A DNA stretch of 64,000 nucleotides from Mantamonas sphyraenae STR306 (Eukaryota > Protista > CRuMs). Positions 1 to 64,000 of this stretch are shown here, one piece after another. The stretch's first letter is position 1, and each line of letters opens with the position of its first letter. Location: the NCBI GenBank assembly GCA_026936335.1, contig JAPMXV010000019.1, positions 214,373 through 278,372 of the forward strand, written 5' to 3'. The notes under the pieces are model-generated. The model did no database searches and was not told the origin of the DNA. It saw only the letters and a list, made by a program, of their open reading frames with translations. The translations under genes and the position numbers were made by a program.

Positions 1-77
1 GCGCATTGAGTCTGACACCGAAACCCCCTTCCCCGTGCCCCATTCTCATTCATCCCCATGCTCCCAACTGCACACAG

Positions 78-2012
78 ATCTCGCGCGTCGGCTCCTCCGC
101 CGCCCCGTCCGCTGTCGGTGCCTCTCGTGGCTATGCCACGCAGGACCAGTCGGGTGTACGTTGCGTTTTCGTTTGGCTTTTCGGCCCGCGAAAGGATTTC
201 CTCCGAAACCCTCTTGGCGCACGTGCGCCTGCAGTAGGCTGCCTGTGCATGTGTACAGCGTCATGCTCGTGCACTCCTGCTCTGGGGCCGCAGAGTACCA
301 GCCATACAATTTCCCTGCAAGCTTGGTACTTCCCTGCTGCCGCCCGGCCTCTGCCACACACGCAAAAAGCTGACGCCCCAACTGTTCGGCGCTTTTTCCT
401 GCGCAGCTGCTGGACCGCATGATGGAGCTGGTGCCCGAGAAGCAGGCCGAGGTGATTGACACCAAGAAGAAGTACGGCAGCGAGATTCTCGGCACGTGCA
501 CCGTTGACCAGGTATGTTGCAAACGGCGCAAAAGGTGTCCTCCGCTTCCGTCACGGTTTTCCATCCACTGCGCCCTCGCCACTGTGCCCATGTGCTGACC
601 CCTTTGGTGTGCCCTTTTGGTTGCCCCCCACGAATTGTCCTTTGTACCTACTGCTCGCTGCGTGCGTGGCACCCGTCATCCCAACCACAGGCGTACGGAG
701 GCATCCGCGACGTCTCGTGCATGGTCACCGAGACCTCTCTGCTGGACCCAGAGGAGGTAGGTCTCCACACATGCCCACAGACACAGGCTGTGCACAGACG
801 ATGATCACACCACTCACACACACACGCACACACTCACATGTGACTCATTTCCTACCCTGCGCGCACTTGCCTCAGGGCATCCGCTTCCGAGGCCTGTCCA
901 TCCCCGAGTGCCAGGAGCAGCTGCCCAAGGCTGAGGGAGGTGAGGAGCCGCTGGCCGAGTCGCTGCTGTGGCTGCTGTTCACGGGCGAGGTGCCCACCAC
1001 GGAGCAGGTGCGTGCTCTGAGCGCTGAGCTGGAGAGCCGCGCACAGATTCCGGAGCACGTGAGCCAGGTGCTGGCCAACATGAAGAACTGCCACCCGATG
1101 TCGCAGTTCATTGCCGGTGTGACCGCAGCCAACTCGGACTCGCTGTTTGCCAAGGCCTACCGTGAGGGCATCAACAAGAAGGAGTACTGGAAGGTTGCGT
1201 TTGAGGACTCGCTCAACGTGATTGCCCGCGTGCCCGTCATCGCCGCACAGATCTACCAGAACACGTACCGCGACGGAGTGCTGCCCGAGGCCCCCAAGGG
1301 TGGCGACTACGACATGGGCAAGGCCTTTGCCACGCAGCTGGGCTTTGGTGACAACCACGACTTTGTCGAGCTCATGCGCCTGTACCTGGTGATCCACTCG
1401 GACCACGAGGGAGGCAACGTGTCTGCACACACCACCCACCTGGTTGGCTCCGCCCTGTCCGACCCCTACCTGTCGCTGGCCGGCGGTCTGGCTGGTCTGG
1501 CTGGACCCCTGCACGGCCTGGCCAACCAGGAGGTGCTGCGCTGGCTGCTCCACGTGCGCGAGGAGACCGGCAACCGCGACCTGACCAAGGAGGAGCTCAC
1601 GCAGTACTGCTGGGACACCCTCAACTCAGGCAAGGTCATCCCGGGTTTCGGCCACGCTGTGCTTCGCAAGACCGACCCGCGTTACATGTGCCAGCGTGAG
1701 TTTGCCCAGAAGCATCTGCCGGACGACCCCATGTTCAAGCTGGTGTCTGACCTGTACGAGGTTGTGCCCAAGGTCCTCACCGAGCAGGGCAAGACCAAGA
1801 ACCCCTGGCCCAACGTCGATGCCCACTCGGGTGTCCTCCTCCAATACTACAACCTCAACGAGTTTGACTACTACACCGTCATGTTTGGCGTCTCCCGCGC
1901 CCTCGGTGTGCTCCCGTCGCTCGTCTGGGACCGCGCCCTGGGCCTGCCCATCGAGCGCCCCAAGAGCGTCACCACCGAGTGGATCCGCGCCAACTTTGGC
2001 AACGAGCAGTGA
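78..2012 (+). CDS. CS: Mitochondrial citrate synthase, 5' end outside the window; visible exons 78-155, 407-511, 691-756, 876-2012
   Basis: Spliced protein reads [13 protein letters not shown]...[22 protein letters not shown]|[13 protein letters not shown] and has the catalytic motifs [38 protein letters not shown] and PNVDAHSG. Donors are GTACGT/GTATGT/GTAGGT and acceptors are CAG. The first visible exon looks like a transit peptide. Confidence 0.97.
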
Positions 2013-2156
2013 GCGACCGCACGCCCTGCTGCTTGTGTGTGATAGAGTGAGTGAGTCAGTGAGTGTGTGTGTGTGTGTGCGTGCGTGGGTGGCATGCCAA
2101 GACCGCATGGGATCCGACAAACAAAACGGCTGTATTCATCTCAATTTTCAGCTCAA

Positions 2157-3215
2157 TTAATTTGTTTTCCAGCTGCCTCCACCTCGCTGTGTGCGTACCC
2201 ACAGCACAACGACTGCGAGCAGCACGGGTAGCGTGATGGCCACGGCGCCCGTAGTGCCTAGTTGGCCAAACAGGCCGCTGGGCTTTTGCTGTGCGGGGTT
2301 TCGCACCACCGAGCGAACGTGGCCTCGCTGACAGACGTAGGGCACGCGGCGAGAGCACAGATCCAGACGCACAGTGCCGTCTTGGTCGATGAGTGCACAC
2401 TGGTTGGGTTTGTTGCGATTCAGCTTGCTGTTGGGCCCCGGTGCAGCCGCGTCCTTCTCGTCCACGTCGCTGGCCAGCAGACGCGCCACCTCAGAGGTGG
2501 GCTCCAGCAAGCCACGCTCCTCATCGCTCCAACGAAGGCGCACGTCACCCATGGTGTTGTGCAGGCCGAGCCAGGTGGGGCCGCCGGCGGTGATGTTTGC
2601 GCGCACCGCTTCGACGTCAGCCAACGAGTCCACGCCAGAGAGCAGATGGCCACCGGATGCAAGACAGGCAGCCTCGGCGCGGTCCCAGGCAGCGATTTGC
2701 TTTCCATCGCCGCCGTAGTATCGGAACATGACCCCCTTCTGGAGGGTGGTGTCCCAGTCGGCGACGCTTGCCGAGTCGTAGTGGGCTCGTTTGTCCTGCA
2801 CATACTCCACAAGCGCCTCCTTGGTGCGTGCACCCGTGTACACGTCGCCCTCGCTACTTCCACCGGCAAAGAACTTGATGGTTGGGTAGCCACGGACGCC
2901 CTCGGCGTCACACAGCGAACCGTGAGTCACGCAGTTAACCTCGGCAATCACCACAGCCGCGTCTCGGGCAAAGTGCTCCGCCACCTCTTTGTATGTCGGT
3001 GCCAATGCCTGGCAATGGCCACACCACGGGGCAAAGAATTTGACCAGAGTGTCGTGCTCCTTGCTGCTCACAGTGCTTGCAAACACAGACGGATCCAAGT
3101 CCACAACGTCGTTGGCGTCGGCATGCACCGTGGGAACCAGCAGCAACGATGCCACACACACACACGCCATCATGATGGCCATTACCATCCTTGTGCTGCC
3201 AAACAGCGGCGACAT
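2157..3215 (-). CDS. Type I membrane protein: signal peptide, PDI-type thioredoxin domain, C-type-lectin-like domain, C-terminal TM
   Basis: FFAPWCGHC and GVRGYPTIKFF mark a PDI a-domain. WDRAEAACLASGGHL...WLGL...WSD...C...C....YVCQ matches the CTLD pattern. There is a hydrophobic N-terminus and a TM segment (AVAITLPVLLAVVVLWV). ATG at 3215 is preferred over the TTG start in the ORF track. Confidence 0.85.
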   Translation of the reverse strand: MSPLFGSTRMVMAIMMACVCVASLLLVPTVHADANDVVDLDPSVFASTVSSKEHDTLVKFFAPWCGHCQALAPTYKEVAEHFARDAAVVIAEVNCVTHGSLCDAEGVRGYPTIKFFAGGSSEGDVYTGARTKEALVEYVQDKRAHYDSASVADWDTTLQKGVMFRYYGGDGKQIAAWDRAEAACLASGGHLLSGVDSLADVEAVRANITAGGPTWLGLHNTMGDVRLRWSDEERGLLEPTSEVARLLASDVDEKDAAAPGPNSKLNRNKPNQCALIDQDGTVRLDLCSRRVPYVCQRGHVRSVVRNPAQQKPSGLFGQLGTTGAVAITLPVLLAVVVLWVRTQRGGGSWKTN

Positions 3216-3278
3216 GTCCTGTGCCTGTGCTCTGTGTGGGATTGCTGGCACTCGCGCACCCAACGCAAGCAAAGATTC

Positions 3279-6200
3279 ATGCTCAGACGCAACGGATCGT
3301 CCCCGGCCAGGCGCGCAAGTGCATCGTTGTCATCGTACGACATGCGTGGCTCACCGGCGGATGTGCGGCTGTTTTCGTACGAGGCCGAAGACCGTCTGGT
3401 GGCGGAGGCGGAGCGGGAGCAGGACGCCCACCGCCGCTCGTGGCAGGATGGTGAGGCGATGACACAGGAGGAGACGGGCACGAGTCCCCCGTCTCCAAAT
3501 GCATCGGTGGTATCCTTGTCAGACAAGTATGCGGCGCTGTCCGAGTCGCTGCGTGCGTCGCCGTGGAAGGTGACGAGTGCCAACGATTCGCTACGTGTGT
3601 ACGACCGTGTGGGCCAAGAGAGCGCTCGCAGAGACCAGGGAGCTGGCATGGAATCGAGTTGGTCGGGTAGCCACAGCATGGAGGGTCGCACGTCGTCACA
3701 GGGCCACGCGTCGTCGTCAGCCGGGCGGAGGCAGTTGCGGATGAGCGAACTTGGCGCGCAACGAAGCGGACGACAAGCAAGCGGGAACGGCAGCTGCAAG
3801 CGGACGTGGAACGGCTGCAACGCGCATACGACGACACAAACAACAAGCTGACGCGTAGCTACAACACCATTCGACAGCTGCGTGGCGAGGTGCAACGCGT
3901 CCAGGGCAAGGAGCGCAGCGGGGGGAACGCTGGCGCCCAGGCTGAGCTAGCTGTGACGGGCACACAGACAGATGCGGGCGGAGAGGAAGTGGGACTGGAC
4001 ACACAGGGCCAAGTGCAACAGAAACGGCTTCTGGAGCGAATGAGGCGTGAACTGGCGGACCTGCACGGGTATGTGGAGGTGTTGGAGGAGCAGCGGTCGA
4101 GCAGCAACGCAAACATTGCGGCGTATCGCGAGGCGACCGAGTTGCTGCAGGCTGAAGAGGCTGAACACTACGAGCAGTTGGTGGCGTTGGATGCCAAGGT
4201 GGGTGAGATGGAGGAGGAGAGGACGCGGTTGCGTGAACTGTACGAGGCGGAACGGGAAAAGACGGCCGTGCTGAGGGAGCACCTGGTGCACCTGAAGAGG
4301 TCGGAGAACGAGCTGAATGAGCAGGTGAGCACACTGCATCACAGCATGGATCTGGTGAGTGAACGCAGCCGCGCAAAGGACAACGAGTTGCAGGATATCG
4401 CAAAGCCACACAGACGGTGGCCATGCTGGAAGGCCAGGTGCGCGATGTCAGCGGCCAATTGGTGCAGGCACGGCAGGAGCTGGCGTGGACAGTGAATCAG
4501 CTGAAGCAAAGCCGCGCGGCGCTGGCAGACACAAAAGAGGCGTTGTTTGAGCGCGACGTGGCCAGCCAAAGGCACTTGGGTCAGATGACAGAGCAGAGGG
4601 ATGCGTACCGTGGCGAGGTGCAGGAGCTGCGTGTGCGTTGCAACACGCTGCAGATGAAGTTGGACGATGCGTTGGCGTCGTACAGTAGCCACCTGAACAG
4701 CCAGCAGCAGAGCTTGGAAGAGGTGGATGCTGCTCGGCGAGCGTACGAACAGAGCAACGGGGCACTGGACAAGAACAACGCACTGCTTTCGCTGCAACTG
4801 GAGCAGACGAGACATGAGCTGCAGCAGGTGAGCATGCAGCTTGCGCAGGCAAACGAAGAGCAGGGGCGAGCGCGCACGAGTGCAGCGGAGGAGGTGAACA
4901 AGCTGGAGCAGGAGGTGCAGGAGCAGAAGCACAAGAATGCGCTGCTGTTGGCACGAAAGAATGAGCTGGAGCGAGAAGTGGAGTCGAGCAGGGTGCAGGC
5001 CGCGGCCATGGAGCACAGGATTGGTGCGCTGGAGAAGCTGGTTGTGGAGAAGGAAAGGGAGATGAAACAGGTGCGTGATCAGTATCAGGGGATGCTGAGC
5101 AACAGCGGAGAGGAAAACAGGGAGCTGCGGGAGAGCGCAGCACGGAGCGTGGTGCTGGAAGAGCAACTGAACATGACGAGCGCCGAGCAAGCACGACTGA
5201 CGGCGGAATTGGCAACGGCACAAACGCAGCTGCAGTACCAACAGAACGAAAACGAACTGCTGAGCAGCTCGTTGCGACTGACCAAGTCGCAGCTGAAGAG
5301 TGTGAGCGAACGCGACGCGGCGGTGGAAACGAAGCTGGCATCGATGAACGAGTCACGCATACAGGAGCACAGTGTGATGCGGCAGATGGAGTCGCAGATT
5401 CGCGAGCTGAAGAGCAGCATGGTTGCTGTGGAGGAGGCGCACAGGAGGGAGAAGGAGGAGTTGGTGCGGCAATTGACGAGCGGCAAGGAGGATGCCAAGG
5501 AGGAGGCTGTGGAAGTGCAGGCAGTGGCTGCCAGCGTGCACAGTGCCATGATGAGCGAGGCAGTGCAGGCAGAGATTGAACGGCTGCGGCAGTCGATTGT
5601 GGAGGAGCGAGAGTTGTTGGCAAAGGAGCCGCAACGAGCGGAGGAAGACACAGAGTGGCAGGGCGGCAACCGAATGGCCTCGGCACAAATCGACGAGGTG
5701 GTTGCACTGAAGGCACACGTTCAGCTTCTGGAACAGCAGCTGGAGCAGAAGGAGGAGCTGATGGGCAGGGAACGGGACAGGATGGAGGCCAAGCTGAGCG
5801 AATTTGTGGCGATCTCGGACGACGTGGCGCGCAAGCGGCACCAGAACGATGCAGCGATGCAAAACAAGATCTACGAGGTGATGTCGCAGCTTGTGAGTGT
5901 AGCCAGGCAGCACAAACACTATCGCCTGGTGTTGAAACAGGCGTCTGCGGCAAAGCAGGTTCTGGAGGAGGTGTTGGAGGAGGTTGGAGCAGGAGATGAT
6001 GAAGAAGAAGGCAGCGGGCTGAGAGAGGAAGTACAGGCGTGCATCGACAAACTGGAGACGCTGCTGGAGACGAATCAGTGGTCGACCATCAGCAGGGAGA
6101 GCAAAGACGAAGCACTGGCCATCCTGGCGTCGGGAGAGTCGCAGGTGCTGCAAGTTGCGCTGGAAGCGGAGAATGCACGGCTAAAGGAGGATCTGCGGAC

Positions 6201-6552
6201 GCAAAAGGCCATGTCGGAGCTGCTGCGGCAATTGGCCAATGTGCGTGTGGCGGGCAAGGCGATGCAAGTGCAGCACAGGGTGCGTGAGGAAGAGGAGGAG
6301 CAGGGAGGAGAAGAGGAATTGCAAAGGAGTCTGGCGAGTAGTCTGGCGAGCAGTGGAGGGTCGTCGGGAGGTCTGAGTGGTGGCGGTGGCGGGCGCAGTA
6401 GCAACCGGTTGCTGGGTTCACCAGGGTCTCCGACGCTGGCGTCGTTGATGAACCGCAGGGCGGTGGCTGATGGAAGCAGTGCAGAGAGGCGGCATTCGAG
6501 TTCGATGATGTCGCTGCGGGATTTGACGCTGTCGCCGAGCAGCGTGGATTGA
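3279..6552 (+). CDS. Long coiled-coil protein (~1,090 aa), split by two 1-nt frame breaks (~3780, ~4400)
   Basis: ORFs 2262-3851, 3806-4495 and 4417-6552 join into one continuous E/Q/L/R heptad-rich protein if one base is added at each break. The termini are Ser-rich and disordered. Confidence 0.75.
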
Positions 6553-6582
6553 GGCAGAAGAAAGGCTTTCGTTTCCTTCCGA

Positions 6583-8475
6583 ATGTTTGTGCGGCAGACG
6601 GGATTGGGGCCTGGGGTGGCCAAGGGTAGGGTGTGGCAATCAGTGCGTGGGTATGCGACGGATCTGTCCGAGTTTACGATTGACAAGGTGCGCAACTATG
6701 CGATTGTGGCGCACGTTGATCACGGCAAGTCGACGCTGGCGTCCAAATTGCTCGAGAGGACCGGGGCCATTGCCACGGTGAGCGAGGGCACGGCGTCACA
6801 AGTGTTGGACAATCTACAGGTGGAACAAGAGCGAGGGATCACGGTCAAGGCGCAAACGGCGTCGATTGTGTACGAGGGCCACCTGCTGAACTTGATTGAC
6901 ACGCCTGGGCACGTGGACTTTGCGTACGAAGTGGACAGGTCTCTGGAAGCGTGCCAAGGGGTGCTGTTGCTCGTGGATGCGGCCAAGGGAATCCAGGCAC
7001 AGACGGTGCAGACGTTCTTTTCGGCGTTTGCCAAGGACCTGGCGGTGATTCCCGTGTTGAACAAGGTGGACCTGCCGACAGCGGACGTGCCCAGCGTGCT
7101 GGCGTCGCTGGAGAGTGCGTTTGACATTGATCCGTCGACGGTGCTGCAAATCTCTGCGAAAACAGGTCTGGGTGTGGACTCTGTGCTGCCTGCGATTGTG
7201 GAGCGCATTCCGGCGCCGCAGGGGGAGGTGGGGGGTCTGCCGCGTGCACTGCTGTTTGACTCGTGGTACGACCCGTACCGAGGGGTCATTTGTCTGGTAA
7301 AGATGGTGGATGGGGTGTTGAAGCAGGGGGAGACCATCGAGACGGTTCACAACGGGCGGCGGTACGAACTGCTGGAGGTGGGGATCATGGCACCGCAGCG
7401 GCAGCCCGTGAATACTCTGTACACAGGGCAGGTGGGCTATGTGATCACGGGCATGAAGAGTGTGCGAGACGCGCTGGTTGGGGACACAGTGTGTCTTGCG
7501 TCGAAACGGGACGAGGTGCACGTGTTGCCTGGATTCAAGAAGCCAAAGCCGTTGGTGTACGCTGGCATCTATCCGCTGGACACGAGCGAGTTTCCGGCGT
7601 TGGCGACGGCCATGGAGAAGCTGTGTTTGCATGACAGCAGCGTGTCTGTGTCCAAGGAGTCGAGCTCTCTGGGAATGGGCTTTCGGTGCGGTTTCCTTGG
7701 ACTGCTGCACATGGATGTGTACCGACAGCGGCTGGAACAGGAGTATGACATGGAGGTGCTTGTGACGCAGCCCAGCGTGACGTACCAGGCAGTGCTGAAG
7801 AACGGGCGCGAGGCACCGGCGCAGGAGATCACGTCGCCGGCGGACTTTCCAGAGTCGAGCGAGGTGGCAGAGTACCGCGAACCGATGGTGGAGGTGACCA
7901 TCAACACGCCGCTGGAACACATGGGAGCCATCATGCAAATGATTGTGAAGCGAAGGGGCAAGGACATGGACATGAGCACGCAAGTGATGTCGACAAAGGA
8001 CGCGATTCTGACGTGCAGGCTGCCGTTGGCAGAGTTGATCAGCGACTTTTTCGACCAGCTGAAATCCATCACAAGCGGGTATGGGTCGTTGAGCTACGAG
8101 GAAGCGGGCTTTGAGGCGAGCAAGCTTTGCAAGCTGGACATCCAGCTGAACGGGGAGGTTGTGGATGCGCTGACGAGCATTGTACATACGTCTCAGGCGC
8201 AGTATGTGGGGCGGCAGGTTGCGAAGCAGCTGAAGGAGGTGATTCCAAGGCAGCAGTTCCAGATCGCCATTCAGGCGTGCGTGGGATCCAAGGTCCTTGC
8301 ACGGGAGACGATCAAGGCGTACAGGAAGGATGTGACGGCCAAGTTGTACGGAGGAGACGTGACGCGCAAACAGAAGCTGCTGGCGAAGCAGAAGAAGGGC
8401 AAGAAGCGGATGAAGCAGATTGGCAAGGTGGAGATTCCGCACGAGGCCTTTGTGGCAGTGCGATCCAAGGGATGA
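6583..8475 (+). CDS. GUF1: Mitochondrial translation factor GUF1 (LepA/EF-4)
   Basis: AHVDHGKSTL, ERGITVKAQ, DTPGHVDF, NKVD, GFRCGFLGLLHM and the LepA C-terminal RKDVTAKLYGGDVTRKQKLL. The N-terminus looks like a transit peptide. Confidence 0.97.
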   Translation: MFVRQTGLGPGVAKGRVWQSVRGYATDLSEFTIDKVRNYAIVAHVDHGKSTLASKLLERTGAIATVSEGTASQVLDNLQVEQERGITVKAQTASIVYEGHLLNLIDTPGHVDFAYEVDRSLEACQGVLLLVDAAKGIQAQTVQTFFSAFAKDLAVIPVLNKVDLPTADVPSVLASLESAFDIDPSTVLQISAKTGLGVDSVLPAIVERIPAPQGEVGGLPRALLFDSWYDPYRGVICLVKMVDGVLKQGETIETVHNGRRYELLEVGIMAPQRQPVNTLYTGQVGYVITGMKSVRDALVGDTVCLASKRDEVHVLPGFKKPKPLVYAGIYPLDTSEFPALATAMEKLCLHDSSVSVSKESSSLGMGFRCGFLGLLHMDVYRQRLEQEYDMEVLVTQPSVTYQAVLKNGREAPAQEITSPADFPESSEVAEYREPMVEVTINTPLEHMGAIMQMIVKRRGKDMDMSTQVMSTKDAILTCRLPLAELISDFFDQLKSITSGYGSLSYEEAGFEASKLCKLDIQLNGEVVDALTSIVHTSQAQYVGRQVAKQLKEVIPRQQFQIAIQACVGSKVLARETIKAYRKDVTAKLYGGDVTRKQKLLAKQKKGKKRMKQIGKVEIPHEAFVAVRSKG

Positions 8476-8616
8476 GGGATGAGGTTCGCAGAAAAAATGT
8501 ACATTGGAGGAAGGGCGTGGCTGAATCCACCCATCAATGGAGGCCGTCGTGGTCAAAGTTCCAGCCGTCGGGATCGACGAGGGTGGAGTAGCAGCCGCGG
8601 CTGTCCTGGTCTGCGT

Positions 8617-9649
8617 TCATGCAGCAGCTCCACACGGGAGCGTCTTCAATGGACGAGTGTTCCCACACGCCAGTGTGTTTCCAGATGCGAAACTTGCGGG
8701 AGCGCTGGACGCCAATCTTCTTGTGGAAGCGGCGCAGCTCTTGTTGTGCTCGGCGCGAGCGACTCGCATCTCTTCCTCCTGCTCCTTCTGGGCCTTGATT
8801 TGGAGGAGCTCGCGGCGAGACTTGTCTTCGCCGTGCATGTTTGCGTAGAGCTTGAGCTGGTGGTTGAGTTCAGCCTTTTCCTTGCGCTGCTGTTCGACGC
8901 GCTCCTTTTCGATCTGCTTGACGGTGTGGCGCTTGCGCGTCAAAGCGAGGGTCTTTTTGCGTTGGGAGCGCTTCATGGATTGTTGGAGTCTGCGGGAGGG
9001 GGAGGGGGGGAACGAGTGAGCAATCCGACCGTTTTCCAGTGGGCGAGTGTTTTCGGGTGCACAACGCACTGCTTGTCAAAGGTGTCCCGTTCAGAGGAGT
9101 GGACAAAGGTGGAGGCGTTCCAGCTGGGCTTGTCCTCGAGGTCTGGGTGGTTGGGCATCTCCTTGCGGGAGGCAGAGGCGTGGTTGGGCAAGTCCTCGGA
9201 CGGGCCCTTGACCAAAAGGTCTGGCTGGAAGGCAGAGGTGGAGGTGGAGGAGGTGGAGGTCGTGTTGGAGGCCGAGAGGGTGCGTGTGTCAAACTGAAAC
9301 TTGTGTGTTTTGCGCTGGATCTGTTTGCTGTCCTGGCCAGGGAGCTTCTCGGCACGGAAGTTGTAGTTGAGCTTGACCGAGTCAAACTCGCTGAGGGTGC
9401 GCTTCATGGACGGGTCTGGGAAGCGAGAGCCCGTGTCGACACTGGTGTTCCAGGCGGGCGTCCCTCGCCCATGAGACGCTGCTTCACAAACTGCTGCTGA
9501 GCCTTTTTGCCCTGCTTGCCGCGTTGGGTCATGTCGGCATCGCCAAAGACGCGTTCGCCTGCACTAAAGTCGAGACGCTGTGTGTGTGTAGATCCCGGCT
9601 TGAACGCATGGCGAGAGTAGGTCTGCGGGTCGGCCAGACGCTTGGACAT
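8617..9649 (-). CDS. Hypothetical basic protein (~317 aa); intron 8990-9069; one 1-nt frame break near 9460
   Basis: A GTGCGT donor and CCCGCAG acceptor join ORF 8973-9407 to ORF 8617-9069 in frame (KQ|LQQSMKR). The upstream ORF MSKRLADPQ joins by adding one base. A P-x-W-N-x-S motif occurs twice (PAWNTS, PSWNAS). Confidence 0.6.
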
Positions 9650-9728
9650 GGTGGTGGGTTGTTTGCTTGGGGACGACGGAGCCCGAAGCGGTGCAACTCT
9701 GTTTGTGTGTGTGTGTGCCTGTGCTCGC

Positions 9729-10862
9729 ATGGCTGTGTACGTGGCGGCAGCGGTGTATGCGCTGGTGCACGTGTTTGGAGAGAACAGCGAGTATGAGGGG
9801 GAAGAGGAGGAAGAGGTGGAGGAGGAGCAGGGTGAAGGGCAAGAGGCTGGAGGGTCGACCGCTGGGGACGGGACGGCCAAGGGAGGTGAAGAGGGCGGCC
9901 TCAAGTCACCGAGCAAGCCGATCTTGAAGAACTGGGATGCGTCGAGCATGAGCAGCATGAGCTTGGAGATTGGGAAGAAGGGAGAGGAGGGTGGAGAGGG
10001 CGGGTTGGAGGATGTGGAGCAAGAGGGCGGGCCGTTGGTGTTGGTGGGACCCAATGGGACGGGCAGACGAGAGGAAAAGGAAGCACCGCGAACGATGCTG
10101 TCGCTGGTGGAGCGTAGCGAGCTGGGAGACACGGCGGATGAGGGCCTGGTGGAGGTGGAGCGGTTCTTGGACGAAACGCGTTGGCAATGTCTGTGCAGGC
10201 CGCACTACACGGCAGGGAGCGGGCTAGCGTGCATTGTAAGTGTGTGGAACTTTCTGTACTCGACAGAGGGCCACGGGTTCCACCAGCCGTTGAGCCAGGA
10301 AGAAGCGCTGTTGATGCTTGGGTTCACGCCGCCTCTGGACGACCTGGACCTGCGTCAACACAGCAGCAACCAGACTGTGATGCACTGGTTTGATCGGTTG
10401 AACGTGCAGTACGGTGTAGAGGGCACGGCGCGGATGTTTTGGAAGAAACGTGGGTTGTGGCGGACGACGGTCGGGAGCGACGAGGTGCGGCGGAAGCTGA
10501 AGCAGGGGTTGCGCGAAGCCAACACGGCGTTTGTGTACCACTGTGAAGACCACTACCTGGTGCCGATTGGATACGAGGTGTCGCCGATCAGTCCGCACGA
10601 CAGCACGCGCAAGTCGCTGCCACACAATTCGACGACGACGTGGGTGGTGCTCGGGGACTCGGCCAAGGAGAGGGCACCGTTACGCAGTGTGCGCTTCAGT
10701 GTGATTGAGCGAGATTTGTCGTGCGAGAACCCCGAGTACTTTGATGTGCGACACCCGTGGCGGGGCATCCAGACGCGCAGCGAGGGCCGTGCGTCGAATA
10801 TGGGATCGAACGTGCATTGTGTGATGGTGTTTGCAGCCGCTGGGCAGCATGGGGATGTCTGA
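9729..10862 (+). CDS. BIVM: BIVM-like (basic immunoglobulin-like variable motif-containing) protein
   Basis: RWQCLCRPHY...SVWNFLYST...SQEEALLMLGF.PP, YHCEDHYLVPIGYE, NPEYFDVRH and NVHCVMVF follow the BIVM conserved domain as I recall it. The start codon is uncertain. Confidence 0.85.
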   Translation: MAVYVAAAVYALVHVFGENSEYEGEEEEEVEEEQGEGQEAGGSTAGDGTAKGGEEGGLKSPSKPILKNWDASSMSSMSLEIGKKGEEGGEGGLEDVEQEGGPLVLVGPNGTGRREEKEAPRTMLSLVERSELGDTADEGLVEVERFLDETRWQCLCRPHYTAGSGLACIVSVWNFLYSTEGHGFHQPLSQEEALLMLGFTPPLDDLDLRQHSSNQTVMHWFDRLNVQYGVEGTARMFWKKRGLWRTTVGSDEVRRKLKQGLREANTAFVYHCEDHYLVPIGYEVSPISPHDSTRKSLPHNSTTTWVVLGDSAKERAPLRSVRFSVIERDLSCENPEYFDVRHPWRGIQTRSEGRASNMGSNVHCVMVFAAAGQHGDV

Positions 10863-10887
10863 GGGATTTGGGGATTTTCTAGTTCAA

Positions 10888-12381
10888 TTACTGCTTCATC
10901 ACCTTCATGGAACCCTTGGTCCTCCTGCGAAGCTCCTTCTTGCGCTTGCTGGCCTCGTACTTTTCGAGCTGTTTGGGGTCCATCTTCTTCATCATCTCCT
11001 TCTCCTCTTCGAGCTGCTTGCGCTTGCGCTCTTCGAGGCGGCGGGCAGCTTCCTCCTTGCGCTGTTCGTTGGTTTGCTTGGTGAGCTCGTCCTCGTAGGA
11101 GGAGCGGAGGTTCTTGGCGCGTGTTTTGCTGTTTGTGGAGAGGCGGATGTTGGGCAGCTGGTCGATGAGGGCAAAGAGGGCATCCATCCAGACCTGGAGG
11201 TCGGCCATCTTGTTCTTGCGGGGCAGGCGAAGGACGAGACGCATGGTCTGTTTGTGGGTGCTGAGCGGGTTGTGGTCGGTGACGTAGAGGTGCTCAAAGA
11301 GGTTGGGTTGCTGCTCAAAGGCGTCGCGGACTGGGGTGTTGATGAGGGAGGAGGCGCCGTCCTCGTTCTCGGAGATGAGGATCATCTTGGAGGGGAGGTT
11401 GAGCTTTTCGCCAGCGGTGCGGTAGGTCTTGCAGAAGTGGGCGATGTCCGAGTTGGATTTGCGGAGGGACTTTTCCTTCTTGGCAGCGGTGATGGCCATG
11501 ACAAACTGGGGCATGTCCTGGGGCGGGACAGCGACATCGATGACGAGCTGGTCGTGGGAGGCGGAAAACAGGTCCATGAACATGGCAAAGAGGTCGTGGC
11601 GGCCGACGAGGTCGAGGGTCATCTGGACGCAGTGGACGTTGATGCGGCCGGTGGCGGTGAGGCGGAATTCGCTGCTGGACTCGCTCTTGAGGACGTCTTC
11701 GCCCTGCTTGCCGAGGCCAACCTGGAAAAAGTTGTCGTCGAGGAGGGAGCGGTAGGTTTTGAGCCACTCATGCGCGATGCCCTTGTTGATTTGGCTGCCG
11801 ACGAGCCAATTGATGAGGTAGGCGACAATAAAGGCAATGCAGGCAATCTCAAAGGACCAGTCATCGGGACCAAAGATGCCCACGTAGCCTTGGGGACCGC
11901 GGAAGCCTGCGAGGTCACCCTGGGGTTGGGAGTTGAAGCGAGAGGCGTCTGCTTCCTCGGCGGCTTGATCAGGAGAGAGGTCACCTTGGAGCGGAACAGA
12001 GGCCGTTGTGTCGGCAGACTGAGCCGGGGCGGCGGTAGGGGCAGATTGGGAAGCCGAGGAAGCTGTAGCGGCGGCAGAGGGAGGCGTGTTTGTGGCGGTG
12101 GTGTGGTGACGGGGCACGCCCTCGAATTCGTCTTGGTCGTAGTCGTCGTCCTGGAACTCGTCCTGGAAGTCGGCTTGGGTGAGGGTTTGTTGGGCCTGCT
12201 GGTCTGCGGCAGGGGCGTGTGGGGCGGAGGGCTGAGCCTGTGTGGCGTGCGCAGAGGGCGGGCTTTGGGACGGGTCTTCGTCTGCGTATTCGTCGCCGTC
12301 CGAGTCGTTCTGGGCGTGGGCGAGGGTTGCGGAGAGCAGCAGGAGGGCGAGAAGAAAGAGGGAACGCATGGTGAGGGACAT
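10888..12381 (-). CDS. CCDC47: PAT complex subunit CCDC47 (DUF1682)
   Basis: Signal peptide MSLTMRSLFLLALLLL, an acidic lumenal region and one TM (FIVAYLINWLVG). These are followed by NKGIAHEW, LTATGRINV, LDLVGRHDLF and a C-terminal K/E/R coiled coil ending KGSMKVMKQ. Confidence 0.9.
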   Translation of the reverse strand: MSLTMRSLFLLALLLLSATLAHAQNDSDGDEYADEDPSQSPPSAHATQAQPSAPHAPAADQQAQQTLTQADFQDEFQDDDYDQDEFEGVPRHHTTATNTPPSAAATASSASQSAPTAAPAQSADTTASVPLQGDLSPDQAAEEADASRFNSQPQGDLAGFRGPQGYVGIFGPDDWSFEIACIAFIVAYLINWLVGSQINKGIAHEWLKTYRSLLDDNFFQVGLGKQGEDVLKSESSSEFRLTATGRINVHCVQMTLDLVGRHDLFAMFMDLFSASHDQLVIDVAVPPQDMPQFVMAITAAKKEKSLRKSNSDIAHFCKTYRTAGEKLNLPSKMILISENEDGASSLINTPVRDAFEQQPNLFEHLYVTDHNPLSTHKQTMRLVLRLPRKNKMADLQVWMDALFALIDQLPNIRLSTNSKTRAKNLRSSYEDELTKQTNEQRKEEAARRLEERKRKQLEEEKEMMKKMDPKQLEKYEASKRKKELRRRTKGSMKVMKQ

Positions 12382-12440
12382 GTGTTGTGCGTTGGAATGG
12401 GTTGGAAGCACTGGTGCAGGCAACAGGACACAGGAGAAGA

Positions 12441-15400
12441 ATGGTGAGGGAGGAGAAGGGCATCGGGATGATGTGGCAGTGGGATGGCGTGGAGGAGGGG
12501 ATGGTGTGTGCGTGTGGGGCTGACACGTGTGCAGTCGAACGTGCCGGTGCCGGTGGTTCTGGGGCGCAAGAGCAAGAAGAAAGGCGGGAGCACAGTAGAC
12601 GATCCTGTGGTGCAACAAGGAGGTGAGTTGGGGGGGGAGGGTGTGATGGGCGATGGGCGATGGGTAGGGAGGAGGACGGATGAGGGCTGACAGCGGGTGC
12701 AGACGGATCGCAAGCGCCAGTGAAGCGGATCGTGGTGAGCGGGAAGAAAAAGCGCGGCGCCAACGCAAAGAGCAGCTTGTCGAGCAAGCTGACGAGATAC
12801 ACAGGAGAAAGCAAGGGAGAGGAGAGTGTGGAGGAAGAGGAAGGGATGGTAAATCCAGAGTTGATGGCGCTGCTGTAAGTGAAGAGCGGGAGAGGGAATT
12901 GGAGACGGGTGGTTGGCGCGCATTCAACGGGCAGGGTGTGGGAGAGCAAGGAGAGGACTGACACGGAGAATGGGTGGACGGACCACTGCACGGATGGGTG
13001 TGTGAGGACAGAAACAAGGTTTCGGGTGGAGTGGGCGCTGTACAGGGGAGCGGGGTGGAGGAAAGGCAGGCGGGCGCAAGAAGCGACACGCGGGAGTGAC
13101 ACGAAAGAAGCGACACAAGGAAAGCGAGGGAGGGGAGGAGGGAAACAGAGTGGAGGAAGGTGGGGAGGAAAGGGCTGGGAATGAGCAGGCGGAAGAAGGG
13201 AATGCGGAGGAGGTGCCGAGTGTGCAGGTGCTCAAAAAGGGTGGGCAACGACGAAAGAGGACAAGGAAGAGCAGTTTGGGGGAGAGCAGAGGGAACAAGG
13301 GACATACAGACGCGCTGGAGAAGCTGAGGCAAGTGAAAGAAGAAAACAGAGAGTTGCTGGGTCGCGGGAGCATGTCGACAGGGACACGGGAGAGTGGGAA
13401 TGGGGCACCTGGGCGCGGGCGCACTGGGCCGCGCGGGCGAGTGTCGAGCGGACGAAGCAAGAGAAAGGCGACAAGGACGGGGAGCAAGGAGGGTCAAAGA
13501 GTGAAGGAGGCGGAGGAAGCAGTGCAGGAGGTTGCACGCAAGCCAGCTGTGCCGGTGATGAAACGGCGGGTGAGCAAGGGAAAGAAACGGAAGGGGCCGC
13601 GGAAGCACAAAGCACAAGCGTCGCAGGAGGAGAAGGTGGAGGAGAAGATCGCTTCTGTGCTGGGAGAGTTGGATGATGGGGATGAAAGCAGTGGAAGTGA
13701 GGATGGGTATTCGAGCAGTGATTTTGAGGAGGAGGAAGGAAAGGTGGGGGCGGGCGTGGCAGGCAAGGCTGGGAAGGGGTCTCAGAAGCAAGACGGGGAG
13801 AGTGGTACGACGACAACGACGACAACGAGTACGACGACCACGACGACGACCGCAACGACAGCATTGGATGCGCTGAGTGATACGAGCAGCAGTAGCGAGG
13901 AGGAGGAGGCGGCGGCCGGGGTTGATGATTTGAGCAGCACAAGCAGTAGCGAGGATAGTGACGAGGATGAGGATGATGATGACGTGGGAGTGGAGGCACT
14001 GGCGGAGGCTGTGAGGGGGAAGGGCACGGGCAAGGGGAAAGGGAAAGGGAAGGGGAAGGGGAAAGGGAAAGGGAAGGGGAAGCTGGTGCCTGTGGTGACG
14101 CCTGGGAAGGGGGAACGAGGCGGCGTGTTGAACAAGGTGCACGTGGCGAGAGGAAAGTCGGGAGAGGAGAAGGAAGAGCAAACGGGAGAGGAGGAGTCGA
14201 AGCCGAAACGGGTAGACACACACAATGTGGGGTACAAACCGCTGTTCCGACCGTGGGACTCGTCGCGGCTGGAGAAGCCAAAGACAGAGGAGGAGAAGAA
14301 GCGGGCAGAAGCAAGGGCGCGTGCGGAGGAAGAGCGGAAAAAGGCACTGAAAGCCAGACCAGGCATGCGGGAGTACATCCGACAGCAGCGGGCAGAGGCG
14401 AAGAAGAAGGCAGCGGCGGAAAAGGCAGAGCGGGAAGAGTTGGAGAGGAAGCGTGCGGAGGCGCTGCAGGAGATTGAAGACATGCGGCGACGGGAGAGGG
14501 AGGAACTTGCGGAGAAGCGGAAGAAGGAACGAGAGGAGCGTGAGAAGCGACTCAAGGCTGAGCGTGCGGCCGCGATGGAGAAACGCAAGGTGCGGGAAGG
14601 GATTTTCATCCCCGGGGGTGTGGTGCATGTGGATAGGAGGGGGAAGAGGGAAGGATGGGCAAAGAGGACGGGGAGGACTCGGAGGAGGAAGAGGAGCAGG
14701 AGGAGGAGGTTGTGGTTGTAGGTCACAAGGGTAGGGGAGACCGTGGCGCGGGAAGTGTGTACCTGGAGGTTCCTCGAGGAGGGGCAGGATGGCAGGAGAG
14801 GGAACGGGACGAGGACACGCGGAGCGTACGGTCGATCAGCTCGCAGCGAAGCGCGGCAGCTGTGGAGCAGCTTATGGAGGCGATGAAGGTGGGCACGGCG
14901 ATGAACGGAAACAGGAAGCAGCCGGAGCAGCTGTTGGCCAGGCTGCAAAGGGAAAGGACGTCGCTGCTGCACAGGATGCGCGAGACGCGAAAGTTTACGC
15001 TGGAGAAGCTGCGAAACGTGGAGGAGAATGCACGTGCGATGCAGGAGGAGGACGGGAGAGAGGAGAGGGGGGAGCGGATGCCCGAGCGAGAAGCAGCTGT
15101 GTTTGGATATGCAGGAAACGCACGGAACGACGACGCGAGGCTGCAACGAGGGATGAACGCACGGCTGAGCACAGGGCACACGGACGCGAGCAAGAGGCGG
15201 AAGCAGGATGGGACGATGGAGCGACTGAAGCGTCTTCAAAGACGTATGGCAGGGATGGACGAGCGTGTGCGCGCGCTGCGCGAGGATGGGCCGGCGATGG
15301 GGTATGAAGAGCAGGAGCAGGAGCAGGAGGGTGTGGTTGAGGAGGAGGAGGAGGAGGGCGGAGATTGATATGCTGGAGGTGGTGCCGGTGGGGGTCATGA

Positions 15401-18400
15401 AGATCAGCGAAGTTGTACACCGGCAGACACACGAACGGCAACGAAAGGCAGCGACGGCGATCCAGAAAACGTTTCGCGGACACAAAGAACGCAAGGAGAT
15501 GAGCGAGAAGAGACGAAGGCTGAGGATGCAGGCGAGAGCGTATCCAGAGGACCGTGTAGATGAGGGCGGTGTAGGGATGCGTGACGAGGAGCTGCTGCAG
15601 ATGTACGGGCGGGATGTGAACGGGCATCCAATCGACATGGCAGCAGTGATGGGCGATGAGTTTGAGGATGAGTGGGGAGAAGAGCAGGAGGAGGAAACGT
15701 TGGAAGAGGAGCTGTGGACGGTTGAAAAGGCGATGGAGCTGCTGCGGAAACGGGGTGGGCGTGCGTGGACAGGAGATGAGGGAGGAGAGCAGGCGTCTCA
15801 GCTTGTGCGTGAAGACCAGCAAGACGAAATGGGAGTGCTGGATCTGTTCTTTCGGAAGCAGGAAGAGTTTCGTGTGGCTGAAGAAGAAGCGGCAATGGCA
15901 AGGAAGCGGGAAAAGGCGCAGGAAGAGGAGGCTGCGGCTGCGGCGGAAGCGGCGGAGGCTGCCAAGAGGGAGAAGGAACTGGAGGTTGTGGATGCAGTGT
16001 CAGAGCAGGTGTTGGAGGAGGTGTTTTCCGGGTACGAGGAGGCAATGAGGGAACGGCTTGAGGAAATGATGGAGGCTCGTATGGAGGCGTTGGAGAAGAG
16101 TGATGGCGTGGGCAGCGGGCTGCAGGGGCCCGTGCCAGGGAAGGAGGAGGGGTTGAAGGTAGAGGAGGTGGAGGCGGAGGATTGGGTGGAGGAGGAGGAG
16201 GAGGAGGAGGAGGATGAAGAGTGGGAGGAAGAGGATGAGGAGTGGGAGGAAGAGGAGGAAGAAGATGAGGAGGAGGACGACGAGCGGCTGTCGCCGCAGT
16301 CGATTGCAAGGAAGCTGACGGCGGAGATCGACTACCTGTCGGCGATAGACTATGCACACGCGCAGTTGTCGCGTTTGGAGAAGGAGCGTGAGCTGAGCAT
16401 GGCCGAGAACGAAGTGATGGCAATGGCGCGGATTATTGAGCAGCAGAAGAACGCAATGGCAGCGAAGGAGCTGCAGGAGATGTTTGCGCAAAGACTGGCG
16501 GCTGTGGAGGCGGAGGAGAGGCGAGGGGAGGAGGAGCAGCACATGCTGGAGGTGCACAGGCAAGTGATGCAGGAGGACCTGATGGTGGAGCAGATTGTGC
16601 AGGCGTGCATGGAGAGCGTGGTGCGGGAGCTCGTGGATGGGGCAGTGGACTCTGGGGCGCAGATTGTGGCTACGCAGGAGCTTGCGCGGGACGAGAGGGT
16701 GGCCAAGATGTGCGAGATTGCGGTGCAACAGGCGTTGCTGCAGTGCAGTCAGTGGGAGTTGGATGCGCTGGTGAGCAAGGAGACGGAGCGTGCTGTGGGC
16801 GCGGCGCGTGTGGAGGACGAGCTGGCGGAGGAGATGGTGGGAATGGCGGTGGAGAGTGTGAGCGAAACGCTACTGGAGCAGGTGATGGAGGTGCTTGCGG
16901 CGGAAGAGGGGCGTGCGCAGGATCGAGACACGGAGCTGCGGGAGTGGAAGGAACAGCAAACGGCGCTGATGGTGGCGGACGCAGTGGACCAGGCGATGGA
17001 AAGGGTTGTGGCGGCGGAACTTGGGGAATTGGTGTCCAAGGAGCGGGAGCGGCGTGTGGAGCGTGTGCGGGAGGAAGAAGAGGCGTGCGATGCAGCTGTG
17101 GAGGAGGCAGAGGAGGCACTTGTGAAGTGGGCATTTGAGGAGGCAGTGGACAAGGCAGTGCGGGAGGAAACAATGGCGGAGATGAGTGTGTCTGTTGCGC
17201 TGTGGAGCGTTGTGGAAGCGGAGGTGCAGGAGATGGTGGGGCAGGTGAGCGGAGAAATGGCTAACGAGAGGCATTTGGTGGACACATGCGTGCAGTTTGT
17301 GATGTACACTGTGGTGCAGGAAGTGCTAGAAGGACAGGTGGACGTGGCAGCAAGCCAGGCGGCCACAGAAACGACGGTTGTGGAGGAGGCGGTGCGGCGT
17401 GCGCTGGAAGAGGTGACAAAGGAGCGTGTGGAGGCGTGGAGCGAGGCGGTCGGGGTGGAAGAGGCGCTTGTGGAGGAGGCTGTGAGACGTGCGGTGGAGG
17501 CGGTGGAAGGAAGCGTGGTGGACGGCCTGGTGGAGAGTGTGCATGCAGAAGCTGCGGCAAGCGCAAAGGAAGCGCTGGCAAAGGTTGCAGATGCGCTGGT
17601 GGAGCAACTGTTGGAGGAGGCTGTGGCGGAAGCAAGCACGGTGGAGATTGTGGGAGAGAGGGCGAGCGCCGAGCTGGAGGTGGAAGCGGTGGAGGAGGCC
17701 GTGGCTGCGGTAGCGAAGGAGGAGGGAGCCGCACGGGAGGTTGTGGAGGAGATGGAGAGGGATGTCGTGGGGGAGGAGGCAGAGTCTGTGGCGAGCAAGG
17801 TGGTGGGTGAAGAATGGGCTGCGGCAGAAGTTGTGGAGGCGGTTGTGGAGGAGGTTGTGGAGGAAATGGCACGTGCAGAGGCAGCAGGCAATGCGGCGGA
17901 GGAGAAGGAGGCGCTTGCGGAGGAGGTGGCCGAGGCGATCCTGGAGGAGCAGATGGACGTGCTTGTGGAAGAGGTGATGCAGACACAGCGAGGGAAGCGC
18001 GAACGTGCGGCGAATGAGGACGAGGTGGTGGACAGGTTGCTGGAGGAGTTGTTGACGGCGGCGGTGGTGGACAGCCTTGCAAGTCGGCGAGCAGCAGAGG
18101 AGCGGTGGGCAGGGGAAGAGGCGGCGCGTGCGCGGAAGCTAGTACGTCCGCCGAGATTGAATCTTGTGGATGTGGGCAAGGAGGACGGGGACGGAGATGA
18201 GGACGTGGAGGAAGAGCGGGTTGGAGATGAGGCGGGTGGAGTGCAGACGACACCGCGGCCAGAGGCGCTGCAGACGACGCCGCGGCCGTCGCTGCGAGAC
18301 GAGGCTGTGCCTGCAGGGGAAGCATTCAAGGTGGAGGCGGAGGCGGAGCTTTCCGGGGCGGAGTCGGAGTCTGCAGAGGGAGGAGCGCCGCCGGCAGCGT

Positions 18401-18960
18401 TGATGGAGTATGTGAGGGAGCTGTTTGGACACATGGGCCTGTGGGAGGAGGAGGTGGAGTTGCCAATGGCGCAGCTGGACTTTGAGGAGTACCTGAAGAT
18501 GGAGCGTGCGCGTGCAGAGGTGTCTGAGGTGTCTGAGGTGGAGCAGATGCGGAACAAGTTGTACTTTGATGCGGTGAACCAGGCGCTGCTGGCAATCGGG
18601 AGCGAGGGAGTGAATGCGCCGCTGGGAGTGGGTGGACGGCGACAGCGGCGGCTGAGTGTACCGTCGCGACTGAGTGCCCAGGGGCTGGCGGCGCTGGTGG
18701 GTGAGCGTGTGGCGTCGTGGATGGGCCACGGGGCGAGCGGGACGGAACGGCAGGTGCAGGAGTTGGAAGCGCAGTGGGCAGTGGGGGAGGAGGAGGAGGA
18801 GGTTGCGCTGGTGTTTGAGATTGCGGATTCGCTGTTTGATTCTTTGTTGGGAGACACGGTGCAGAGTTTCAACCGTGTGGAGGCAGTGAAGCAAGGGCGG
18901 GAGGCACGTCGTGGAAGTGGAGGGGGTGCAGGGCGAGTGCGTGAGCGGGGATCGATGTGA
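12441..18960 (+). CDS. CEP350-like centrosomal protein (~2,070 aa); exons 12441-12443, 12535-12622, 12703-12874, ~13012-18960; frame breaks ~13045, ~14640, ~15357
   Basis: The C-terminal block KLYFDAVNQAL...EIADSLFDSLLGDT resembles the CEP350/DUF4378 tail. There is an IQ-like motif (AATAIQKTFRGH) and a Glu/Ala/Val-rich helical repeat region. The first three exons splice in phase via GTGAGG/GTGAGT/GTAAGT donors with GCTGAC branch sites. The third acceptor is less certain. Confidence 0.7.
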
Positions 18961-19015
18961 TTGGGTGATTGGGTAAGGGGGAATGTACAGGGAGATGAAA
19001 GGAGATTGGAATGCA

Positions 19016-20065
19016 ATGTTTGGGCGTGTGTGTGTGTGTGTGTGTGTGTGTGCGGTGGCGGAGGCACCGGGAAAGGCTCCGATGTCGAAAATCTCGCGGA
19101 CGGGAAAGAGTGTGCGGTATTGTGCGGATCTGGTGAAGAGGTACGACTATGAAAGCTATGTGTGTGCGCTTTTTCTGCCGGCAGAGGCACGGGAGGGGGT
19201 CTTTGCGCTACGGGCGCTGAATGTGGAGGTGGCCAAGATTCGGGACGTGGTTTCGTCGGAAATGACGGGCAAGATGCGGACAGTGTGGTGGCAAAAGGCA
19301 GTAGACGATATGTATCGCGGGGGAAAGGTGCGAACGGATGCGGTGCCGGAGCATCCGGTGGCGCAGACGCTGCATCGAGCGGTGCAGCGCTTCGGGCTGA
19401 CGAAACGGTGGATCCAGAGGCCAATTGAGGCGAGGGTAAGTGGAGGCTGGGGGGAAGGGGTGCGAGGGCGAGAGACAACAGGTGTGGGAGGGAGTGGGGG
19501 CAGGCGCTGACTCGTAGGAGGACAGCGGAAGGAATTGGAAGGGCAGGTGGTTCACAGGGTGGAGGATCTGGAGGAGTACGCGGAGCAGACGGCGTCGTCG
19601 GTGCTGTATTCGTCGCTGGAGTGCGTGGGAGACACAAGCATTGGTTCGGATCATGTGGCGTCGCATGTGGGCAAGTGCAACGGGATAGTGACGGCGCTGC
19701 GTGGGACGCCGTGGAATGCGCAGCACCGGCGGACGGTTTTGCCGTCGCAATTGATGGCAAAGCATGGGATGGTTCAAGAGGAGTTGTACGAAGGGTTGGT
19801 GACGGACGCGACGTTGGAGGTGGTGTACGAATTGGCGTGCGCGGCAAAGGCGCACCTGGAGCACGCGAGGGAGCTGAGCGGGGACATGGGCCAGGTGAGC
19901 AAGCGAGTGATGCTATCGGCAGTGTTTGCACAGAACTACCTGGAGCGATTGGAGCAGGCCAATTTCAACGTGTTTGACTCGCGGATGAACCAGAGGCAGC
20001 AGGGGCTGCACTCGTTCTCGCTGTACTGGGAGGTGTTCCGGGCGGCAAGGGAGCAGACGTTCTGA
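19016..20065 (+). CDS. NDUFAF6: NADH dehydrogenase complex I assembly factor 6 (squalene/phytoene synthase fold); intron 19436-19525
   Basis: YCADLVKRYDYESY, ALRALNVEVA, HPVAQTL, LEEYAEQTASSVLY, SHVGKCNGIV.ALR, AKAHL..AR and YLERLEQANFNVFD. The intron has a GTAAGT donor, a GCTGAC branch site and a GACAG acceptor in phase 0. Confidence 0.93.
19025..19052. repeat. (GT)n microsatellite at the 5' end of NDUFAF6
   Basis: About 13 GT units; the tract translates as VCVCVCVC. Confidence 0.9.
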
Positions 20066-20155
20066 GCACATGTTGGTGGGCCAAGGGGTGTGGGAAAGTG
20101 GGGAGTGGGGATTGGCGCGCGCGAACGAATCCATTGTTTTTTTGAGCTTGAGACG

Positions 20156-23100
20156 ATGACCAGGACAGTGCTTGTGTTGTTGTTTCTTGCCATGCTTGTG
20201 TGCTCCTCTGTGTCGGCATTGTCCGATGGAGGAGAATCCACTACTATACACCAATCGATTGCAGTTGATCCGAGCGTGGATGATGACGTGCTTTTTGCGG
20301 ACATGCCGTATGCGGTGTCGACGCGTGGGCTGAACGGACCTGAGGCGTTTGGCAAGGAAGCTGTGGTGCGGGCCGGGAAGGAGGCATCGGCGGGCGACGA
20401 ATCGCCAAAGCTGATTCTGCGCACATTCACCAAGGGACCCGTTGTGGTCCATGAACGGTATGCGAAAGTGGAGCCCGAGTTCCACTCGCACGTGACAGAG
20501 GTTGTAGCGCCTGTGAACGAACTTCGTGCGACAGGCCTGCTGACCACTGCGGGCAAGCACATGTCGCGTGTGATGGAACATGGTCTGCGCAATCTGGACG
20601 AGAATGGACGCGGTTCCGTGAACCTGGAAGATGAAGCAGCGGCGGAATTGCTTCACGGCGAGCGCTCGGACGAAGAGGTGGCAGAACGAGCACAACAGCT
20701 GGCTACTCACCGATCGCAGGTGGCAGCGCTGCGTGCACATGGTCTTTTGTCAGACAAGGAGGAGCTGCCGGAACATGCAGGTGAGATTGTGGCGTTTGTG
20801 AAACGTGCCAAAGAGGGAAAGAGGGAAAACGTTTCGCGGTCCTTTTTTCGGATGTTCCAGCTCGCATTTTCGACTCACACGGCGAGACGCATGACCTGGG
20901 GACATCACACACCACACAGGCGTGCTGCAGGTGACATGCGCCTTCATGAAGGCGCATGCGCAACTGCAGAAAGGGTCGACCTTTGGCCTGCCGTCAGGCC
21001 TCTACCGGTTCTGGAGGTGTCAGGACCGAACGGCAAGGCATGGGTGCCAAACTCCCAGATCGCTTGCTCGGGCGAGGCTGCGGGCACCTACCGACTGGTG
21101 GTGCACCGTGCCGATATGGAGGAGGTGATCAAGGAAGGTACGGTACGCATGGAACTGATCGGTGTGGATCCTGAAATCGTTCGTGAATACGACGAGGTCA
21201 AGGCGGGCGAGGCCGGACTGGCACCAGGGAGCGAGGAACTGAACAAGTTCCACGGTCTGAAGCAGTACGCGTACGGAGCAGGCGATGAAGAGGAAGATGA
21301 GGAGGGAGGGGAGGAGTTGGAGGACAAGAACGAGGACAAGTTCGTGGACAAAATTGTGGACGCGGTCAAGTCGGCGTGGGACAAGGCCAAGGAGCTGTGG
21401 AACGGCCTTCAGGGCAACGTGGACGCCAACAGGAACTTTGGTTACGAACTGAAACTGGCGATGTACAACACAGAGGTGTTGAACGCCAAGGTGAAGAAGG
21501 TGGACGTGCTGATGATTGCGGAGGAGGCCAAGACTCGCGTGCACCCGCGTTTGGTGCTTGCGTTCAAGCTGCGCAACTTCAATCTGAAGCACGCGGAAGT
21601 GAAGCTGACAGGCTCGCTGGACGTGTTTGCGCGCGTGTGGGTGCAGGTGTCGCGTGGCATCGAGCTGAAGAAGGAGGTGCCGCTGTTTGACAAGCTTGTG
21701 GCCAAGCCTACATTCATGGTGGGCCCCGTGCCTGTGGTTGTGTTTGTGCGCGCCAAGGCAGTTGTGGGCGCGGTGATGGGCATCCGTGCGGGCGTGCAGA
21801 CACGCCTTACGGGATCGCTGGGCATCGCGTTTACCGGAGGCGTTCACTTCAAGAACGACAAGTGGGGCGTGGACTTTCATTTCAAGATCAAGCCCAACCT
21901 GAAGACGCCGGAGAAGGTGCAGCCGTGCGGAAACCTGGACGTCAAGTTCTACGTGCAGGGCAACGTGAAGTTCCTGCTGTACGACCAAGCAGGACCGCAT
22001 CTGACGGTGGAACCGTACCTGAAGATGGTTTTCCAGCCGCAGGGCATGTCGCCGTGTGTGACGCCGGCAGTTTCGGCGCTGCCTGGTCTGCCGAAGCTGG
22101 TGCTGTGGGCAAAGCAGTTTGCGGTGGCGTTTGGTGAGGTGAAGGCAGTGTTGCCGAAGATCAAGACGCCGGAGCTGCGTGCGGAGCTCAAGGCGAGCTT
22201 CAAGGGCCTGACGGACATCGGTGTGGATCTGCTCAAGTCGCTGAAGGGCATGCCGCTGGATAAGTGGATGGGCAAGCTGAAGGGCCTGCGTGGCAAGTTC
22301 CTGGGCAAGTTGAACGGCCTGAAAGGCAAGTTCAAGCTGGAGGGGCCTGACCTGGACGGGTTCAACCTGGTGCTGCGCATTGCAAAACAGACGTTTGTGT
22401 TTGTGGTGCGATTGGGCAACCCGCACCTGAAGGACCTGGACTTTGAGTGGGGCGTCAAGAAGAAGGAGACGGAGGAGGGCGATCCGGAAGACAAGAACCG
22501 GATCACCTTGTACGCAGGCGTGCTGGCAACGACCGGCGTAAGTTTGAAGATTGTGGAGTGGCTGCTGATGGAAAAGAACTGGCTGCTGCACTCGGTGGAG
22601 AAGGAACTGTTCACCGTGAGCTTCAAGCTGCCGCTTTTTCACGGAGAAGGAGAAAAAGACGATCCTGGTGAAGCGCCGCAAGTACGAGTACCAGAAAGAG
22701 GCGGTCAAGACGCAGATGCGAGCACAGGCGAACGTGGACGCGACGAAGCGTCTGGTTGCGGCCAAGAAGAAGCGTGCAAAGCAGATTGCGGCTGCGGTTG
22801 CCAAGCTGCACGCAGCGGGCATGTCGCTGGGTAAGCTGGCAAACAGCCGAGTGAAGGGCCACTACCGTAGCCTGATCCAGGCGATGCTGCTTGTGGGCAA
22901 GAAGTTTGTGACGTACCTGGCGAACAAGCTGAAGTATTTTGCGGTGCAAAACACGGACGCCACGCGCACGTTGACCAAGGTGAACTCGCTGTATGCCAAG
23001 TACGGCCACCACTTTGACAACGTGCAGGGTGTGGAAGACGTGGAGGACGTGGACGAGGAGGTGGAAGATGAGGACAACGGCGCGGGCTCGGCTTCCGCCA

Positions 23101-26100
23101 AGGTGCAAAAGACGCTTGTGCAGATGATGGCTGACCAGAGGCAGATGCTGCCGGCCGTAGATGCAGGGCTCAAGAAGATCCGCAAGAAGATTGCAGGGTA
23201 CAAGAAGGACATTGCCAACAACTCGGCGCACCACCGGAAGTACCGCCAGCACTTTGTTGCGTACCACAAGCGCGGTCTGCGGTCGCTCAAGACGTGGACG
23301 GCTTTCCGCAAGGCTGTGGCCGAGTCTGAGAATCCGGGGGACGCGTTTGTGCGCGTTGCGGAGGAGGTGCAGCTGTGGTTTGCAGACTCGCACAACCCGC
23401 GTCTGACAAACAGCAGCCACTGGAAGAACGTGTATGCCAAGAAGGTGCACGCCCTGAAGCAGATGGCGCGTATCATCAAGATGCTGCGTGTGCCTACGCA
23501 TGCGTTGAGTGCGAGCAGCCTGGAGCGTGCGCTGAACCAGCTGCACACGTATGCAGAACGGCTGCGCACGAGCAAGTGGTCTGCGCCGCATGTGAAGCGT
23601 GGTGCGTACAAGACGTGGCTGCGTTCGGCTGTGTCCAAGGCACACAGCATGGCAGCCAAGGCGAAGAAGCAGAAGCAGTCGATGTACTGGAAGCACATGG
23701 CGCTTGCGGCACGCGCAGAAGTGCAGGCTGTGGTTGCGACGTGGATGTACAGGCTGCATTCGCAGGAAGTGAACCCGCTGCGGCGTATGTCGTTGAGCTC
23801 GTGGTTCATGCACCACGCGCTGGCCAAGTACGCCAAGACCGGCGTGGAGGCGTGGAGCCTGCGGGCGAAGTTTTACGCAGCGTACCGGCTGCGGGACATG
23901 TCTTCGTACCTGGGCAGGTTCGACGGGTGGAAGGCGAACGCAAAGATGGTCAAGATGGTTCGAGACTACATGATGCTGGAGATGTTCCAAGGAGGGCGAT
24001 CGGCAAAGGACCGCTTGGCGTTCTACGAAGCGCTGGAGCTTGAGTTTGTGGCATGGATGCGTGAACAGGAGGTGATGAACCAGCACTCGAGCGTGAGGGC
24101 TCCGGACGCACGCAAGACCAGGCTGGTGCGTGCGCAGCACAAGTGCATTGCGGCGCAGACGGTTGCGCAGCGGTACACGCCGGGCACCAAGGCTCACCGC
24201 GTGGCGGAGGCCAAGTATGGCCAGGCGTGCATGAAGTGGAAGTTTGAGCAGTATTCTCATCGCAGCTCGCTGAAGAGGATGCTTCACCAGGCGACCCACA
24301 TTTTCAACAAGCGCGTGGAGTGGGCGGAGGGCAAGATGAGCCGAAGCGAGTTTTTCCGCCACTACCGCAGCAGCGTGAGCAGCAGGTGCAGCGACCTGAT
24401 CAACCAGTCGTCGTCGTATTGGAAGAAGCAGTGCTCGCAGGCTATGGCCTACATTGCCGAGGAGGAGAAGCTGACGTCCAAGTTGCCTACGCTTGCGCGC
24501 CATGCGGGCCGCTCTGAGCAGGACAAGATGGCGCTGCAGGTGGCCAAGCTGCGCACCAAGGAGCTGTCGTTCCTTGTGGCACAGAAGGCCAACTTTATTT
24601 GGCTTCCAGATCACACACAGGGCGCAGCGTGGTACCACGCCGAGGTGGCTGTTTCCCGCGAGCGCGAGGCGCTGGAGCGCACTGGACGCGCAGTTCACAT
24701 GTACCGCGTGCAGATGTACGAAGCGACGGCGCTGTCCAAGCAGACTGCGGTGATGCGCTCGCTGATCAACTTTTCCGGCCCCACGCCGGGCACGCTGAGC
24801 GCGATCTCATCTCAGGCGTCCAAGGAGGCAGCGGCGCTGAAGAAGCGTGCGGAAAAGGCCCGCGATGAAGTGGGCAAGCTTTCGGCAAGCGCACGCGCTG
24901 CGATGGCCAAGTGGAAGAGCATGGCGGCGAAGGAAGAGGCGAAGCGTGCGGCAGCGGCAAAGAAGGGCAAGTGGGCGAGTGCGTCTGTGCACCAGCAGCT
25001 GCGCAACCATGCACGCTTCATGGCTGAGCTGCAAAACAAGATCAAGAACTCGTATGCCTACAAGATGACGCTGTACCAGGCCAGGAAGGCCAAGGCGACG
25101 GCGACGTTCAGCACGAGCGAGGCCGAGTTTAAGCTGCTGAAAGAAGGCAACATGAAGCGGGCGTACCTTTCCGCAGTGATGTATCATGCGCGCGCAAACA
25201 TGTCGCTGTACTGGACGAAGCTGGAGCTGCTGAAGCCGCTGAACGCAAAGGCGCGAAGTACTACGAAGGCGAGGTGCGCAAGGCGCAGGCGGTGGTGGCA
25301 AAGGGCCTGGACTTCCGCAAGGACGACCAAGTGAAGGACCACCAGAAGAAACTTGCGGTGGCTGCGGGCAAGCTGGAGCACTACGAGGGCATTGCCAAGT
25401 TGTCGAAGCACAACACGGCTTTGGCCAAGCGTTGGCTGTACACCAAGGCGGCAGAGACGGCGTGGGTTGCCTTTTTCAAGGCAACGTGGCGCTCGGACTT
25501 GTCTGCACGTGCGCAGTTCAACGAGTGGAAGGCCAAGGCATGGCACGCGCGAGCAAACGCAGAAACGGGCAGCAAGGCGGAAAAGGCGAAACTGGCAAAG
25601 TTCTACCGCCTGCGCGTGCGCTACATGGAGATGATGGCGTCGAGCTACTACAACTACATGGCGTTCTATGAGAGCAACGGGATGGACAAGGCCAAGCGTG
25701 TTGTGTACCTTGCACAGGGCAAGCAGGCAGCGAAGCTGCGCGACGCCATGCACAACGCCGACCCGTACTATGACTTGGCGTGCGTCAAGAGCAACCGCAA
25801 GGCTGGGAGCAAGAAATACGACGAGTTTCGCGCAATGGAAAAGAAGCACGGGTGCTACCGGGGCAAGGAGACGCACGGATGTTTGTACGCGCAGTCGATC
25901 CGTTTGCAGGCGGACGCGCACTACGCGCGTGCGTCGTACTGCAGGAACAAGCGCCACGTGTGGGAAAAGCATTTCGAGTCGAGCTACCAGGAGCAGTCGC
26001 AGGCGATGCGCTACCGGGCGGACATTGCGCAGCGCCGCAGCAGCGGCAAACTGACGCCGAAGAAGCACACGGAGCTGCGTCTGTTTGTGCACGGGTTCAT

Positions 26101-28269
26101 GCTGATGAGCAAGTGCTACCGCATGTCGGGAGGCACGCATGCGACAAAGGACCCAGCAAAGCGCCGCCAGGCGGCTGCAGACGCGTCGGAAGTGTGCACG
26201 GAGGCGACGGAGGCGATGAACGAGGCGCGTGGCGTGGACCCTGCGCGTTCTGCGCAGTGGCGAGCGGCGGAGAAGAACTACAAGAAGCACATGGGCGAGG
26301 AAGAAGCGCGTCTGCGAAAGGCCAAGGACGGGCAGACCAAGGGCGTGCTGGGCTACCGCGTGAAGTATTGGAAGTTTTTGATCAAGCAGGCGAGCGAGAT
26401 GGTGCGGTTCTACAACAACATGCGCTACACGTTTTACCGCGAGCGTGCGCAGATGTACTATCACCAGGCGCGCTTCTGGGAGTACACGGCGGACCAGATT
26501 GAGAACGGCAACAAGAAGTGGTTGCGGTACAAGGCACTGGAGAACCACTGGCAGGCGGAGGCGTTCAAGTACATGGCCAAGGGAAGCCAGGAGGGCAAGT
26601 CGTATGCGCTCACCGTGGACAAGAGTCAACGCAACGCGGCAAACTACCTGGCCATGGCCAAGAAGCTGCGTGACAAACCGACCCCTGCGGAAGAGTTGAT
26701 GGAAAACCTGCGCGAGAACCTGACAAGGGTACACAAGAAGGTCAAGGTGATCAAGGCTAAGCTGCACAAGGCGATGGCAGCGGCGACAAAGGCGGCAGCG
26801 GTGGCCAAGGCTGCGGCAGACCAGATGCAGGACCGCGGATCGCACGAAGCCAACGACCGTGAAAAGGCCAAGGTGAAGGCGCTGGAGGATGCGAGTGCCA
26901 AGGCGAACGCTCTGGTGCGCAAGATCCACGCCGAGCTGGACGAGGCACATCGCTCGGCCAAGGTGATCTACAAGGCGCTGCACGCGCAACAGCACAAGGT
27001 GCTCGCGGCGTCGCACGAGCGTGGCAAGCAGCACCTGGCAATCGCCAAGAAGGCAGCGGTGCGTCTTGTGCAGCGTGTGCTGGCAAACGGCACGCTCAAG
27101 GTGCTGGAAGCCCTGATGAAGGTGGCGTGGGCGATCCGTCACACGGGCATTGCGCTGCTGAGTTCGCTGCGCTTCCGCTCGTCGCTGAAGGGCGCAGCAC
27201 TCAAGGCCATGCAAAAGAAGGCGTCGGGATATGTGGTGTACGGCAGCAATCTGTTGCACCAGGACTACGAGGTGTCGGCGCAGATCAAGCAGATGGCGGC
27301 CAAGTACGGGATCAAGGCGGACGGGTACATCTCCAAGAACGCGCGACACATCAGCCAGTACCAAAAGGAAACCGAGAAGCTGGTGCAGAACGGCGTGCGC
27401 AACCTGGTGGCACGCGAAAAGGTGCACAAGGCCCGCAAGCTGGAGGCGAAGCGCAAGCGGGAGCTGGCACGCGCCAAGCGCCTCGCAGCCGAGGCCAAGG
27501 CTCGCGCGGCACACGAACGCAAGACGTTTGCGGCCAAGATGAAGGCGGCAGCCAAGGTGCGCGCTGCCGAGCGCAAGGTGAAGGAGGAGAAGGCCAAGGT
27601 GGCGCGCGCAGCAGCCAAGCTGGCCAAGAGGAAGGCACAAGAGGCGTTCCTGAAGAAGCGTGCAGCCGCGTTGGCAGCCAAGGCCAAGGCCAAGGCTCTG
27701 GCGGAGCAGAAGAAGCAGGATGCGCTGAAGAAGGCGGCAATCAAGGCCAAGAGCGCAAGGATGCGCAAGGCGGCCGAGAAGAAGCTCAAGGCGTTGGTAA
27801 AGAAGGAAAAGGCCAAGTATGTGAAGATTGCCAGGCAGGACGAAGAGCGCATCGAAGCAAAGGCCAAGGCCAAGAAGGCGCAAGCCAAGAAGGAGAAGGC
27901 CAAGGCCAAGCAGCAGATGCGCAAGTTGTTGAAGCAGCGAGCCAGGAAGATGTTGAACAAGAAGAAGACGAAGAAGGGAGGAAGGAAGGGTGGAAGGAAG
28001 GGTGGAGGAAGGGTGGCAAGAAGAAGAAGGGCAGGAAGGGACGTGGTCGTGGCAAGCGCGGCAAGCACAGTGGCTGCACGTGCACTTGCTATGGCCGTCG
28101 TGGATGTACATGCAAGTGTGGGGGGCGTCGTGGGCGTCGTGGGCGTCGTGGGCGTCGTGGTGGGCGATGCAGACGCCACACACGGTGCGTCGTGCGTCGA
28201 GGCTACCGCTTCTGCTTCTTGTACTTCTGTGAGCGCAGGGTGCGACTTGTCTCGCGCCGCAGGGTTTGA
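20156..28269 (+). CDS. Giant secreted, highly basic protein (~2,700 aa) of unknown function; frame breaks ~20820, ~20900, ~21008, ~22638, ~25250, ~28006
   Basis: Signal peptide MTRTVLVLLFLAMLVCSSVSA, a beta-rich region with FMVGPVPVVV, ~1,800 aa of K/A/R/Y-rich helical sequence and an R/G/C-rich tail. ORFs 20090-22834, 22668-25334, 25274-28318 and the end of 27127-28269 join via single-base indels at homopolymers. Confidence 0.75.
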
Positions 28270-28556
28270 TTCGCGGAGCGCCAACGCTTGTAGCGGCTGT
28301 TGTCGTCCGGAGAAATGAAGCCAGTTTGATCGAACTCGAGCAGCGTCGTTGCACATCACGGAACAACACACACTCATACGCAGGATATTGACACATTCGC
28401 CACGTGCAACGATTTGTGGCTCTATGTGCGCTCGAAGCACTCGCTTCTGAGCATCTTGTGGCCCGGAGAGTTTGTCGACGGGCGACGATACAGCGAAGAC
28501 AGGAGAATGCTGGATGACCAGGATGTGTAGGGGCAGATGTATGTATGTTCACACTC

Positions 28557-31500
28557 TCACGGTTCTTCCTTTTCTCGTAGGGCCGCGCGTCGGGCAAACG
28601 CGGCGACCTCGGCAAGCGTGCTGGGTTGGATGGAGTCACTGGAACCACTCTCTGATTCCCACGCACGCTTTGTGCTCTTGGAGGGATGCACTGCGTTGAC
28701 TTTGTGCACCATGGTCATGCCCAGGGCGTTGGCGATGCGCCTCGCCGCACTCCCGTCTTTGCGATGCGCCAGGGCCATGGCCAACTCCACAAGCTCGCGC
28801 TTGGGTGCCTCATCCACTTCGTTGGGGTCCATGAGGAAACCCATGACCTGCTCTGCTCCTCCGCTGTCGCACACCTCCCTGATCTTCTGCCACTGATCGG
28901 AGAAGCGTCGCCTGTACGCCGTCTGCTCGTTGAGATTGACGACCTGCTGCAACGCCTTTTCCAGCGCCCTCATCCTTTCCAGATCAAGGCGCTCAAACAC
29001 CATGGCCTGTGCGTCGGGAAGGTGATCTGCTCCGAGAACCTGCCCCAGCAGGTGCATCAGCCGGTCGCCGCGTTCGGCGTATTCGTCGCCTTGGTCCGTC
29101 GCGTTGATGAGCCACCTGCGCTTCCAGGCGACCACTTTTTGGTAGATGTCCAGGCCAACGTAGAGGACACAGACCACAAGCACAGAAACGGCCACGGCGA
29201 TGGTCAAGTTTGTCCACGATTCGTAGCCCCGCGCATTCAAGCCTTTGGTGACAAACATGATGCCTGACACAAGGAGTAGCAGTGATTGCACAAACAGAAT
29301 GCTCTCCAGGTTGTTTTGCATGCTCGTACGGTACGGACGAAATCGGAACTGCATCACGGTGGCTGTGCCCAGCACCAGCAGACCGAGGAGCCCCTGCAGG
29401 ACTGGGAGAGACGCCGCATACAGGTTGATGCTCACCACGGCAGCCTTGCGCAACAGCACAAAGCCTTCGTAGTAGAAAAACCGGCTGCGGAACTTGCTAA
29501 ACAGCGTGCTGAAGCTATGAAGGAACGGCTCCGCACTGCGCGTTTCTGGTTCCCGACCGCGGTACATGATGCCCAGTGCCATGGCAGGGATGCCCAGCAC
29601 GTACAGAAACATAAACACAGAGGCAGCCGGGACCAGGTGCATATGTACGCCGTCGGGCACCCAGCACTCCTCGGCTGGAAGAGACTTCATGACGACGAGG
29701 CCCGGGCGCACCTCGACGCAATCAAACACCTCCAGCACCCGTGAGCACAGGGTGATGTACAGGATGAGCGTGGTGAACACGATTTCGTTGATCACATAGC
29801 GCAGGGTGTCGATGCCCACGGGTTCCGTCGTCATCACCACCTCTGCCACACTGTCACGTGCCATCAGCAGCCACATCGTCGTTTTCGGCGTGTCCACAGA
29901 GACCTGAGACACCACCGAAATCGAACGGCGCATGCTGGGTCCTTCGTCCGACAGCGCCAGAGTCTGCGTTTGCTTCCACCTCAAGTACCGGTCCACCACC
30001 CACCAGTGTAGGAACTGCAGACCCACACGGACGAGAATACCACACAGCACAATCACGGGCAGTGCCATGGTGAACCAGAAGCGCGTCTCGTACGTCCACA
30101 TGGCCTGCAGCGAACATTCGGGCGCAGCCGCATCCAGATTGAAGTTCAGCACCGAGAAGTAACCAAACATGTTGCGCACGCTGTCGGGCCAATTGAGACG
30201 AAAGTCGGCAAACGTGCCCATGACTTGAAGATGGTTCAGTGCCAGCGAGATGACTCGGCCCCTGCGTTTCTGGGCTGTGCGTGCCTCGCGACGCACCCAG
30301 CTCAGGTAGATCACAAACAGGACCAGCAACAGGATCAAAAACGTCTGCGACTCTTCCTGACATGGCTGGCATGCTTCACCCAGCCGGTAGTACCCTTCGG
30401 TGCACTGGCCACACAAACGGCCCTGGTATCCATCGCCGCAGTTCGTTCCGTTCCCACCCAAGCAAGCGCTCTCCACCGCACAGCGCGTAAAGTGGAACTG
30501 AAGGCCGGTCCCGGTGGAAAAGAATCCAGGGAGGGCCTCTGGCAGCGACGAAAGCCCCTTGCACATTGCATTTTCTGGGCACGCAGTGCAAGCGAGCCCA
30601 CGAGCGCCTTGAGGATGGTAGAAACCCGGTGAGCAGCGGCAGTCTGAGAGAAACTCGGGTCCGTCGTCCTTGTATGCTTGAGAGCCCGTGGGGCATTCAA
30701 CAGGCAAGGGGAACACCGTGAACGTCACGTTGGAGCTCTTTGGCCGCGCCCATGTCTGCCCGTCGTCAAACGAGACCTCGGGTGGAAACGTGCCGCGTGT
30801 CTGTGTGGAAGGGGTCTGCACAACGAGTGTACCCTCATCCCCGACATGCACCTGCGTAAACACCTCGTCGCCAAAGCGCACGCGCACAACGGGCGCACCC
30901 TCGACAAACCCACCACCTCGGATGGTCACTGCCAACGCATCGCCAGGCTGCTTGCGAATTGGTTCAAGATTTGCAATGGTCACCGTGTCGTGCAGCGTCA
31001 GGTTGGACGACGTCGGATACAGTTGCTGGCCGTTGTTGGCCACCCAGATCTTGACAACCACGGGCCGTGCAAGCGTGCCTCCGTAGGGAGGGACAGCCAC
31101 ACGCAGCGTAGACGTGCCCACGCGCTCGGCTGCCACACGTACAGACCACCCTGCGCCGTCTCGCAGTTCCACCTGCGGCGTGTCGCGCAGCTGGGCAAAC
31201 ACACCGCGCACAGACACCACCGTGCTACCAGCGCCGTTGGCCACGTGCGGCCACGTGGCATTGACCACCGACGTCGAATACACCTGAAGCGCCATTGGCT
31301 TCTCGGGGGGTAAACGTGCGTCCAGAGTCTGTCGACACGGCCATGGAGAGCTGGTGCACACGCTCCACGTCAGACGACGACACAAGCGTCAAAGGCAACG
31401 CACCAATCTGCACCTCCATCTGCGACCCATCGTCATCCACACGCAATGCTACTGCTTGCTGCACAACCGCGCCTGTTTCGTTGGACCGCAGGCGCAGCAG

Positions 31501-34500
31501 CATCGAGTTGCCCACGCTGCTGTTCAGCAGCTGCGCACCCACAATGGTCAACACCGTGCCGCCCACCACAGGTACGGACTGTGGAGAGACACTGCGCACA
31601 CGCGGACTGGCCGTGCTGTATCGCACGCCGCTGCACGACGTGAAATCGACGCCGTTGGTGGCGATTTCAACCGTGTGCAGACCATCCGGCAACGCAGGCG
31701 TCACACAACGCATCTCTGTGCGTGTCAGCACCCTGCACTCGCGTGTTTCCTGCCCGCCAAAGCGTGCGGTAAGCGTGGGGAGCCCCAACATGTTGGTGCC
31801 ATACAACGCCACCTCCGTCTCCATGTTGGTCGGCCCCAGCGCACGTCCGATCTGCTGCACAGCCACATTCTGAAAGTACAGCAACGAAAGAGGCATGCGC
31901 ACATAGTTCTGGCCATTCAATGCCACCAGCAAGCTTGTGTCCACCGTCTCCAGCGCGCCGATCGGCAACGTGGGCGTCACCACGGTCATGTTGGCCGTGG
32001 TCCCCTCCATGGCTGCCACGGGGTCGCTCAGCCACTGCAATCCTGGGCTTGTGACGTTGAAACGCACACGTGTGGCGTCTCGTGTTTGCGCATACTCGCC
32101 CGTCAGCGTGAGGGTGTTGCCACCCGCCGCACGCGTCGACGTGGGCGCCACCGTGTCCATCACCGGCACACGGTACACCTCAAAGTAAGTGCCACTCTGC
32201 GTGACATTCCCACCCACATTCGTGCTTACGTCCACACTCAGCTTGGCCAGCTGCGAGCGGGGCATGCTTTCGGGCACTTGGTTGCGGAGATCCATCGTCG
32301 ACAGAACCACCGTCGTCTCGCTCTGAGGCATAACATCTGCCGTGGCGTTGCCCACACACACACGTACCCTGCCTGTGATGGGGTGGGCCACAAAGCCTGT
32401 GCCAGTCAGCGTCACCACCGTGCCGCCTTGCTCCGGGCCGCTCAACGGCTGCATGGCCGTCAGCACAGGACGCACTACTGTCAGCGTGTACTGCGTGGTC
32501 ACAAACTGCACGCCATCGTTCAGCGACAGTCGCACCACGTAGCTTCCCTGTGTAATGCTCGGCAGCGGCACGCGGATGCGCGTTGCATCCACACGCTCGC
32601 CTATCAGATCGCCCACAGAGTCCACACGCACCACAATCACACTCGCGTTCACAAACCCTGTGCCGTGAAGAATCAAATCCTGCGGAAGATTCTCCGCCAC
32701 CCGTGCAGGCTCGATGCTCGTGAAAGTTGGCGGCGCAGAAAACGCCATCGCCGCATCCTCGCTCGTCACAAACTGCTGCCCATTCAGCGTCACAAAAACC
32801 TGTTCGCTGCCTGTTTGCAAGCCCACATCCGGAGTGCGGCATGTAATCTCACTGGCACTGGCAATCGTGGCCGACACAGCCGCGAGACTGCTCCCGAAGC
32901 GACACAGCACCTGACCAGGCACAGGCTGCACAAAGCCCACGCCACGCATGGTCACCAGAGTGTTGCCACTCAGTGGTCCCCACGTGGGACGAGCTGTGTC
33001 CAGGCGGAACACGCTCATGCTCACGTTGGCCGGCGTGTACTCTTCGCCGTTCAGCGCCACGCGCAGCGCAAGCGATGTGCCATCGCTTGCATTCAGTGCA
33101 GGCATCGTCACACGCAGCACACTGGTGCTCACAAACGTCGCATTCAGTGTCAAGTTGCGCGGAGCCACGCTCACACGTGCTGCGCCAAGGGTGTCCACAA
33201 ACAGCTGGCCTGCAGCAGGCGCCAGATCCACCGTCAGACCATCCACGTTGTTGGCCATGGCACTCGGAGACACACTGGATACGCCGTGCTCCTGGTACAG
33301 CCGTGCCACCAGAGTGTCCGCCAGAAACTGCTCGCCATTTGGCGCCACACGGATGCTCAGTTGACGCACCGTCCCCGCCGCAAACGCTGTCATGCTGTCA
33401 AACGACGGCAGATCCAGCTCCACCACACTGCTTCCGTTGCTCGGCAGCGCCTTGCGCAGCTCCAGAGTCTGCCCACTGGGTCCAGCGGCCACGAATTGCC
33501 ATCGTGCAAGCTCGGGCAATGTCTGCAGCCCAGTTCCTTGCACACGCACGCGCACAGACTTCCACTTGGGCACAAATGCAGGCGCAAAGCTTGTCACACT
33601 CATGGCATACGTCGTCAGCGTCGCAGGCTGCGCCACAAACACCTGGCCATCCAGAGACACGTACACACGGATGCCCGAGCGAACCACGCCACCAAATGTG
33701 GGCGTCACACATTCCAGCACCGTGCTGTTCACCACGCTGCCTGTTCCCGTCCACGTGGCCCCAGACGACACGTTGTACACACACGTGATCTTGTTGGCGC
33801 CCAGCGGCAGCTCCTGGCCACGCACAGCCAGTCGCGTGCCTCCGCCGCTCGCAGGCCCACTGCGCGCCTCGTTCACAAGCGGCCCCGGCTTGTAAAATGT
33901 AAACGGGATCGCCTGTGTCTCGTTGCTGCCACTGTTGAACAGCACGCGCAGTGTGGTCGCGTACGTGGATGTGTGCGGCGATACAGGCGCCGTGCAGCGG
34001 ATCAGATCCTCCGCCACCACCGTGCATCCCGCGGCCTGTGTCTCATTCGCTCCTTCCCCACGGCTCATCACAACCTGCGAACCCACAATGAAGAAGCGTC
34101 CAATGATATCCAGCGTAGTGCCTCCGCCAATGGGCGCCACGTTGGGTTCCACACGTTGCAGCACAGGATCGCCCGGCTTCAGGAGAAAGGCAAACGGACT
34201 GCCCGGCACAGCCACGCCGTCAACAGTCACATTCATAACAAAGGTGCCAAAGGCCACGATATCCACGCGTGCACGAAACACTGCGGCTGAGGACGCGTTG
34301 CCAAACGTCACCTGTGTGTCCGAGATGGCTGCGCCGCTGAGCCAGCCCTCGACCACAGCCGACGGCACACCGTTGCCAAACCGATCTCGTGCTTGAAGTT
34401 CAAACACGCGCGATACGCCTTCGGGTGGGACCTCCTGGTCCTGGACGGCCGAGGTGTTGCGCAGCAGTGTCTGCGCAGCCACAGCCGGACCCGGCACCAC

Positions 34501-37500
34501 CGTCAGCTCGCCAGTCGACACGGTCGTGTTGCCACCCGTGCGCACCATCAGAGTGTACGATCCACTCACGGTGGCATTGAACGCAAGCACGTATGGGTGA
34601 TTGCTGGTGATCGTCACATTGACACGCACGTCCTCGCGTTGAAGCCATGCCTCCACGGCCAGTGCGTCTGTGACATTGTTGCCATACACATCCTGCACTT
34701 CCAACTCCCACGTGCCATTGGTCCCTGCTTGCACAGTCTGCGCAACTGGCGACACAGCGGCACGCGCAACCACGTTGTGCGTCACCTGCAACGCAAAGGG
34801 CGATCCCGACACATGCGACGCCCCCAGACGCACACCGACTGCGTATGCGCCTGCCAACGTCACGTTGAGCGCTCCCGCATACACACTACCAGACACGGCC
34901 ACAAAGTGCATGGCCAGGTCGCCGCTGAGCAATCCCAGATCCACGCCCGCACTGCGGTTGTTGCCAAACGCATCCTGCACAAGCACAACTGCCGAAGTGG
35001 GTGTACCAGCTGCAATACTGGCAGCAGGGGTCGAAACAAGCCTGGAGACATCCGCATTGGCTGGTGCGGCGGTCACGGCGACCAAAAACGGCGATCCCGG
35101 CACGTGAACACCACCAATACGCACTGGCAGGTCATACGTGCCGACCACTGTGAGGTTGTAACGCACATGCGACAACCCAGACCCCAGTGCGGTCACCGTT
35201 CCGTTGATACCGACAGTCAACACGCCACCCGTTGTCACATTGTTTCCAAACGCGTCTCGCTGCTGCACGGTGTACGCTCCACCAGCACCAGCCACCATAT
35301 CCTGCACACCAGCCACCACTGCGTTGCCCACGGCCTCGATTGCCGGAGCAACAGCCACGGAAAATGGCGATCCAGGCGTGTGGACACCTCCAATCTGTAC
35401 AGGGAGCGCATACACTCCGCTCACCGTCACGTTGTACCTCACACGAGACAGTCCGTCTCCAAGTGCTTCTACCACACCATCCAATCCCACCGTGAGCGCT
35501 TCACCAGTGGTCACGTTGTTTCCAAACGCATCCCTGCGCTGAACTGTAAACGAGCCACCGTCGCCGGCAACCACATCCTGCACGCCCGCAACCACCGCAT
35601 TGCTCACAGAGTCACTATCAGGTGACACTGCGACAGAGAAGGGGGATCCAGGCACATGCACTCCTCCAATCTGTACAGGGAGCGCATACACTCCGCTCAC
35701 GGTCAGGTTGTACCGCACCTGTGACAAGCCTCCACCCAGCGCGGCCACCACACCACCCAAACCCACAGTCAGCACGCCACCCGATGTCACATTGTTTCCA
35801 AACGCGTCTCGCTGCTGCACGGTGTACGCTCCACCAGCACCAGCAACCACATCCTGCACACCCGCCACCACCGCATTGCTCACAGAGTCACTATCAGGTG
35901 ACACTGTGACAGAGAATGGGGATCCAGGCACATGCACTCCTCCAATCTGTACAGGGAGCGCATACACTCCGCTCACGGTCAGGTTGTACCGCACCTGCGA
36001 CAAGCCTCCACCCAGCGCTTCCACCTCACCACCCAGCCCCACAGTCAACACACCACCCGATGTCACGTTGTTCCCAAACGCATCTCTGCGCTGCACGGTA
36101 AACACGCCACCGGCACCAGCAACCACATCCTGCACACCAACCGCCACCGTGTTTCCCACATCCTCCACTGCCGTCGCCACATTCACCGTAAAAGGAGAAC
36201 CAAGCACGTGCACTCCGCCAATCTGTACAGGGAGCGCATACACTCCGCTCACGGTCAGGTTGTACCGCACCTGCGACAGCCCTCCACCCAGCGCTTCCAC
36301 CACTCCACCCAAACCCACAACCAGCATGCCACCCGTTGTCACATTGTTCCCAAATGCATCTCTGCGCTGCACGGTAAACACGCCACCGGCACCAGCAACC
36401 ACATCCTGCACACCAACCACCATCGCGTTGTTCACATCCTCCACTGCCGATGCCACATTCACCGTAAAAGGAGATCCAAGCACGTGCACTCCGCCAATCT
36501 GTACAGGGAGCGCATACACTCCGCTCACGGTCAGGTTGTACCGCACCTGCGACAAGCCTCCACCCAGCGCTTCCACCACACCACCCAGCCCCACAGTCAA
36601 CACACCACCCGATGTCACATTGTTCCCATACGTATCTCTCTGTTGCACTGTAAACACGCCACCGTCGCCAGCAACCACATCCTGCACACCCGCCACCACC
36701 GCATTGTTCACATCCTCCGGAGCCGTCGCCACAGAAACGCCAAAGGGCGACCCAGGAACACCCGTACCCCCAATATCTACACTCAAAGTGTACGTACCAC
36801 TCACGGTGGCGTTGTAGCTGACATCAAACAACCCGGGCCATGCGCCAGCCACGATGCCGAGGGGCACGCCCGCCCCGACGCCGGCCCCCTGCATGCTCAT
36901 GCTCAATCCCACACTTGAATCCGTGAGATTGTTGCCATACGCATCCATCGTGCGCAGATGAAACACAGCACCCGCACCTGCCACGGCAGAGCTCAATCCG
37001 CCACCGCTCGAGATCGTGCGTGCTGCTTTCACCACGCCAGGCAGCAAACTGAGAGACTGTGCACCCCCAACATCATTCCCATCCACGCGCACCTGCAAAG
37101 AATACCCACCGGCACGTGTGGCATTAAACTGGCCTTGCTCCAGCCCTTGCGCAGCGTCCAACACGACAAATGCCACAGGCACTGCCTCTCCACTGCCGCC
37201 GTGTACCAGCGACGCTGTAAACACCGCGTCTGCGTGAGTCAAGTTTGCGCCATTGCCATTGCGAGCCTGAACGGTGAATGTCCGCAGCACTCCGTCTGCG
37301 CGACCAATCGACCCCGAAGCCCCCACAACGGCACACGCAGACGGCGTGGCCACGTTGACGTCGACCTCACACCCCGTGCCCGTTGTCTTGTTGCCTGCAT
37401 CACATGCTGTGCATGTCGACGCCCCTGCGGCTGATGAAAACGTGTTTCCTGGACACGAGAAGCATTGGTCTGCGCTTGTTGCCTCGCTGACATTGCCAAA

Positions 37501-38870
37501 CTTGCCGGCTGCACACAGTGTGCATGCTGTCACTGCGCCACTGGAACTCCATGAGCCAGCTGCACACGGTTCACACAGATACCCACTGCTTCCTGCGCGA
37601 CACTGGGCCTTGACCACGCTCACGTACGCGTTCTTGGTACCATTGTTTGTCTGCCCGGCAAATGCTCCATCCGTCTTGCCACCCACAGCCACACGCGTGT
37701 CGCTGGAACAGCTCATGTCCAGCACCGTTTCTGCAGACGCCGTTCCCCATTGGCGCACATTCACAGTGCTGCCTTGTGTGCTGAGCTCGGCCAAAAAGAC
37801 ATCGGCTCCCCCGTTGTTTGCAAACGGCGCAAACGATCCAGTCGTCGTGCCTGCCACCAGCAATCCATCTGCCACAGTGCACACTGTGTATGCCACGTCT
37901 GTGGAAGACGAGCCCACCAGACGGGTCCAGCTCTTGACGCCGGCGGTGCTGTACACAGCCACAAACGCTGTGGTGCCGCCTGGGTTTGTCTCTCCGTCCA
38001 TGTCACCGTTTGTGGCACCCACCACAAACACTTGGGTGCCATTCACGTGCACTCCATACGCCATGTTGCTGGTACCAGCGCCCCATGTTCGTGTCCACGC
38101 CTGCGTGCCCGTGGAGCTGTACTTCATCAGCGCCGCCTCGGTGTCCCCGGACAGCAATGCTGTCGTGTATCCAGCCACATACACGTTGTTGTCCGAGTCT
38201 ACTGCCACGCCCATGCCGTGGTCTGCCCACAGACCACCCCATTGCCTGAACCAGGTTCGGGCTCCCGTTCCACCGTTGATGCGTGCCACAAACATGTCCG
38301 TGCTCCCAGAGTTGCTCTGGCTGTCCACAACGGTTGATGACGAACCGCACACATACAAATCCCCGTTGGGGAGGACCGCCAGACCTCTGGGTGTGATCCC
38401 ACTGCCTGTGTGCCACGAGCCACGCCACGAGTTTGCAAACGCTTCGGACACCTTCCCGACCTCTGCGTTGGATCCACTCTTTCCACTTGTTGCGAATCGG
38501 GAGTCGGAACCACTCCACGCCATCCTTTCGTGTCGATAATCTGCCGTGTGGCTTCTGGCTACGCTTCCATTTGCAGCCACCTCCAGGAACATGCTGCTTG
38601 CTGACGAAATCTGCACCGCCGCGTGCAATACCCCATCTCCAGAGAATGCTACCGCGTCTGCCTGTGTACCTGTGTACTGCCGAGTCCATTCGACGTGTGC
38701 TGCAGTGTTTGCCACCGCGCATGTCATTGCGAGCACCACAACAGCCTGGCAAACACGGTGTCAGCACACGCCCCTTTTTTCGCAACACGCACGCAGGAAC
38801 CTTCTCGACCCGCGACGTTCTTGTCAGCGCAATCGGCCTCGTTTACCCTTACCATGAGCCTATGCCTCAT
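28557..38870 (-). CDS. Giant receptor/adhesin-like membrane protein (~3,400 aa): beta-propeller, Cys-rich repeats, filamin-type Ig repeats, IPT/TIG repeats, multi-TM C-terminal domain; exon 1 38853-38870, intron 38746-38852, frame break ~31307
   Basis: Spliced signal peptide MRHRLM|AVVVLAMTCAVA. SBBP-like blades (GVAVDSDNNVYVAGYT), CxxCxAG motifs, filamin-like GVHVPGSPFxV repeats and IPT-like PxSGPxxGGTxVTxxGxGF repeats follow. The TM domain has LQVMGTF...NWP, YYEGFVLLRK and RPY. Removing one base from a 6-nt run joins the two ORFs. Confidence 0.85.
35090..36730 (-). repeat. Tandem array of ~6 near-identical 276-bp (92-aa) filamin-like repeats inside the giant receptor gene
   Basis: ctgtacagggagcgcatacactccgctcac recurs at ~35395, 35671, 35947, 36223 and 36499, a period of 276. 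Confidence 0.93.
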
Positions 38871-39707
38871 GCGCACATCCCTTTTGACCATGTATGCGTG
38901 TGCTACTTGTTGCTATTTGTGTTGGTTCCGATTGTACTGCGGCTGGGAAAGCGGTGTTGTTTTTCGGGCAGTTTCAACAAACGCAACGAACCATGTCCAA
39001 GGATCTCGTTCGCCTTGAGAGCCATTCCACAGGGTCACATGATCATCGTTGAAGCATACTCGTTGAACTCGGAGGGACTCTTGCTTCACACACATGGCGT
39101 GGGGCCCCATATGCAATTTGCGTCTGGAAGCGCCACGCCAGCCAAGCCAAAAAACACGCCAAACTCGTTCTCCCTCCCAACGACATCGTGGTGAGTTGAC
39201 AATTTCTCCTGACCACTGAATCACACGCGTGCATGTATCTACAGTGTCGATTTGCTATGGGCGCGCAGCAGTTTCCTATCGTCGACCGGCCACGGGTCGG
39301 AACGCGACGAATTGAAAAGGGAGGCGTGGAAAAAAAGGGACCTTCCCTTCCTTTGCCGCACAGCCTGCCCCCCCGCCACATACATCACCTGTGCGAGAAC
39401 GCATGCATGGCCAACGCGACGGCAATCTTCGCTGGATGGGAGATGTGCGGTTCTGCGCAAACCTGACCTGCGCGGCGATGAAGACGACACGCTCGGTGCA
39501 AAGCATTTTCAAGTGCTTCTGGACCTTTGCTTTCGCTCGGAGTTGCGTGCGGTGTTGCGGCGCAGATGTCATAGCACACTCGCCTACGCAGATCGCCACA
39601 GCCCTAGACCGAGCTGATGACCCTGACCCGGGTGCAACGTGTCATGGAGCGGTGGCCTTGGGCGTCATGTCTTTCTCCGCTGCTTGCTCACACCTTCCCG
39701 CACAGCC

Positions 39708-42700
39708 ATGAAACGACGCAACTCTGTGTCAAGCACACGCACAGACCCGATGGAAAGCGCACAGCGCGCCGAAGCCGGCAAGCACATGGATGTGACTCTC
39801 TCATCTGTGGGCGGCTCGCTCGTGACACGCATGGGCTCCTTCCTTGCGGCCGCCAAGCTCACGATTTTCCAAGTGGTCTTTCTCCTCATGAAAGAGGACC
39901 AACTCAGCTCCCAGGTGCTTCTGTACCTCTCTTCCGTGGTCGAACACCTGCAGTTCTTTCTGTTTTTCCTGTCGCCGCTGGTCATCCCGCCAACGATGCA
40001 GCGCACAGTCACCTATGGCCTGGTGTACCAGATTACACTGGCCTTTAACGTCAACTCGGTGGTCAACACGGCCGCCAACCAGTGGTTTGTGTTCTGGGTG
40101 GCCAGCCTCAGCGTGCTGCTCACCGCGGGCCTGTTGATCTTCCTGGTCATCGCCGTTCACCGGGAATCCTACATCTTCCTGTGGCCGCTCAAGGTGCTGC
40201 GTCTGCTGGTTAGCCTGCTTTCCAGTGTCCTTTACCTTCCGTTTGTGCGCACGCTGCTGCAGGCCCTCGTGGCATCCGACGCATCGCCAGGCACGACGTT
40301 TGTGGCCCTGCTCTGCGTCGCCACGCTCTTTGCTGTGGCCATCACCAGCAAGTTGGTGTACTTTGACACGTCCATCACGAGTGACGTGGCCACTGCGCGC
40401 AGCCACGGGCGTGTCGAGGCAGCCTGGGTGCTCACCCGATCCGTGCTGGTGGCGCTTTTCGCGTTCGCCGCCTTGCTGCCATTGGACGTCGGCTCGCTGC
40501 GCATCACCCTTTGCCTCGGCCTTCTTGTATTATCGGTCACCATGCTGGGTCTGCGTGCCTTTTACGTGCCGTTCTACTGGCTTTCGACAAACAAGCTTGC
40601 GGTCGGCCTCGTCTCGATGCTTGTGTGGAACAGTGCCGTTTGCATCGGCGCCCAGTGGGCGCCCACCATGTCCTTTGGCATGCTGGCATTGCTCATGCTC
40701 GTCGGTTCGCTGGCCACAGGCCTGCTTGCAGGCATTGGCATGCACAAGTGGTTCTCCTGGTACTTTATGGACGCCTTGCGCACACCTGTGCCCCAGATGA
40801 TGTGGCTGGACGGCCCCTTGGCCATGGTTGTGCAGCATACGCACAAGCAAAAGCCACAGAAGCGCCTGGCCGACTACGCCAACTCGTTTGCCCATCCGCA
40901 AGACGATGCCACGGATGCAGATCTGCCCGAGGATTCGGCCAGTGCGCTGGGGCTCTCGCAGCTGGAGCTGAACGAAACAGGCCACCACCGCCAACAACAG
41001 ACACAGCACGACAAGAACGGACCCGCTGCAGAGACGCTCAGCTCGCAGGCGTTTGCCAAGCTCGACATTCAGGCAGGCCGCCCTGGCTCACACTGCATCT
41101 ACATCAACGGCTGTCCGCTGAAACTGCGTTCGGTGTTCCATGTCGAAGTGTTTGCACGCATTCTCATGCACGACTCGTCGTGGCATGTGACCCACAACGT
41201 GTCCTCGTTCTACGCCGCCACGCTCAAGCTCTACCCACGCAACGCTCTGGTCCTCCTCGCGTATGCTCGCTTTCTGGACTCGCAACACAACCCAAAGGCG
41301 CAGCAGGAGGCCATGGGTGTGTACGAGAAGCTGGAAAAGGTGGCCAGCGGCACGTTTGACGTGGGCTTCTTCTGCTTTGCGGCGCTGCGCATCCGCAAGC
41401 GCGTGTCCATTGCCATGGCACTGCAATCGAACGAAGACGACGCACGGGACATCGGTGTCGTGGCCCATCTGGAGCTGCAGCAGAACCTGAGCCGAGCACG
41501 CACGTTTCACTTTCGCACGCTGCGCCAGCTGCATGCCTTTTGGCAGATGCTGCTGCTGGACGAGGTCAACTTGGCCGATCTGCAGGCATGCATGCACCGC
41601 ATTGTGTCTGCACAGCGCTCGACCACGCAGTCGTTTGCCTCGCTGCTGCAGCAGTATCCAAAGGCGCCGCGAATCTTGCGCGCATACGCACGCTTCTTGA
41701 GCGAGATCCGTTCGGATGTGGCCACAGCGCAACGCTTCGTGCGCATGGCTGAAGAGTGTGAACAGGCGCAGCAAGCTCAAATGCGCACGAACCAGGGGAT
41801 CAAGGGCGAAGGATACTCGGAAACGCGCAGGCGGACGGCCGTTTCACTTGCCTCGACTCTCTCGGGCGCCATCCGCGCAGGACGCAATGTGGGACTGCTG
41901 GGACTCAGCGAAGACGATATCATTGGCATGCACATGCGCGACATTGTGCCAAACTGTGCGCTGCTGGAAAGCTCGACAGGAATGGCCGCCATCTGCGCCA
42001 TGGGCCCACAGCGCGTCATGGTCATGGACGACCGTGGGCGTGCCATGCTTCTCGATCTTGCTGCTCATCAGCTGCATGTGTCGTCGGTGTTTGCGCGGGC
42101 TAGTGCTGCCGCCGCGAGAGAGCAACTCTACACCGTGCGGCTGGCCATCAGCGAAATCTGGCGCGAGCCGCTGCTGTTTGTCACGCGTCCAAGGGATGCG
42201 TATGCAGATGGTGACAACGGAGAATCCGTGGATGACGACGACGCACGTTCAGAGGTGGCCAGCGTGCTGGGAGTGGACCAGCATAGCAGCCACACTGCCA
42301 CCATCGTCGGCGTGAGCAAGTCGCTCAGCTCGACCCTGCGTCTAAAGCCCGAGTTTTTGATCAACACTGCATTGAAAGACACAGTCAGTGACTTGGTGGG
42401 CTCGAGCCGTTGGTCGTTGACGCTGCGTTCGCGGTCGCGCCCCGTGGACGACAACGAGGTGGCTGTGCGTGTTCGCTCGCGCACAGGCTTCTTCACAGCG
42501 CGAGCTCACCTGGAAACGCTCGACTTGCAGAATCTGCTGTTGGTGCGCTTCAGCAAGATGGAGAGCGTGGTCGCTAGCTCGCCAGCGCCAACGCGATCTG
42601 CGGCCAGACGGCTGAGCACCATTGTCGAGTCTGGCAAGCGTTCCGGACTGACGTTCAACACAACGGTGGATGTGATGGGTGGTGCAGAACCGGCGGAGGG

Positions 42701-45700
42701 CGAGCGGCGACGTTCGTCGTCCAGCACACGACACAGCGATGGCGGATCGGGCGTGTCCACCCCCGGTGGTCTCGGTACCACCGGGCAGAGTGTGAGTTCG
42801 GATGTCGAGGAGACTACAGCTGGGCCACTGAACGCTACGAGCTCTTCCAGGGCGAGTTCTGTGGCGCCTTCGCTTCGAGCAAGCCCTGTGCATCTGAGCT
42901 CGGCCACCCTCGCTCTGCAGGAGGAGGATGGAAACAGCGTCCATGCAGATTCAAGCGGCTCTGACCAGGATCTGGTAATCGATGGTGAGTCCAAGGGCCA
43001 TTCGAGTGCATCCCACACCACGGGCGACTCGTCGCGCGCCTCGAGCGTCAAGCGCCGAATCAAGGCCATGCGACACAGCATGAACGACCAATCGTCAGAG
43101 AAGAACACGTCCGGTTCGGTGCAAGAGCTGCGTCGTGTCGTGTACCTTGTTCTGGTGCTGCTGTTTGCCAGCGTGATCAGCAACTACGTGTCGCAGGTTT
43201 CGTTTCTGGAGGAAAGCCAGGTCAAGGTGCAGCACCAGATCGAACTCGGCGAACTGCCTGTGCTTGTGGCCGAGGCTGGCTACGAGGCCGAGTTTATGGA
43301 CGTGCAATTGCGCGAACTGCGCATTGCTTCGCTTGCAGCGCAATTAGCGTCGCTGAACGGCACCGCAAGCAACAACACGCAGGTGCAAAGCCTGACGGCA
43401 CACCTTGACACCCTCCTCCCGCCGGGTTTGGATGCACAGTCTTTCCACACGGAGCTTGCATACCTGTTGGCGCGCGTGGATGCATCCAAGAGCCGGACGG
43501 TGCTGACGGAAATCGGCAGCAGCCTGGGCCGCATCCACGGCAAGGTGTTTTCTGACGAAGGGTCGCTCAGTGCAGCTGACCACGCACAGGTGCTGGCCAT
43601 TTCTGAGCCTGTGCACCTTCTGCTGGAGTCGACCAGCCAGCAGGTGACGCAGACAATGTCTGTGCGCGACATCGGCTTTGAGTTTGTCAGCAGCATCCGA
43701 TCAACCACCCAGCTGAACCTAACCACGCTGGATCAGACGGGAGTCGATCTGCTCGAATCCATCCCAGCCAGCTATTTCGTGATGGCAAACTCATTTGTGA
43801 CCGCCGTGCGAGCGATGAGTCGTGCGGCAAATGTGGTGCAGAGCAGCTTCCAGGTGGCGTCGCAAGAGGCATCCGTGATTGGTCTGACCACGTTTCTGGT
43901 GGCCATGGGCATGATTTGGTGTCTGATGTGGCTCACGTTCCGCCCTGTGGTCAACCACATCTCCATGGAGAACCATTTTACACTGGAGACTTTTCTGGAC
44001 ATTCCGCGACGCCATGCGGTGGGCATGGTCAACCGCTACAAACGCCTGATGCTTGCCATGGACGAGGAGACACAGTCGCCGGGCAATCTTGCCGTTGGAC
44101 AGCGTGAACCAGGGCAGGCTGGATCGGAAGACGGAAGCGACGACGATCGCTCGGTGGGCTTTTCGGAACACAGCTGGCGCTCGGAAGACACAGGGGAGAT
44201 GAGCAGCCGTGCCAGCGATCTGCGTGGTGTAGGGGAGAGCAACGTGGGCGCAGCAGCTGGTGTTGTCGACATGGCAGATGGAAGTGGCAACAGAAAGCGC
44301 AAGAAACGGCGCAAGGACGGACGCAGCGTGCGAGGACGAGGCGAAACAGGCATGGCAAAGGTGCACATGCGCTACATTGTTGCCTTTGTGGTGTATGCCG
44401 TGATTGCGCTTGCGTCGTTTGTGTCGACGCAGACCACAAACGAAGAGCAACACTTTCTGCACCAGCGCATCGTGGACGTGGCCGACGTGCAGGTGACGGT
44501 GGCCCAAATCCCGCATTACCTGGCACGCTTGACAACCAGCACGTCGTGGACGGTGTACAACGAGACGCGAGCTGGGCTGATCAACGCCGAAGCGGCGTTG
44601 AGCACACAATGGCGGAGTATGATGCAAGCTGGAGACGCACACGGGCGATCAGATGCGCAGAACAAGCTGCTGTTTTCAGAGAACCTGTGCAGCACGCTGT
44701 CGTGCAGCACGGAGGAGGAGCGCAAGATGGGCGCCGCCGGTGTGCACAGCCTCATGCAGCGGTACATGCGACTTGTGCAGAGCATTCGCAACGTGCCCGA
44801 GGGCACACGGGTGACGTTTGAGACGGCAGGAGTGGTGGAGCTGGTCAAGGCGTACCGCACACTGGTGGTTCCGGCGCTGGACCGCACCATGTCGCTGCTG
44901 TCGACAGAGGTGCGCCAGCTGATGGAGACGGAACACAGCGTATCGATTTCTTTGCTGCTGGCGGGCATTGTGGTCATTGTGTTGGATTTGCTGCTGATCT
45001 TTTCGCCAATGATGTCTGTGCTCAACTCGCAGGCCCAGCACGTGGAACACATGTTCCTGATGATCCCGCTGGAGACGCTGATGGAACTGCCGCACGTCAT
45101 GCGCCTGCTGGGACTGGACAGCAGCGCGAGCGCCAAGGCAGAGGACGCAAGCATGCAGGAAAAGGCGGTGCCACTGGAGAGGATGAAAGGCGGCATGCCC
45201 AAAGCCTCCGTGGACATGTGGGTGGAGGAGCAGGTGATTTCTGGTGCAGATATGCTCAGGGAAGAACCTGAGGAGGTTCTGGAAGAAGCGCCGTCGGGCA
45301 TGAGCTCTGTGGATGCCGATCTGGAGAGCCAAATCAGCGTGCCGGAGCCCAGGTCGGTCCCTGCGGTTCGTTCGTGGCTACAGTTTGTCCAGGAGCTGGA
45401 CGGTCTTTTGGCCGAGCATCCAAAGCGAGTGGCGGGCATGGTGCTTCTTGTGAACCTGCTGTGGTGGGTGCCGGTGATGGCCACGGAAGGAGAGCGCATC
45501 ATCGGCTCGCTGCAGGGTGTGCAGGAGCTCGTGCCTGTGGTGACACTGCTGCTCACGGCGTCTTTGGGGTCGATGAATGTGCTTGGCGTGATGCCCATCA
45601 TGTTTGTGGTGATGGTGCTTGTGCAAGGTGCGTCGCTGGAGTATATCCGCGACTTTCACCTGTTGCTGCAGACGGTGATGCTGCCTGCGTGCTCGTTGTA

Positions 45701-46706
45701 CGGCTACATGACGGGCGCCAATTTGGACATGCGTGTGGTATTGCATACGATTGTGCCCGGGGCTGTGGGAGCCGTGGCTGGCCTGGTGTGGATGCCGTCG
45801 CACCTGCACTATGTGATGCTGGCGGCTGCGACTCTGGGCTTTGTGTGCGGCATGATTGTGGCCAGCTGGATGATGATGAGCACGGGAAAGACAAGCACCA
45901 AGTCACGATTCGACTCGCGAACCAAGGGCGAGATTGCAGTGTTGGCACTGCTTGGTGGCGCCCTGACGAGCAGCTCCGGATCCGGGATGGGCATGCTGGT
46001 GTACTTTTACATGGTGTTGTTCCTGCAAACGAACCAGGACACAGCAATCCACACGTCGCTGAGCGCACTGGGTGTGAACAGCGTCCTGAGTCTTCTTCTG
46101 CACCTTGTGGCGGGCAAGACGTTTGCCCCGCACGCTGTGGATGTGATTACGGTGATGGCGCCGTGGTTGCTGGTGCTGGGCTTTGCAGGCGTGCATGTGG
46201 TGACCATGGTCAGCCCCCTGGCGCTGCACGGTATCGTGAGCTTTTCGGCGATGGCGTTGTTTGTGACCAAGATCGTGCTGAACCTGAACCGCCAGGACCT
46301 GTTGTTTGTGGCAGTGACGCTGCTGTTGAACAGCGGCGTCTTGAGCTACCTGCTGGCGGTGGGTGGCAACATCCGTTCGAGCACGCTGCTTCTGGTGGAC
46401 ACCAAGGCAGGTAAGGAAGACATGGTGCGACAGCAACGGAAAACGCGCAAGCGAAGGAAGCAGGCCAAGATTGAGCGAGAGAGGAAGAAGCGGGAGGCGA
46501 GGAACGGGGTGATGGGCGCCGTGCGCAAGGGAGGCTGGGGATTGGAGAAGCTGGGCGTGGGACAGAGTACGTCGACGCCGTTGTCGCCGCCTTCTCCGCC
46601 GCAGGATGATCGTGCAGAGATGGCACGGATTTTCAAGGGGATTGAGGAGGAAGAGGAGGAAGAGCGGGAAAGTGTAGGGGGGACGGATGGAGTGCGTGAA
46701 GAATGA
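39708..46706 (+). CDS. TmcB/TmcC-like multi-TM PAS-domain protein with a C-terminal TauE/SafE-like domain (paralogue 1)
   Basis: An N-terminal TM bundle with LWPLKVLR and ARSHGRVE is followed by TPR-like helices (YPKAPRILRAYARFL), a degenerate PAS (LLGLSEDDIIG), and alternating TM/helical blocks with LMIPLE. A C-terminal ~8-TM block contains LGGALTSSSGSGMG...AIHTSL. An acceptor-like CACAG 2 nt before the ATG suggests a possible upstream exon. Confidence 0.75.
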   Translation: MKRRNSVSSTRTDPMESAQRAEAGKHMDVTLSSVGGSLVTRMGSFLAAAKLTIFQVVFLLMKEDQLSSQVLLYLSSVVEHLQFFLFFLSPLVIPPTMQRTVTYGLVYQITLAFNVNSVVNTAANQWFVFWVASLSVLLTAGLLIFLVIAVHRESYIFLWPLKVLRLLVSLLSSVLYLPFVRTLLQALVASDASPGTTFVALLCVATLFAVAITSKLVYFDTSITSDVATARSHGRVEAAWVLTRSVLVALFAFAALLPLDVGSLRITLCLGLLVLSVTMLGLRAFYVPFYWLSTNKLAVGLVSMLVWNSAVCIGAQWAPTMSFGMLALLMLVGSLATGLLAGIGMHKWFSWYFMDALRTPVPQMMWLDGPLAMVVQHTHKQKPQKRLADYANSFAHPQDDATDADLPEDSASALGLSQLELNETGHHRQQQTQHDKNGPAAETLSSQAFAKLDIQAGRPGSHCIYINGCPLKLRSVFHVEVFARILMHDSSWHVTHNVSSFYAATLKLYPRNALVLLAYARFLDSQHNPKAQQEAMGVYEKLEKVASGTFDVGFFCFAALRIRKRVSIAMALQSNEDDARDIGVVAHLELQQNLSRARTFHFRTLRQLHAFWQMLLLDEVNLADLQACMHRIVSAQRSTTQSFASLLQQYPKAPRILRAYARFLSEIRSDVATAQRFVRMAEECEQAQQAQMRTNQGIKGEGYSETRRRTAVSLASTLSGAIRAGRNVGLLGLSEDDIIGMHMRDIVPNCALLESSTGMAAICAMGPQRVMVMDDRGRAMLLDLAAHQLHVSSVFARASAAAAREQLYTVRLAISEIWREPLLFVTRPRDAYADGDNGESVDDDDARSEVASVLGVDQHSSHTATIVGVSKSLSSTLRLKPEFLINTALKDTVSDLVGSSRWSLTLRSRSRPVDDNEVAVRVRSRTGFFTARAHLETLDLQNLLLVRFSKMESVVASSPAPTRSAARRLSTIVESGKRSGLTFNTTVDVMGGAEPAEGERRRSSSSTRHSDGGSGVSTPGGLGTTGQSVSSDVEETTAGPLNATSSSRASSVAPSLRASPVHLSSATLALQEEDGNSVHADSSGSDQDLVIDGESKGHSSASHTTGDSSRASSVKRRIKAMRHSMNDQSSEKNTSGSVQELRRVVYLVLVLLFASVISNYVSQVSFLEESQVKVQHQIELGELPVLVAEAGYEAEFMDVQLRELRIASLAAQLASLNGTASNNTQVQSLTAHLDTLLPPGLDAQSFHTELAYLLARVDASKSRTVLTEIGSSLGRIHGKVFSDEGSLSAADHAQVLAISEPVHLLLESTSQQVTQTMSVRDIGFEFVSSIRSTTQLNLTTLDQTGVDLLESIPASYFVMANSFVTAVRAMSRAANVVQSSFQVASQEASVIGLTTFLVAMGMIWCLMWLTFRPVVNHISMENHFTLETFLDIPRRHAVGMVNRYKRLMLAMDEETQSPGNLAVGQREPGQAGSEDGSDDDRSVGFSEHSWRSEDTGEMSSRASDLRGVGESNVGAAAGVVDMADGSGNRKRKKRRKDGRSVRGRGETGMAKVHMRYIVAFVVYAVIALASFVSTQTTNEEQHFLHQRIVDVADVQVTVAQIPHYLARLTTSTSWTVYNETRAGLINAEAALSTQWRSMMQAGDAHGRSDAQNKLLFSENLCSTLSCSTEEERKMGAAGVHSLMQRYMRLVQSIRNVPEGTRVTFETAGVVELVKAYRTLVVPALDRTMSLLSTEVRQLMETEHSVSISLLLAGIVVIVLDLLLIFSPMMSVLNSQAQHVEHMFLMIPLETLMELPHVMRLLGLDSSASAKAEDASMQEKAVPLERMKGGMPKASVDMWVEEQVISGADMLREEPEEVLEEAPSGMSSVDADLESQISVPEPRSVPAVRSWLQFVQELDGLLAEHPKRVAGMVLLVNLLWWVPVMATEGERIIGSLQGVQELVPVVTLLLTASLGSMNVLGVMPIMFVVMVLVQGASLEYIRDFHLLLQTVMLPACSLYGYMTGANLDMRVVLHTIVPGAVGAVAGLVWMPSHLHYVMLAAATLGFVCGMIVASWMMMSTGKTSTKSRFDSRTKGEIAVLALLGGALTSSSGSGMGMLVYFYMVLFLQTNQDTAIHTSLSALGVNSVLSLLLHLVAGKTFAPHAVDVITVMAPWLLVLGFAGVHVVTMVSPLALHGIVSFSAMALFVTKIVLNLNRQDLLFVAVTLLLNSGVLSYLLAVGGNIRSSTLLLVDTKAGKEDMVRQQRKTRKRRKQAKIERERKKREARNGVMGAVRKGGWGLEKLGVGQSTSTPLSPPSPPQDDRAEMARIFKGIEEEEEEERESVGGTDGVREE

Positions 46707-46717
46707 GATGAATTCAT

Positions 46718-49700
46718 TCACGGTTCTGCGAGTTCTTCAATCAAGTCGTCGTTGGAACGCAAGCGTATGGCACTTTTTGCTGTGCGCGTAGGAGTTGCAG
46801 GTGCGTGGACCTCGGTTGAACTGAAGGGGCGAGCGCTGCCGCGACTGGATGCAGCAACGGTGCTGCTTGTGGCAGAGACACTGCTGTTGCTACGCATGTG
46901 CAAATCCAATACAGCCACTCGCGAAAGACGCCGTTGTTTTCGTGTTTGGCTGACGGCACGACCAGGGGTGACCTTGCGAATGCGCTGCTTGCGAGAACGT
47001 CGAGAGCGCCTCTCTGTGCCGGGAAGAGTGTGCCTTGTATCCAAATCCGCCATCTCGTCCTGCAGTTTGGCAATGACGTGGCCCATGAAGCCTCCCAAGC
47101 GCAAGAGGTAGCCAAGGACCAGGCCGTTGACAAGCATCATGGTGATTGCCCGTAGCTCGGCGATGCCTCCGTCGATGACAAAAACCAGCACAGTGCCAAA
47201 GTAGACACTCAACGAGGTGGCAACCATGATGATGATGAGCTCGCTGGATGCACGCCTGGATCTGATGAGGGTGCCACAGCCTGCAAGCGGAATGGCGAGA
47301 GGAGCACACATCCACAGCATAGCCACCACGTCACCGGGCAAGTCGGCGTACAGACCGCCGATGGACATGCTGGCCATTTCAATGATGCTGGATCCCGTGA
47401 GAATGACTGTGGAGGTGGAAATGGCATGGGATTCCGTGCGATGATGGAGGAGGAGAAGTAGAATGGCAACGGCACTGTGGACAATTCCACCAGCAAACCA
47501 CTCGATGACGCCAATGCACAGGCTGGTGATGGTGATCTCGACGAGGGATGCGGTGGACAAAGAGTGGTCGAGGACGGCGCCGTCTGTGGGGTCGCCCACT
47601 CGTCGTGTCCACCACTGTTGCCACACAAGGATGCCTTGAAGGCCGACGATCATGCCAATGACGCTGGAGACATTTACACCGATGCCGTCGAGTGAGAAGC
47701 CGATCATCAGGCGGATCAACGCTCCCATGGAGAGGCCAGCGATCGATGAGCGGACTACGCGCCACTCAATCATGTCGGCAGGAGTCAGAGCAAGGTGTCC
47801 AATCGAAGCCAAGAGCTGTAGCGGGATGGCCATGGCCAAGGATTGGGAGACGGTCCAGTTGTAGCCGCCGACCATGACGGTGAGGACGATCATTTGCAGG
47901 GAGAGCAGCTGCAGTGGTTGCAGTACGAGGGCACAGGATACTAGGAGTACGGCTGGTGCGTAGGCTGGCCCATGTGTGGAGATTGTATCGATGGAGGCAG
48001 GGCTCGAGAGGAGGAGAGCCAGCCACGTGATGACCGCGAGTGTCCCGATGGCGACGAGGGAGTAGCCGCGGTGGCGCAGGAGAAGGGAAACGAATGCGTG
48101 CACTCGTGATTTGCTGTGGCTGTGATGGCTGTGATTGATGCTCTCTGAAGCAGAGAGTGCCTGGTCGCTGGGTACGGAGACGGCGTCAACGGACTCGGAA
48201 TCGTCGACGAGGTGAGATTCACCTCCGGCAATCACCACGGTGCTGAGCCACTCGTCTGTGTTGCGCGTAGCCTCTGTCTTGTCCACAGGCCTGGCCATCT
48301 TGTCGCGGACGAGCTTGCCGCGGCGGTCGACGCCAAGGACGGAGCAAACCTGGGGAAGGTTTTCGAGCACAGCAAAGGGGATCATGAGCAGCATGAACTG
48401 TGCATGGAGGGCCTCTTCCTTCAATGAACGCAGCATGGGCCACAGGACAGCGATACTGACAAAGAGCACAAGGAGGAGGCTGAGAAGGAGCTCGACGCCC
48501 AGTGACGCCTCGAGGGTGGCCTGCAAGTCGTCCAACTGTGCTTTGAGGGTTGTGCGAAGTAGCTGCATGCTGGGTTCGATGAGACGAGCCTGTGTCTCCA
48601 CGATGATCTTGACGGTGGTGGTTGTGGAGTCGCCACGCTCGAGCGCGTGAGTCCAGTCGCGCACGAGCTGCATGTAGCGCAGGAGAAGGGCGTGAATGCC
48701 CTGGCGGCCCATTTTCAATTGGAGTACGCTTGTGCATCCCACACGAGCACACATGTCCAAATTGAAGAGGTTGTTGAGCATGGGATGATTTTGGCCGTCG
48801 TCGCTGACGAGGCGCACAAGGCGGGCTTCGACATCCTGCATCTCATCGACGATGTCCCTGATGCGCTGGGCATACAAAGAGACATTTTGGGGAGCCCACA
48901 TGGCCATCTCTAGAGTGAGAGGACGCAATGAGGCAGAGAGCCAGAGGAGACGGCCGGCTTCTTGCATCTTGTCGATCTTGTCGCGCTGCTCTGCGTGCGA
49001 ATCGGCTTGAACGAGGTAGGAGCCGACAACAAGGCCCACCAAAAGGAGGATGGCACATGTGTACTGCATGTGGGCGCGTCTTATCTGTCGTGGGGCGGTC
49101 TCGGAGCGGGTGTAGGTGTGGGAGGCGGAGTCGGCGACGATCTCGGAGGCGACGGTGGTGGCGTCGGCATGGTCGTCCATGCCAATGACAGAGGCACCGG
49201 ATGTACCTGGAGCATGCCTGCGTGAACCAGAACTGTAGCCCATGGCGAGGTCGTGGTAGTGCGTTGCCAGATTGACGACGACATGGCGTGGGACTTGAGA
49301 GAAGGTGCTGAGGGCATTCTCCTTTTCCAGTGAAATGAATTGGACAGTGGGGCGAAAGGCTACCCATAAGGCGATGAGAAGGAGGACGACGAGTTCGATG
49401 CAGAAACTGAGGGCGACGCGGTCGGTGTCGGCGAGAGTGATGCGAAAGGCGTTTGTCAGAATGGCTTCAAGCCGATCGTAGCCGAGGTGAAGGGTGCGGA
49501 CGCCGTTGTCGACGACAAACCGGAACGAATTATGAAAATGGAGGCTGGTGTGACCCATGTCGACCTCTGCCGATGCGTTGACGGCCGACGTCTCGAGGGC
49601 GGCCTGGGAGAAGCGGACACCGGCTGTGCGCAGGGTCATTTGTGTGGTGATGGTGTTTTGTGTGCCTTCGTCATACTCTATGACCGAGATGGTTGCGTTG

Positions 49701-52700
49701 CCGCCGTCCTTGAGGGAAGAAGAGTCGCCGAGAGCCTCGACGGATGCGAGATAGCGCACGTTGGAGCGTTGGTAGGCACTGACAGAGGAAACCATACGGC
49801 TTTGAGCGTCTTGTAGGGGCTCGATGGCCTGAAAGGCGCGGAGCTGGTGGAGGCGCTGCGTGGCGGAGACGTTTGCGGGGAGAAGATTGGGCGGCACGGG
49901 ACCTTCCACGAGGGCAGCCTGCATGACCTGATTGTCCATCATGTGTGCATACATGGCATTCTCACTGGCGAGCACAGGCAGGTCTTGCATGCCAAAGAGG
50001 AGCTGTACGGTGGCACCGGTGAAGCGTTCGGTGTCGGCCTCCACCCAATAGCCAAGGAGCACGACGCCGAGCATGAAGGCGAGGACGACGAGGACGACAT
50101 TGCGCAATTGACCAATGCCCTTCTGTTGGGAGAGGCCTTGGCTGGAGGGATTGAGAGTACGTTTGGCAAACTGTGCGCGGAGGTCGCGGAGGCGCTGGCG
50201 GAGCTGGCGGCGGACCTTTTCGTGCGACGAGCCTGAATCGTCGCTGGAGCCCTCGTCAGAGAGTCTTCCAGAGGGAGCCGAATGTGCTTCAGATATGTCT
50301 GCGACCGATGGGGTCGGGTTGCGGATCAAGATGCCGTTGAATTCGGGGTCGCGAAAGGTGACGGGGTTGCTTGTGGAAGGGGCCGAGGCAAACGACGGAC
50401 GTTTTGTGTCTGTGCTCACAGTGGAATCTGTGGTCGAGATGAGCTGGGCGGGAGATGAGGCTCTGCGGGGAGTGCGGATAGCCGTTGATTTGGAGAGAAC
50501 GAGGACCAGCAGGCGCTGGTGGGGTAGCCAGTGAACATCAGCGAGTCCTTCGGTGTGAAGGAGAGGAAGGCGACAATAGGAAGAAACAGTCGGTGGAGAA
50601 TGCGATCGTATCCAGGTGAGGAGCGCGGTGGAGTCTGCGTCGTCGTCGCTGAGATCGTCGCCGTCGTCGTTGTCACTGGTGTTTGCACGGGTGATGGGAG
50701 CGTCCTCAAAGTGGGCGAGCATTTGGAGAGGTGTGCCTTTGAAGGCATCGATGCGCTCGCCGTTGGATCGTGAGCGTTGCTTCCAGGGCTTGGTCCAAGC
50801 GTGCAGGACGAGCTGGTCGTGATTCGTGGTTGGTTGGAAGACGAGGGCGAGATCAGACAGAGCCTGGTCGGCGTTGAGGGTGACGGTGTACAGCGAGCCA
50901 GCTGTCTGGTCGACGGAAGCGAGAGCGACGGCGGATTGAAAGGGCTCCACGGTGATGTGGAGGACAGCGGTCTCTCCGTTGGGAGTTGTGGCGACGGCAA
51001 TGCTTGGTGATGATGACGAAGCAGCGGCAGGCAGATCGATGGAACCTGGAAGGAGAACAGAGAGATGTTGGTGGATGAGGCGGTCGCTGGTCCAGCCAAG
51101 CACTCGATCACTTTGGACGACAACAATGAGGCCCGACGCGTCGACGACGAGGGACCACTTGATGCTGCGCGAGGACTCGAAGGGCGCAGATGGGTCTGTC
51201 GTCTGTGTGTCGAAGCGAGCTTCGAGGGCGGCGGCTTTGCGGTGGAGCTCGTCGCTGGCGTGGGAGTCGGACATGACCTCGGTCATGAAGCGCGCGTAGG
51301 CACGGTAGACACGGGGAACACGTGCATAGCGAGAGATGAGATCGAGGAATAGGTTGTGCGCCTGGCGTTGGGACTCGACAATGGCCGAGAGGACTTGCTG
51401 GATGTCGGCTATGTCGAGATTGGCGCCGAGGAGCATGTCCCAGAAGCGGTGCATGAGCTCGAGGGTGTTTGTATGCTTTTGCTGCGCTGTGTTGAGATTT
51501 TGTTGGAGTCGAAGGTGGGAGACGAGGCCCGCTTTGCCGGATTGGTTGTCGACGGAGGCGATGGCGAGGCGTTGCATGCGTACTGCCTCGACATGGACCA
51601 TGACGTCGACATCCAGGGGAGCCTGGAGGAGTTGGACGGTGGAGAGGTCGACAGACTGGTCGGTGGAACCGAGATAGGTGAGGATTCGGTGGTAGGAGAG
51701 CCACAGGTAGGCGGAGTTTGGGAACAACTGGAGCGCATGATGGTACAGGTTGAGGACATTGTGCTGTGTGGCCGCATTCGGGCGGAAGATTGCCCTGGCC
51801 ATGATTTCGACGTGGTAAGGGGTGCGTATGTGGACAGAGTGCGAGTTGAAGATGAGGGTTCCGGCCGACTGGCTGTGGTCGATGTGAATTCGCATGAGGT
51901 GGGCGTTGAGAAGATCACCTGACCTGAGCTGGCCGAGGATGTCTGTGTCGGGCAGTTCTGCAGATTCGATGATGTCTGCAATGGACTTTGGAGAGAGGGT
52001 AAGGGCTGGTTGGAGAGGAGCGAGGAAGAAGCGCTCGTAGAGGAAGCGAGTGGCGTACCAGGCAAAAGTACCCAGCAATATCATGCCAAGAAGCCAGAGA
52101 GTGAGCCATTCGGAAAAGGTAGACGGGGCAAGGGCGGCGAGGAGGCCAGTCCAGAGGGAAGCGGCAACCAGAGCAGCGGTGTACTGGTTTGCGCGCAGCT
52201 GGTAGAAGGGGAGGAGGTAGAGGCGGGCGGAAAGCATGACGAGGAGGGCGAGGATGTAGAAGGTGACAAAGATGGGTGTGTAGTACTGGACGAGGGCGGT
52301 CCAGCGGAGGAAGAAGGAGAGGAGGATGAGGATGGCGCGGATGGCAAGCCAGAGGAGTTCGACACGACCGTGGGGCCGGGCGGTAAGCATGGTGCTCTTC
52401 ATGGAGGTCTCAAAGTAGGTCATGCGGCAGACGGCGCCGATGGAAATGTGGAGGACGAGAGCGAGAATGGTGAGGAAAGCCAGAGGCTGCGTCGGGCAAG
52501 TGGGGCAAAGGGACTGGAGAAGGAGGACGGTGACAGGCATGAATCCGAGAGAGATCATGACGGGGAGGAGGGTGCGGAGTAGGGCAAGGGGCCAGAGGGC
52601 GACAAAATGTTGGCGGGCGACGGAGATTGCGGTGTAGGCGATGAGGATGAGTGTGGTGATGATCGCTGTCAGACAAAGGGTGTACATGGCCACGAAGGGC

Positions 52701-53408
52701 GTAATTGGTAGGTCGAGGGACAAGGTGAGTGCCTCGAGCGTTTGCTTGAGTACGAGAAATGTGGGATGGGTGGCGTACTCGGCCGGAAGCGCATCTGGGG
52801 AGGGTGGGGAGGGGGGTTGGGGGTTGGGGTTGGGGGAGGATGTGTTAGCGTTGGGGTGGGATGGGGGTGGGAGGGAGGAAGGGGAGGGAGGGAACGGGGA
52901 CGGGGTGGGGGTGGGCTTCTGGAAGAAAGCGAAAAAAGGGGGGGCGCCCGAGTTTTTCGTGTGGTGCGAGCGGGGCTTGGGAAGACCCCTGTGCGATAGT
53001 TGAGGATGGGAGGAGGGTGCAACATTGGTGGTGGTGTGGGGGGTAGGGGTGGGTGGGTTGGGAAAGGCGGAGAGGTCTTGCAGCAATCGGCACAACATGA
53101 CGCGTTTGACGCAAGAGCAGGAACCTTCTGGAGCTCCGGGGGTAAAACGAGGCACAGCGGGTGAGGGACACACCTTTGACAATCATGCCCACGACCTGCA
53201 TGTGCTCAACTGCTATGGCAAGGTAGAGCCAGAATGCCGGGACGTGGATTTGCTCCTTGAGGACGAAGGAGGTGGTGTCGAGGAATACGGATTGCGCAAA
53301 TCTGAGTTTGGAGAGGTGCACGTCATGGCGGACGCCGTTGTTGTTTGGGGTGGACAAGGTTCCAAGAGTGGCCATGGAGGGCATGGGTTGGAGCATGAGG
53401 CCGGACAT
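46718..53408 (-). CDS. TmcB/TmcC-like protein with a C-terminal TauE-like domain (paralogue 2); exons 53174-53408 and 46718-52794
   Basis: Collinear with paralogue 1 (VEHMQ, LWPLALLR, ARPHGRVE, PYHVEIMAR, YRAYARFM, LMIPF, AISTS). A phase-1 intron (GTGTGT...CCCCAG) restores the homologous N-terminus. Confidence 0.75.
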
Positions 53409-53817
53409 GGGTTGGGTTGGTGGATGTGGTGCAACGGGGGGGGGGAAGGGGGGAGGAAGTGGGGGGAGTCGGGGGGGGGGGTGAATGAGGACGAAGAAGT
53501 GTGGATGTGGGTGGAGTTTACTGGACGGAGGTTCGGGAAGCCATTCAGGTGTGCAGCAGCAGCCAGTGGAGTGGGAGAGAGTGCTTGGGGGGCGAAGGAA
53601 GGCGTGGCATTGGATCAGGTGGGACATGGAGGTGGATGAGGCGATGGAGGTGGCGTTGGTGATGAACTGGGAGGAGAGGGAGGCGAAGCTTGCGAGGAAT
53701 GTGTGGAAAAGAGAGGGTGGGGAGGGTGGGTGACACTGCCGGAGGAGGTGATGGAGAGGGTGTTTGAGTGCGTGGGTAGTGGGTGGGGAGGGGAGGGGTG
53801 TTGATGGAGAGGGTGTT

Positions 53818-55650
53818 TCATTCGAGGCGTTGGCGTTTGGAGGAAGAGGAGGAGGAGGAGGAGGAGGAGGAGGAGGAAGGGTCTTTGCGCTTGGGCAGCG
53901 TGAAGGAGGGGATGGGGTAGGCGTTGACGAGTGCGGAGGTGTTGGGGCGGGTGGTGACGTGGGGTGTGATACGGTCGATGAGGGTGTGGAGGAGGGTGTG
54001 CAGTGTGGCGTCGCTGGGTTTGGGGTTGTCGAGCCAGGCGATCTTGAGGGAGAGGGAGGTGACACCGCGGGTGAGGGTGTAGCTGATAGTACTGGTAACT
54101 AGTTGGTAGGTGAGACGTGGCCTGAGGAGGCGAACAAAGAAGGCCAGGTCGACAGGCGGCACGCCAACATTGCCCAGCGCCAGGATGATGTGTCGCACAA
54201 GGGACATCAGGCTGCCGTTGTTGATCAGTTCACGCAGTGCATGGTGCTCGTGTGTGTGCTGATGGTGAGGGTGTTTGGCTGCGCGTGCCTTCATGTGTGC
54301 CAGCAGCGTCTGGAACTCCCGCGCCGTGCAGCTGCCACGCTCGTCTGCGGATGTGCTCCAGCCACTGCGCACAGACTCGGGATGCCACTTGTCCACCTTG
54401 GTGGTGGTGAGGTGGTGGTCGTAGTCGCATTGTGTCCAGTGTGGGTCGCTGTCGTTGTCAGCAGGGCGTCGTGCTTTCTGCAGCCACAGCTGGGTCTGCT
54501 CGTGCTCCTTCCAGGTGGTGGGATGTGGTCTGTCGCCGAGCATGTCCATCTCTGTCATGAGCAGGTGGAGGAGGGCGTAGTTGGGGTCGCCGTGGTCGTG
54601 TGGCTCCTCCAGCCAGCACACCTTCAACCCAGCCTTTGTCACACCCATGGCCAGACCAGCGTTCTTGATGGCAGCACTGCACGCCTGTTGATCCACGTCA
54701 TGGCCGAGAAGGGTGAGGCAGAATGCCATGTCGCCCTTGGAGAGGGGAATGTTGCCCAGAGCGAGCTGAATCTGTCGGACCAGCGCCAACGTGGTGCCAT
54801 GGCAGACCACAACGCGCGCCTGCAGGGTCATGAGGTCGGGGATGTCGTCGATGTGATGCTCATTGGCCAGGGTGTGCATGTGCTTCAGCAGTGCCGTGTG
54901 CTCCTTCTTGTTGCTGCGGGTGCGCTCGTCACAGTATCCAATTGTCCACCCTTTGCACACAACGCCATCCGGCAACTTGTTCGTCTTGTCCACGACTGCT
55001 TTCTTCCGTGCACCGTTGTCTCCGTTCTTGGCCCTCCTTGCCCGTGTGCTCGACGTTCCTGTCTCCGTGCCACTGCCAGCCGTGACCCTGTGCCCGTGCT
55101 TTCCATTCCATGTGCTGCTTTGTGTCCCAGAGCGACATCCACTGCGGCCCCTCTGTCGTGTGCGGCGACTGCTTCGTTTGGGCAGCGACTGTTCATCCAT
55201 GTTCTCCTGCTTCATGTCGTCTATGTCGTCATCGCTATTGTCCCCAGGTACGGAATCCCCATCTATGGTGGTTGTTGACGTTGTGGTCGTGGCTGTGTGG
55301 TCTTGCGAGACGGGCTGAGCCCAGGCCTCGTCGCTCGCCTCGACATACCGGAGCACGTCATCCTGAGTCATCCAATCGGTGTCGTGGAAGCGGTAGAAGC
55401 GCCGTGCGGGTTGTGCGGTGTCCACATACAGCGTTCCAGGCTCGTTGAAGCGTTCGGAGGAATGTCTAGATTTGTTGCTGCGCGCAGCAGGCGGAGGCGG
55501 CGGGGGAGGAGTGGTGTTGGATGTGTGAAGGCGGTTCGGATAGGGTAACAGAACGGGAACCCACACAAAGGACTGCATGGAGTTCTGTGGAGACGCGTAG
55601 CCGGGTGGGGAAAGATGATGCCGAGGAATGTAGCCTCGTTGCGGGTTCAT
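53818..55650 (-). CDS. Subtelomeric unknown-family protein, copy A (diverged N-terminus, one module pair)
   Basis: Shares the His-rich helical modules, the poly-Ser tract and the KRQRLE terminus with copies B and C. The start is uncertain. Confidence 0.7.
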   Translation of the reverse strand: MNPQRGYIPRHHLSPPGYASPQNSMQSFVWVPVLLPYPNRLHTSNTTPPPPPPPAARSNKSRHSSERFNEPGTLYVDTAQPARRFYRFHDTDWMTQDDVLRYVEASDEAWAQPVSQDHTATTTTSTTTIDGDSVPGDNSDDDIDDMKQENMDEQSLPKRSSRRTRQRGRSGCRSGTQSSTWNGKHGHRVTAGSGTETGTSSTRARRAKNGDNGARKKAVVDKTNKLPDGVVCKGWTIGYCDERTRSNKKEHTALLKHMHTLANEHHIDDIPDLMTLQARVVVCHGTTLALVRQIQLALGNIPLSKGDMAFCLTLLGHDVDQQACSAAIKNAGLAMGVTKAGLKVCWLEEPHDHGDPNYALLHLLMTEMDMLGDRPHPTTWKEHEQTQLWLQKARRPADNDSDPHWTQCDYDHHLTTTKVDKWHPESVRSGWSTSADERGSCTAREFQTLLAHMKARAAKHPHHQHTHEHHALRELINNGSLMSLVRHIILALGNVGVPPVDLAFFVRLLRPRLTYQLVTSTISYTLTRGVTSLSLKIAWLDNPKPSDATLHTLLHTLIDRITPHVTTRPNTSALVNAYPIPSFTLPKRKDPSSSSSSSSSSSSSKRQRLE

Positions 55651-56001
55651 TGGACCGAAACTGAGTGGAACACGATAGGGGGTAGGTTGGGATGGGCGTG
55701 TAATGATGCATGTGCGTGAAGGTTGGAGGATGGTCAGCATAGCGTGGACGGTTGGGCGCAAAGAGTGACCTTTTAAGGCGGATGGAGCGGCAAGTGTGTG
55801 CAAAGGACGGTTGACGGAACCGGAGATGCGAATGGGAGGGTACTTACACGGGGTAGGGATGGTATGAGCGGAAGGGGGAACTGGTGTTGCTGTGAATGGT
55901 GAGGAGTTGTTGTTGGAAACGTTGGTTCGGCAGGTTCGGGTGAGTGGAATTTCGCACACGCCACTGAGGACAACGGTGCGTGTGATACGGGTTGGTGAGT
56001 G

Positions 56002-59000
56002 TTACTCTAGGCGTTGGCGTTTGGAGGAGGAGGATGAGGAGGAGGAGGAGGAGGAGGAGGAGGAGGGAGGAGGAGGAGGAGGAGGAGGAGGAGGAGGAAG
56101 GGTCTTTGCGCTTGGGGAGGGTGAAGGAGGGGATGGGGTAGGCGTTGACGAGTGCGACGGTGGTGGGGCGGGTGGTGATGTGGGGTGTGATGCGGTCGAT
56201 GAGGGTGTGGAGGAGAGTGTGCAGTGTAGCGTCGCTGCGTTGGGGTTTGTCGAGCCAGGCGATCTTGAGGGAGAGGGAGGTGACGCCGCGGGTGAGGGTG
56301 TCCTTGATGGCAACGTGAACCTGCTTGTAGGTGACGGGAGGCCTCAGGAGGCGGACAAAGAAGGCCAAGTCGACAGGCGGCACGGCAACGTTGCCCAGCG
56401 CCAGGATGATGTGTCGCACCAGGGACTGCAGGCTGCCGTTGTTGATCAGCTCACGCAGTGCATGGTGCTCGTGTGTGTGCTGATGGCGAGGGTGCTTGGC
56501 TGCACGTGTCTTCATGTGTGCCAGCAGCGTCTGGAACTCCCGCGCCGTGCAGCTGCCACGCTCGTCGGCCTTGTTGCTCCAGCCAGTGCGCACAGACTCT
56601 GGTTGCCACTGTTCCACGTTGGTTGTGGTAAGGTGCTGGTCGTAGTCGCATTGTGTCCAGTGCGGGTCGCTGTTGTTGTCAGCAGGGCGTCGTGCTTCCT
56701 GCAGCCGCAGCTGGGTCTGCTTGTGCTCCTTCCAGGTGGTGGGTTGGGAGCTGTTGCCAAGTGTGTCCATCTCTGTCATGAGCAGGTGGAGGAGGGCGTA
56801 GTTGGGGTTCCCGTGGTCTTGTGGCTCCTCCAGCCAGCACACCTTCAACCCAGCCTTTGTCACACCCATGGCCAGACCAGCGTGGATGATGGCATCGCTG
56901 CACGCCTTTTGATCCATATCACGGCCGAGAAGAGTGAGGCAGAAGCCCATGTCGCCCTGGGAGAGAGGAATGTTGCCCAGAGCGAGCTGAATCTGTCGGA
57001 CCAGCGTGCTCAGGGTGCCATGGCAGACGACAATACGCGCATGCAGGGTCACCAGGTCGGGGATGTCGTCGATGTGATGCTCATTGGCCAGGGTGTGCAT
57101 GTGGTTCAGCAGTGCCGTGTGCTCCTTCTTGTTGCTGTGGCTGCGCTCGCTCTTGCGCCACTTTGTCCAACCACTGCGCACAACGCCATCTGGCAGTCCT
57201 TCCTCCACGGCCATCACCTCCTCCGTTGTAGGCTTGGTCAGAACGAGCTCTGGGATGTCGAGGGTGTTGACGGCGTCGACTGTGGTGGGACGGGTGGTGA
57301 TGTGGGGTGTGATGCGGTCGATGAGGGTGTGGAGGAGGGTGTGCAGTGTGGCGTCGCTGGGTTTGGGGTTGTCGAGCCAGGCGATCTTGAGGGAGAGAGA
57401 GGTGACGCCACGGGCGAGTGTGCTGCCGATGGCAGGGGAAAGCAGCCTGTAGGTGACGCGTGGCCTGAGGAGGCGGACAAAGAAGGCCAGGTCGACGGGC
57501 GGCACGCCAACGTTGCCCAGCGCCAGGATGATGTGTCGCAGCAGGGACAGCAGGTTGCCGTTGTTGATCAGCTCACGCAGTGCCTGGTGCTCGTGTGTGT
57601 GCTGATGGCGAGGGTGCTTGGCTGCACGTGCCTTCATGTGTGCCATCAGCGTCTGGAACTCCCGCGCCGTGCAGCTGCCACGCTCGTCGGCCTTGTTGCT
57701 CCAGCCAGTGCGCACAGACTCTGGTTGCCACTGTTCCACGTTGGTTGTGGTAAGGTGCTGGTCGTAGTCGCATTGTGTCCAGTGCGGGTCGCTGTTGTTG
57801 TCAGCAGGGCGTCGTGCTTCCTGCAGCCGCAGCTGGGTTTGCTTGTGCTCCTTCCAGGTGGTGGGTTGGGAGCTGTTGCCGAGAGTGTCCATCTCTGTCA
57901 TGAGCAGGTGGAGGAGGGCGTAGTTGGGGTTCCCGTGGTCTTGTGGCTCCTCCAGCCAGCATACCTTCAATCCATCCTCTGTCACACCCACGGCCAGACC
58001 AGCGTCGTGGACGGCTTTGCTGCACGCCTGTTGATCAACTTTACGACCGAGAAGGGTGAGGCAGAAGGCCATGTCGCCCTGGGAGAGGGGAATGTTGCTC
58101 AGAGCGAGCTGAATCTGTCGGACCAGCGTGGTCGTAGTGCCATGACAGACCACAACACGCGCCTGCAGGGTCATGAGGTCGGGGATGTCGTCGATGGGAT
58201 GCTCGTTGGCCAGGGTGTGCATGTGCTTCAGCAGTGCCGAGTGCTCCTTCTTGTTGCTGTGGCTGCGGTCGTCATTGGGTCCCCATGTCCACCCTTTGCG
58301 CACAAACCCAGCTGGCAACTTGTTCGTCTTGTCCACCCCTGCGTTCTTAAGTGCGCCGTTGTCTCCGTTCTTGGCCCTCCTTGCTCGTGAGCTCGACGTT
58401 CCTGTCTCTGTGCCACTGCCAGCCGTGACCCTGCGACTGACCTGTCCGCTGCCTTTCATCATTTGTGAACCAGTACGACGGCTGGTGTGGCCTTTGCGAC
58501 GTTGTGCGTGGCCTCTACTGGTGCGCCTCGGCTGCCATTCGTCCGTGCCCTCCTGCTCCATGTCGTCTGCGTCGTCGTCGCTGTCGTCTTGCGGCATGTA
58601 CTCCTCATCCATAGCATCACCAGTGTCTGCGAAGCTGAGTGGACCCTGAATTTGCAACTCGACATCCAGGTGCTGCGGGGTTGCGTCGTTTGCCTCGCCG
58701 TCTTCTTCGTACGCCTCCATCCATGAGCTGGCCATCCATTCTGAGTTGCTGGAGATTGACCGTGCTTCACGGTGGCCAAAGTTCAGGAACATCAGGTCCT
58801 CCACGTCGCCGGGTTCATGTGTGTGTGTGTCTTGGTCTGCGTCGTCGTCGTCGCTGTCTCCAGTCTGCCGTGTGGCCTGGTGGGAGGAGGACGACGATGT
58901 GGTGGTGGATGTGGTCCGTGTGATGCCAACAAAGGCAGGGCTGATGCGTTTGGGGACGCGGTTGTGGTTTGTGGTGGGTTGAGCAGGAAGAGGGTGCAAC

Positions 59001-59619
59001 GGAGGCCGAGCGAAGTGCACCTGGGCGGTTTGTCGCGCCTGAGGAGGCGGGGGAGGAGGGTAGGTGTAGTATGGGTGGCGCTGATGAGCATATGCGTAGT
59101 GCTGCTGGTGGGGGTGGGTGGTGACAGGGACCCAGATGATGGGTGGTTGGGGGTGCTGGTACGGGTTTTGTACGCCAGAAACGGGCAGCATGTTCGGAAA
59201 CGGCTGGGCAGCCATGGGAGGGACCATGTACGCGTAGCTGTGGGGAGACGGGGAGGGGCGAGGCGAGGTAGGAACGGTGAGCGGAAGCCGGCATGGACGC
59301 CCTCAGGGCAGGAGCAGGGTGAAGGGAGGCTGGAACGAGCAAAGAGGGGAAAACGGAGGAGATTGGCCGACGGAGAAACTGGCAACGGGGAGGGCAGTGA
59401 CAGGGGAGACGGGATCGGAGAAGAGCGGAGAAGACAGCAGCGGTGGTGATGGGGAAGTGGAGATGCAGGGGAGGAGTGGAGGGAAGCGACGGAGGCATGG
59501 AGGAGGCATGGAAGCGGGAGAAGCGGGCAGTCAGAAAACGGAGTGGAAGGCAGAACGCACGCTGGGTAGGTGTTGGGTGTATGTTGTTGCTTCGGAGTGC
59601 TTGAGTAGTCTTTGTCCAT
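56002..59619 (-). CDS. Subtelomeric unknown-family protein, copy B (~1,097 aa, two module pairs); exon 1 59561-59619, intron 59238-59560; 1-nt break in the (GGA)n tract ~56067
   Basis: Exon MDKDYSS...YPA splices via GTGCGT...CCCCACAG to YAYMVPPM in phase 2. There is an internal 1,122-bp tandem duplication. The shared SSSSKRQRLE* end lies in the shifted frame. Confidence 0.75.
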
Positions 59620-59934
59620 GATGGTGGTGGTGGTACAGGAGTGTATGTTGATTGTATTGGACAGGTGGAGGGTGTTGTGGGTGTTGATGACACTTTGGTT
59701 GCAGGCGGATGGGTGGGGTGCACAGGTGGACGAGGCTAAAGAGACGGGGTTGGTGATGAACGGGGAAGAGAGGGAGGCGATGTTTGCGTGTGGAGTGATG
59801 GAGGAGTATGTGGAGGAGAGAGGGTGGGAAGGGTGGGTGACATTGCCGGATGAGGTGATGGAGAGGGTGGTGCAGTGGGTGGGGAGGGGAGGGTGATTGG
59901 GTGGGTGGAGAGGGTGTAGGAATGAAAGGGTGGT

Positions 59935-62396
59935 TCATTCGAGGCGTTGGCGTTTGGAGGAGGAGGAGGAGGAGGAGGAGGAGGAGGAGGAGGAGGAAGG
60001 GTCTTTGCGCTTGGGGAGGGTGAAGGAGGGGATGGGGTAGGCGTTGACGAGTGCGATGGTGGTGGGGCGGGTGGTGATGTGGGGTGTGATGCGGTCGATG
60101 AGGGTGTGGAGGAGGGTGTGCAGTGTGGCGTCGCTGGGTTGGGGGTTGTCGAGCCAGGCGATCTTGAGGGAGAGGCAGGTGACACCGCGGGTGAGGGTGT
60201 TGATGGCACCTTGAACCTGCTGGTAGGTGAGGTGTGGCCTGAGGAGACGGACAAAGAAGGCCAGGTCGACAGGCGGCACGCCAATGTTGCCCAGCGCAAG
60301 GATGATGTGTCGCAGCAGGGACTTCAGGCTGCCGTTGTTGATCAGCTCACGCAGTGAAGGGCACTTGTGTGTGTGTTGACGGCGAGGGTGCTTGGCTGCG
60401 CGTGCCTTCATGTGTGCCAGCAGCGTCTGGAACTCCCGCGCCGTGCAGCTGCCACGCTCGTCGCTGGGAGTACCCTTGCTCCAGCCACTGCACACAGACT
60501 CAGGATGCCACTGATTCACCGTGGTGGTGGTGAGGTGGTGGTCGTAGTCGCATTGAGTCCAGTGTGGGTCGCTGTCGTTGTCAGCAGGGCGTCGTGCTTG
60601 CTGCAGCCACAGCTGGGTTTGCTTGTGCTCCTTCCATGTGCTGGGATGGGGCCTGTCGCCGAGAGTGTCCATCTCCGTCATGAGCAGGTGGAGGAGGGCG
60701 TAGTTGGGGTCGCCGTGGTCATGTGGGTCCTCCAGCCAACACACCTTCAACCCAGCCTTTGTCACACCCATGGCCAGACCAGCGTTGAGGATGGCGAGTC
60801 TGCACTCGTTGTGACCCACGTCACGGCCGAGAAGGGTGAGGCAGAAGGCCATGTCGCCCTGGGAGAGGGGAATGTTGCCCAGAGTGAGCTGGATCTGTCG
60901 GACCAGCGTGGTCAGGGTGCCATGGCAGACGACAACACGCGCCTGCAGGGTCATGAGGTCTGGAATATCGTCAATGGGGTGCTCGTTGGCCAGGGCGTGC
61001 ATGTGGTTCAGCAGTGCCGTGTGCTCCTTCTTGCTGCAGCGGCTGCGCTCGTCACTGGGTCCCATTTTCCACCCTTTGCGCACAACTCCATCTGGCAACT
61101 TCTTCGTCTTGTTCGCACCTGCTTTCTTCCGCGCGCCGTTGTCTCCGTTCATGGCCCTCCTTGCCCGTGTGCTCGACGTTCCTGTCTCTGTGCCACTGCC
61201 AGCCGTGACCCTGCGCCTGCGCTGTACGCTGCCTTTCATCGAGTGAGGACCAGTGCGTCGGCTGGCGTTGCCTCTGCGACGTTGTGCGTGGCCTCTGCTT
61301 GTGTGTCTCGGCTGCCATTCGTCCGTGTGCTCCTGCTCCATGTCGTCTATGTCATCGTCGCTGTCGTCCTGCGGCATGTACTCCTCTTCCATGGCATTAC
61401 CGGTGTCTGCATTGCTGACTGCGCCCTGAGGGTCCAACTCGTCGTCCCCTTGCTGCTGGGTTGCGTCGTTTGCCTCGCCGTCTTCTTCGTACGCCTCCAT
61501 CCCTGTGCTGGTCATCCACTCTGAGTTGCTGGGGACTGACCGTGGTTCACGGTGGCCAAAGTTCAGGAACATCAGATCCTCCACATCGCCGGTGTCATGT
61601 GTGAGTGTGTCCTGGTCTGCGTCGTCGTCGTCGCTGTCTCCAGTCTGCTGTGTGGCCTGGTGGGAGGAGGACGACGATGTGGTGGTGGATGTGGTCTGTG
61701 TGATGCCGACAAAGGCAGGGCTGATGCGTTTCGGGACGCTGTTGTGGTTTGTGGTGGGTTGAGCAGGCGGAGGGTGAAACGGAGTCTGAGCGAAGTGCAT
61801 CTGGGCGGTTTGTCGCGGCTGAGGAGGCGGCGGAGGAGGGTAGGCGTAGTATGAATGGCCGTGATGAGCATATGCGTTGTACTGCTGGGAATGGGTGTTG
61901 ACAGGGACCCAGATGATAGGTTGTTGTGGGTGCTGGTACGGGTTTTGTACGCCAGAGACGGGCAGCATGTTCGGAAACGGCTGGGCAGCCATGGGAGGGA
62001 CCATGTACGCGTAGCTGTGGGGAGACGGGGAGGGGCAGGGCGGGGTGAGTAACGGTGAGCAGGAGGTGCAATGGACGCCGTCAGGGCAGAAGCGGGGTGA
62101 AGGGAGGCTGGAACGAGCAAAGAGGGAAAACGGACGCGATTGGCAGACCGGGAAACTGGCAAAGGCGAGGGCAGGGACAGGGGAGAGGGGATCGGAGAAG
62201 TGCGGAGAAGGCAGCGACGGTGGTGATGGGGAAGTGGAGATGCAGGCGAGGAGTGCAGGGAAGCAACGGAGGCATGGAGGAGGCAAGGAAGCGGGAGAAG
62301 CGGGCAGTCAGAAAACGGAGTGCAAGGCAGAACGCACGCTGGGTGGGTGTTGGGTGTATGTTGTTGCTTCGGAGTGCTTGAGTAGTCCTTGTCCAT
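59935..62396 (-). CDS. Subtelomeric unknown-family protein, copy C (~712 aa); exon 1 62338-62396, intron 62015-62337
   Basis: Same two-exon structure as copy B, with an intact ORF ending SSSSKRQRLE. Confidence 0.8.
59956..59997. repeat. (GGA)n trinucleotide tract encoding poly-Ser; equivalent tracts at ~53845-53877 and ~56024-56098
   Basis: Seen directly; the length differs between family copies. Confidence 0.9.
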
Positions 62397-62781
62397 GGTG
62401 GTGGTGATGGAACTGGAGTATATGTGTATTGTGTTGGACAGGTGGAGGAAGTTGTGGGTGTTGGTGACATTTTGGTTGAAGGCGGATGGGCAGTGCTGAC
62501 TGCGCGGCGTTGCATGACGACGGCCACTCACCAGAGACATTTACACTTCGACCCATTGCCCACTGCCCCATGTCACCACCCCACTCAGCCACCCCGCCTG
62601 CTGACACAAGCACAACTCACAAGACATAGACCGCACTCATAACAACAGGGGCATTCCAATATGTTAGGATTAAGAACGATAGAATCGCACAAGCGTAACC
62701 CAGGCACCTTAGAATTTGGAACCGATGACCCTACTCCCGCAAAATCGATGACACGGCAGATAGAATCGGCAAACACTGACC

Positions 62782-63616
62782 CTAAACCGGAACCCAGACA
62801 ATCAACAACGGTTCATGTGTGAGTGTGTCCTGGTCTGCGTCGTCGTCGTCGCTGTCTCCAGTCTGCTGTGTGGCCTGGTGGGAGGAGGACGACGATGTGG
62901 TGGTGGATGTGGTCTGTGTGATGCCGACAAAGGCAGGGCTGATGCGTTTGGGGACGCGGTTGTGGTTTGTGGTGGGTTGAGCAGGAAGAGGGTGCAACGG
63001 AGGCCGAGCGAAGTGCACCTGGGCGGTTTGTCGCGCCTGAGGAGGCGGGGGAGGAGGGTAGGTGTAGTATGGGTGGCGCTGATGAGCATATGCGTAGTGC
63101 TGCTGGTGGGGGTGGGTGGTGACAGGGACCCAGATGATGGGTGGTTGGGGGTGCTGGTACGGGTTTTGTACGCCAGAAACGGGCAGCATGTTCGGAAACG
63201 GCTGGGCAGCCATGGGAGGGACCATGTACGCGTAGCTGTGGGGAGACGGGGAGGGGCGAGGCGAGGTAGGAACGGTGAGCGGAAGCCGGCATGGACGCCC
63301 TCAGGGCAGGAGCAGGGTGAAGGGAGGCTGGAACGAGCAAAGAGGGAAAACGGACGCGATTGGCAGACCGGGAAACTGGCAAAGGCGAGGGCAGGGACAG
63401 GGGAGAGGGGATCGGAGAAGTGCGGAGAAGGCAGCGACGGTGGTGATGGGGAAGTGGAGATGCAGGCGAGGAGTGCAGGGAAGCAACGGAGGCATGGAGG
63501 AGGCAAGGAAGCGGGAGAAGCGGGCAGTCAGAAAACGGAGTGCAAGGCAGAACGCACGCTGGGTGGGTGTTGGGTGTATGTTGCTGCTTCGGAGTGCTTG
63601 AGTAGTCATTGTCCAT
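62782..63616 (-). pseudogene. Truncated telomere-proximal copy D of the subtelomeric family (exon 1 63558-63616, exon 2 63235-62782)
   Basis: Near-identical to the 5' parts of B and C. Homology ends abruptly at ~62810 (THEP|LLIVWVPV*), so the conserved modules are missing. Confidence 0.8.
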
Positions 63617-63895
63617 GGTGGTGGTGGTGGTACTGGAGTGTATGTGGATTGTATTGGACTGGTGGAGGGTGTTGTGGGTGTTGGTGATACTTTGGTTGAA
63701 GGCGGATGGGCAGTGCTGACTGCGCGGCGTTGCAGGACGACGGTCACTAACCAGCGACATTTCCACTCCCACCCATTGCCCACCGCACCATCTCACCGCC
63801 CAACTCAGCCACCCCGCCACCAGACACAAGCACAACTCACGTGACATAAACCGGACCCATCTAGACACCACCATTTTTCAAACATAACATAAGAC

Positions 63896-64000
63896 TAGGG
63901 TTAGGGTTAGGGTTAGGGTTAGGGTTAGGGTTAGGGTTAGGGTTAGGGTTAGGGTTAGGGTTAGGGTTAGGGTTAGGGTTAGGGTTAGGGTTAGGGTTAG
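63896..64000 (+). repeat. Telomere (TTAGGG)n
   Basis: About 17 perfect TTAGGG units run to the window end, with the G-rich strand oriented 5'->3' toward the end. Confidence 0.99.

Follow-up and report, generated by a model that had tools for sequence, protein, structure and literature searches.

The window analysed here, a stretch of 64,000 nt of Mantamonas sphyraenae DNA, contains an 8-kb gene for a giant secreted protein and raises the question of where that protein ends and what its end is for. The initial annotation proposed that a one-base deletion hides an Arg- and Cys-rich tail resembling theta-defensins, protegrins and tachyplesins. We examined the reading frame of this tail, its relatives in the same genome and its likeness to known systems.

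A short unit in the GGRK-coding repeat

In the 12-nt repeat that encodes GGRK, one unit is only 11 nt long, at 28001-28011, and the sequence read-out thus agrees with the initial annotation that one unit lacks a base. TRF describes 27973-28016 as a repeat of period 12 with 3.8 copies, 93% matches and 3% indels. The units are as follows.

27977-27988, + strand: repeat unit GGAGGAAGGAAG (sequence read-out)
27989-28000, + strand: repeat unit GGTGGAAGGAAG (sequence read-out)
28001-28011, + strand: 11-nt unit GGTGGAGGAAG (sequence read-out)
27977-28011, + strand: GGRK-coding 12-nt repeat, the 11-nt last unit being a suspected 1-nt deletion and the point of frame change

The loss of an A from the last unit is probable. 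Beyond it, the main ORF leaves the frame of the tail, as had been claimed, and ends ...SGCCRPEK at 28318. The frame one base over (ORF 27127-28269) gives the Cys/Arg tail exactly as it had been quoted, open to a TGA stop at 28267-28269. This tail frame is open over 380 codons, overlapping real coding sequence, so its openness alone means little.

Gene architecture and assembly errors

The reconstructed protein would have ~2,690 residues and a signal peptide, and is predicted to be secreted. Three gene pieces, separated by two other frame breaks, precede the repeat.

20153-22632, + strand: first piece, with signal peptide (MTRTVLVLLFLAMLVCSSVSALS...), acidic region and beta-rich module (translation)
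22633-22634, + strand: assembly indel 1, one surplus T in a T run (short-read contigs)
22635-25255, + strand: second piece, helical, basic and aromatic-rich, pI 10.3 (translation, composition)
25255-25256, + strand: assembly indel 2, a missing C (short-read contigs)
25257-27976, + strand: third piece, a helical region followed by a K/A/E-rich stretch (42% identity to the C55 paralogue)

The first piece is 38% identical to this paralogue over residues 9-353, and the paralogue also begins with a signal-like hydrophobic stretch. The body of the protein is polycationic and rich in Lys, Tyr and Trp. Ten of the 25 Cys in the protein fall within its last 65 residues, and the 85-residue tail contains 27 Arg and 10 Cys.

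Short-read contigs from three runs (X1, X2 and X3) were compared with the window, the letters of 27949-28005 being repeat-masked and outside the comparison. At indel 1, contigs of all three runs omit one base, and its removal yields ...LPLFTEKEKKTILVKRRKYEYQK, matching LPFFTEEEKKRILVKRRKYEYQK in the paralogue. At indel 2, a C is inserted behind 25255/25256 in X1, X2 and X3, which restores ...LNAKARKYYEGEVRKAQ.... Both breaks are proven assembly errors, corrected identically in the contigs of the three runs. Because they are plain errors, programmed frameshifting at the repeat was set aside; explaining the region by RNA or DNA structure found no support, in Rfam or otherwise. We consider it likely that the third frame change, too, reflects real biology hidden by an assembly indel. 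The primary contig would then be one base short in the last GGRK unit, through a polishing error or as the version of one haplotype, and the missing base would place the annotated ORF in the wrong frame over the last 100 codons.

Short reads at the repeat

The short-read contigs break at ~27993 and 28006, which is at the defective unit. Contigs of X1 and X2 end at ~27993, a new start lies exactly at 28006, and a 61-nt contig at the break has about half the flanking depth (24 vs 39, and 27.5 vs 53). Unpopped heterozygous bubbles leave such a signature, which is also seen at the GRR repeat 130 nt downstream, and the genome is diploid, its PacBio assembly having been polished with Racon and Pilon (PMC10492846). 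Such a pattern would be consistent with a frameshift that is real but heterozygous, the 11-nt haplotype encoding a truncated or aberrant end and the haplotype with the intact repeat making the Cys tail. However, the arms of the bubble are known by length and depth, not by letters, and a copy-number difference of a whole 12-nt unit would give a similar break. In de Bruijn simulations (k = 31), no simple allele pair produced the 45-nt overhang together with the 61-nt contig and the start at 28006; adding an invented GGTGGGAGGAAG unit made 46 allele pairs fit, an under-determined result that is not counted as evidence. We consider heterozygosity of the frameshift rather unlikely.

Codon usage and variants

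Reading frames were compared by a synonymous-only codon score in place of whole-codon log-odds. The latter had favoured the annotated frame over 28060-28180 but were rejected as reflecting mostly amino-acid composition, because Val, Ala and Gly are common in the training genes but Cys and CGT-encoded Arg are rare. Over 27400-27990, the annotated frame has a synonymous-codon score of +92 bits (192 codons). In the linker at 28012-28074, the tail frame scores +10.6 bits (20 codons) versus -2.3 for the annotated frame; codon usage changes to the tail frame directly past the defective unit. Over 28075-28269, the frames are not separated (annotated, 3.6; tail, 4.2; third, 7.7).

Within 28006-28352, haplotypes differ in length only by 3 nt or 9 nt, both multiples of three, and in X3 a GGC is inserted in frame behind 28023; from 28353 on, four indels measure 1, 2, 1 and 1 nt. 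A G>A SNP at 28238 changes R to K in the tail frame and G to R in the annotated frame. The sole SNP in 28270-28318, T>C at 28288, leaves the annotated-frame residue unchanged, and variation is lower in 28270-28330 than in the patch past 28332.

Some of these data would suit an assembly that is right on both haplotypes, with the protein ending ...VVGVVGVVG...SGCCRPEK* and the Cys/Arg peptide being an open alternative frame only. The synonymous SNP, the onset of strong divergence only past 28332, the undecided codon scores over 28075-28269 and the little that openness of the tail frame means all count towards it, as does the resemblance of the annotated frame to a hydrophobic Gly/Val segment. 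Codon usage right past the break, by contrast, favours the tail frame, and two more 1-nt errors are proven in the same gene. The paralogues described below also speak against the annotated end, with a profile score of 0.3 bits versus 27 for the tail frame and a hydrophobic end in neither copy, and we judge it unlikely.

Paralogues sharing the tail

The C55 paralogue comprises a 2,527-codon open frame that is 42% identical to the window protein up to the repeats, and a second copy, of 283 aa, lies on C10. In both, the reading frame continues through basic repeats and a pair of 15-aa C-x-C-x9-C-x-C modules to a final RV* or RA* (...CTCRV* and ...CTCRA*). The four paralogue modules show 3-8 synonymous versus 3-6 replacement codon differences out of 15, and the modules are therefore coding and constrained. 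The initial annotation had named homologues without the Cys pattern as evidence that would tell against it; both paralogues carry a related pattern.

The pattern C.C.{9}C.C, taken from the paralogues, occurs eight times in the ~128,000 six-frame codons of the window, so that ~0.005 occurrences would be expected in an 85-codon tail. It is this match to the paralogue tails that exceeds chance. A paralogue-only HMM gave 27.0 bits for the tail frame, 0.3 for the annotated frame and -1.8 for the third, all without composition correction; much of the 27 bits is composition, since composition-preserving shuffles have a median of 16.8 bits and 14 of 500 reach 27. Under the default composition correction of HMMER, hmmsearch with this HMM did not find the window tail.

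In a MAFFT alignment of the tails, 12 columns are invariant, including G-C-x-C, T-C-x-C and C-V-x-R, and a Gly stands just ahead of the first C-x-C in three of three copies. In this family of paralogous proteins, the module unit lies at the extreme C-terminus, directly past a low-complexity repeat of polycationic character. Unit 1 of the window fits C-x-C-x9-C-x-C exactly and has two extra Cys; unit 2 retains C-V-x-R...R-G...F...C, the strict spacing being lost. Polar residues (Q, N, S, T) characterize the conserved modules of the paralogues, whose GRAVY values are -0.04 to -0.65. From this evidence, the Cys/Arg tail is very probably the true C-terminus of the giant secreted protein.

Beyond this genome, a profile search of 1.84 billion representatives returned 0 matches. 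Word searches found no homologue of the helical region outside the genome and, for the C-terminal region, only KKAAA low-complexity matches (PF07382-type proteins). The ESM Atlas gave nothing at 0.9 or above for the beta-rich module; for the tail, nothing significant emerged from Pfam, PDB sequence search, Rfam or Foldseek, and Pfam had no family for the tail or any other part of the protein. With no relatives found outside the source genome in these searches, the proteins appear to form an orphan family.

Elements of the tail

In the tail frame, the region divides as follows.

28012-28074, + strand: basic linker (GGKKKKGRKGRGRGKRGKHSG) (tail-frame translation, codon score)
28075-28119, + strand: module 1, 15 aa, CTCTCYGRRGCTCKC, with C-x-C-x9-C-x-C plus Cys at positions 5 and 11
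28120-28164, + strand: Gly/Arg spacer (GGRRGRRGRRGRRGG) (tail-frame translation)
28165-28230, + strand: module 2, 22 aa, four Cys, C-x6-C-x8-C-x4-C (tail-frame translation, MAFFT)
28231-28269, + strand: Arg-rich end (ERRVRLVSRRRV) and TGA stop at 28267-28269 (tail-frame translation)
28270-28318, + strand: rest of the annotated-frame ORF (...SGCCRPEK*), which would be 3′ UTR if the protein ends in the tail frame

Between the halves of module 1, the tail frame has three synonymous codon changes against one replacement. Within the spacer, a 9-nt unit is perfectly repeated at 28123-28160. Its copy number is heterozygous, three versus four, as follows from contigs of 31 nt and 40 nt in X1 and X2, each with about half the depth. 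The core of module 2, CVVRRGYRFC, aligns with CVCRQQRRGNFAC of the paralogue. In the AF2 model of the window tail, strands span its residues 7-11 and 17-21 (module 1, pLDDT ~66) and 43-48 and 54-59 (module 2). In both modelled tails, four strands sit on Cys pairs, in models of low confidence (pLDDT 53 and 65). Of the disulfide-laddered hairpins in the initial annotation, the placing of Cys pairs on predicted beta-hairpin strands is supported at that confidence; the three-rung ladder is not the family consensus.

A proposed disulfide-stapled cap

We favour, with a probability of about 0.6, the reading that the tail is a real C-terminus and forms a family-specific, disulfide-stapled cap that stays on the giant polycationic secreted protein. 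A fast-evolving polycationic low-complexity stretch would lead into two short cationic C-x-C-x9-C-x-C units specific to the gene family. Each unit would fold as a beta-hairpin with two disulfides, or three in window module 1. Staying attached, rather than being cargo cut out as free peptides, the units would provide a rigid, disulfide-competent cap that might cross-link or oligomerize the protein or dock it to a partner.

The Cys of a translated tail might instead bind metal, in the manner of a zinc knuckle or metallothionein, or the tail might be a protamine-like polyanion binder. C-x-C pairs and a composition rich in Arg and Cys are also known from metallothioneins and protamines; the tail comes after KKAAA or GGRK repeats that resemble histone H1, and PF07382-type low-complexity proteins are the only database matches of the C-terminal region. 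However, each of the two full-length copies begins with a signal peptide, which should bring the tail into the oxidizing secretory pathway; in the AF2 models the C-x-C strands form hairpin pairs, and Pfam gives no match to a zinc-binding family. A role in metal or polyanion binding without disulfide hairpins is therefore quite improbable.

Least probable is that the modules are cut at dibasic sites and act against bacteria or prey as free membrane-lytic beta-hairpin peptides. Mantamonas is a bacterivorous flagellate, the protein has a signal peptide, and module 2, taken as a 26-residue stretch, is hydrophobic and cationic, with a charge of +8 and the motif FCFLYFC. The release at flanking dibasic sites that the initial annotation envisaged finds no bounded cleavage sites: the density of dibasic pairs is 5 per 100 aa over the final 910 aa and 18 per 100 aa within the tail, one even lying in the hairpin turn of module 1 (YGRRG), and pairs so frequent mark no boundaries. 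Moreover, the conserved paralogue modules are Q-rich as well as polar, unlike amphipathic lytic hairpins, no defensin, cathelin or other antimicrobial-peptide family is matched in Pfam or PDB, and we know of no precedent for a 2,600-residue carrier of two peptides. It is accordingly very doubtful that giant carriers release or expose twin Arg/Cys hairpins as membrane-active peptides that arose independently of those of animals.

Implications

In this reference assembly, 1-nt indels truncate or mis-end real genes, with two proven and one probable in this gene alone, and gene models and proteomes derived from the assembly are wrong at such sites. The twin C-x-C-x9-C-x-C units point to a small Cys module conserved at the end of an apparently orphan family of giant polycationic secreted proteins. 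The host, a small marine flagellate of the CRuMs, belongs to a lineage near the base of Amorphea whose secreted proteins are barely studied. If the modules were released and active, they would be protist beta-hairpin peptides of host-defence type, evolved independently of animal ones, and an orphan gene family would encode a prey-killing or antimicrobial system.

Comparison with known systems

The defensin, protegrin and tachyplesin labels of the initial annotation fail in every membership feature that can be tested and should be dropped. Theta-defensins, found in primates, derive from precursors homologous to alpha-defensin prepropeptides and are made by joining two 9-residue pieces; their three-rung ladder is CxCxC-x4-CxCxC. 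The product is an 18-residue, backbone-cyclized peptide with three disulfides (PMC13001179). Module 1, by contrast, is a single contiguous 15-mer within a long chain and has x5 between its triplets, and the four paralogue modules, with only C-x-C-x9-C-x-C, are without the middle rung. The window protein has no Pfam family, the tail no PDB match, and the host is M. sphyraenae.

Protegrins are spaced CxC-x4-CxC and tachyplesins C-x3-C-x4-C-x3-C. Protegrins (16-18 aa, Arg-rich, two disulfides) carry C-terminal amidation, and tachyplesins and polyphemusins (17-18 aa, two disulfides, amidated) come from an arthropod hemocyte precursor (PMC13001179). Module 2 differs from protegrin in its spacing of C-x6-C-x8-C-x4-C over 22 aa, and a further 12 residues come after it; the 2,600 residues ahead of it contain no cathelin-like prodomain and no Pfam match, and the window tail has no Gly amidation donor at a cleavage site. 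The tachyplesin spacing occurs in no module, and the tail has no sequence match among PDB chains.

The wider class of beta-hairpin antimicrobial peptides, a functional class and not a homology family, comprises cationic peptides of 11-25 aa with at least two Cys pairs at least three residues apart and Arg exceeding Lys (PMC13001179). The modules show these traits (15 aa, charge +2 to +3, 4-6 Cys, R/K of 2-3 to 0-1). As in protegrins, tachyplesins/polyphemusins, gomesin, arenicin and theta-defensins, they are cationic and Arg-rich, with Cys pairs on two predicted antiparallel strands and a predicted Gly/Arg/Asn turn between them. They differ in forming the last 64 residues of ~2,690 rather than a small prepropeptide, in having no cathelin or defensin prodomain and no cyclization or amidation signal, and in the polar, Q-rich character of the conserved copies, Q being rare in the class. 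What they have in common with the class is no more than the general cationic, disulfide beta-hairpin format.

EGF-like domains (PF00008) resemble the modules in the C-x-C motif, in a Gly and an aromatic residue ahead of the next Cys and in two small disulfide hairpins, predicted here. The weak top rows from Foldseek were EGF-like domains of MIC6, MSP1-19, Notch and Delta (best E = 2.4), and Pfam EGF gave E = 1.2 and 9.9 bits with the C55 tail, far below the cut-off of 21.5, and no match with the window tail. However, in the EGF pattern a single residue lies between Cys 2 and Cys 3, and the window copy fits the six-Cys pattern not at all.

Giant secreted polymers with Cys-rich multimerization ends include mucins and von Willebrand factor, with their CTCK, and the Balbiani-ring silk proteins, with their Cys regions; mussel and barnacle cement proteins can likewise be Cys-rich. 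The window protein is similarly giant and secreted, with Cys concentrated at its extreme C-terminus, and its Lys-, Tyr- and Trp-rich polycationic body recalls underwater adhesives. It differs from CTCK and its kin in that its module is far smaller and has no sequence or fold match to them.

Protamines, which are Arg/Cys-rich polyanion binders, share with the window tail an extreme Arg content with interspersed Cys, here placed past H1-like K/A repeats. In contrast to protamines, the window protein, which carries a signal peptide, is not nuclear, and its family keeps a regular C-x-C-x9-C-x-C under purifying selection, a conserved Cys spacing that points to a fold rather than to mere composition.

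A giant gene split by single-base assembly errors

The window has a GC content of about 60%, and long overlapping ORFs are abundant on both of its strands. Translation revealed a plus-strand gene about 8.1 kb in length, spread over three successive frames.

Features of the gene and its tail (window positions)
near 20153, plus strand: gene start with a clear signal peptide, from translation
20090-22834, plus strand: first ORF of the gene
22668-25334, plus strand: second ORF
25274-28318, plus strand: third ORF
27977-27988, 27989-28000 and 28001-28011 (11 nt), plus strand: GGRK-coding repeat units
28267-28269, plus strand: TGA stop of the tail frame

Logan contigs from four sequencing runs of a single study were placed on 22560-28550, with three runs well covered. 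In all three of these, one T is omitted at 22633/4 (an extra T in the assembly) and a missing C is inserted behind 25255/6. Each single-base correction joins neighbouring ORFs into one, and the corrected reading at 22633/4 equals the paralogue, residue for residue. The frame breaks at 22633-22634 and 25255-25256 are single-base assembly errors that split one gene into three ORFs, and these two sites are the only ones in the gene at which 1-nt assembly indels are confirmed. The assembly comprises 25,061,354 bases in 78 contigs at about 59-60% GC; it was described as a FALCON PacBio assembly of 25.06 Mb, 78 primary contigs and 59.19% GC that had been polished with Racon and Pilon and is diploid and largely mono-exonic (PMC10492846). 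A 1,160-codon ORF on the minus strand (25184-28666), opposite the real gene, was rejected as a gene: it is an artefact of codon usage rich in purines and GC3.

Towards the end of the third ORF, a K/A/E-rich stretch gives way to the 12-nt repeat coding GGRK. Past the 11-nt unit, the frame of ORF 27127-28269 (the tail frame), shifted by one base, reads through a basic linker into the 15-residue module 1 (CTCTCYGRRGCTCKC; 28075-28119); a spacer of Gly and Arg leads to a second stretch, with four Cys (module 2; 28165-28230), and an Arg-rich end. The repeat with its 11-nt unit and the Cys/Arg tail up to the TGA are thus present exactly as the initial annotation wrote them. An open alternative frame has little meaning by itself in this window: the tail frame stays open for 380 codons, and even the antisense strand carries an ORF of 1,160.

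Twin cysteine modules in two paralogues

A search of the same assembly returned two relatives. The first (C55 copy, locus L010), with an open frame of 2,527 codons, shares 42% identity with the window protein across the 860 residues that precede the repeats; its in-frame end consists of KKAAA and AKK repeats, the 15-residue units CVCRQQRNGSFTCRC and CVCRQQRRGNFACTC, and RV before the stop. The second (C10 copy, L009 958-1809, minus strand) comprises 283 codons and only the 3′ part of the family gene: a K/A/E stretch, a basic repeat unlike that of C55 (AAKKAHAKRL), the twin units CTCRQQRHGTFTCSC and CVCRQKRGGNFLCTC, and RA before the stop. It lacks a signal peptide and body, adjoins a HECT-like ORF, and is either a partial duplication or a small gene in its own right. 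Compared pairwise, the four units, each of 15 codons, show 3-8 synonymous and 3-6 replacement differences; judged from these substitutions, they are translated in their frame and under constraint. Module 1 of the window follows exactly their 15-residue pattern, C-x-C-x9-C-x-C, and carries two additional Cys, at positions 5 and 11; module 2 retains C-V-x-R...R-G...F...C of the paralogue units.

Both full-length copies carry an unconserved stretch past the acidic N-terminal part (about 20815-21010 in the window, about 1150-1400 in L010, where C55 has an in-frame stop), which may represent an intron or a piece read in the wrong frame. At L010 8640-8722, about 27 codons reading RRQRKPRRQRKP... are the surrounding AKK repeat out of frame, flanked by a pair of 1-nt slips within A runs that cancel each other and probably reflect additional assembly indels; in either case the tail frame beyond them is unaffected.

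Relatives of the giant protein outside its own genome were not detected, and pieces of it matched no Pfam family. A GRP94-type HSP90 of this genome has a best database match of 76% identity in an EukProt transcriptome, with all others near 50%, which fits an isolated lineage.

Probable translation of the tail frame

Directly past the break (28013-28074, 20 codons), the synonymous-codon score is +10.6 bits for the tail frame, against -2.3 for the annotated one; coding sequence further upstream averages some 0.5 bits per codon. Over 28075-28269 the score does not separate the three frames. When only the two paralogue tails were used to build an HMM, it gave 27.0 bits for the tail frame, 0.3 for the annotated frame and -1.8 for the third, a score of 27 being reached by 14 of 500 composition-preserving shuffles. 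Across the window's roughly 128,000 six-frame codons, the paralogue-derived pattern C-x-C-x9-C-x-C occurs 8 times. The paralogue HMM did not find the window tail under the default composition correction of HMMER; therefore, the similarity lies in composition, Cys spacing and position, and is not a strong alignment.

In the Logan-contig comparison, 27949-28005 was masked as repeat, placing the letters of the GGRK site outside what the contigs displayed. The long contig of sequencing runs X1 and X2 stops 45 nt past 27948, the next begins exactly at 28006, and a short one of 61 nt, at roughly half depth, overlaps 28006-28035. At the perfect 9-nt GRR repeat of 28123-28160 (GGGCGTCGT, 4.2 copies), the haplotypes differ by one copy (3 versus 4), as indicated by 31-nt and 40-nt contigs, each at half depth. 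Because this repeat, with like contig geometry, resolves as a heterozygous pair, the GGRK site also looks like an unresolved heterozygous bubble; simulations of the geometry did not fix its alleles and were given no weight. That the frameshift is true but heterozygous is unlikely.

Haplotype length variants within 28006-28352 measure 3 and 9 nt, whereas the four indels from 28353 on measure 1, 2, 1 and 1 nt; the tail region therefore behaves as coding. Taken as a whole, these indirect observations suggest, with a probability of about 80%, that the tail is translated from at least one haplotype, and an untranslated tail is rather improbable.

Besides the GRR repeat, in-frame length differences occur at 24407/24420 (3 nt) and, in run X3, behind 28023 (GGC). 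Between the two convergent genes, 28332-28401 is hypervariable, with about 13 haplotype differences within 70 nt, four of them indels of lengths not divisible by three; the X3 contig departs from the reference at 28329, entering a diverged version of this stretch. The convergent neighbour (28557-38870, minus strand) is itself a giant gene, its 3′ end bearing TIG, DUF7630 and weak TRP-channel matches, and only some 290 nt separate its stop from that of the tail frame.

A candidate C-terminal cap

The last 65 residues hold 10 of the giant protein's 25 Cys, and the basic residue shifts from Lys to Arg (R27/K8 in the tail versus K144/R76 in the preceding 910 residues). AF2 with a three-sequence alignment gave models of low confidence, with pLDDT 53 for the tail of the window protein and 65 for that of C55; in both, four strands lie on the Cys pairs, forming two predicted hairpins. 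The tail had no match in Pfam, PDB sequences or Foldseek, the best rows being EGF-like domains far below threshold, and no Rfam family was found in the region.

We favour the reading that the twin hairpins would be a family-specific C-terminal cap retained on the protein. Such a cap could provide a rigid, disulfide-competent end by which a polycationic secreted protein rich in Lys, Tyr and Trp would be cross-linked, oligomerize or dock. Metal or polyanion binding by this Cys- and Arg-rich tail seems a distant prospect. A free antimicrobial-type peptide, cleaved out and lytic as initially proposed, is very doubtful, because dibasic pairs are ubiquitous and occur even within the hairpin turn, the units conserved in the paralogues are polar with a high Q content, and the carrier is 2,600 residues long.

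Membership among theta-defensins, protegrins or tachyplesins failed on every testable feature: the spacing differs, the prodomain is absent and the taxon is wrong. What the tail units do share is the general format of beta-hairpin antimicrobial peptides (PMC13001179): they are short and cationic, carry two or more Cys pairs, and contain more Arg than Lys. It is therefore reasonable that the tail units work like disulfide-stapled cationic hairpins.
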